Part shown: positions 1 through 64,000 of the stretch, piece by piece
How the letters are laid out: each line of letters opens with the position of its first letter
Position numbering within the stretch: position 1 is the first letter of the stretch
NCBI RefSeq assembly: GCF_032062105.1
Contig: NW_026935527.1
Location: forward strand, 124,001-188,000
Direction: 5' to 3'
Source: Saccostrea cucullata
Taxonomy: Eukaryota
Length of the DNA stretch: 64,000 nt
The notes under the pieces: model-generated
Told to the model about the DNA's origin: nothing
The model's input: the letters and a program-made list of their open reading frames with translations, nothing else
Database searches by the model: none
Translations under genes and position numbers: made by a program

Positions 1-2730
1 TGATTAATGCCTATATTTTTCAAACATTCATTCATTTATATCTATAAGGAAGTATCTGACCTTTCAATCTTTTATGCAATAATACCATTAATAGTCACAG
101 TAATTAAATAAATAAAACAGGATTATATTATCTGGGTTTACGTTTATTGATCGAACATTATACTTCAGACCTTTTTCTCCACACCAGATTGTACAAAAAT
201 AGAATTATTTCAGTTTTCTGAACAAGTTTCTTTTTTATTTTTCTTTGAGAAAAAAATCATTGTCTGAAATATAAAGGTAACGAACTATAGAACCAAGCTT
301 AAAATCTATTGGAGAATACAAACACAGGCCAATTAAACTCCAAAAGCAGAAGAAAAGCAAAACAAACAACAACAAAACAAACAAACAAACAAACAAAAAC
401 CAAAACTAAACCAAAAAAATTCAAATTGGGAGAGTTTGTTTTGGCTGAAGAAAGAGACCAGTAGAATAAATGAATGAAAGTTTAGAATTGTCATAGAAAT
501 TTTCGCATTAGAATATTCAGCAACCTCAATAAGAACAAAGAAAAGTAACTCCAATGTGGAAACCTATTGTGAAAAGTTAAATGATATAGGTATGTTATTT
601 CATTTTGTTTTACAAGTAATTAAGAAGCATGTTTATAATATGTGTTTAAGGATCCTCAGCCAGGATAACTCTAATAATTATTCTTTCATTTAAAAAGTCT
701 TAAATAAATCTGAACTTACCAATAATAAATGATACCTTTTACTTCTACATGTAATATTTAAAGAATTTAAATACAGTATAAGTAAAAAATGTCTTTTTCG
801 CCAAATGCCCAGATAACTATAGTTTTTTCCTAAAATATATTTGTTGATGAATGTTTCATCAGAAAATAATAGTTGTTGCTTTCATTTGCATTTTCTGAAA
901 AAAAAATCCTGTATAACATAATAAAAGTATATTATTTTACTTTAATGTAATACCATTGATATATACTAACGGTCATTTTTGTGAGCAACTTCTAACCTTC
1001 AAAAACTGAAGATCGGACATTGTTCTTGATAAATGTGATCACGTGATACAGGCACTCACGTAACATGCTCCGTAGCATTCTGTTCATAGAAGCTAGAATA
1101 GTTTTCCGAGTCTTATATTTCTTACCAGGTAATTTTATTTTTTTTAACAAAAACAGTACATTTGTCAGAAATGGCCTAATCTTGGAAATAGGATGGTCGG
1201 ATAAGAATATCCTTACCCCAGCATCCTCTGTCTTAGAATTTTTATCCTATATGGATATAAATTGGGCGTCTTCTTTTAATCATATCTGATATGATATATC
1301 TAACTTGGCGATCTTTCATAACAAATTACTCAACTAATTACACATCTCCTCCACAGCTTGCTTTCACTGGGCATCAGAATAAACTTCATTTTTAACCATC
1401 TCCCTTCCTTCATTAAAGCATTCAATCACAATAATGATTGACCTTCTAGAAAGCCTTTTGTCTTCATAAATCGTATACAAATTATTATAGGCTACTGCAA
1501 CGAACTTTCAAAGTTAAGCATTAAATTTTACAGTCGTTCGTTGCTCGAGTAAGACAGTGTCAACCATTTTTTGCCACAAGTCACCTACATATTAAAGTCA
1601 TTTCACATTGTGACGTCATCATCATGAAGCAAAACTCATAATTTTTATGAAAATAATAATAATGAAACAGCATTCAACAAAACATTAACTATATAAATAT
1701 TATTCCTCTCCAGTACGGAGTCCCGTTCATAGTAAATGCAGTCTTCAATCTCGAGGAAATTTAGCAAATGAACTATTTATATTGAAATGAGGAAAGTTAT
1801 TTTTTTTCGAGAGTCCACTTTTGGGAGAGAGAAGAGAAAGTTTGTGCCTGATGGTATTATTTTGTTAAACGTAATACACAGGCAGTTAAATCTATATAAA
1901 TATCAGAATGGTTGAATAAGTCATATATAAATGTTTATATATTTGAATATTTACATGAAAAAATATGAAAAGCAGTTAAGTAGTGGACAGGTTTCTTCAG
2001 TAATTAAAGTGGCATTATTTTGTCAGGTATGCAACTATAGGCGATGATGATGTTGGCATTACTGGAGAAAAACTGTTCCTGTTTAACACCGATATGCAGA
2101 TCTTTTTGTTACCTCTATGCATCTTTCAATATTCTAGATAAAGATAAAGATGTACTATTAAATGAATTTTAATAGGGTCTTCTAATGTAGATGATTTTTT
2201 TTTCTTGAAAGTATATTTTTCTTCAAAACAAACAAACAAACAAACAAACACATTATAAGGTTTATTCTGTGTCACATGTTTTTTCTTCCCTGTATTGGTG
2301 GTATTATTGGCAACGTTTCTGTATTTAGCATTTAATAATGGTGTTCATCTTTTTCTATTTCAAAGTATATTATAAATATACATTATTATAAAGTAAAAAA
2401 CAACAAAAAAACAAACACATGTATAAGGTTTATTCTATGTCACTGTTATAATGATAAATTTTTTTTATAACTAGCAAAAAATATCAAAATAAAACTTTAA
2501 AGATCAATTGTATAATATTAATCCATTAAACAAAGCATAGTAAATAGGGACTTTTTAACGCGCAAGAAAAATAACGTCATTTTTCTACGTCATCAGTTTC
2601 AGAGATTTATAAGTGTGGTGATCCGGAAAATCTTTTTCGTGATTAAAATCAACAGTAAAAAGTGTATATTATAAAAAAGAAATTATATTGTCCCAATTTT
2701 ATTTTTTAATATTGCATACAAGACTCTTCT

Positions 2731-5600
2731 TTAATATTGGCACTTGCAAGGTTTTCCCTGTGGATAAAAAACAATAAATTAGTGAAAAAAATCATTCTAT
2801 GAAATATTAAAAGAATCATTTAAAGATATAAGATGATTTATATCCTTACCAGTTTCATCTCACAGACATAGTAGTTCTTATGAGAACAGCTGTCCACATG
2901 CCAGTGGTATTTGTAATGCTGCCAGAAAACTCCACAATTCCAGTCCCCTTCTTTGTGGTACACGGGCTCACTACCATACCAGTCAAACTTGTGGCATCTC
3001 CTCTTTGTGAATCCCCAGCTCCATCTGTGAGCGTTAGGGTAAAGACAGTCGTTCAGGGACATCCAGGCTCCAGGGGACACTTAATGATATACAAAAACCA
3101 TTATTGGACATATTCCATTCAAAGGGTATAAATATTAACAACCAGACTGTTTAAATTTATTCCCAGATAATTCATCTTCAGACAATATAAATAACAGCAT
3201 TGCTACTTTTCAGTATACTTACATTTGATCTATACCTCAATAACCTTTTTTTAAATATCATGATTGAAAAAAGAATGATCATGACTAAATCATGTTTATT
3301 AATGCTAATAAATGATAAACCTGTACATTTCTGCTTAATATGTCTATAATACGTCTTTTAAACACCACACATATGTTCCTGATATTCAGTAAAAGAAAAT
3401 TAACGAAAAGAACCATTAATTGTTTATAAGATGGTTATAATTTACCTCCATACATGGCCAGGTGATGCCTGACGTATGTATTTTCATGAGCTTCATCCAC
3501 ATTACACAGGAATCCTCCCATAGAAGCACATTTCATCTACAATTGAATATAGTGTGTTTACTGTTCTAATATTGCATAGAAAATAGGAGATCAGTTAAAA
3601 CAAATCGAAAAAATAGGTTATGCTAGGTATATGTGATGACAGAAAATATATCTTTAAAAATTCCAAATATGTATTTTCTCGCCTCTAAACAGATATTTTA
3701 CCTTTTATTATTGCCTTCAGAGCCACATCAAATACCGAAATTGAAAGCTATGCAATCTTACCGTAATTCCTGTTCTATTATTTGGTCATGCGTCTCCATG
3801 TGAGAGAAAAATTCTCGAAAGGGACATTAAGAAACATAAAATCAATCAATTTTTTGGTCACCGGCGTGATGCAGTGATTAGAACGTCTGCTCTAGAGTCG
3901 CATAGTAAGGAGTCAATCCTGATGTCGCGGGTTCAAATCCAGCTGTTGGACGGGAAGACCGGTCCTTCGGATGGGACCATATAAACAAAGGTCCCATGTC
4001 GCAGTAGGTGATGGCACAAAAAAGAGCCTTCCCTACTCAATGGCCCTGAGTGCCAAGTAAAGCACAGCAATTGTAGCTCTCCACCGGCAAATGGTGGCGT
4101 CTCCATATGATTGAAAAATTGTAGAGAGGGACGTTAAATAGCATACAATCAATATGATTGAAAAATTCTAGACAAAGAATACCGCGCGTTAGCGCGTTAA
4201 GGTGTGTTATAGAACCGAAGACATAAAAAAAAAATATATTTACATTCCCCAATTTTCCTTCTTCATAATTGTTTATTTCCTTAATCTCAAATGTGAATTT
4301 AGCGCCCTTCAAATCTGTCGTGGTAAATAGATGTAAGAGCTGTTTGTGACGTCAAATGACGTTAGATGACGTTGCAAAGTTAAATGACTCAAACAAACAT
4401 TGCGAGGAAAAAAGTGACAAATTAATTCTTAACGCACATCACGTTAATTTTTACGTTAATTTTTCAGGGTTAAAGTTTTTTCATTAAATTGAAATAAAAC
4501 ATTTTACATTTTAGTGTTCTTAGAGTATTGAAAATGCATATCGTTCCTACTGTGTATTCTAACGCGCGGTGACAAGGTTTCGCGTGTGTTATAGAAATTT
4601 GAACGTCGTGGATTTCTAATTGATTTCATAAGGAAAATTACACTGAATGTAAATATTATCATTTAAACAAGATTAAAATTGATTTAAACTTTCAAAAACA
4701 TGTACCTCTGCCTGCCACCATGTGAGTTTGTCTCGGCTGAAATAATAACAGCTGCCGTGGTACAGTGACCATCCGTATGGACAAGTGCCTGCAGCAACCT
4801 TGGCGGCCACATACCCGAATTTGCTGTATTTAGGGGCGTAATTGTAGCTTGCCTCAACAACTACAAAAATAGAAGACATATATAATATTTTTCTTTCAAC
4901 CATGACAGAATTTCTCTGATAACACTGGGTGTAAAGTATCAGATACTCCTTCAGGAACTTTTAAAACTATCATGTTATCATTACGACTAAACGACCCAAA
5001 TCAATTTCAGAATATTTTAAAGGTCTAGGACAGGAGCCGATTAAAAAATAAAGTATGGTGTTCATCTTTTTCAATCTTTATGTTACTGATAATTATAAAA
5101 GTATTATACTATTCCTTTTCAATGTTCGTGGCCAATGATTCTGCTACCGATTATATTAAGCTATTCCTTTTCAATGTTCGTGGCCAATGATTCTGCTACC
5201 TATTATTAAAGCTATCCTATAAATGTTGGTCAATTTGATTTATTTGCGCTCTGCAAAAGAGATTTTCGGTTATTTGACCAGATTTAGTGACACTACAGCG
5301 AGTCTGTAGGTGGGTAAGGTGTAGAATTTAAGTTCCTTATGATGACTTAAATTCCAATCCTTACCGTGTGTTAGCCCTACAAAGACCAACATTTACAGTG
5401 ACAACTGCAGCTGGCACTATACAGCATTTAATGACAAAAATTTGCAAAAGAACAAGTGAAGCATAATAATTACCAACCTTTATATAAAAATTTAAAAAAA
5501 CATATATTTGAAACAAGGAAACCAATCCTGTTTTTTTTTATCAGAATGTCTTACCTGATGCTACGGCAACTAATAATGATATAGCAAGGAAACAATTCAT
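2731..5600 (-). CDS. Secreted C-type lectin-domain protein, subtype A copy 1 (A1), perlucin-like, 182 aa
   Basis: Exons 5600-5555, 4860-4706, 3536-3446, 3079-2850, 2757-2731; all GT-AG and in phase (46+155+91+230+27=549 nt). MNCFLAISLLVAVASVVEA-SYNYAPKYSKFGYVAAKVAAGTCPYGWSLYHGSCYYFS...WNCGVFW...DSC...YVCEMKLGKPCKCQY*. Signal peptide plus long-form CTLD Cys pattern; AATAAA at ~2698-2703. Confidence 0.93.
3857..4153 (+). mobile_element. tRNA-derived SINE in A1 intron 2
   Basis: B-box-like GGTTCAAATCC head, body shared with the 25077, 44067 and 62396 copies, GGGACGTTAAA...(CAAT)n tail; a further SINE 3' fragment lies at ~3791-3850. Confidence 0.85.
5109..5200 (+). repeat. Tandem duplication, ~52-bp period, in A1 intron 1
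   Basis: CTATTCCTTTTCAATGTTCGTGGCCAATGATTCTGCTACC occurs twice. Confidence 0.85.
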
Positions 5601-5934
5601 GATTGATGCCTACTGAATATATAAAATGGATTCACCGTCATCCCTTATATAACGTCTCAATGCAATTTTTATGCAAGAAAATATTCACGCCTTTTTCATA
5701 TAAACAAGAAAAATTACTTGCTTTTGCAAACAATACTTTCTGCTGATAAAGATTTGAATCGACGTTTGTATGTAAAAACCTTATACTGATCGAAATGGGA
5801 GGCGTTAGGGCGGGATTTTATCCCTTGTTAAGTTGAAAATATATTGTAGAATACCAAATGTCTTCAAAGGGGACAGTATTATATATACATGTCGAAGTAC
5901 GAAATACCAGTGAGTTACCACAACTAGATCTAAA
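5601..5934. promoter_or_regulatory. Putative bidirectional promoter, pair 1 (A1/B1)
   Basis: 334 bp between divergent ATGs; TATA-like elements at ~5645-5652 (minus strand TATATAA) and ~5877-5887; GGGCGGG at ~5808-5814; forkhead-like GCAAACA at 5726-5732. Confidence 0.7.
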
Positions 5935-7369
5935 ATGAATTCAGTCGTGCTGGTTAGTCTCCTGGTTCTATCCATCCTTGCTGGTGAGTTTTATGTTAGA
6001 ATATATTGAATTATTGCAAGATCTTTTTTGTCGATAATTTCAATCCATTTAAATTTTTATTCTCCTTTGATATATTAATAAGTGTAAAAAATACATTAGG
6101 TTTATCATGAATTGCATGGGAATGTTTTTAAAATATCTTTCATTTATTAAACCAATTAAAAGGAGACGATTTCAATGACATAAAAATACCACTTTTTTAA
6201 GTCTCACAAGCCAGCTATAACGTAAGGCCAAGGTACAGTGCCTTTAAGTATGCTGCTGCCAAAGTTGTTTCTGGTGGTTGCCCTTACGGATGGCATCAGT
6301 ACAATAAACGGTGTTACTGGTTCAGCAGAGACCGGTTGACTTGGTATAGAGCTTCTGTAAGTTTATTTTCAAGTGCACCAAAATGAATCAACATTGATAA
6401 ATATTAGCAAGAGAATGTCCTATTCTTCACCTTTTCATTTTTTTCAAAATGAAGTATACCGACACTTAAAATTCTATAATTAGATGAGATGTGCCGCCAT
6501 GGGAGGATACCTGGTATCCATTGACCAGTCCCACGAGAACACTTACATCAGACACATGTGCAGCATTTACGGATGTAAGATTTCTTTTCTTATTGCTTTC
6601 ATATAAACATTGCAATCTAGCTCTAAGATGTTCTAAAACTTGTTTGAATCTTACTCTTTAAATCGAGAAAAATATGTCTTTGAGATCTTATTTAGACAGA
6701 AGAGGAGCATGGCTGGCTTTAAACGATATTCTGAGACCAAACAAGCATAGATGGTGCTGGGGGTTCATTTCAAAACCATGTCATAAATTTGACTGGTACG
6801 GTGAGGAACCAGTTTACCACACCACTGGTGATTATAATTGTGGCGCTTTCTGGAGATCATACAAATTCCACTGGCATGTTGATAGCTGTCAACAGAAAAA
6901 CTACTACGTCTGCGAAAAAAATTTGGTAAGTTATATTTGACGGAGTTTAAAGAAAGTCGAAAAGAAGCAAAATTACATTAAGCTTAATCTTTATATGTAT
7001 TATTCAAATAAAACTAACTCACAGAAATCGAGACAACTCGCTTTCATTTTAGAACTTCTCACTCGTAGGGAATAACAGCTTTTTATAAAATATCAGTGAT
7101 TAAACAAATGGGTTATTCACTGATAATTAAAACAACATTTTCATATACTTAATATTCAATATAAATTAAACCATAGCTATTCAATTAAAAATACCTTTGT
7201 AAAATCTTTATATCGTATGAATAAAGATAAATTTTAAGGCTAGAATTTATTTTGTTTTTTAATGATAAGATGGCGTTTGTATAAAACGTATAACACATGT
7301 TATTTACTGTGACCTAATGCAAGATTCCATCTTATTTTTCAGGGAAAACCATGTGTCTGTGCTTACTGA
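5935..7369 (+). CDS. Secreted C-type lectin-domain protein, subtype B copy 1 (B1), 183 aa
   Basis: Exons 5935-5983, 6202-6356, 6484-6574, 6696-6925, 7343-7369 (552 nt). MNSVVLVSLLVLSILAVSQA-SYNVRPRYSAFKYAAAKVVSGGCPYGWHQYNKRCYWFS...RWCWGFISKPCHKFDWYGEEPVYH...HWHVDSC...YVCEKNLGKPCVCAY*; AATAAA at 7376-7381. Confidence 0.93.
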
Positions 7370-8149
7370 ATATTTAATAAATATTTTTAAAAGCATGATG
7401 TAACATTTATTTTTGTATTTTTCTGGCTAGATGGCTTTTTATAAAGCTTTCTTATATATAATAAAGATAGATAAAGTTGGTTTAAATACGAATTTGAGAC
7501 TTAACACAATGATAACTATAATCGTGCTAAATAAAATTTTGTTTTATATCAGTATTTACAAACTTGTATTTACTTATAACCAAAGTGTTATTTAATAAAT
7601 GAAGCTATACAGAAAAATCTTTCAAACATAAAACAGATTGACAGACTATGATGTCTTTATTTTGACATATTAACGGGAGTAATGATTGTTAATTGATAAG
7701 ACGTCGTTTACATATAAGAATGTCAAAAAAAGTCCACAGTGTCTTCCTTTGCTTTAACATCGAAAATTATGCTTCGCTTGAATATAAACAGGTTAGTTAT
7801 AAAGTAGAACAGTAAGTGTGTACGAAACTCCAGCAGATTGCTGGGAGACATGCATGGGTTCCAGACTACATAAATATTATCAGTTAGAAACTTCAACATC
7901 TTTATATCATTTTTAGAGTACTTTTGATCACAATCAGAATGATTTTTACAATACATTAATTTTTTGTTGACCAAAATTTGCCTTTTCTATTTTTATGGAG
8001 GGCACCATTTGTTTACGGTGTCCCAAAGCAGTCTCTTTATGTTTAAATTTTGATTTTAAATAAATTCTATTTTAATTTGTGTGTGAATGCATTGATTGCT
8101 GAAATTAGAAAAATAGAGAGAGGTGTTCAATCAATTTTAAAAACAAAGC

Positions 8150-8191
<42 letters not shown>

Positions 8192-9825
8192 TTTTACTTT
8201 GAATATTCCTACAATGTATGTGTATCACAAGGCGGCTTTGCTTAAAGATAAGTTTAGCTCGGTTATAACGAAGTCACTGAGACCTATGAAAATTACTTCG
8301 CTTTAACCGTAATTACAACGGATAAAGCATTTAATTTATATAGATGGGGATCCAAGATAACTTAAGTTTGCTCTGTCCGTGAATTCGAAATATCCGTGTT
8401 CGTACTAAGCGAGTTTTACTGTACCCTTTTCAAGAGGAATACTCCACTAATGATAACCCAAAAGGTCCCTTCATTGACTTATATAAACTTTAATTTCAAA
8501 GTGTTGGTTAAAATTTTTCCTGGCGACTAGATTTGCAATGGCGACTAAAATATTTTGTGAAAAGTACCCACCTTCCCTGACAAAAAAGTGCTAGTTTTAA
8601 TTATAGTTAACTATTAAATATTTTTACTTTAGTAAATCAAAGTATTTTTACTATGAATGTAGTTAGATACATATTACATGTATTTAAAATCTTAGAAGTA
8701 ATTTCCTGATATTAACAAGAACAATTTTTGTATATTAACAATAGGTATGTACTTTAAGAAATATTTTTTAAGGCTCTAAATCTTTTTTTCTTCAGTAGAC
8801 TATAGATAACTATCGTAAACTTTTGTAATGATGGAACCAAAACTTTAGAGTTCACTTTGAGTCTGACAACTATCTTACATCCTCTGACAGAAAACCAAGG
8901 TCTTCTCCTTTATGTTAAGCCGATCAAGCATTTACACATACACAGATTTATTATAAAAACGACGTTCTGTCACCATTTGAAATATCTGAACTTTGAATTT
9001 ATGACCTTTCCAAACAATAGCTTTCATGCCGTCATTTTCAGTTTTGCATACGTAACCAGTGCTGGTATATAAAGCTGGACTACAGTCAGAAGAAGATACA
9101 AGGGTTAGAGAATGTCTCTAGAAAATACAAAAAAATTGACTTAAACCTTATATGGTGGAATACAAGACAGCTTATCAAAAGATTAAGAATACTCCTAGTG
9201 GTGCTTATGTTTACAGCATTTATAGTCTTAATTGTTATCGAGAATTTAGTCTTAAACATTGACGAGGTTGAATTAGAATTATCTCCTGTAACATGTGGAG
9301 GTTTAAAAAGTGTTGGCAACGTCCATAGTAAAGAAAAACCCACTATAATGTTTTTTGATGTTAAAGAATCAAAGCATGGACGTATTATAACTACTTCAAA
9401 TAATCCAAATTACAGTATTAGGGTCCAATCACGCACCCATTGGAACACCGTGGGCCTAAAATATTTTATACATTATTTGATGTGGCCATATGAATTGATA
9501 CGATATTGAAATACAGTACATAGTTTTTTAATCCCGTAATACTTACTATACTACCCGTTTTCTACGGAAGGGAATTGTATTCAATTTCATTACAACGATA
9601 GAAGTCGTACAATTCAGTCCTTTGCATGCTTTGGCGTTAATAGATTACCCTGTGAAATTGTCATTAAAAGAACTTCTGGTTATGGGTTTGTTTTTTATTT
9701 ACTTTTTTGACTACAATTGCATACGGAATACACATTGTGTCAAAATATCAATTGTCAGAAAAATACCTATTCAAAATTATCAAACTCTTACCTCGTAAAA
9801 GTACCTCTTTAATAACCATTATCAT

Positions 9826-10490
9826 GAAGGATATGGAGATATCGAACAGTATTCAATATCCATAAAACAATACAAAATAGGAGCAGAGCAAACACGGACC
9901 TCCAAAAACATCAGAGGTGGGATCAGGTGCCAAGGAGGAGTGAACATCCCCTGCAGACTGATCACACCCGCCGTGTGCTCTTTGTCAGGACCGGGAAATA
10001 ACGGAAAAATCCGTCGTAAATTCAGTGTTTAAATAATGGACTAACAATTAGTATGAAAAACGTCAGTCAGCATTTGACTCAGTGATAAATTGTATTTGCT
10101 GACAATGTCATTGTATTGACCATAGAACTTACGAAATGATGGCTTTTAACGAGATTGCTGATATTCTTGTTTCATCAACTTGTTTGTCAATAATTGACCT
10201 TATTTTACAAATTGTTTATACGTAGAGCATGCTCTTGCGTATCGAATCAACTGAGAAATATAAACTCCGTATGCAGGTGATGAAGGTTTATTGCTGCATA
10301 AGAAGGGAAGTTGACGATAGAAAAGTTAAAGTCATCACGTTTGTGATAGAGCTTGGTTGTTAGATTACCAATAATGTCTTTTTCAAGTAAAATATCCAAG
10401 TATGAAACAGTTGTATCATACTCTGTGGTATCTTTTATCTCAAGCTCACCAGGATATATCGTATCGACATGGGAATGGAAATTGTCATCC
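9826..10490 (-). mobile_element. Decayed reverse-transcriptase fragment of a retroelement, probably Penelope-like
   Basis: Minus-strand translation IYPGELEIKDTTE..SYLDILL..LTTKLYHKRDDFNFSIVNFP, then frameshifted SQLIRYARACS; same family as 24290-25060. Superfamily assignment is from memory of the motif. Confidence 0.75.
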
Positions 10491-10649
10491 ACGTGGACAT
10501 CCATCTGAGCTGAGATTACATTTGAATTATCAAAGTGTTGCGTCTATCATGCAAGATTAAGAATAACAACAATCGGGCAACAAAAGAATTGGTAAATCTT
10601 TACTGAATAAACACATGTGAATTATAAGTTTCCCTTTATTCTAATCAAT

Positions 10650-12401
10650 CTAATAAGTACAATGACATGGCTTGCCCTGCAAAACAGAAAGAATAATGAG
10701 AACATTAAAGTAATAACTAACTCATACAAATAATGTATTTTTGCATATTAGTCAGTAAGAGATAAAATTAATTCAAAACATGGGCAAACTGATAATGCAT
10801 ATATGAAGTTAAAAATAAATAGACTAATAATGATAAGTTAATAAATAAATAAGAATAAATGACAAAATACCCTTCATTTATCATGCAACAAATGCTCTAC
10901 CTATAAAATGATGTAATACTAAATTAAAATGGCTTACCATGGGTTTCTCACAAACGAAATGGTTAACTTGTCCACAGCTATCAACATGCCAGTGGTATTT
11001 GTAAGACTTCCAGAAAATACCACAATTGTAGTCCCCAGTTTCGTGATAAACTGGTTCCTGACCGTACCAGTCAAATTTGTGGCATGGCTTGACGGTGAAT
11101 CCCCAGCACCATCTATGTTTGTTTGGCCTCAGAACATCATTCAAAGCCAGCCATGCACCTCTTCTGACTGCACAAAAAAGATACATTTTACACACCAGAA
11201 TATAAATTTCAAAACAAAATTCTTCAGGTAAAACTTTCCGTTGAATGCGTATGACTTACATCCATAGACGCTCAACATGTGTCTGACGTAGGTGTTTTCG
11301 TGAGACTGGTCAACGGAGACGAGGTATCCTCCCATGGCGACACATCTCATCTATAGATAACAGATGTTCTTACTTTTACTCATCTTTACTTTCTTACGTG
11401 TACATGTACAAGTGTTTTAGACTTAGTCTTTAGTTTAGTTTTAACGTCTCTTCTGTTTAGTTTTTTTAAATTTATTATACTCAGATTTAAAACAATAATG
11501 TTTAGATATGAGAAATTAGAGTCGAAATTTCAAGGAAATACTTACAGAAGCCTTGTACCAGTTGAGCTTGGTTCTGCTGAACCAGTAACAATGTTTGTTG
11601 TACTGATGCCATCCATGTGGACATCCACCTGAGCTGAGAGCAGCAGCATACTTGAAGGCGTTGTACCTAGGTCTGTTTCCATAGCTAGCCTCAGAAACTG
11701 TGGAAGTATTGAATTTGGTAATAATTGACCATTCACCTTTTTTACATAATATAATAATCTCGAACTGATTAAGATTTTAACAAAAGCATTTATTATTATT
11801 TTACAAGAGAGAATAATATACAACTGTTTACATGGTAAGCTATTTTGTGATTATCAGAGAGGTAAAAATATTCCTTATAACTCATTAGAAAATAATTTGA
11901 CTCTGAGTTTTAAGGTTGATTTTTTAAATAGTAAGGTAAACTGCTCATATATTTTCAAAATACTTTAAAATTTTATGCAGGAACTTAAATAAGTATATTT
12001 GTTGCCTAAAGACTAACCATTGCTTACAAGTACATATTGAACTTATAAAATAAAAAGATGATTAAAAAGTGAACTAAGTGTAAATTTAAATTATTTGTAG
12101 CTACCTAATTACAACTAAATTTCAATTCATATTTGTATCAAGTTCTCTACATTAACTAAAGAACTAATATGGGTTGATTATAGCAAACATAAAAATGCTT
12201 GTTCAGTTTTTTTTTTTTTAAGGTTTGATATTTTTTTTTATTGTTAAGGTATCAAGCTTATTACATATGATAGGTGAAAAACAAATTCAGAATTACAGTA
12301 TGAATATACAGAATCAAGAAAAAATATTCTGTGTCCAGAAAATACTACTCACCAGCAACAATGGCAGCTATGACCAAACAGGCTAAAATGACTTGATTCA
12401 T
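10650..12401 (-). CDS. Secreted C-type lectin-domain protein, subtype B copy 2 (B2), 182 aa
   Basis: Exons 12401-12353, 11697-11546, 11350-11260, 11167-10938, 10676-10650. MNQVILACLVIAAIVAVSEA-SYGNRPRYNAFKYAAALSSGGCPHGWHQYNKHCYWFS...FVCEKPMGKPCHCTY*; AATAAA at 10635-10640 (minus strand). Confidence 0.93.
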
Positions 12402-12712
12402 CTTTATGGAATCAGAGAATGTTGCTAAGAAAGAAGCACAGATCATTTATATACTGTAAGGGACACTGGTGACAAACGGTTACAGACCCGCCAAAATTAT
12501 GCTAGTTAAATCGAGCGTAATTTATGCTTGCTAGAGTAACACATTTGCTTTCCAAACTCAGCAAATATTTTCATGTTTGGTAATACTCCAATTAGTAATC
12601 GCTTGAGCACCTGATTTTTTTGTACATGCTTGCCAAATGAACCGTAACACAACAAGTACATATATTTGTGGAGTGGAGGGGGATAGGCACAGCTCAGTCT
12701 GAATCTGAAGCA
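12402..12712. promoter_or_regulatory. Putative bidirectional promoter, pair 2 (B2/A2)
   Basis: 311 bp between divergent ATGs; minus-strand TATATAAA at 12446-12453, TATA-like at ~12659-12667; CAGCAAATA at 12559-12567; alignable in blocks with 20296-20604. Confidence 0.7.
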
Positions 12713-14227
12713 ATGAATTCATTTATTGCGGTCGTTCTTTTAGTATGCGTCCTTGCAGGTAAAACTGGATTTACCTTTAAATAATTTGTTTGATTTTCTA
12801 AATCTGATCAAATGCAACAGGTTTTATATTTAGAAGGTTTTTTTTGTTTAATCTTAAATTAGATTTTTATCTTTAATAAAAATGTTTTCTCTTTTTTGTA
12901 GTTGTTGAGGCAAGCTACAATTACGCCCCTAAATACAGCAAATTCGGGTATGTAGCCGCCAAGGTTGCTTCAGGCACTTGTCCATACGGATGGTCACTGT
13001 ACCACGGCAGCTGTTATTATTTCAGCCGAGACAAACTCACATGGTGGCAGGCAGAGGTACATGAATTTGAACATTTTAATTAGATTTAACCTAGTTAAAC
13101 CATGAGCGATAAGTAAATGTTACATTTTCGAACTTTTAGTGTACAATTAATGGGATTTCATGTGGTTTTGATGACATAAGAAAATGTAAATTGAGTGTTT
13201 TGGGACAAGAAATACAAAATGGTTCTTGCAAATGTTTTTAGTTAAGATTTATTAATTTTTCTGACTCCAAGTGTACCTCGATTCTTCTGTGCGCAATTTA
13301 CCTTATTTTCAATTAAGTATAACTTACCCTACTATTTTATGAAGCAACATTATGATACACTCCATTTCATTTTTGGCAAATTGTAGATGAGATGTGCGTC
13401 CATGGGAGGATTCTTATGTAATGTGGATGAAGCTCATGAAAATACATACGTCAGACATCATCTGGCCATGTATGGAGGTAAATAAAACCATCTTTAAAAA
13501 CCTTGGTTTTTTTTGTTAGTTTTGTATTAATAAATGCGAGGGACTTAAGTTAGGTATTTATAAGTCATACAGTGTATTGCATTTAACTGTCTTTCAAGCT
13601 TAAACAAAGAAACGTTATCTGTTTTGGTATGTACGCGTTTGTTTTTATCTAACTGTGTATTCAGATAAATAAATAAATTTTGGCCTTGATAATTCTTTTT
13701 TAAATTATTTTTTGTGAATAGAACTAATGTAACTATAAAGACATGGAGCAATGCTGCTATCTCGTCTGTAACTTAATTGTATGAGATTAAATTTAGACAG
13801 TATGGTAGTTACCGGTATTATTTATACCCTTTGAATGGAATATGACCAATAATGTTTTTTTTAATATTTCATTAAGTGTCCCCTGGAGCCTGGATGTCCC
13901 TGAACGACTGTCTCTACCCTAACGCTCACAGATGGAGATGGGGATTCACGAAAAGGCGATGCCACAAGTTTGACTGGTACGGTAGTGAGCCCGTGTACCA
14001 CAAAGAAGGGGACTGGAATTGTGGAGTTTTCTGGCAGCATTACAAATACCACTGGCATGTGGACAGCTGTTCTCATAAGAACTACTATGTCTGTGAGATG
14101 AAACTGGTATGAATATGATTCGACTGTTGTTTTTAAATGATTCGATTTTTTAAAATTTAATATACTGATTTTATCACTAATTTAATGTTTTTATCCACAG
14201 GGAAAACCTTGCAAGTGCCAATATTAA
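12713..14227 (+). CDS. Secreted C-type lectin-domain protein, subtype A copy 2 (A2), 182 aa
   Basis: Exons 12713-12758, 12902-13056, 13387-13477, 13877-14106, 14201-14227. MNSFIAVVLLVCVLAVVEA-SYNYAPKYSKFGY...GKPCKCQY*. Confidence 0.93.
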
Positions 14228-17200
14228 ATATAGAGTCTTGTATGCAATATTAAAAATAAAATTGGGACAACGTATTTTCTATTTGTAATAATTTCCATTG
14301 TAAAAGGAAAATATGACCACCGTTAATAAATGCAACATACAGAAACGATGACAATACCACCACCACTTGAATGAAGAATTACACGCGATATGGAATACAC
14401 TTTCATCCGAAGAAAAATTCTTTCAATAATAAAAGTACATCTTCATTAAAATACCTGATAGAAAAAATGCACTCAATAGTACAATTTTTATCTTTATCTA
14501 CAATATTAAAGAAGTGCAAAGATAAGAAAAAGATCTACCTAAAATATCGGTAAGAGTCCCTATAAGGTGACAGTTTTTCTCCAGTAATGCCCACGTCACC
14601 ATCCTCTGTGCTTATATAGTGGTACAACCGGGATCTGACAAAATAATGTCACTTCTGTAGACGAAACCTTAATTTGCCGCTATGCTTCTGCTTTTGATTT
14701 TTTACCATATAAAGATAGATACATATATAAAACTTTTCAACAACCTGAAATGCATAATGTATTTATGCCTGTGTACTTTGTTTTACGAAATGATACTTTC
14801 AAGCACAAACTTCCTCTTATTCCTTCCAAAAGTGGATTCTAGAAAAAAAGAAAACATTTCTCATTTTAATATGATTTATAAAAAATTAAATCTGTTGGAT
14901 TTCCTTAAGATTGAGGACTGTATTTACCATAAACGGCACTAATGTTTTTGTTGAAGACTGTAGCATCATCACAGTTCGCGGGGACCAATGTTCGTACATT
15001 CCATTTGTCATTCTTACAATTCTTTTCTCAAGAAATAACGAGGGCATTGTAATCGTATTTCTTTAGTGAAAGTTACATCTATATAAATGCAAGTTGCCCT
15101 TGAAACTTTGTCCTTCTGTACGCGTAACATTTTGGTTACCTAAGAACATTGTCCCCATAAATAAAAAAAATTATTTCATGGTATTCCAAATAAAATATAC
15201 TCCATACGTCAATTTAAGTTGGATCAGATGAGAAGAAATAATATGAATAAAATTGTTGTCTTCCTCCTTGATATTTAGTAAAAGTGTAATTTAAAACTCG
15301 TTTCTAATAAAAAGCATTCAAATAAAAACATTATGAAGAAACTGTAAGAAAACAATAACAGAGACAGAAAAATATTGCATTTTTATCCAAATAAACTTAT
15401 CCAATTTTTTAAGGGTCAAATTAACTTTTTATTAACTAGTGTCTTGGACACCATTTTATATACAATAAAAATGAAACATTTATCTGCTATTTAATACATC
15501 TTTTAGCCTTTAAACATCAGTGGAAGGAGTAGGAGGGAGTAGGCCCTGGAGGATTAAAAATCCTATATCGAATGGTCATACACGCTATATGCTCCTCGTC
15601 ATGATCGAGCTAAATAAAAGGAAAAATCCGTAAACAATTTAGTATGGAAAAAATAGTCTTACAAATTTCATGAAAAACGTCTATCAATATTCGACTTAAT
15701 GATGGCTGCATTTGCTAGCAAGGTCATTTTATCAACTTTAGTTTTTGCAAAATGGTGAAGTTAAACAAGACAATTCATTATGTCATTAACATATTTGATA
15801 ATAGCCTGTCTTGTTTAAGATATTTAGTAGAGCTTGTCCTTGCCTATCGATTCACCTGGAAGACATGAACTTGATATGCATGTTTAATTATATACTGCTT
15901 AATAAAAACAAAAAACGAAGTTGAGAATAGAACAAAATTATAACATTTAACAAATTTGTTTTATGGATAACTGATATGGCGGTGCTTTGTTTGACACAAA
16001 TGAAAACGCAGTGTTGCAATTTGAATGGTCATTTAATAATAAATAAATGACAAAGCAAACAACATATGTCAACACATAGTATAACTGACAATACCAATAC
16101 AATTAAACACATTGCGTAATAGAAACAAACGCATATAGCAAAAAACATCATAGAATCTTAAGTTCACAATATTATTCAATGAGGTACGCAAAAATGTACA
16201 GTAAACAGAATGCGTATTTCAGACCTAAACAGTGTCAAAGATGGGGCGTTAGGTAGCCTTTAATAAATATTCATTGTTAAATATTCAAGGAGACAATAGA
16301 TGTATCAGAAGCTATGGTTCTTCTTTTTTCGAGTTCAAAATGATATTGTGATTATCATGGGAATGAAAATAAATATTGTTACATGTAACTGATTAAAAGG
16401 TCATAGATTTATTAAAATGCTACATTGAGGGCCTTGCAAGAATTTTTTCAAGTTGACTTTGTTAAAAAAAAATGAATACAAAACAGGGTTTTCTTATATT
16501 TTATAAATAATTAATCTGGAATACGTGTTTTAAATTTTGAAAAGACGTACGTTTTGATGATTTTTTTCTTAGTAAAATTTTAAGGTTACATATTTCCTAA
16601 AAGTTCCTTGCAGATTTAAAGTATCCATTTCTGCTTTATACAACTTCTTGATGTTGACAAAACTTCTGAAGTTTCTCCTTTGGTTAGTGTAATAGTTTGG
16701 TAAGAAGTAAAGTACGAAGATTGGGGATTTAAGACTTTAGAAATGTTCTCTTAGAAAACGTCATGGTCTGGAGTCATCTATTGTACGAAATTTTGAAATG
16801 CAAACTTTGAATGAAATTCTGGAAAACCTATTTTAAAATAGGAATCCTAGAGCAAAATTTAATTTAAGTTATAAGCCAGAGCAAAATTTAGATAATACAA
16901 ATGCAATAAGAATGATCCATTGCCTTTATTCTGTTTTTATTCTATTTTATGTTTCAGAATATCATTTCTTCATTAAAAGAACAAGCAGGAATAAAACTGT
17001 ACGTAAACTTAAATTACACAACAATCATTATGTTGATGCTTATGATTTTGGACCCGTAAAAATAATTTCTGAGTTTGTTCCTCATCTTTAAATAGATAAC
17101 ATGTAGATGTATAAGTGTATTTTCTTTTCACTAAAATACTTTGAGAACTTTAGATAAGGTGATCTAAAACATATTTTGAATTAATGCAAACAAGGGGAAA

Positions 17201-17832
17201 AACTTTGTGATAATTTTCTGACTTCTTAAGTTTTATTAAGGGAAAATTGACTATAATGTAACGTAAAAACAGTTCCTTTATGTGCATGAAATGGTCAAAA
17301 ACAATAATTTCTAGGCTCGTGAAATGGTAAAATTTTATCCTTGACCAAAAACGTTTACTGAATAAATGGCTGACGCCACAGATGGACTGAATACATATAT
17401 TGCATATATTGTGTAGGAAAAATATGATTTTTGTGAACTCAAAAAGGGAAAAGTTTTCAAAGCTGTAACTTTTTCCTTGGGAAAATCTGGACAGACAGAT
17501 CATAACGCTACATAAGCAAGGATTGTAAATTCCTACCATTTTTGTCGCAATCTTTGGTATTACTAGTATTTCTTGCATCAAATGCGGTCCGTACCAAAGG
17601 CATGGTTATCATTAATCAACCAAATTATACTTGTAAAAATTCTGTATTCATCATTCAATTGTCACCCACATCATTAATCTTTGTTAGTATCTTTAATTCT
17701 AAATAAAAAATAATTGTCCAAATAAAATTCTGAAGATCTTTATATATTGCTGAAATTGTACTTTGGAAGGGATACTTTGATAAAGAAGAAAAAACGATGT
17801 CATGGAAATCAACTCTTTATTTAAAATAAACA

Positions 17833-20295
17833 CTAGTAAGTACAACGACATGGTTTTCCCTAAAAATAGAAGAAAAGAATCATTTTTATTTAATTCATAC
17901 TTTTTTTAAAAACCAATGTCGATTATAAACTCTCTTGACAAACATTGATATTCAACATACTAAGAAAAATGTATTTGGATGCAAGTACGACATACGAGGG
18001 TTGTTAGAAAAGTTCGCGGACACATTGAATTACAGAAAATCTATTGTTTACTGTGAAGTATGACCTATGACTGAATGAATTCCTACATTTTGTTTATTGG
18101 TATGTAAAAAATCAGGTCAATATAATAAAATCTTAAAATTTTACAACTATTTTTATTATGTGGTTATGGGATTCACGGAGCAATCACTTGACGTAAGGCG
18201 ACGTGACAACCAGATTTCAACCCTTTAAGCTTTGTCGCAGTTCTATGAATCTTTAATTTCTTTATATTTTTCTCATATTTTTTCTACTTTAAAATTGAAT
18301 ATCTATATCAAGACATGTTACTTTTCAACTATAATGTCTTTTTATCTGTTTTGGATATTATTGAGATCTTAAAAAATAAAAAAATAAAAAGGCTGTGCAT
18401 TCAATCGATCAGGTATGGAAACTATGCAAAACATAGGCGCAACGCAACGTCCATGCATAGAGGGGTATTTTCGATGTAGTTAATCATTTAAAATGTTTCT
18501 CCTTCCATTCTTATGAAGCTACAACCACTTGAAAACTTGTTCTTTGTATGTGTAGGATATTCCCGGCAGCATCTTAAACATTTTAGTCTCTTTTTAGACA
18601 TTTTCCTGTCTGCACACATAATTTTTACGTAGTGCACTGCTCCATGCTCAATGACGTTCCAATTTTTGGCTGTGTTCTTACGCGTTGATCATTTATAAAC
18701 AGCTATAAAACAGCCATATACCCTCCAATTTAGTTCAAACTTTTTCCCAGTGACGTTTCCTGCATACTTTAGCGGAAGGTAAAATATCATAAATCTCTTG
18801 GCACTACAATTGTGCAATTTTTAATTTTAATAAAGAGTCTTTGTGATGTAAACGTGTCATAATGCAGCATGCTCCATGAAGCAAGATTTATCAAAATAAA
18901 AATGCCGTATATTTTTCAATAATCACCGGAGAGCACCAAATTCTTGTATATTTATTGGAAAAAATGTCAAGATTATATCTGGAAAGTTTGACCGGTTTCA
19001 TGGAAATAGCGCGATCACAATAGAACTTGTCCGCGAACTTTTCTAACACCCCTCGTATTATAATCAATGAAATTATTACTGTGTACATATGAATACAGTT
19101 CTTGACTTACCATGGGTTTCTCACAAACGAAATGGTTAACTTGTCCACAACTATCAACATGCCAGTGGTACTTGTAAGATTTCCAGAAGATACCACAATT
19201 GTAGTCTCCAGTTTCGTGATAAACTGGTTCCTGACCGTACCAGTCAAATTTGTGGCATGGCTTGACGGTGAATCCCCAGCACCATCTATGTTTGTTTGGT
19301 CTCAAAACGTCATTCAAAGCCAACCATGCTCCTCTTCTGACTACACATAAATATTTTTTACAATTTATAAATAGATGAATTCAAAACAATTAAAAAACGT
19401 TCTCATTGGGTACTCATAACTTACATCCATAGACGCTCAGCATGTGTCTGACGTAGGTGTTTTCGTGGGACTGGTCAACAGAGACGAGGTATCCTCCCAT
19501 GGCGACACATCTCATCTACAGATTATAAGATAATTGGCGTACTTCTGATCATTGTCCAATTCAACAAAAAAATGTTTCCTTCTGAGATATTTCAACTTCT
19601 TTTCATTTGGTGTATCTGAGAAATCTCTCTCTTTCTTATGGAGATGGGATGGGGGTCATATGGTCAATGTGATGATACGCTGCAGCGAGAATTTTAAAAT
19701 TTTGAACTTACAGAAGCCTTGTACCAGTTGAGCTTGGTTCTGCTGAACCAGTAACAATGTTTGTTGTACTGATGCCATCCATGTGGACATCCACCTGAGC
19801 TGAGAGCAGCAGCATACTTGAAGGCGTTATACCTAGGTCTGTTTCCATAGCTAGCCTCAGAAACTGAATTTTACAAATAAGTGTCAAGCTCAGAATTCTT
19901 ACAAGTCCAAATGTTTTATCACGAAGGTTGTCTGGTGAAGGTCAAAAACAATTTTCGAAGTTGTTTTTTCTCAACTAGATTATATTTTAAGAATTCCAAT
20001 GTTCTTTTCTCCAAGAATATATTATAATAAAATCCATAAGTTGTAAAAGTTGTAAAAAGAAATGACCGGAGATATTTAAGATTTTTATTCTTTCGACAAT
20101 GTAATTAAACAAAACAGATTTTTGTACGATATTTAATTAAAAAAATTGCACTATATTTGAACATTTCACGGAAAAGTATTATACCGATCATGCTGATATT
20201 CCGTATTTTTAAAGTATAAGATACACTTATTGGCAATGTTACTCACCCGCTACAATGGCAGTTAGGATCAAACTGGCTAGAAGAAAGGAATTCAT
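17833..20295 (-). CDS. Secreted C-type lectin-domain protein, subtype B copy 3 (B3), 182 aa
   Basis: Exons 20295-20247, 19863-19712, 19515-19425, 19340-19111, 17859-17833. MNSFLLASLILTAIVAVSEA-SYGNRPRY...GKPCRCTY*. The last intron is expanded by a mariner-type MITE. Confidence 0.92.
17995..19055. mobile_element. Non-autonomous Tc1/mariner-type element (MITE) in B3 intron 4
   Basis: 28-bp TIR CGAGG(T/G)TGTTAGAAAAGTTCGCGGACA-type with 1 mismatch, TA on both sides (17993-94, 19056-57), no transposase ORF. Confidence 0.9.
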
Positions 20296-20604
20296 TTCGT
20301 GGAATCAGTGAATGATTCTTTGGGAGAAAGATGACGAGCTTATATAGTGTTTGGGTTAAAATAATTTTTGCACAGGCCTGCCAGAATCATGTGTGTTCAA
20401 TCGTCTGTAAACCTTAAGTAGAAGACAACTACGTTGTGATCGTGCAAATTCAGCAAATATGTGTGTTTTACCTAACATCTCAATTATTTATCATTACAAT
20501 AAAATATTAATCGTTTCACATGTTTTGCTAAATGTACCATGAACCGACAGGTATATATGCTGGCGGTAAACTGTAGATGTACAGTTACTTTTGAGACTGA
20601 AGCC
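20296..20604. promoter_or_regulatory. Putative bidirectional promoter, pair 3 (B3/A3)
   Basis: 309 bp between divergent ATGs; TATA-like elements at ~20339-20347 and ~20552-20558; CAGCAAATA at 20451-20459. Confidence 0.7.
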
Positions 20605-22423
20605 ATGAACATCTTTATTGCTACCGTTCTTCTGATAAGCCTTTGTGCAGGTAAAACAGAAATAATTTTAACAGTTTAACATATTCTTATTTCATTCGCT
20701 TTTTCATTCCAATTTTTTTTTACAATATTCGCCTCATTTAAGATGCATCAGTGATGAATTAGTTCAATTTTAATTTGTGCTAAGAGATGTGTAAAATTAT
20801 ATACATTCAATTTTATTTAGTCATCGACGCCAGTTACAATTATGCCCCTAAATACAGCAAATTCGGATATGTAGCCGCCAAGGTTGCTGCAGGCACTTGT
20901 CCATACGGATGGTCACTGTACCACGGCAGCTGTTATTATTTCAGCCGAGACAAACTCTCATGGTGGCAGGCAGAGGTATATAAAGCTTTATTTAAGTCTT
21001 TTATTTTTTTGTTTACAAACAGCCCACCATGGAAAAAGTCTTATCCAACTCCTTTTGAAAAGCAAATTAAAGCGTGTCAGTCGGTTATCAATGTTCATAT
21101 AAATGTTCATCTCAATGAAATAAAAAGCATTGTTATTTTTATAGATGAGATGTGCGTCCATGGGAGGATTCCTGTGTAATGTGGATGAAGCTCATGAAAA
21201 TACATACGTCAGGCATCACCTGGCTATGTATGGAGGTAGGGATCTTCATAACTGATCTGAGCTGAGAAATTATTATATAAATATTGCATGTAGTTGAGTA
21301 TAACATTGAAAATTTTCACCCCAAGAAAACCATTGTCAACCGAGGCGCAGCCGAGGTTTTCGAGGGGTGAAAATTTTCAATGTTACACTCAACTACATGC
21401 AATATTTATTATATTATACTGAATTTTTATACAAATAAATATAACAGCGAATCGTACACGCATAAATTCTGCGCAGTCGCTATTTTTTTTTTTGGAATAT
21501 CACCGGTCGTCAAGCACTGTTGACTGTTGCTACGCTGGAGGGCGTGGCTTCATTATTCAGCTGGTAATAGTGTTTCTTAACAAATGTTTCTCGACCAATC
21601 AGATTCAACTAATTTACATGAAAGTATAATATATGTATATATCTAACATATTTATTATGTAAATGGATGAAATACATGTACTAGTTCAAATTAAACACCA
21701 GAGCTGGGATCAAGTTTTTTTTAACTTGAACTCAAGGAGGACAATTTTTTGTATAACTGGAATAAAAAACATTTACCAGTAGGCCTATCTTCCATTGTGC
21801 ATTCATGTATTCTTTTTTTTAAATTATGTTATATTTGATTACTTTACATCTGCATGTATTTTGTTCGAATAAATTCAGATTACTTTTTAAAATTTTTGGA
21901 AAGAGCATTGATTACTCTCAATGAAAAGATTTCAAGTTACTAAGTATTTTGTCAAAGAAATAACCATGCATGTTCGAAAAATTCGTGAAAATTGCCTTTA
22001 CAATGTGTATAAATTAAATAAGATATGAAAATTTTCAAGATATTTGTTATGTAATTTCATTCTAAGTGTCCCCCGGAGCCTGGATGTCCCTGAACGACTG
22101 TCTCTACCCTAACGCTCACAGATGGAGCTGGGGATTCACAAAGAGGAGATGTCACAAGTTTGACTGGTATGGTAGTGAGCCCGTGTACCATAAAGAAGGG
22201 GACTGGAACTGTGGAGTTTTCTGGCAGCATTACAAATACCACTGGCATGTGGATAGCTGTTCTCATAAGAACTACTATGTCTGTGAGATGAAACTGGTAA
22301 GGACTTAAATCATTTACATAACTGCAATTTTTTTTCTCTAATAAATGAAAATCGTTATACAGTCACTAACAATATTTTTTTCTTTTCGCTAAACAGGGAA
22401 AACCTTGCAAGTGCCAATACTAG
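20605..22423 (+). CDS. Secreted C-type lectin-domain protein, subtype A copy 3 (A3), 182 aa
   Basis: Exons 20605-20650, 20821-20975, 21145-21235, 22067-22296, 22397-22423. MNIFIATVLLISLCAVIDA-SYNYAPKYSKFGY...GKPCKCQY*; AATAAA at 22441-22446. Confidence 0.93.
21272..21630. mobile_element. Hairpin-bearing non-autonomous element, Crypton-like, in A3 intron 3
   Basis: ~50-bp-arm inverted repeat 21277-21409 around CCGAGGCGCAGCCGAGG, then short IR pair ATTATACT/AGTATAAT with a subterminal ACCAATCAGA; absent from A1 and A2 intron 3. Confidence 0.65.
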
Positions 22424-23240
22424 ATGTTAGATATTACGTCAATAAAACAAATAAATTCATTTCAAAGTATTTTAAATTCATTTTGTATTTTACTGTCGTA
22501 ATTATTTCTCTAAAAAAAAAGTCAAAGATAAATTAATCATTGATCTGCTTGTGCGTTAAATCCATTTTTACGGCCTGTACACTTTCGATTTGTGAGAAAG
22601 ATCGGTTCTGAAATAGGGGACGTATCATTCATAACACCTCACTCTCTGCTAAAAAGACTATTCCTACATTCATCTACATTTTAACTATTACTACAAGTAC
22701 TTTTCATTCAATGTTATGCCCAAAAGAGTTGACCAGGCCTGCAATTAGGTCTTAACCTCACCTTTTACCCCTTCCTGCTAACCGACCAATCTTGCAATGC
22801 ATTGAAAGTCCATCTTTATTTGCAAAACATACATATAAATATATATAATACTGGTAGTGTTTGGATAAAAGTAACTTCTGAAGTTTTAAATTCGGGAAGG
22901 ATCCATTGAATAAAAAGAAAATTTCTGTAGTGCATAGAGTTTTCTCAAAAAAGAAAGAATTTTTTCGTGATTTTTTTTAAAGTGACGTTTGTTTAATTAC
23001 CCGAAAGTTTCTTTATGATGTATTTTTTATACTGGTTGTCGATTTTCTCAAAATTGTCTACGTTTACAATCTATCTTCAAATATTGCTAAGATAAGAAGA
23101 ATTAAATAGATCCTATTTTTATGTACCTAAAAAAAATGTTTCAAATGGCTCCAATTTTCCCATTTGTCAGCATTTTGAGACATGTTTTGTTATATTTTCC
23201 CCGAGACCGACCGTCACATTTATTTAATTTGATTTTTTAA

Positions 23241-24156
23241 GGTAGGATTCTTCTCACATTTCTTGTATTTAAAAATTAATGAAATTTTCACAGAATCAAG
23301 AGGACAATATCACTAAGTGATGGTATCAGTGAGATTAAATTTGACCGCTTAATATTAGAGGCAAGGTCAGGTCAAGGTCATTACCTTTTTCCTGGACATT
23401 AAGAATAAAAAAATTACTGTTTCCAATCATACGATTCCTACATGTAATTCCAAAGATTGAATGTTTTTCTTTTTGCATAAAAAGATACTACCATATAGGG
23501 CCTATAAGGTGATATTACCAAATTGACATGGATGATTTAAATAAAATGGATATTTGCTAATCCGAATTTCCTCTACTTTTCTTAAATTTTAAGGATTTAT
23601 TAGTTATTTTTATAAGCTTCCTATATTTAACTTTTTCCAATTTTCACATATAGTAAAGCTGTTACATAAAGGTACAAAATGATACAAAAACTAAAAGTTT
23701 TGATCATTTACAAAGAGAGAAATAACACTTTTTACGGATTTTTGGCTCAAATCTGTACTTAGATTTGAAGCATTAAAAAGCCAACATAGTTCTAGTATAT
23801 GTGAAAAATTTTATTTATTTGATATATTTTGAAACTTAAGTCCCTTATTATTAATTTAACTTACATTTGAAAATTTCGTCTGGTCTTTGATAGCGTAAAA
23901 ATTATAACTTAATTCAATGTTCTATAATAATTTTGAGAGGCATAAAAGAAGATATTTTCATACGCCACCATTCCGCCAAAAATATAGTCCCTGCTACTTT
24001 TCAAACGCAGTTTACCATTTCTATTTAAAGTTGTATAATTGTGATGAGGAAAGAAAAATATGGTCTTTTAAATCTCTTACATCTAAATATATAAGACATA
24101 TCAAGAAATGTACTTTGAATATTCCATCTAGTCAGAAACCAGAGAAGAATCCTACC
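23241..24156. mobile_element. Non-autonomous Kolobok-like DNA transposon
   Basis: 15-bp perfect TIR GGTAGGATTCTTCTC / GAGAAGAATCCTACC flanked by TTAA on both sides. Confidence 0.8.
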
Positions 24157-24289
24157 TTAAACATAGAAATTAGTCTTTAGACCTTCTTTCAAACAAATAG
24201 TGTTCAATCAATTTTAGGAATTTTATCAATATTTGACATATACCTTCAATGAGTCGCATGTCAAGCCCTGACTACCAAGATACAAATGA

Positions 24290-37381: not shown

Positions 37382-38819
37382 ACCCAGTTAGGTCTTGTTT
37401 AATTTTCAGTAGAACCCCCCTCCCCTGTAAATGCTTGTGTAGAAAAGTATGTAAATTAGTATACATAAAAAATGTAGCAACCTCAAGTTCAAAGACATAA
37501 ATATTATTTGTATTGAAAGAGGTTTACGTTTTTTTTGAGTGATGTCAGTTTAGTGCAATATTTTTTTTAAGTTTATTGTATTTTATCCTTGAACATTAGG
37601 GCAATATGCAAAAGTTAAAATTTTTCTATGTAATAATAATTTGACTCAAAGACTGTTTTTAAAACATGTAAGTGTAATGTCTTTAGAGTTTTTGTGTTCT
37701 CTTTGTTATGAGATTAATGCATATAGATTATTAATCAGCCAGAATATTGTAACTTTCATTTACGGTACCTTACTTTGTAAAAGAAAATGTTTATAATTTT
37801 TTGAATGGAGTTTGTATTACAAAAGGGAGGGTGCGCAATGAACCTTTAAGGAGAATTCTTTTCAGAGAGGGCTAGGTAATGACAGCTAGCCAAAGTGGAA
37901 CGTGACTTTTGTAAATAGATCAAAAATTTCAGAATTGCCACTACTTAATCAAACTTAAGAGTATTAGTAAAATTAAATTTTACTTAATTCTGATTTTTCT
38001 TCATCAGTGATATTGAAATGAATAAAATAAATCATATTTTTAATCTACTAGCACATACTATATTATTTTGATTTTATTGTAAATGCAAATATATATTAAA
38101 TTTACCACGGCACAAAGATATTTTATGCATCTAAAAGTAAAACAATATCTTAAACTGCAAATTCCTAATATTTTTGAGAAATATTTTTCCCCTGTGCCTT
38201 TTGAACAATGTGAAAATAGTAAGCACATATGTATAGTACCTACATGTAATTGTTGTAAGAAAGATAATTAGCAATTGCTATGTTTATACAACTTAAGTTC
38301 CGAGAATGTTTCTCCTATTGCTTAAAGCATTTTAACTGTATTGAAATGATTAACATTTTGAAATGATATAATGAGATAGGAGAATTTAAGCAAATTGTTG
38401 TAAATAGTCTATATTGCTATAGAGTTAAAATGTTGTTCATAAAATTGTATTCAGTAAAACTGAAGTAGAGATTCATATATTTGTATTAATGAGATGTTGT
38501 CCTAAATCATACTGCACTCTAATGAAAGCCTAATTTATTCACATTAAAGTGTTATGTTCTGTCAATCTAGTTGTCCTTCATGCCTGATCTGGTGTTCAAT
38601 ACTTGACTCTCTGCACGGAATGACATGGCAGATTGAATGCCTTGTGTGTAAGGAGAGCCCACTTGAGAAGACGGGGGACCACAAATCTGCTGGGGGATGA
38701 TTTAATGGATATGCTGATGAGCATGTGTTCAGTGCATGTTTCATGAGTACTGTTAGATATTTACACAAGTGGCATTTAAACCATTCAAAAGACACCTTAA
38801 GTCTTAAGCTTTCTGCAGG

Positions 38820-39085
38820 GTATTAGAGAATTAGATTATGAAATCATTGAAAATTATTTGCTAACTACCAATAGTACTAGTTATTGTTGCAATTAACATG
38901 GTCATACAGGAGAAGGCTAGCATGCACTTCTTTGGTCCTTAAAACTTAGCTATCTGCTGGAATTAAATTTTAAGTATTAGAGAATTAGATGATGAAATCA
39001 TTGAAAATATTTGCAAACCACCAATAGTACTTGTAAGTGTTGCATTCAACGCGGTCATATAGGTAGCATGCACGTTTTTGGTTTA
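38820..39085 (+). repeat. Imperfect direct duplication, ~154-bp period
   Basis: GTATTAGAGAATTAGAT.ATGAAATCATTGAAAAT...CCAATAGTACT...GGTCATA...TAGCATGCAC occurs twice. Confidence 0.75.
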
Positions 39086-42000
39086 CCTATTTATTTATAT
39101 TTTGAAGATTCTTTTATTTCTTAATGAAATGGAGTCTGCCATTATAATGTGCTCAGGTTGGGCCTTCCCTGACTCAGGGTAAAATTATTGGGTGCTAGGA
39201 CATGTAGAAGTTTGTAATTGGTTTTAACAACATATTAATTATTATTAAATATATAAGCGAGGTTAAACCGGATTAGCCTACGCATGCGCGAGAACTCTAG
39301 AGAGTTCCAATCGGCAATCCTCGGCTGACTCCGCTACACCAATCGCAACTTCTCGGGCCTTTCCGACAAGCTTCCCGACCTCTGATGGAAAGACCCAGAT
39401 GATGCGAATGAGAGTTCACTGGCGGATCCAAATTTCCAATCTAATACACATACCTTTATATACAAACTAAACATTGATTCTATGGCACAAGCATTTAAAA
39501 AGTAGGAAGAATTTGCAATGCAGAGATAACTTAACAACTTGAATTAAAAACTTCATTCAACGACTAGTTCTAGGTTTTTAAAAGATAGATCTTTACCGGC
39601 ATTAGTTTTGTGCATCAAGACTCGCAAAAATAATTTGATATATAGGAATCCAAATACAACTTGATACAAGCCTGTAGCAACGGCTTTCCATGTGGGGGAG
39701 GGGGGAGGGGGGCTCTGAAAAAAAATCTGCTTACTTAAGAGCTGTGCTACATGTACATGCTTACCATCAGCTTTAATTTTCTAATGTTAGATTTCTTCCG
39801 AATAAATCTAGAATATTATATGTCTAGTATATGTAAAGTCCCAGTCATTGTGGGTTAAATGTATCAAAATAGCCCGAATTTAAAGATGACACTTGAAAAT
39901 TATATGCCAGTCGGAGATTAAATCTAACAAAATTTTGCTATGAAAGTACATGTACTATCAGTCAAAGTAGGCAGATCATTGTAGAAATGTGAACGAACCT
40001 ACATGAATATTCAATAAACTTAGAAATTTTTTTCTTTAATCAAATTTCGGTTAGAAACACCTGCATATGGTCCACGTATTGTAGTCCTTTTTTTAAAGGA
40101 CAGCAACTTGTTATTTAACATTAGCGTATAAAGTAGACTTCCTTAATTTTGCGTACAATACTCGCCAATATTGTCATTTTAGACATTCATCTAATCCAAA
40201 CATGATTTTTTTTTCAAATAATGATCTAACAAACTAGTTGAAACATTTTAATTCCATTTTCAAATGACAAAATCAACAGATTTATTGTGATGAAAGTTAA
40301 AGGCAATAGGAGTGTTTGTGTTCACACTCATAAAAACCTTTGCTGACATGTCTTTTTTGAAATCTATTTATCACTCTCTTTATTGGTCAATTTGTTCAAA
40401 CATTGATGTCTACATTTCATTTTTAAAAAGAATTTGCCAACGCAGGCAATTCCCGGTATTTCTTTAAAAAAAATAATGTTAGGTTGAACAATTAACCGCA
40501 ACATCCTGCATGTTAAAATATGAAATGTGCATTTTAAGTTGTTTTCCTTGCCTGTGTGCAGATTTCGACTTGAAATCGATGTTTTTATTAAATTTCTATA
40601 TAGGAGATATAAACAGATATAATTAAACAGCATTAGACACATTTTTGATGATATTTTGGAATCATTTATTTTTAATTTTGCAGGAGATTTAAAAATTGCC
40701 TAGTCAAGATTATTTTTTAAAGAGTATTCCAGGTATGTATCAAGGATTGGTGTTTCGGGGAATAGCCGTTTTCTTCGAAATGTCTTTATGACTCTTCTTT
40801 TGAAATGTTCAAATATGTTTTTTGAACATCAAAAGGACATAAAAAGTATTTACGAATTTTGCATTGCAGATTTTTACAAATGAATCAAACTAATTGTGAA
40901 ATTTTGTAACTATATACCCTCGATCTTTGATCATAGAAATGAACAAAATGTTACAAATATCAAAGCTAAATATATAATGACGTTTTACACTTTAAAGTAG
41001 TGCCTGTCTATGTACACCCTCCCCATATTTTTGGAAATCTTTATTTTTAATAAGCCAATAGCGAAAATACGTAGTATAAAGAAATACTAGTACATGTATT
41101 TTTCCTTATTCTTTTCAATGTGTAGAAAACGAAAATCTATTTTTAAAAGATTTAGTTTCAGAGTTCACAGAAAAATATGTTTTTAAAGACATTTTTCAAA
41201 GGAACTCTTAGATCCAGCGTGATGGATTTGTACTTCGGCTACACATGCTTCAGGGCAGATTTAATTTCGATAAGAGTACATACTCTCTGGAAATAGGATT
41301 GGTTATTTGATTAAAAAAAGTAAAATTTGTTGTTGAAAAAAATTAAATTTCCTACTCAAAAGAAAATTCGTCTACTATTAATTAATACATGTATATATAA
41401 AAAATAAAAATCGTTGAACACCTTTTGAATCCATCGTAGATTCGTAGCTGAACACATTTTATAACTATCAATTTAACAGGTGTAAGTGACCATGAACAGT
41501 AAAATAGATCAATGTCTCGTTTGTCCGCGGCCTACAATAGAAATAAATGCCCTTATCCATGTGTTAAGTGCTGTTAGAAATAAAACAAAAATTAACAAGT
41601 TAATAAAAAGGGATACCTTTGATTAATCTTTTTATTTTGCTGATTTATTGTCCAATCAATAGTGCGCCTGAAGTATTCTGTAGAGGTTAAGGCTGGTTCA
41701 AGGCTTTTTTCCAGTAAGGTGTCGGAGGTCCTACTTAGCGTCCAGGCTCGATATTGACGTCAAAAGTTTAATTTCTAAATTCAAAGGTCGTAAAAAATTA
41801 TATAACCGGTTAATAAGCTCTTAAAACCACATAACCCTTAAAACATTGAATGTGATGTCTTTTGTAAGCCGGGTGTCATATATTTTGAGTATCGTCATTA
41901 CCTTAAAAGATAGTTTATTTTTAAGTGCAAAAAAGATCAAATAAAAGAAACTAATTTTTAGAAAAGTTCAGGAGGAGTCAGGTGGCCGCGTGAAACTACA

Positions 42001-44066
42001 TAAGATTTCAATAGCCTAAGAACAATGTATAAATCAAACATAACACGACTGTCTGTGAACACCTATATTTAATTATCTGACGAGGATTACGATTGCAACA
42101 GTAGAAATCCATTTAACAGAACTTTCTCCAAATCATTTTTTAAAGTTGCCTTTTCTAGCCTATTCTTATATTTTTATACTTTAAAGAATTTATCACATTA
42201 TTTAGATCTTAATACCAAGCGATCACTTGATATGAAGGATGATTAAAAGTATAGGCCATCATACTATACAATGTTATCGGTCAATTTCCACCTGGGTAGT
42301 AACTCTTTTTACACTTTAAGGCCAGAAGTAATACCAAGTTACCAAATTTATAAAGATTTTATCGCTATACCTCCTACCCCGAACTATCAGACATAACGAA
42401 AAATAGCTTGTCAATTCGACACTCGCCATTCACTAACTTATTTAGATAGCATCCCGCGATGGTCTATACTATTTATTACTTTCGGCAAAAGACTAAGTTT
42501 TTGCCAACCGAAACCCATACGCATTTCTCTTGTACCATTTGTGTTTTGGTCCGTTGAAATTAATTTTTTTTAGAAGACAGGTATATAAGTTCGATATTTT
42601 TAAAAATATATTCTTTGATTCCACTGTCATCCATTTATTTATAAAGCCACCAGTACTGATACGTCAAGAATCGATATGCTACAAGTTAATGGACGTTCTT
42701 CTTTTAAAACATGAGTTACCATTCTCTTCAGAAAAAAGTGCCGTCAAAATGGGCCCGAATTTTTTCTCTGTTGGGCAAAAGTGGGAAAGGACAAGTTCAA
42801 AGAAAACTTTTATGTGATACATTATGAAAATAAATCTCGGGGGCGAACTTGACTTTGCTGTCTTCTCCTTTTCCCTCATTATGTCCGTAACACGATACCA
42901 GTGCCAAAGAACGCATAGTGCTTGTATCAGGTGTTATATATTTATCCTTAATTGGTCCTCTTACAATAATTCTGTAGACCCACTTAATCCTAAACCTGTT
43001 TGCTTTTTATTTCCTGAAATTACTTTATTGCAATCTTCATGGATATACAAATATTTATATAAGGGATACATGTTGGGAAGCATGTAAAGAATGTTTATTA
43101 ATAAATTATTAAAACCTCTCTGATTGAATTGTACAGAAATAGACTATCAAAATAATGTCTATTAACCTTCAGATTGAAACAGTTCGATGTCAGTTTTTAA
43201 ACGTCATATGAAGATTTTGCTAGGGGAGAGAGAGAGAGAGAGAGCAAAATTCTGTAATAAGTAATTTGCCAAAAAATAACGACTGCAGATAAAAAAAAAT
43301 AACTTATCACATCAGATACCCATGTTCTAAGCTATAAGTATGATCTACAACGACGGGTTAAATAAAGCATTGGTCGTAAAACGTTTCTTTTCAGTTTGGT
43401 TAGTAGATTAAAGCAGGATAATCAATAAAAGAAAGTTTGGAGTTTGGAATGGTATAGATCAGGCATGTAATCTGGGGGTAACTGTATGTATTTTGGGATA
43501 TGTAAACAGTGTTTTGAGGGGATATCGACAGGTTCCTGATAGTGAAATAAGGGCAGGAACGACCACTGATCTCTGAATCAATACGCCTGGAGACCTGCCT
43601 TAGTCGGCTGACACAGAAACGGATATTAACCCACACTCAGTGCTTTGTAAATTACCAAAATTACTCATACCATGTTGAACAGCATGTTATGAACAATGTT
43701 GTAAACCTTATCTTGCACAAACCCCAAATTGAAGTAGGAAAAATACGAAATGAAATAAATGTTTCAAAAACGAGCTTATTGAAGTCTTTCAATTTACGAG
43801 TCCCAATATTTGTAAATCACAGCCTTTTCCTTGAAAAACTGAGTCAGAAGTTTCAATGAATTTGAAAACTTTTATAAAAGATTCATTATATGACTTTTAC
43901 TACTGTGTTCCTTGCTTACGTCAACGCTTTTGCAAGTTGCTAAATCTTGGAGCCATTTTACATTATATGATCATAATATAACATATTATAGAACATCATT
44001 TTTATTTTTCTTCCATAAAGCGTAGCCCTTGTTTAAAACTTTTTTTTGAAAAAAAAATTTTTTGTG

Positions 44067-44342
44067 AAGAGCGTCTGTTCTATAGTCGCGAAGTAAGGAG
44101 TCGATCCTTATTACGCCGCGGGTTCAAATCCCTCTGTGGGACGAGGAGACCGGTCCTTCGGATAAACCGAGGTCCCGTGTAGCAGTAGGTGCTGGCACGA
44201 AAAAGATCCCTCCCTGCTCAATGGCCCTGAGTGCCGAGTATAGGACAAAATTTGTAGCTCTCCACCGGCAAGGGTTGACGTCTCCAAATGAGTGAAAATT
44301 CTCCAGAGGGGCGTTAAACAACATACAATCCATCAATCAATC
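44067..44342 (+). mobile_element. tRNA-derived SINE
   Basis: GGTTCAAATCC B-box, shared body, (CAAT)n tail. Confidence 0.85.
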
Positions 44343-45204
44343 TTCCAAAAAGAACCCGTATGATTCATTGAAGAACACGACAATTCTTCAACATTTATCA
44401 ACTTATTAAAACTAAGAAGAATAGTTTATATGAATCAATACACACATTGGAAATAATTTCAGGTGTACGATGTCTGCAATACTTTTTTTGCATAATGAAT
44501 CTCACTATTCACACCTCTGAAATATCTTTGAAAGGTCAAATTACAAATTCGCAACTGAACCAGAGTGATTTTTCTTTTATTTCCAATATTAGGGTATTTA
44601 ATCTCAAAGTCTGTGAAGTAAACACAGAATTTCCCCAGACAGGGAGTTTAATATGATTAACGTGCTATTTATTGTATCAAGGTACTGCCAGATGGATAAA
44701 GCGACGTCGGAATGTTTGTTTTTAGAACTATTGACAATCGAACTTGAATCGGTTCCAGCCGATAGGTAGCACTCGATCATGTCATCGGTAAAACCTCTAA
44801 ATTAAGGACAAGGACATTATAGGTTTGCACCCGATGCCTGTCACGTGATTTACATTCCGTTTTATACTCAATTTTTTGGCAAAAAGAAGAAATGTTTACT
44901 TTTGATTTCATATAAAGAATTGTATATTTTGTTAGGAAATTATTAAAGGTCTTTTTTTAAGGTTCACTATAAAGAGATGGCTAAATGAATTAGCTGCTGC
45001 CCATCCACCATCGTATGGTAAAAAAAAACATAGATGCAAGTCGCACGGCGTATACTATATTAATAAAACTCTGTGGATCAGCCATTCAACATTTTGATCA
45101 ACAAATCGTATTTTTTTACTTAACATTTTATATACTATGAACATAACGCAAAATGTGTCGTTGTTGCAATTCGCCATTTCCGAGTTCAGGCATATGTAGC
45201 AGGA

Positions 45205-45400
45205 TATAAGAAACTACAAACAGTAATTAACTCAAAATTGCTTTGAAACAGAAAAAGGGGACAGAGCAAACGCAGATACAAAAAAAAAAAAACAGACGTG
45301 GGATCAGGTGCCGCGGAGGAGTAAGCACCTCTGTTGACCGGTCAGACTCGCTGTGTACTCCTTGTCATGATCTAGAAAACGGAAAAATCCATATGCAATT
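45205..45400 (-). mobile_element. 3' remnant of the RT-element family seen at 9826 and 24290
   Basis: CAGAGCAAAC...GTGGGATCAGGTGCC..GGAGGAGT...ACGGAAAAATCC matches 9884-10012. Confidence 0.6.
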
Positions 45401-45917
45401 CAATGTGTAGATAACTGCATAGAACTATATGTGCAGTTTGAAAAAATGTTAGTCATTGAAACTGACTTGTTGTAAAAGTGAAAAGTCTTTATATCTTATT
45501 AAATATCAATATGAAACATAAATCCTAAATCTTTATATACATAGTGGAGATGAGGCTTCTGATTTGAAATTGTTTAAATTACATTTTCCAGACATAAAGA
45601 TATCCCTTTTACTCTGTAACTTTCCTCATTTGTATATATTGTGATATAAATTGCTCATCAAAAATATCCATTTGATGAAGTCATTAACCTGAAGCGAAAA
45701 AATTCACATGAAAAAGTCTCCATGCATGTTTTATATACTTTTAATAATAGTATTTCAGTATTTTAGTATTTTATATCTAATATTTCAGGAATAAAAATGG
45801 ATTGAATATCTTTCACTGAACTCCAAAGACTAAATCAAAGAATTTTCTTAGCAACTTCATTATATTGACTTTCTGACAAATGTTAATATGTATCAATTTA
45901 TAAAATATTTCTTCATA

Positions 45918-47248
45918 CGAGACTGTTCAATAAATAATGTCCTGAGCTCTATGACATACATCAAAGATATTATATGGCATTAAGCTTGACTTTCTCTCAT
46001 GATTGAATCTTTAATGAACAGATAACTGTTTACATATGTATGTGACCACTTTTGACCACATAGTTTCATTGTGAGAAGCCGGAAAACAAGGGCTATTCGA
46101 GACACTGTATTACAAATGAATGGTAAAGAATCGGTAAACTAGAGTGAAATTAAACGCTTCGTGAAAGCTGCTGTAAAATTCGTTAAGAATTCAAAAGAAA
46201 TATTCAATGAAATATGTAAAATTTACAGCAACCAATGTCTGTTTTATAGACACATGAGCAGGTGGATTTCAATGAACAAAAATGATATACGCGAGTAATG
46301 GGCATCAAAATTGAATACCGTCCTTGGTGACAAAGACTTACAACAACCAATGTACTGTTTGCCAAAATTCAACAAATATCACTGATGATGTTTGATTGAA
46401 TTTAAGACACATATAGGTATCATTTTGGGGATAGTTTACACTGTTTCAATTTCTGGAAAATTCTAGAGAGCAATTTTTTGCCAAAAAAAAAAAAAAATAG
46501 AATGGTTTATGAGAGGATGGAACCAGAATCAGAAATCCACTACATTTAATTTCTTCATTAGACCGTCCAAACCAGCACGACTTGAAGAGTAAAGGAGTTT
46601 TTGGGATAAACAGAAAGTTAATGTTTTGTCACATCAACAATACTCGCCAGATCTTTCACCCTTTGACTTCATTTTCCAAACTTGAAAAAACAACTTTTAG
46701 AAAGAAGAAACAAATTCACGAAATCATAGGATCTGCCATATTCCAGTATACGAAGGGCCATACTCAAAAATGTGTTCTAAAAACAATCAGAAATTTGATA
46801 AAAATGTTACGGACATGTGTTTTAATTAAAAGAGAATATTTAAGGATAGACGAGACGTTCCTCAATAATATATAATTTTTTCTAATATTGTATCATTGAA
46901 GAATTACTACTTTAACATGTTTACTCACAAAAAAATTAGGTACCCCACTCGGCATTTGTGCAAGATACCAGAGGATGGCATTTCTCATATAATCCTTTAG
47001 GGAAAAAAACTTAAGTTTGCCAAAATGACATTTTCAGTGTTTCAAATTTTTAAAATCAATTAGAAACCGCTTTAGAAATCAGAAAGTAATTAAAATTTGT
47101 ATATTTTTCATACATTATTATGATATACAAAACAGAAATTTGGGGAACGTGTCGTCTGACCTTAAGTGAAATCATTAAGGCTAAATCATTGAAAAGTGTT
47201 TTTTGTTTCTTTTCGAGCACCGAGGAATGATTTATTGAACAGCCCTAG
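45918..47248 (+). mobile_element. Decayed, roughly full-length mariner transposon with a transposase pseudogene
   Basis: TA-flanked imperfect TIRs sharing CTGTTCAATAAAT, 1.33 kb apart. Relic N-terminal HTH EIKRFVKAAVKF...KEIFNEICKIY...RW (~46130-46270) and C-terminal GSAIFQY...LRTCVLIKREY (~46730-46840); stops and frameshifts. Confidence 0.75.
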
Positions 47249-48620
47249 TATAGTAAATCTAAGCGTTTGCAATGACATATTCGCGTTTTGAAAGCATAAT
47301 GAGCTACTCATTAAGTATCAGACCATAACAGCAAACAAATTAAACACTACCAATGTATTATCACCGATCGGATATATCTTTTGTGTAAGTAAATACCCGA
47401 GAATCAAAGGAAACAGAGATAGAAACAGAACCAAGAGAAAAAAAGCTAGTGTCAATAAAAAGCATGGGTAATGAACACATGTTTTATTTGAGTAGAGCAA
47501 ACAGTCTCCATTTGTTTTATTATATGTTTGCTCACTTGGTGATGGCTTAATGCAGAGAGGTTGGCTGACAGAGGTCGATCGTGGTCTCAACAAAAGACAT
47601 CTCTGTAGGGAAGGACAGGGGGAATCTGTCTCTTCAATTGGAGAGTACTTCAAATTGTGGCTAAATCTGTGCAAACATCAAAGGCAGGATGAACCCCAAC
47701 ATATACACAGAATACAAGATCGCAAGGGTTACATTACTTGCAACATAATAATTTCAACATATCCCGCTATTACCTGATAGACCTATTGAATATAAAAATG
47801 CAATTTGCATTGATTTACAGCTTTTCTGTATGAGGTAGTAAAATTTGGCTTTTTTCACATGGTTAGGGCTATGATTGGTTATCAAAAGTCATTCGGGACA
47901 AATACTGTGAGGACAACAGCATATAACTGCCAATACTTCATGATACTTCACGTGCAGAAGAGATAGTAAAGAATCATTCTATTTCTTAATAGACCCCTTC
48001 TGACCAATAAATCAAAAAGGTTGAAGTATTTTTCAACACGTGTCCTTAGAAGTATCGAAGCTAGGAATGTGCACCTTTCCAATAATAATAAACTGATTTG
48101 TCAATTTTAAATATTTATGTGGGGGTCATGCAGTACCCATTCCACTTTGATGTTATGGGAATACTACTAATACACCAGTCTTGCAAGTGTTTTCTTCTGA
48201 AGTTATAAAACAATAATTTTAATATGTTTCAATAATTTTTTTTTTTAAATATCCCTTCCGGTTCAGTCGATTCACATATCAACCCAAACGCGACGAACAA
48301 ATTTGCAAATGTCGAATATTTAACAATTCAACAAACATTTCTCTATCTAATTTAAGTAACCATACGTACTTAAAGTATTCTGAAACTTTTTTTTTTCGTT
48401 TGAACAAATTCAATAATCAAGACCTAAATTCGTTATTAGAAATCTAAGAATTCGTCTAAACGATTTTTATTCGTTGTAACAAGTTTTAATTCGTTTTTAG
48501 AAATCAAATCCATTAAAACGAATTCAAAGAAATTGTTGTAACGAATTTAAATCGTTATAAATTCAACGATTTGTGATATCGAATTCACAAAATATTTTTG
48601 ATAGGCCCAAAGTAGGCTTC

Positions 48621-48912
48621 TACAGAAGCCCATTTAGGACCTATAAAAATAATTTTGAATTCAACATGTTCAACATAACGAATTGTCGAATTTGTTAAAA
48701 CGAATTTAATTTATTATAACATTTTTTTTTTGAAATTTATTATAACAAATTAAATCTGTTACAACAGTTTGTTACAACAAATTAAATACGTTAAATACGT
48801 TACAACGAATTCAGAAAATTGTTATAACGAATTAAATTCGTTCTTACAATTTCAACCATTCATTATATCGAATTCAAATATATTTTTGATAGGTCCCAAA
48901 TAGGCTTCTGTA
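48621..48912. mobile_element. MITE with TAC...GTA termini and 6-bp TSD (GGCTTC), IS3EU-like, nested in the TIR of a related copy (~48390-48922)
   Basis: GGCTTC|TACAGAAGCC...GGCTTCTGTA|GGCTTC; internal AACGAATT subrepeats. Confidence 0.65.
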
Positions 48913-49269
48913 GGCTTCCGTATATTTGGTATAAAATTAGTACAATTCTCAGTCAACCTATGACTTTCAGTAGGTAATTGGTATTCTCGACGCTACCCAA
49001 TTAGCGTGTGAAATTTACACAGCCTTTCATTCACGGTTGAAATATACATTCCGGCGAATGTCAACTAGTGTAGAAATGATCCAATGGTTAATGTTTCGTA
49101 CGGCGTATAGGTGGGGCTTAAGTCGTCTTATCGTTGTCAACAACAATTTAAATTTAACCAATGAGAAATTATTCGCCATTTGAGAGCCGCTAATTACGTA
49201 GTTTCGTGAAAGTCATGCCCTCCTGAGAGTTCAAGTACTAGTTAAACTGATAATTTTACTTATACTTTT

Positions 49270-49835
49270 GACTTAAGATCTTGACTTGTTTAGAGTTTGA
49301 CACACTTTTAAAATCTTTAACCTTGGCCATAATTTTTGAACAGTTAATAAAAAGTTAGGGCTTTCATATTTTACATTCTATATTCTTTGTGACAAGACCG
49401 TGTTTTGGATACCAACAATTTTGACCTTGACCTTGGAATTCAACTACATGTACTTCTACAAAACTTTAACTTTTGCCATAACTTTTGAAAAGTTCGTACT
49501 AGGGTTTTTATATTTCACAAGTGTATTTCTTATTAAAGGCCAATTCCTTGGTACCGTCAACTTTGACCCTTTGACCATAACCTTACAGTTTGACCCATTT
49601 CAAAAAATCTTAAACCTTAGCCATAACTTTTGAATGGTTGGTGCTTGTGCTTTCATATTCAATAAACACAGTGTATATTCATTGACAAAAGTCCTTGGGG
49701 TGGGGGGGGGGTTAACAAGATGATTGACCTTTTGCCCATGCCATTTGAGTGAAACTTGCATTTGAGAAACTTTAATCTTCATAGAAAGCTTTCGTACGGG
49801 GGCATCGGTCTTTCCCAAACTTTCCCATTTGTCTT
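49270..49835 (+). repeat. Degenerate tandem-repeat remnant, probably a HINE-like element
   Basis: Recurring TTGACCTTGACC / AACCTT.GCCATAACTTTTGAA units, about three copies. Confidence 0.5.
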
Positions 49836-50663
49836 CTTTTTTTTCAACATAAATTGTATATATCAATGCAAGAAACATCTTTTTGACACTTTGTTTAGAC
49901 TGGTACATATTTGTTGCTTTTGGGAGGTAACATGTTGGCATGTAATGTGGACAGTGTTTTTTTGATAGTTTATAAATGAATCTGGAATATTAACTATTAA
50001 TACTACATATTTGTGTCAACATTATCTACTCTGTAAATCATTATATGTTTTAATTGTAATGACTATATTTACTAACAGTAGAGGAACTTGTAATTAAGCT
50101 GTTAGGACTTTTTTTTCCAGATCTTTTGTATATATCATTCAAATATGTTAAGATAAAATCAGGAAGATTGAAAAATTCTATCATGATAGCAATATTTATA
50201 TTTACGCATGTCATCAAAAAGGTACAAGGCTGTACTTCATGTCAACGATCGTTGATCAAGTTAGATTACTTTGATATTGAAGTGTAAAACAATGTGTTCT
50301 CACGATTCTTCTCAGTATGAACTTTATGAGTGAGCAAACACTGAACTAGATTAGACTGTGTAACAGTAGATAAGAGAGATAGAGAGGGGGAGGGGGAGGA
50401 GGGATGGGGTATGTGGGTGAATTTGGACTACCATACTAGCCTCATATAAAAGTACCTACGTATGTGAAAAATAAAGATTAAGGCTGAGTTACCACTTAAA
50501 TTAGAAAAAACGAGACAAACCTTTAGACGGATAGTTTTCATTGGACAATGAGGCAGACAGCCATTTTGTTGAAAATTTTGCTTAACGAATTTGATACAAA
50601 CATTCAATATAAATTCAAACTACATGTATAACATTCACTACAGTATATCTAGTTTAATTGTAA

Positions 50664-64000: not shown

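Follow-up and report, generated by a model that had tools for sequence, protein, structure and literature searches.

A conserved C-terminal Cys-x-Cys tail exon in head-to-head oyster C-type-lectin-domain genes, a candidate inter-chain linker in a probable larval adhesive

Introduction

What might an eight-residue tail with two cysteines, spliced onto the end of a lectin-like domain, be doing on six neighbouring genes of the oyster Saccostrea cucullata? The genes lie in a 64,000-nucleotide stretch of contig, here called the window. An earlier note on this DNA described their shared ending, GKPCxCxY, as a modular cross-linking tail for inter-chain disulfide polymers or metal binding. Our main reading, to which we give roughly even odds (a probability of about 0.5), is that the tail cysteines form inter-chain disulfides, probably in dimers of an A-type and a B-type chain or in small oligomers. 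Papers are cited by PMC number, and what we take from them refers to the portions of each text that were available.

Results

Six genes with a separate terminal tail exon

The window contains three genes of an A type and three of a B type, listed here with the coding parts of their last exons and the spacers between divergent start codons.

2731..5600, minus strand: gene A1; exons 5600-5555, 4860-4706, 3536-3446, 3079-2850, 2757-2731; 182 aa; equals P0063
2731..2757, minus strand: A1 exon 5 coding part, GKPCKCQY-stop
5601..5934: A1/B1 divergent spacer, 334 bp between start codons; TATA-like box close to both ends
5935..7369, plus strand: gene B1; exons 5935-5983, 6202-6356, 6484-6574, 6696-6925, 7343-7369; 183 aa
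7343..7369, plus strand: B1 exon 5 coding part, GKPCVCAY-stop
10650..12401, minus strand: gene B2; exons 12401-12353, 11697-11546, 11350-11260, 11167-10938, 10676-10650; 182 aa; equals P0011
10650..10676, minus strand: B2 exon 5 coding part, GKPCHCTY-stop
12402..12712: B2/A2 divergent spacer, 311 bp
12713..14227, plus strand: gene A2; exons 12713-12758, 12902-13056, 13387-13477, 13877-14106, 14201-14227; 182 aa; equals P0058
14201..14227, plus strand: A2 exon 5 coding part, GKPCKCQY-stop
17833..20295, minus strand: gene B3; exons 20295-20247, 19863-19712, 19515-19425, 19340-19111, 17859-17833; 182 aa
17833..17859, minus strand: B3 exon 5 coding part, GKPCRCTY-stop
20296..20604: B3/A3 divergent spacer, 309 bp
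20605..22423, plus strand: gene A3; exons 20605-20650, 20821-20975, 21145-21235, 22067-22296, 22397-22423; 182 aa
22397..22423, plus strand: A3 exon 5 coding part, GKPCKCQY-stop

As the earlier note had claimed, all six 27-nt stretches code for GKPCxCxY followed by a stop. An AG acceptor stands directly before each of them; those of B1, A2 and A3 are on the plus strand and those of A1, B2 and B3 on the minus strand. The gene models consist of five exons separated by GT-AG introns of phases 1, 0, 1 and 0, with products of 182-183 residues. The models of A1, A2 and B2 are identical, letter for letter, to the database proteins P0063, P0058 and P0011, and the last 115 residues of B1, B3 and A3 are identical to those of the shorter database models P0006, P0005 and P0061; the identical records carry the label Saccostrea cucullata. 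RNA evidence for splicing, which covers A2 only, includes the exon 4-5 joint in three of four runs mapped (94 nt skipped, GT..AG), and introns 3 and 4 of this gene are spliced out. The RNA reads are 90-99% alike to A2 and so derive from another A-type sequence, either an allele or a paralog; one raw-read run had only 22 matching reads among 12.8 million, and the runs carry no tissue label.

The tail is thus a separate, spliced last exon, as had been proposed, but the 27 nt are its coding part and not the whole of it: AATAAA lies 7-28 nt past the stop in all six window genes, so that the exon is terminal and continues into a 3' UTR, and a micro-exon was rejected. The tail also lies outside the C-type-lectin domain (CTLD), because the Pfam Lectin_C match stops at residue 172-173, although the domain-coding part does not end at VCE as stated earlier, exon 4 running three residues beyond it. 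Judged by their sequence, the six genes encode secreted long-form CTLD proteins, with Lectin_C scores of 38-42.7 bits (cut-off 22.6) in four of four proteins. The motifs expected of a Ca2+-dependent sugar-binding domain (EPN/QPD and WND) are lost: EPV replaces EPN/QPD and WHV(D) replaces WND, each in 44 of 51 aligned rows, and the classical forms occur in none.

Exons 3-4 are 92-97% identical among A1-A3 and 96-97% identical between B2 and B3, amid intron lengths that vary widely, a pattern that suggests strong constraint combined with either recent duplication or gene conversion. Within intron 1 of A1, a short stretch of about 56 bases is duplicated in tandem (window 5101-5215). Between positions 22500 and 64000 of the window we found no more family exons and no open frame longer than 129 codons.

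The tail across the genome and databases

Searching the 1.17-Gb genome with a strict DNA pattern for the tail yielded 13 matches, and with a reversed control 0; the tail is not a product of chance. Among the own-genome stretches fetched, 17 of 18 loci with family exon 4 also have a phase-0, eight-codon CxC last exon, and the eighteenth, which has none, is a broken fragment; in three divergent loci the candidate tail exon was chosen among those acceptors that have a cysteine after them, a partly circular step. The number of independent loci is below 18, because contigs C1827/C3700 and C4976/C8113 look like duplicate copies.

The sequence G-K-P-C-x-C-x-Y, which the earlier note called invariant, is so in the six genes, but family-wide only the two cysteines are. 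In 18 tails, counted with a pattern that required both cysteines, these occur 18 times each, G and K 17 times each, P 16 times and the final Y 13 times. Variants include GKPCECQL, GKKCxCHI and KEPCSCTF, so that the last residue is Tyr, Leu, Phe or Ile, and both TGT and TGC codons occur at each tail cysteine. Mean majority was 0.89 in the tail versus 0.79 in exon 4, for rows chosen by the motif, and the level of the tail was reached by 7 of 127 eight-residue domain windows, which makes its conservation high but not unique.

Among database proteins that have the domain end, 66 of 95 carry the tail. The remaining 29 are 26 contig-based predictions plus P0009, P0012 and P0013; in the contig predictions whose exon-4 end is shown, reading continues into intron 4, and P0012 and P0013 are annotated models that end without the tail. 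P0012 represents an annotated alternative last exon of an upstream B gene (G000:C17664:97582, minus strand, L023), about 8.5 kb past the tail exon and with a cysteine-free end, as given by the annotation only. A looser tail pattern matched 31 genomic sites versus 8 for the control, 16 of them non-family. Near the five of these 16 that were checked, there were no family exons within the stretches fetched and no sign of exons of another gene; on this evidence the tail was not found on any other gene, the label 'modular' finds no support, and a shuffled or mobile module was rejected.

Head-to-head A and B genes

Each of the five pairs on the contig consists of one A and one B gene, head to head, one of them with a broken A. 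In the window, 334, 311 and 309 bases separate the two start codons of a pair, and in one upstream pair the distance is 381; a TATA-like box stands about 45-55 bases before five of the six window start codons. From this layout we infer that A and B would be co-expressed from a shared spacer of 310-380 bp. The spacers 12402-12712 and 20296-20604 both contain CAGCAAATAT, which we take to be a forkhead-like site and a possible shared regulator of the two.

Two of the five A/B pairs lie upstream of the window (G000:C17664:106074-108613 and 111727-123244; L014-L016). In the broken upstream A gene, exon 2 is split by an insertion with inverted-repeat-like ends and exon 4, about 9 kb off, is disrupted; a tail exon was looked for in this gene and not found.

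The B sequences form a supported clade (100/97) in a tree of 29 rows, one that spans four oyster genera, so the A/B split is older than those genera; the A sequences form no clean clade, since long-fronted L paralogs nest among them. The close relatives belong to Saccostrea, Ostrea, Crassostrea and Magallana and are mostly named 'perlucin-like', an automatic name whose source is abalone perlucin, a protein marked by nacre location and calcite nucleation. A fold search with a model of A returned generic CTLDs only, and the ESM Atlas generic Lectin_C clusters only. Paralogs outside the cluster retain the tail, without established A/B pairing. Long fronts rich in Tyr/Lys, in Lys or in Cys occur in some paralogs elsewhere, and other-front paralogs lie at G000:C3700:25786-52000 and C17696:587649-588900. 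The front of P0081 combines Cys-rich repeats with a Gly-rich linker, that of P0104 is long, Tyr/Lys/Arg-rich and reminiscent of mussel foot proteins, and P0120 is of an acidic-domain type with a CECQL end.

A probable larval-adhesive setting

We consider it highly probable that the family belongs to a larval-adhesive setting, and the proteins are likely secreted by the foot of the settling larva into the settlement glue. In the Pacific oyster, six CTLD genes labelled 'perlucin-like' are pediveliger-specific, five of them with neighbouring numbers (CGI_10006917/19/20/21/22 and CGI_10010615); they are 44-48% like apfp-1, were reported to be poorly expressed in adult organs, and were co-selected at this stage with tyrosinases and one peroxidase (PMC6337334). 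Four of the proteins of these genes drop sharply after settlement (PMC7574277). P0049 ends in the tail and is 75% identical to A2; its name, asialoglycoprotein receptor 2, is also that of one of the pediveliger-specific genes (PMC6337334). The Pacific-oyster cluster, which shares this product name with P0049, consists of genes with neighbouring numbers plus one separate gene and is like apfp-1. It is probably orthologous to the window genes, on the basis of the shared name and two similar peptides and with no accession match; six family accessions were not found in the papers searched, and the supplements of PMC7574277 gave no match either. The available text of the pediveliger paper proposes lectin binding of the periostracum and says nothing of a tail, of A/B pairing or of the loss of the sugar motifs (PMC6337334).

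The fan-shell byssal protein apfp-1 resembles the family in being secreted, basic and Tyr/Lys-rich, with a C-terminal CTLD and about 10 cysteines, and differs from the window proteins in its long DOPA repeat region (PMC4912638); in the window proteins, about 21 residues separate signal peptide and domain. Comparison was possible for only two published apfp-1 peptides: YELKPGVW is similar to positions 96-103 of the family and GLNDVLFPK to positions 105-113, the latter peptide agreeing with the Pinctada relative P0144 in 8 of its 9 residues. apfp-1 itself was not among the identified search matches, and a profile search for longer relatives spanned 880-2510 residues, outside its size. The protein shows Ca2+-enhanced adhesion to mannan, and when extracted from the foot it has the mass of a monomer by MALDI, 38.7 kDa (PMC4912638); acid extraction favours monomers, and the C-terminus of apfp-1 is not visible in the source.

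In one alternative, the cysteines of the tail would remain free thiols during storage and come into play only once secreted, by forming DOPA-quinone adducts (cysteinyl-DOPA), by keeping DOPA reduced, or by binding metal together with a His-rich surface. Mussel byssus contains thiol-quinone cross-links and thiol antioxidants, which speaks for such a role. So does composition, the mature A2 and B2 chains being 9-11% Tyr and about 7% His with a pI of 8.8-9.2, as do the tyrosinases and peroxidase co-selected at the pediveliger stage (PMC6337334) and the occurrence of DOPA in apfp-1, monomeric in extract (PMC4912638). The constant length and spacing of the tail and its G-K-P lead-in suggest a defined structure instead, and two cysteines make up only half a usual metal site. 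Moreover, the secretory pathway usually oxidises free thiols at a protein's surface or holds such proteins back. Overall, we regard storage as free thiols as unlikely, if the best placed of the alternatives.

Cysteine pairing within the domain

Do the tail cysteines have partners in their own chain? The six canonical domain cysteines (Cys42, 53, 70, 146, 162 and 170, in A2 numbering) are present in all full-length rows. In DC-SIGN and other long-form domains, the place that matches residues 38-41 is where a C-terminal cysteine is caught; none of the 51 rows has a cysteine there, and neither the A nor the B front segment has a spare N-terminal one. By analogy with known structures, the canonical cysteines would form the bonds C0-C0', C1-C4 and C2-C3, and the tail would leave strand 5 at the N/C pole of the domain (PMC6468738).

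Beyond these, Cys126 occurs in 51 of 51 aligned rows, accompanied by Cys109 in 29, Cys118 in 15, Cys79 in 3 and none of these in 4, and Cys109 and Cys118 are never found together, a pattern that amounts to about five lineages and not to 51 independent cases. Cys111 takes the companion place in two genomic paralogs, and a companion at 109, 111 or 118 is absent from three D-type rows and a Y-type paralog. Most simply read, Cys126 would find its partner within the long loop and without involving the tail, presumably Cys109 in A and Cys118 in B, though the rows lacking such a companion tell against this; Cys109 of A and Cys118 of B could instead form an inter-chain loop bond.

An intact 312-codon paralog (G000:C3700:56101-59098; L020), absent among the proteins returned by searches, has a long Lys/Thr/Ser-rich front and ends in KEPCSCTF. 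Its cysteines are the six canonical ones of the domain, one at residue 18 and the CxC of the tail, with neither Cys126 nor its companions. Because the extra domain cysteines replace one another pairwise, and because the tail persists in this paralog after their loss, a partner for the tail within the same chain is improbable. Pairing of the tail with the extra domain cysteines, which the earlier note had named as the case that would refute it, is accordingly disfavoured by the data. In addition, all 24 A rows have an extra Cys78, and their cysteine count is odd in 24 of 24; after the signal peptide there are 11 cysteines in A1 and 10 in B2, and the count is even (10) in the B, L and D types. 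Per chain, the two tail cysteines, plus Cys78 in A, would thus be left unpartnered. AlphaFold2 monomers built from 51- and 49-row alignments had a mean pLDDT of 51.4 and 55.5, and cysteine pairing cannot be read from them, the tail and the long loop being below 50.

In another alternative the tail is satisfied within its own chain, its two cysteines closing a CxC ring or exchanging with Cys42/Cys53 or with Cys78/Cys126; this would only clamp the terminus and yield monomers or non-covalent dimers. The even count of 10 in B, L and D accords with it, as do the monomer mass of apfp-1 (PMC4912638), the description of intramolecular CXC bonds as 'rare but known' (PMC6811590) and the N-to-C intrachain bond of SPL-1 (PMC12842671). 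It has to contend with the odd count in every A row, with loop cysteines that compensate among themselves, and with the L020 paralog, in which the tail persists without extra domain cysteines, and we judge it rather improbable.

Discussion

Since the data speak against a bond between the tail and the extra cysteines of its own domain, inter-chain disulfide bonding is likely, and this part of the original proposal holds up; its polymers do not, as the closest precedent forms dimers only. That precedent is the Anopheles pair CTL4/CTLMA2, which like A and B consists of two secreted single-CTLD proteins from back-to-back genes, and whose chains are linked by a Cys-x-Cys-type motif that lies at a terminus, beyond the domain (PMC6811590). 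It is an analogy only: the mosquito motif is an N-terminal CXCXC, the role is in immunity and there is a single gene pair (PMC6811590). Among bivalves, SPL-1 of Saxidomus is an A/B heterodimer of CTLD chains, as proposed here, with two inter-chain bonds through Cys2 and Cys4; its sugar motif is non-canonical, as in our family, and its cysteines are N-terminal (PMC12842671). Rings of the convulxin/flavocetin type are built from alpha/beta CTLD heterodimers cross-linked by terminal cysteines at the N/C pole, and require spare cysteines at both ends and a swapped loop (PMC6468738); of these, the oyster proteins lack the N-terminal spare.

The weakest alternative, in which the two tail cysteines bond two different neighbours to give open-ended polymers or rings, perhaps atop loop-mediated A/B dimers, could draw on the chain growth that two cysteines per tail permit, the spare Cys78 of A, the head-to-tail linkage of snake-venom lectin-like heterodimers into rings by terminal cysteines (PMC6468738) and the profit of covalent networks to a permanent cement, but it appears very unlikely given that CTL4/CTLMA2, with three cysteines each and promiscuous pairing, form no disulfide-linked higher oligomers (PMC6811590), that N-terminal spare cysteines for head-to-tail links are absent, and that apfp-1 is monomeric in extract (PMC4912638).

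The likeness to IgM and IgA that the earlier note had drawn does not carry over, as the final Tyr occurs in 13 of 18 tails and the last cysteine is third from the end, not penultimate. The immunoglobulin tailpiece is, like the oyster tail, a short C-terminal cysteine-bearing extension on its own genetic segment; it is longer than eight residues, has one penultimate cysteine followed by Tyr, and depends on the J chain.

The reading that we prefer, inter-chain disulfides through the tail, would run as follows. The tail is the family-wide last exon of oyster apfp-1-like CTLD genes, and the A and B chains of one head-to-head pair, co-expressed from their shared spacer, would be joined by their tail cysteines. 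Each tail would leave the domain at the N/C pole without a partner in its own chain, tail-to-tail bonds would yield dimers or small oligomers, and the odd Cys78 of A might provide a third link into the cement matrix. A bolder version, which we hold to be quite doubtful, would make the A/B cassette a two-component covalent cement block that has lost its sugar site, polymerises through the CxC tails on secretion, branches at Cys78 and co-polymerises with tail-bearing paralogs that have Tyr/Lys-, Lys- or Cys-rich fronts. If true, the tail would be a shared connector that assembles a modular glue.

Parts of this picture are already known, namely the gene annotation and the probable orthologs, published as adhesive candidates, and linking CTLD heterodimers by terminal cysteines is a known device. 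The strings GKPCKC, GKPCVC, GKPCRC and GKPCHC were not found in published text, figures and most subscription papers lying outside this search; within the same scope, we found no published description of the tail, of its independence from the loop cysteines or of the repeated A/B cassette.

The larval adhesive of oysters is hard to extract, and what it consists of chemically is an open question (PMC6337334). The genes described here are among the best candidates for it, and the tail together with the A/B pairing gives a specific and cheap test of assembly, as the question reduces to two 19-kDa chains and two cysteines. The answer would tell whether mosquitoes and oysters arrived separately at CTLD gene pairs that stand back to back and carry terminal CxC linkers, and has a bearing on settlement in aquaculture, on fouling and on wet adhesives.

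Follow-up and report, generated by a model that had tools for sequence, protein, structure and literature searches.

Divergently transcribed pairs of C-type-lectin-like (CTLD) genes form an old array conserved among oysters, and the 64,000-nt stretch of DNA analysed here (the window) contains its distal three-fifths; each pair joins one gene of subtype A to one of subtype B. We favour, with moderate confidence, an explanation in which compact divergent promoters drive joint expression of A and B at the pediveliger stage, and in which both subtypes would be needed for the adhesive or cement used in settlement.

Three divergent A/B gene pairs in the window

Six intact CTLD genes are present in the window, with products of 182–183 aa that fall into two subtypes, and the exon models of all six were checked. 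Each gene has five exons (46/49, 155/152, 91, 230 and 27 nt) separated by GT-AG introns, and none contains an internal stop. Subtype A is marked by the motifs SYNYAPKY, NDCLY and GKPCKCQY, and subtype B by SYxxRPRY, RWCWGF and GKPCxCxY. These genes and their motifs had been described in the original prediction, the positions and exon models of which proved exact. The three head-to-head A/B pairs that it placed 309–334 bp apart measure 334 (P1), 311 (P2) and 309 nt (P3) from ATG to ATG. It had also noted one inversion and strong intron divergence, and indeed the orientation of pair 1 is inverted with respect to pairs 2 and 3 and the paralogous introns do not align. A search of the 64,000-nt window found no further members of the family beyond these six genes. 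Several of the public gene models at the A/B locus are wrong.

Table 1. Positions of the A and B genes and of the spacers between them in the window.
Feature	Position	Strand	Exons	Description
Gene A1	2731..5600	-	5600-5555, 4860-4706, 3536-3446, 3079-2850, 2757-2731	Subtype A CTLD, 182 aa, 5 exons; open frame, GT-AG introns
Spacer P1	5601..5934	.		334 nt between A1 and B1 start codons; two opposed TATA boxes
Gene B1	5935..7369	+	5935-5983, 6202-6356, 6484-6574, 6696-6925, 7343-7369	Subtype B CTLD, 183 aa, 5 exons
Gene B2	10650..12401	-	12401-12353, 11697-11546, 11350-11260, 11167-10938, 10676-10650	Subtype B, 182 aa
Spacer P2	12402..12712	.		311 nt; two opposed TATA-like boxes
Gene A2	12713..14227	+	12713-12758, 12902-13056, 13387-13477, 13877-14106, 14201-14227	Subtype A, 182 aa
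Gene B3	17833..20295	-	20295-20247, 19863-19712, 19515-19425, 19340-19111, 17859-17833	Subtype B, 182 aa; intron 4 of 1.25 kb
Spacer P3	20296..20604	.		309 nt; two opposed TATA boxes
Gene A3	20605..22423	+	20605-20650, 20821-20975, 21145-21235, 22067-22296, 22397-22423	Subtype A, 182 aa

A and B are CTLD proteins with an altered calcium/sugar motif

Full-length orthologues match Pfam PF00059, and a phmmer comparison of the O. edulis A protein with the PDB recovered domains of DEC-205, MRC2, DC-SIGN and SIGNR1 (E 1e-18 to 1e-10). Single exons of the window genes score below threshold against PF00059 but align in register (14–17 bits, profile positions 42–107), and the ESM Atlas returned matches to generic CTLD clusters only. 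Across 16 sequences of A and 14 of B, the six framework cysteines (CPxGW..C, MxC, NCG, DSC and VCE) and the motif AW[ML]xLND do not vary. Equally invariant in both subtypes is the loss of the calcium/sugar motif, in which EPV replaces EPN/QPD and WHV replaces WND; A and B are therefore CTLDs but not canonical Ca2+-dependent lectins. Both proteins are small, secreted, basic (pI 8.6–9.3) and rich in tyrosine (~10%), and in both a separate 27-nt exon encodes the terminal Cys-x-Cys-x-Tyr tail. This CxC tail and the Cys of CHKFDW are common to the two subtypes. Further invariant cysteines are subtype-specific, at FLC and NDC in A and at RWC in B, and the A set leaves the mature protein with an odd count of 11 Cys.

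The cysteines bear on an obligate A/B heteromer, in which A and B would together make up a single secreted complex, with disulfides probably joining the two subunits via the CxC tail and the subtype-specific cysteines and with the promoter arrangement providing 1:1 stoichiometry. We consider this unlikely, if a credible contender. The invariance of the subtype-specific cysteines and the odd number in mature A speak for such a complex, and heterodimeric CTLDs exist, as in the snaclecs and CD94/NKG2; the cysteine total of A plus B is still odd, however. Charge complementarity between A and B was tried as a candidate and rejected because both proteins are basic, a point which weighs against the favoured explanation.

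The A/B subtypes predate the oyster genera

The three pairs of the window are members of an array of five, one of them decayed, which starts ~18 kb upstream of the window and is collinear with that of Saccostrea echinata. Non-coding DNA aligns between positional orthologues in the two species (74–84% identity) but not between paralogues, and a recent triplication was rejected on this basis. The word "triplicated" in the original prediction implies such a recent event and so has to be dropped: the three pairs are old. A/B pairs also occupy the same locus, adjoining a WD40 gene that is likewise present in the window, in Magallana gigas and Crassostrea virginica, and further pairs are found in Ostrea edulis. 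The head-to-head pairing, which the original prediction had proposed to look for in other bivalve genomes, is thus conserved in five oyster species from four genera (14 intact A/B pairs and 1 decayed, with not a single A/A or B/B pair), and the split between the subtypes predates the divergence of the oyster genera. The pairs are divergent, have less than 1 kb between starts and are conserved across species, as is required of bidirectional-promoter pairs.

Two features of the array argue for a heteromer. In each of the species examined the retained A and B genes are equal in number, and in the decayed pair both members are dead in the window genome while both are intact in S. echinata, although this co-decay is a single case. 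A second kind of pair, C and D, lies on another contig and consists of long-form paralogues in which N-terminal Cys-rich/Gly-rich or Lys-rich extensions precede the CTLD. In an unrooted tree {A,C} is split from {B,D} with support of 89/89, and the C/D pair is the older one. That this older pair is likewise head-to-head also fits obligate partnership. On the other hand, the A-like long-form gene C carries the CxC tail too and survives as a solo tandem duplicate, which speaks against such a partnership and also against the favoured explanation.

Both subtypes are under purifying selection, with exon-restricted gene conversion

Values of dN/dS lie between 0.01 and 0.16 in both subtypes, denoting strong purifying selection. 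Synonymous distances do not follow the pairing: dS is 0.14–0.24 between paralogues and 0.35–0.74 between orthologues, but reaches 1.27 between A1 and its positional orthologue, and the dS of 0.14 for A1-A2 compares with 1.27 for B1-B2. B1 represents an old B lineage (dS 1.27–1.39 to B2/B3 and 0.44 to its orthologue SeB3). The signal-peptide exon of A1 is orthologous to that of S. echinata SeA3, whereas A1 exons 2–5 are A2/A3-like. Gene conversion homogenises the mature-protein exons and is confined to them, and A exons pass from one pair to another independently of B. The locus is a clear case, within an old collinear array, of concerted evolution restricted to exons.

Conversion of A1 without B1 means that partners are not pair-specific, and the exchange of A exons between pairs without B, with pair-specific co-evolution absent, is a further point against the heteromer. 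It also divides the earlier proposal that the pair is the unit of duplication and selection. The head-to-head unit is conserved and both subtypes are under purifying selection, as that proposal would have it; the mature exons of A1, however, have been overwritten by A2/A3-type sequence while B1 remained old, and the A-like long-form gene also occurs alone, so that the pair does not co-evolve as a locked unit. Amplification of the array for dosage is possible.

The spacers retain opposed TATA boxes and a constant length

Conservation in each spacer is largely confined to a pair of opposed TATA boxes. The boxes are found on both sides in 10/10 lineages, ~45–55 nt upstream of each ATG and pointing apart; in P1 the distance of the TATA-like boxes from the start codon is ~48–50 nt on the B1 side and 51 nt on the A1 side. 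Identity to the orthologous S. echinata spacer is 77% for P1, 82% for P2 and 84% for P3, whereas P1 is at chance-level identity to P2 and P3 and paralogous spacers do not align. Across genera the identity is marginal, at 65–66% against a null maximum of 63%. A search for promoter motifs shared across lineages found only the TATA boxes above shuffled controls, with TCAGCAA(A) borderline. Paralogous spacers have nothing but the TATA boxes in common, which counts against the favoured explanation and leaves a shared enhancer hypothetical.

Divergence of the paralogous spacers to chance level is also what would be expected of passive linkage, in which an ancestral inverted duplicate was block-copied, its ~320-nt spacer was rarely broken, and A and B act independently and are perhaps partly redundant, for example in immune recognition or shell matrix. 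Rearrangement finds only a very small target in a spacer of ~300 nt, and the conserved pairing could therefore be passive. The existence of the solo C duplicate points the same way, and because a single ancestral pair gave rise to all of them, the 14 pairs do not count as independent trials. We nevertheless judge passive linkage to be distinctly improbable. The ATG-to-ATG distance stays within 303–382 nt in all 15 pairs of the five species, whereas the introns, which carry insertions, vary from 84 to ~8,800 nt, and both TATA boxes hold their position in every lineage. A and B have moreover remained distinct, with dN/dS of at most 0.16, since before the genera split, and the loss of the calcium/sugar motif makes ordinary immune lectins less likely. 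A further point against passive linkage is the single sharp stage-specific profile shared by the probable C. gigas orthologues described below.

Probable C. gigas orthologues are pediveliger-specific

cDNAs of both A and B, spliced and with the tail micro-exon included, are present in the same two M. gigas libraries. In C. gigas, 59 genes have been reported as pediveliger-specific, and five perlucin-like CTLD genes that neighbour one another are among them (PMC6337334). The perlucin-like set comprises these five, CGI_10006917, -19, -20, -21 and -22, together with CGI_10010615 elsewhere (PMC6337334, PMC7574277), and three of the proteins of the neighbouring five peak at competence and then drop (PMC7574277). 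K1REI9, an A-type M. gigas model, bears the same name as CGI_10006917. From this protein name and the neighbourhood pattern, from which the assignment of ids to A or B is inferred, the A/B genes are probably among the pediveliger-specific transcripts and proteins of C. gigas, as candidates for the larval adhesive, and A and B are probably expressed at the same stage. Searches for the C. gigas gene ids in the paper supplements, and for neighbouring ids in the papers, returned nothing, and the C. hongkongensis attachment paper makes no mention of lectins.

Discussion

Taken with the conserved array, this expression profile leads us to prefer a role for both subtypes in larval settlement. The compact back-to-back promoter would keep A and B on together; by probable orthology to the C. 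gigas genes, joint expression would fall in the pediveliger larva; and the two proteins would help to form the adhesive or cement used at settlement. Since strong purifying selection acts on both subtypes, each is presumably needed. One possible reason for such a need is a disulfide-linked A/B hetero-oligomer formed via the tail cysteines. A more elaborate version would be a two-component lectin-fold settlement material, in which A and B (and, in parallel, C and D) are obligate partners joined by the CxC-Tyr tail and tyrosine/DOPA cross-links, with stoichiometry set by back-to-back promoters that date from before the split of the oyster genera and interchangeability kept up by exon-limited conversion; this we regard as speculative and rather improbable.

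For the oyster larval adhesive, published work offers a list of candidate genes rather than a composition. The present analysis places the probable candidates in two conserved subtypes held in back-to-back pairs. The resulting hypothesis, of foot-gland co-expression and A/B cross-linking, is concrete and cheap to pursue, and the signal-peptide exons and spacers provide paralogue-specific handles for probes.

Comparison with known systems

In their genomic arrangement A and B resemble H2A/H2B and COL4A1/COL4A2, which are also paralogues transcribed divergently across a few hundred bases of spacer; they too have been copied as pairs and have long been conserved. For those pairs there is proof both of the heteromer and of common regulatory elements, whereas A and B each have their own TATA box and no other shared element was found. 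In their products they resemble the snaclecs, which likewise consist of two similar-sized paralogous CTLD chains that have lost sugar binding, and to which there are weak sequence matches (botrocetin, bitiscetin and agglucetin). The snaclec alpha/beta heterodimer, with its loop swap and one interchain disulfide, is known from crystal structures, whereas an A/B dimer is hypothetical; the extra cysteines of A and B lie at other positions, and the snaclecs lack the CxC tail. Perlucin, a CTLD protein of abalone nacre, shares the fold and is the name given to the A/B genes in public annotation. That name comes from automatic annotation only, and a probable larval rather than mantle profile does not suit a nacre protein.

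The perlucin-like set of C. gigas is probably the orthologous locus, since five neighbours plus one gene elsewhere fits the A/B array plus C on another contig. It was published as a candidate list, and the subtypes, the head-to-head pairing, the tail exon and the concerted evolution are described in neither paper (PMC6337334, PMC7574277). The C. gigas genes have been reported to be 44–48% identical to apfp-1, which is, like A and B, a basic, tyrosine-rich secreted bivalve protein with a C-terminal CTLD, in its case DOPA-rich and placed at the adhesive interface. According to its description apfp-1 binds mannose; A and B, by contrast, do not have EPN/WND, and organisation in gene pairs, as seen for A/B, is not described for it. 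A and B differ further in having only a ~20-residue N-terminal peptide containing Tyr, Lys and Pro, without a repeat domain. In the long-form paralogues C and D, too, the CTLD is preceded by an N-terminal extension and a Gly-rich or Lys-rich region.

Gene models and layout of the A/B array

Exactly six related genes, at 2.7–22.4 kb, were identified by tblastn of the whole 64 kb with long exon ORFs, and no further family members were detected by this search elsewhere in the 64-kb window. The window genes are spliced and were searched exon by exon, while full-length searches used natural database orthologues; the joined translations served for gene-model checks, dN/dS and the tree. An exhaustive GT-AG and frame search returned one consistent five-exon model for each of the six genes (46 or 49, 155 or 152, 91, 230 and 27 nt), with products of 182–183 aa free of stops. 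The signal peptide corresponds to exon 1 and the tail GKPCxCxY to the 27-nt last exon. The original prediction of six intact five-exon CTLD genes, in two subtypes and three divergent pairs, was accurate in every detail that could be checked, including the 309–334 nt claimed between start codons.

Two further pairs lie upstream of the window on the same contig. One is intact and the other has decayed in both members: an 8.8-kb insertion, a stop and the loss of an internal part of exon 4 disrupt its A copy, while its B copy has an exon-2 stop. A repeat in the tail-to-tail spacers, an ORF and a B-like exon-4 fragment outside the array, the last probably a pseudogene fragment, are also listed below.

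Positions and layout of features of the A/B family (G000, assembly; C17664, the contig containing the window, at 124001-188000; spacers measured ATG to ATG in the window pairs)
Feature	Position or source	Layout	Spacer
Pair 1		A1(-)/B1(+)	334 nt
Pair 2		B2(-)/A2(+)	311 nt
Pair 3		B3(-)/A3(+)	309 nt
Upstream intact pair		B(-)/A(+)	381 nt
Upstream decayed pair		A(-)/B(+)	still 342 nt
Two upstream pairs together	G000:C17664:106077-108613 and 111727-123108	~18 kb to 0.9 kb before window start	
WD40-repeat gene	window ~30.5-37.4 kb (30500-37400)	+, multi-exon	
~660-nt repeat	window 9811-10480 and 15543-15883	tail-to-tail spacers; at least five places in S. echinata array	
ORF resembling transposon remnant	window 10247-10504	-	
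B-like exon-4 fragment (L019)	G000:C14391:42758-42953	two frames	
C/D genes (L024-L026)	G000:C3700:37854-57736	two tandem C genes, one D gene	
A-B fusion contigs (L033 and L034)	Logan contigs of SRR20648589 and SRR20648585, M. gigas	A antisense, fused to 5' end of B cDNA	

Age of the array and gene conversion

The same five pairs are present on the S. echinata chromosome in conserved order and orientation, all of them intact, including both members of the pair that has decayed on C17664. Non-coding identity between positional orthologues of the two species is 74–84% (77–84% for spacers), whereas paralogous introns and spacers within the window are identical only at chance level, so the three window pairs long predate the split of S. 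cucullata and S. echinata. The cassette had been described as triplicated; the three A/B pairs are indeed there, but they belong to a collinear five-pair array and are not recent.

All comparisons gave dN/dS values of 0.01–0.16. Window paralogues show lower dS (A1-A2-A3, 0.14–0.24; B2-B3, 0.21) than positional orthologues (0.35–0.74), with the exception that A1 differs from its own positional orthologue by 1.27, although its signal-peptide exon and spacer are still orthologous to that counterpart. Gene conversion after speciation thus homogenises the mature-protein exons. B1 is distant from the other two B genes (dS 1.27–1.39), whereas A1 closely resembles A2 and A3; A has been converted independently of B. 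The A copies are therefore interchangeable between pairs. This counts against pair-specific co-evolution but not against the idea that an A and a B are both generally required. The proposal that the pair is the unit of selection is supported by the pairing kept across species and weakened by the conversion pattern.

Conservation in other oysters and the long-form paralogues

Head-to-head pairing, which was to be sought in other bivalve genomes, is kept in S. echinata, O. edulis (at least two pairs), M. gigas (three) and C. virginica (two), with spacers of 303–382 nt in 15 of 15 pairs across the five species, the window genome included. A profile search, restricted by a word index and length filter, returned only oyster proteins at E < 1e-10. 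A WD40-repeat gene follows the final A gene in M. gigas and also in C. virginica, and is a synteny anchor for the lectin array; the same gene is in the window, so the A/B locus is syntenic among the three genomes. Several public gene models at the locus are wrong (P0038, P0028, P0055, P0057 and P0002): 264-aa proteins repeat A exons 2–3, 251-aa and 265-aa proteins join B exons 1–3 of one pair to A exons 2–5 of the next, and a 206-aa B protein starts at an upstream ATG.

Two long-form relatives, C and D, also exist. In C, Cys-rich repeats and a Gly-rich linker accompany an A-like CTLD that has the same tail as A/B (GKPCRCQY on contig C3700); D combines a Lys-rich extension with a CTLD whose tail is CSC. 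In S. echinata the two are head-to-head, the called genes lying 361 nt apart; on C3700, D is head-to-head with the second C, and the first C copy is partnerless. An unrooted tree separates {A,C} from {B,D} (support 89/89), the split expected if an ancestral head-to-head pair had been duplicated.

Spacers, protein features and the heteromer proposal

Outward-facing TATA-like boxes lie 43–54 nt from the B ATG and 47–59 nt from the A ATG in 10 of 10 lineages, and only TATA-containing words stand clearly above shuffled controls in the spacers. We read the spacer as two putative back-to-back core promoters, ~200–280 nt apart; an enhancer common to both is plausible.

The Pfam Lectin_C domain is present in full-length orthologues, and their matches to solved CTLDs have E-values of 1e-18 to 1e-10. 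All six cysteines of the framework are invariant and the calcium/sugar site is lost (EPV for EPN/QPD, WHV for WND). A has two invariant extra cysteines (FLC, NDC) and B one (RWC), while the CHKFDW cysteine and two tail cysteines are common to A and B, which gives totals of 11 cysteines for mature A and 10 or 11 for mature B. Both mature proteins are basic (pI 8.6–9.3), with ~10% Tyr, 6% Trp and 6% His.

That A and B are partner subunits of a heteromer, as the original prediction proposed, would agree with several features: both subtypes are retained equally, each has cysteines of its own, the cysteine number of A leaves one unpaired, the two members of one pair have decayed together, and C and D form a parallel pair. 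The independent conversion of A, the solo C copy with the same tail and the basic charge of both proteins are against it or neutral, as is the spacer being a small target for rearrangement, and we consider a heteromer possible but rather unlikely. The results establish a conserved bidirectional array of paralogue pairs of non-canonical CTLD genes, an organisation of which we found no description in the literature searched. The original observation is confirmed and extended, and its interpretation partly supported.

Expression and a probable link to larval settlement

In M. gigas, two Logan contigs (L033 and L034) contain a complete spliced B CDS and spliced A exons 2–5, both tail micro-exons included. 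The splicing pattern is therefore confirmed in an orthologue, and A and B mRNAs are both present in the same libraries. The head-to-head A-B junction links a site 27 nt ahead of the B ATG with one 5–6 nt before A exon 2; it lacks GT-AG, is not a canonical splice and is shared by both runs. A library chimera formed from two abundant mRNAs is the probable explanation.

The array is probably tied to larval settlement. In C. gigas, 59 of 27,902 genes are pediveliger-specific, including five neighbouring 'perlucin-like' CTLD genes and one elsewhere (PMC6337334), and three of these proteins are abundant in competent larvae and then fall sharply (PMC7574277). The A-type M. gigas model K1REI9 has a name identical to the first of the five neighbours, and the pattern of five arrayed genes with a sixth at another place matches A/B together with C. 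Mapping by protein name and array pattern makes it probable that these genes are the A/B (and C) orthologues; the C. gigas 'perlucin-like' CTLD genes are reported to have 44–48% identity to Atrina foot protein-1 (PMC6337334).
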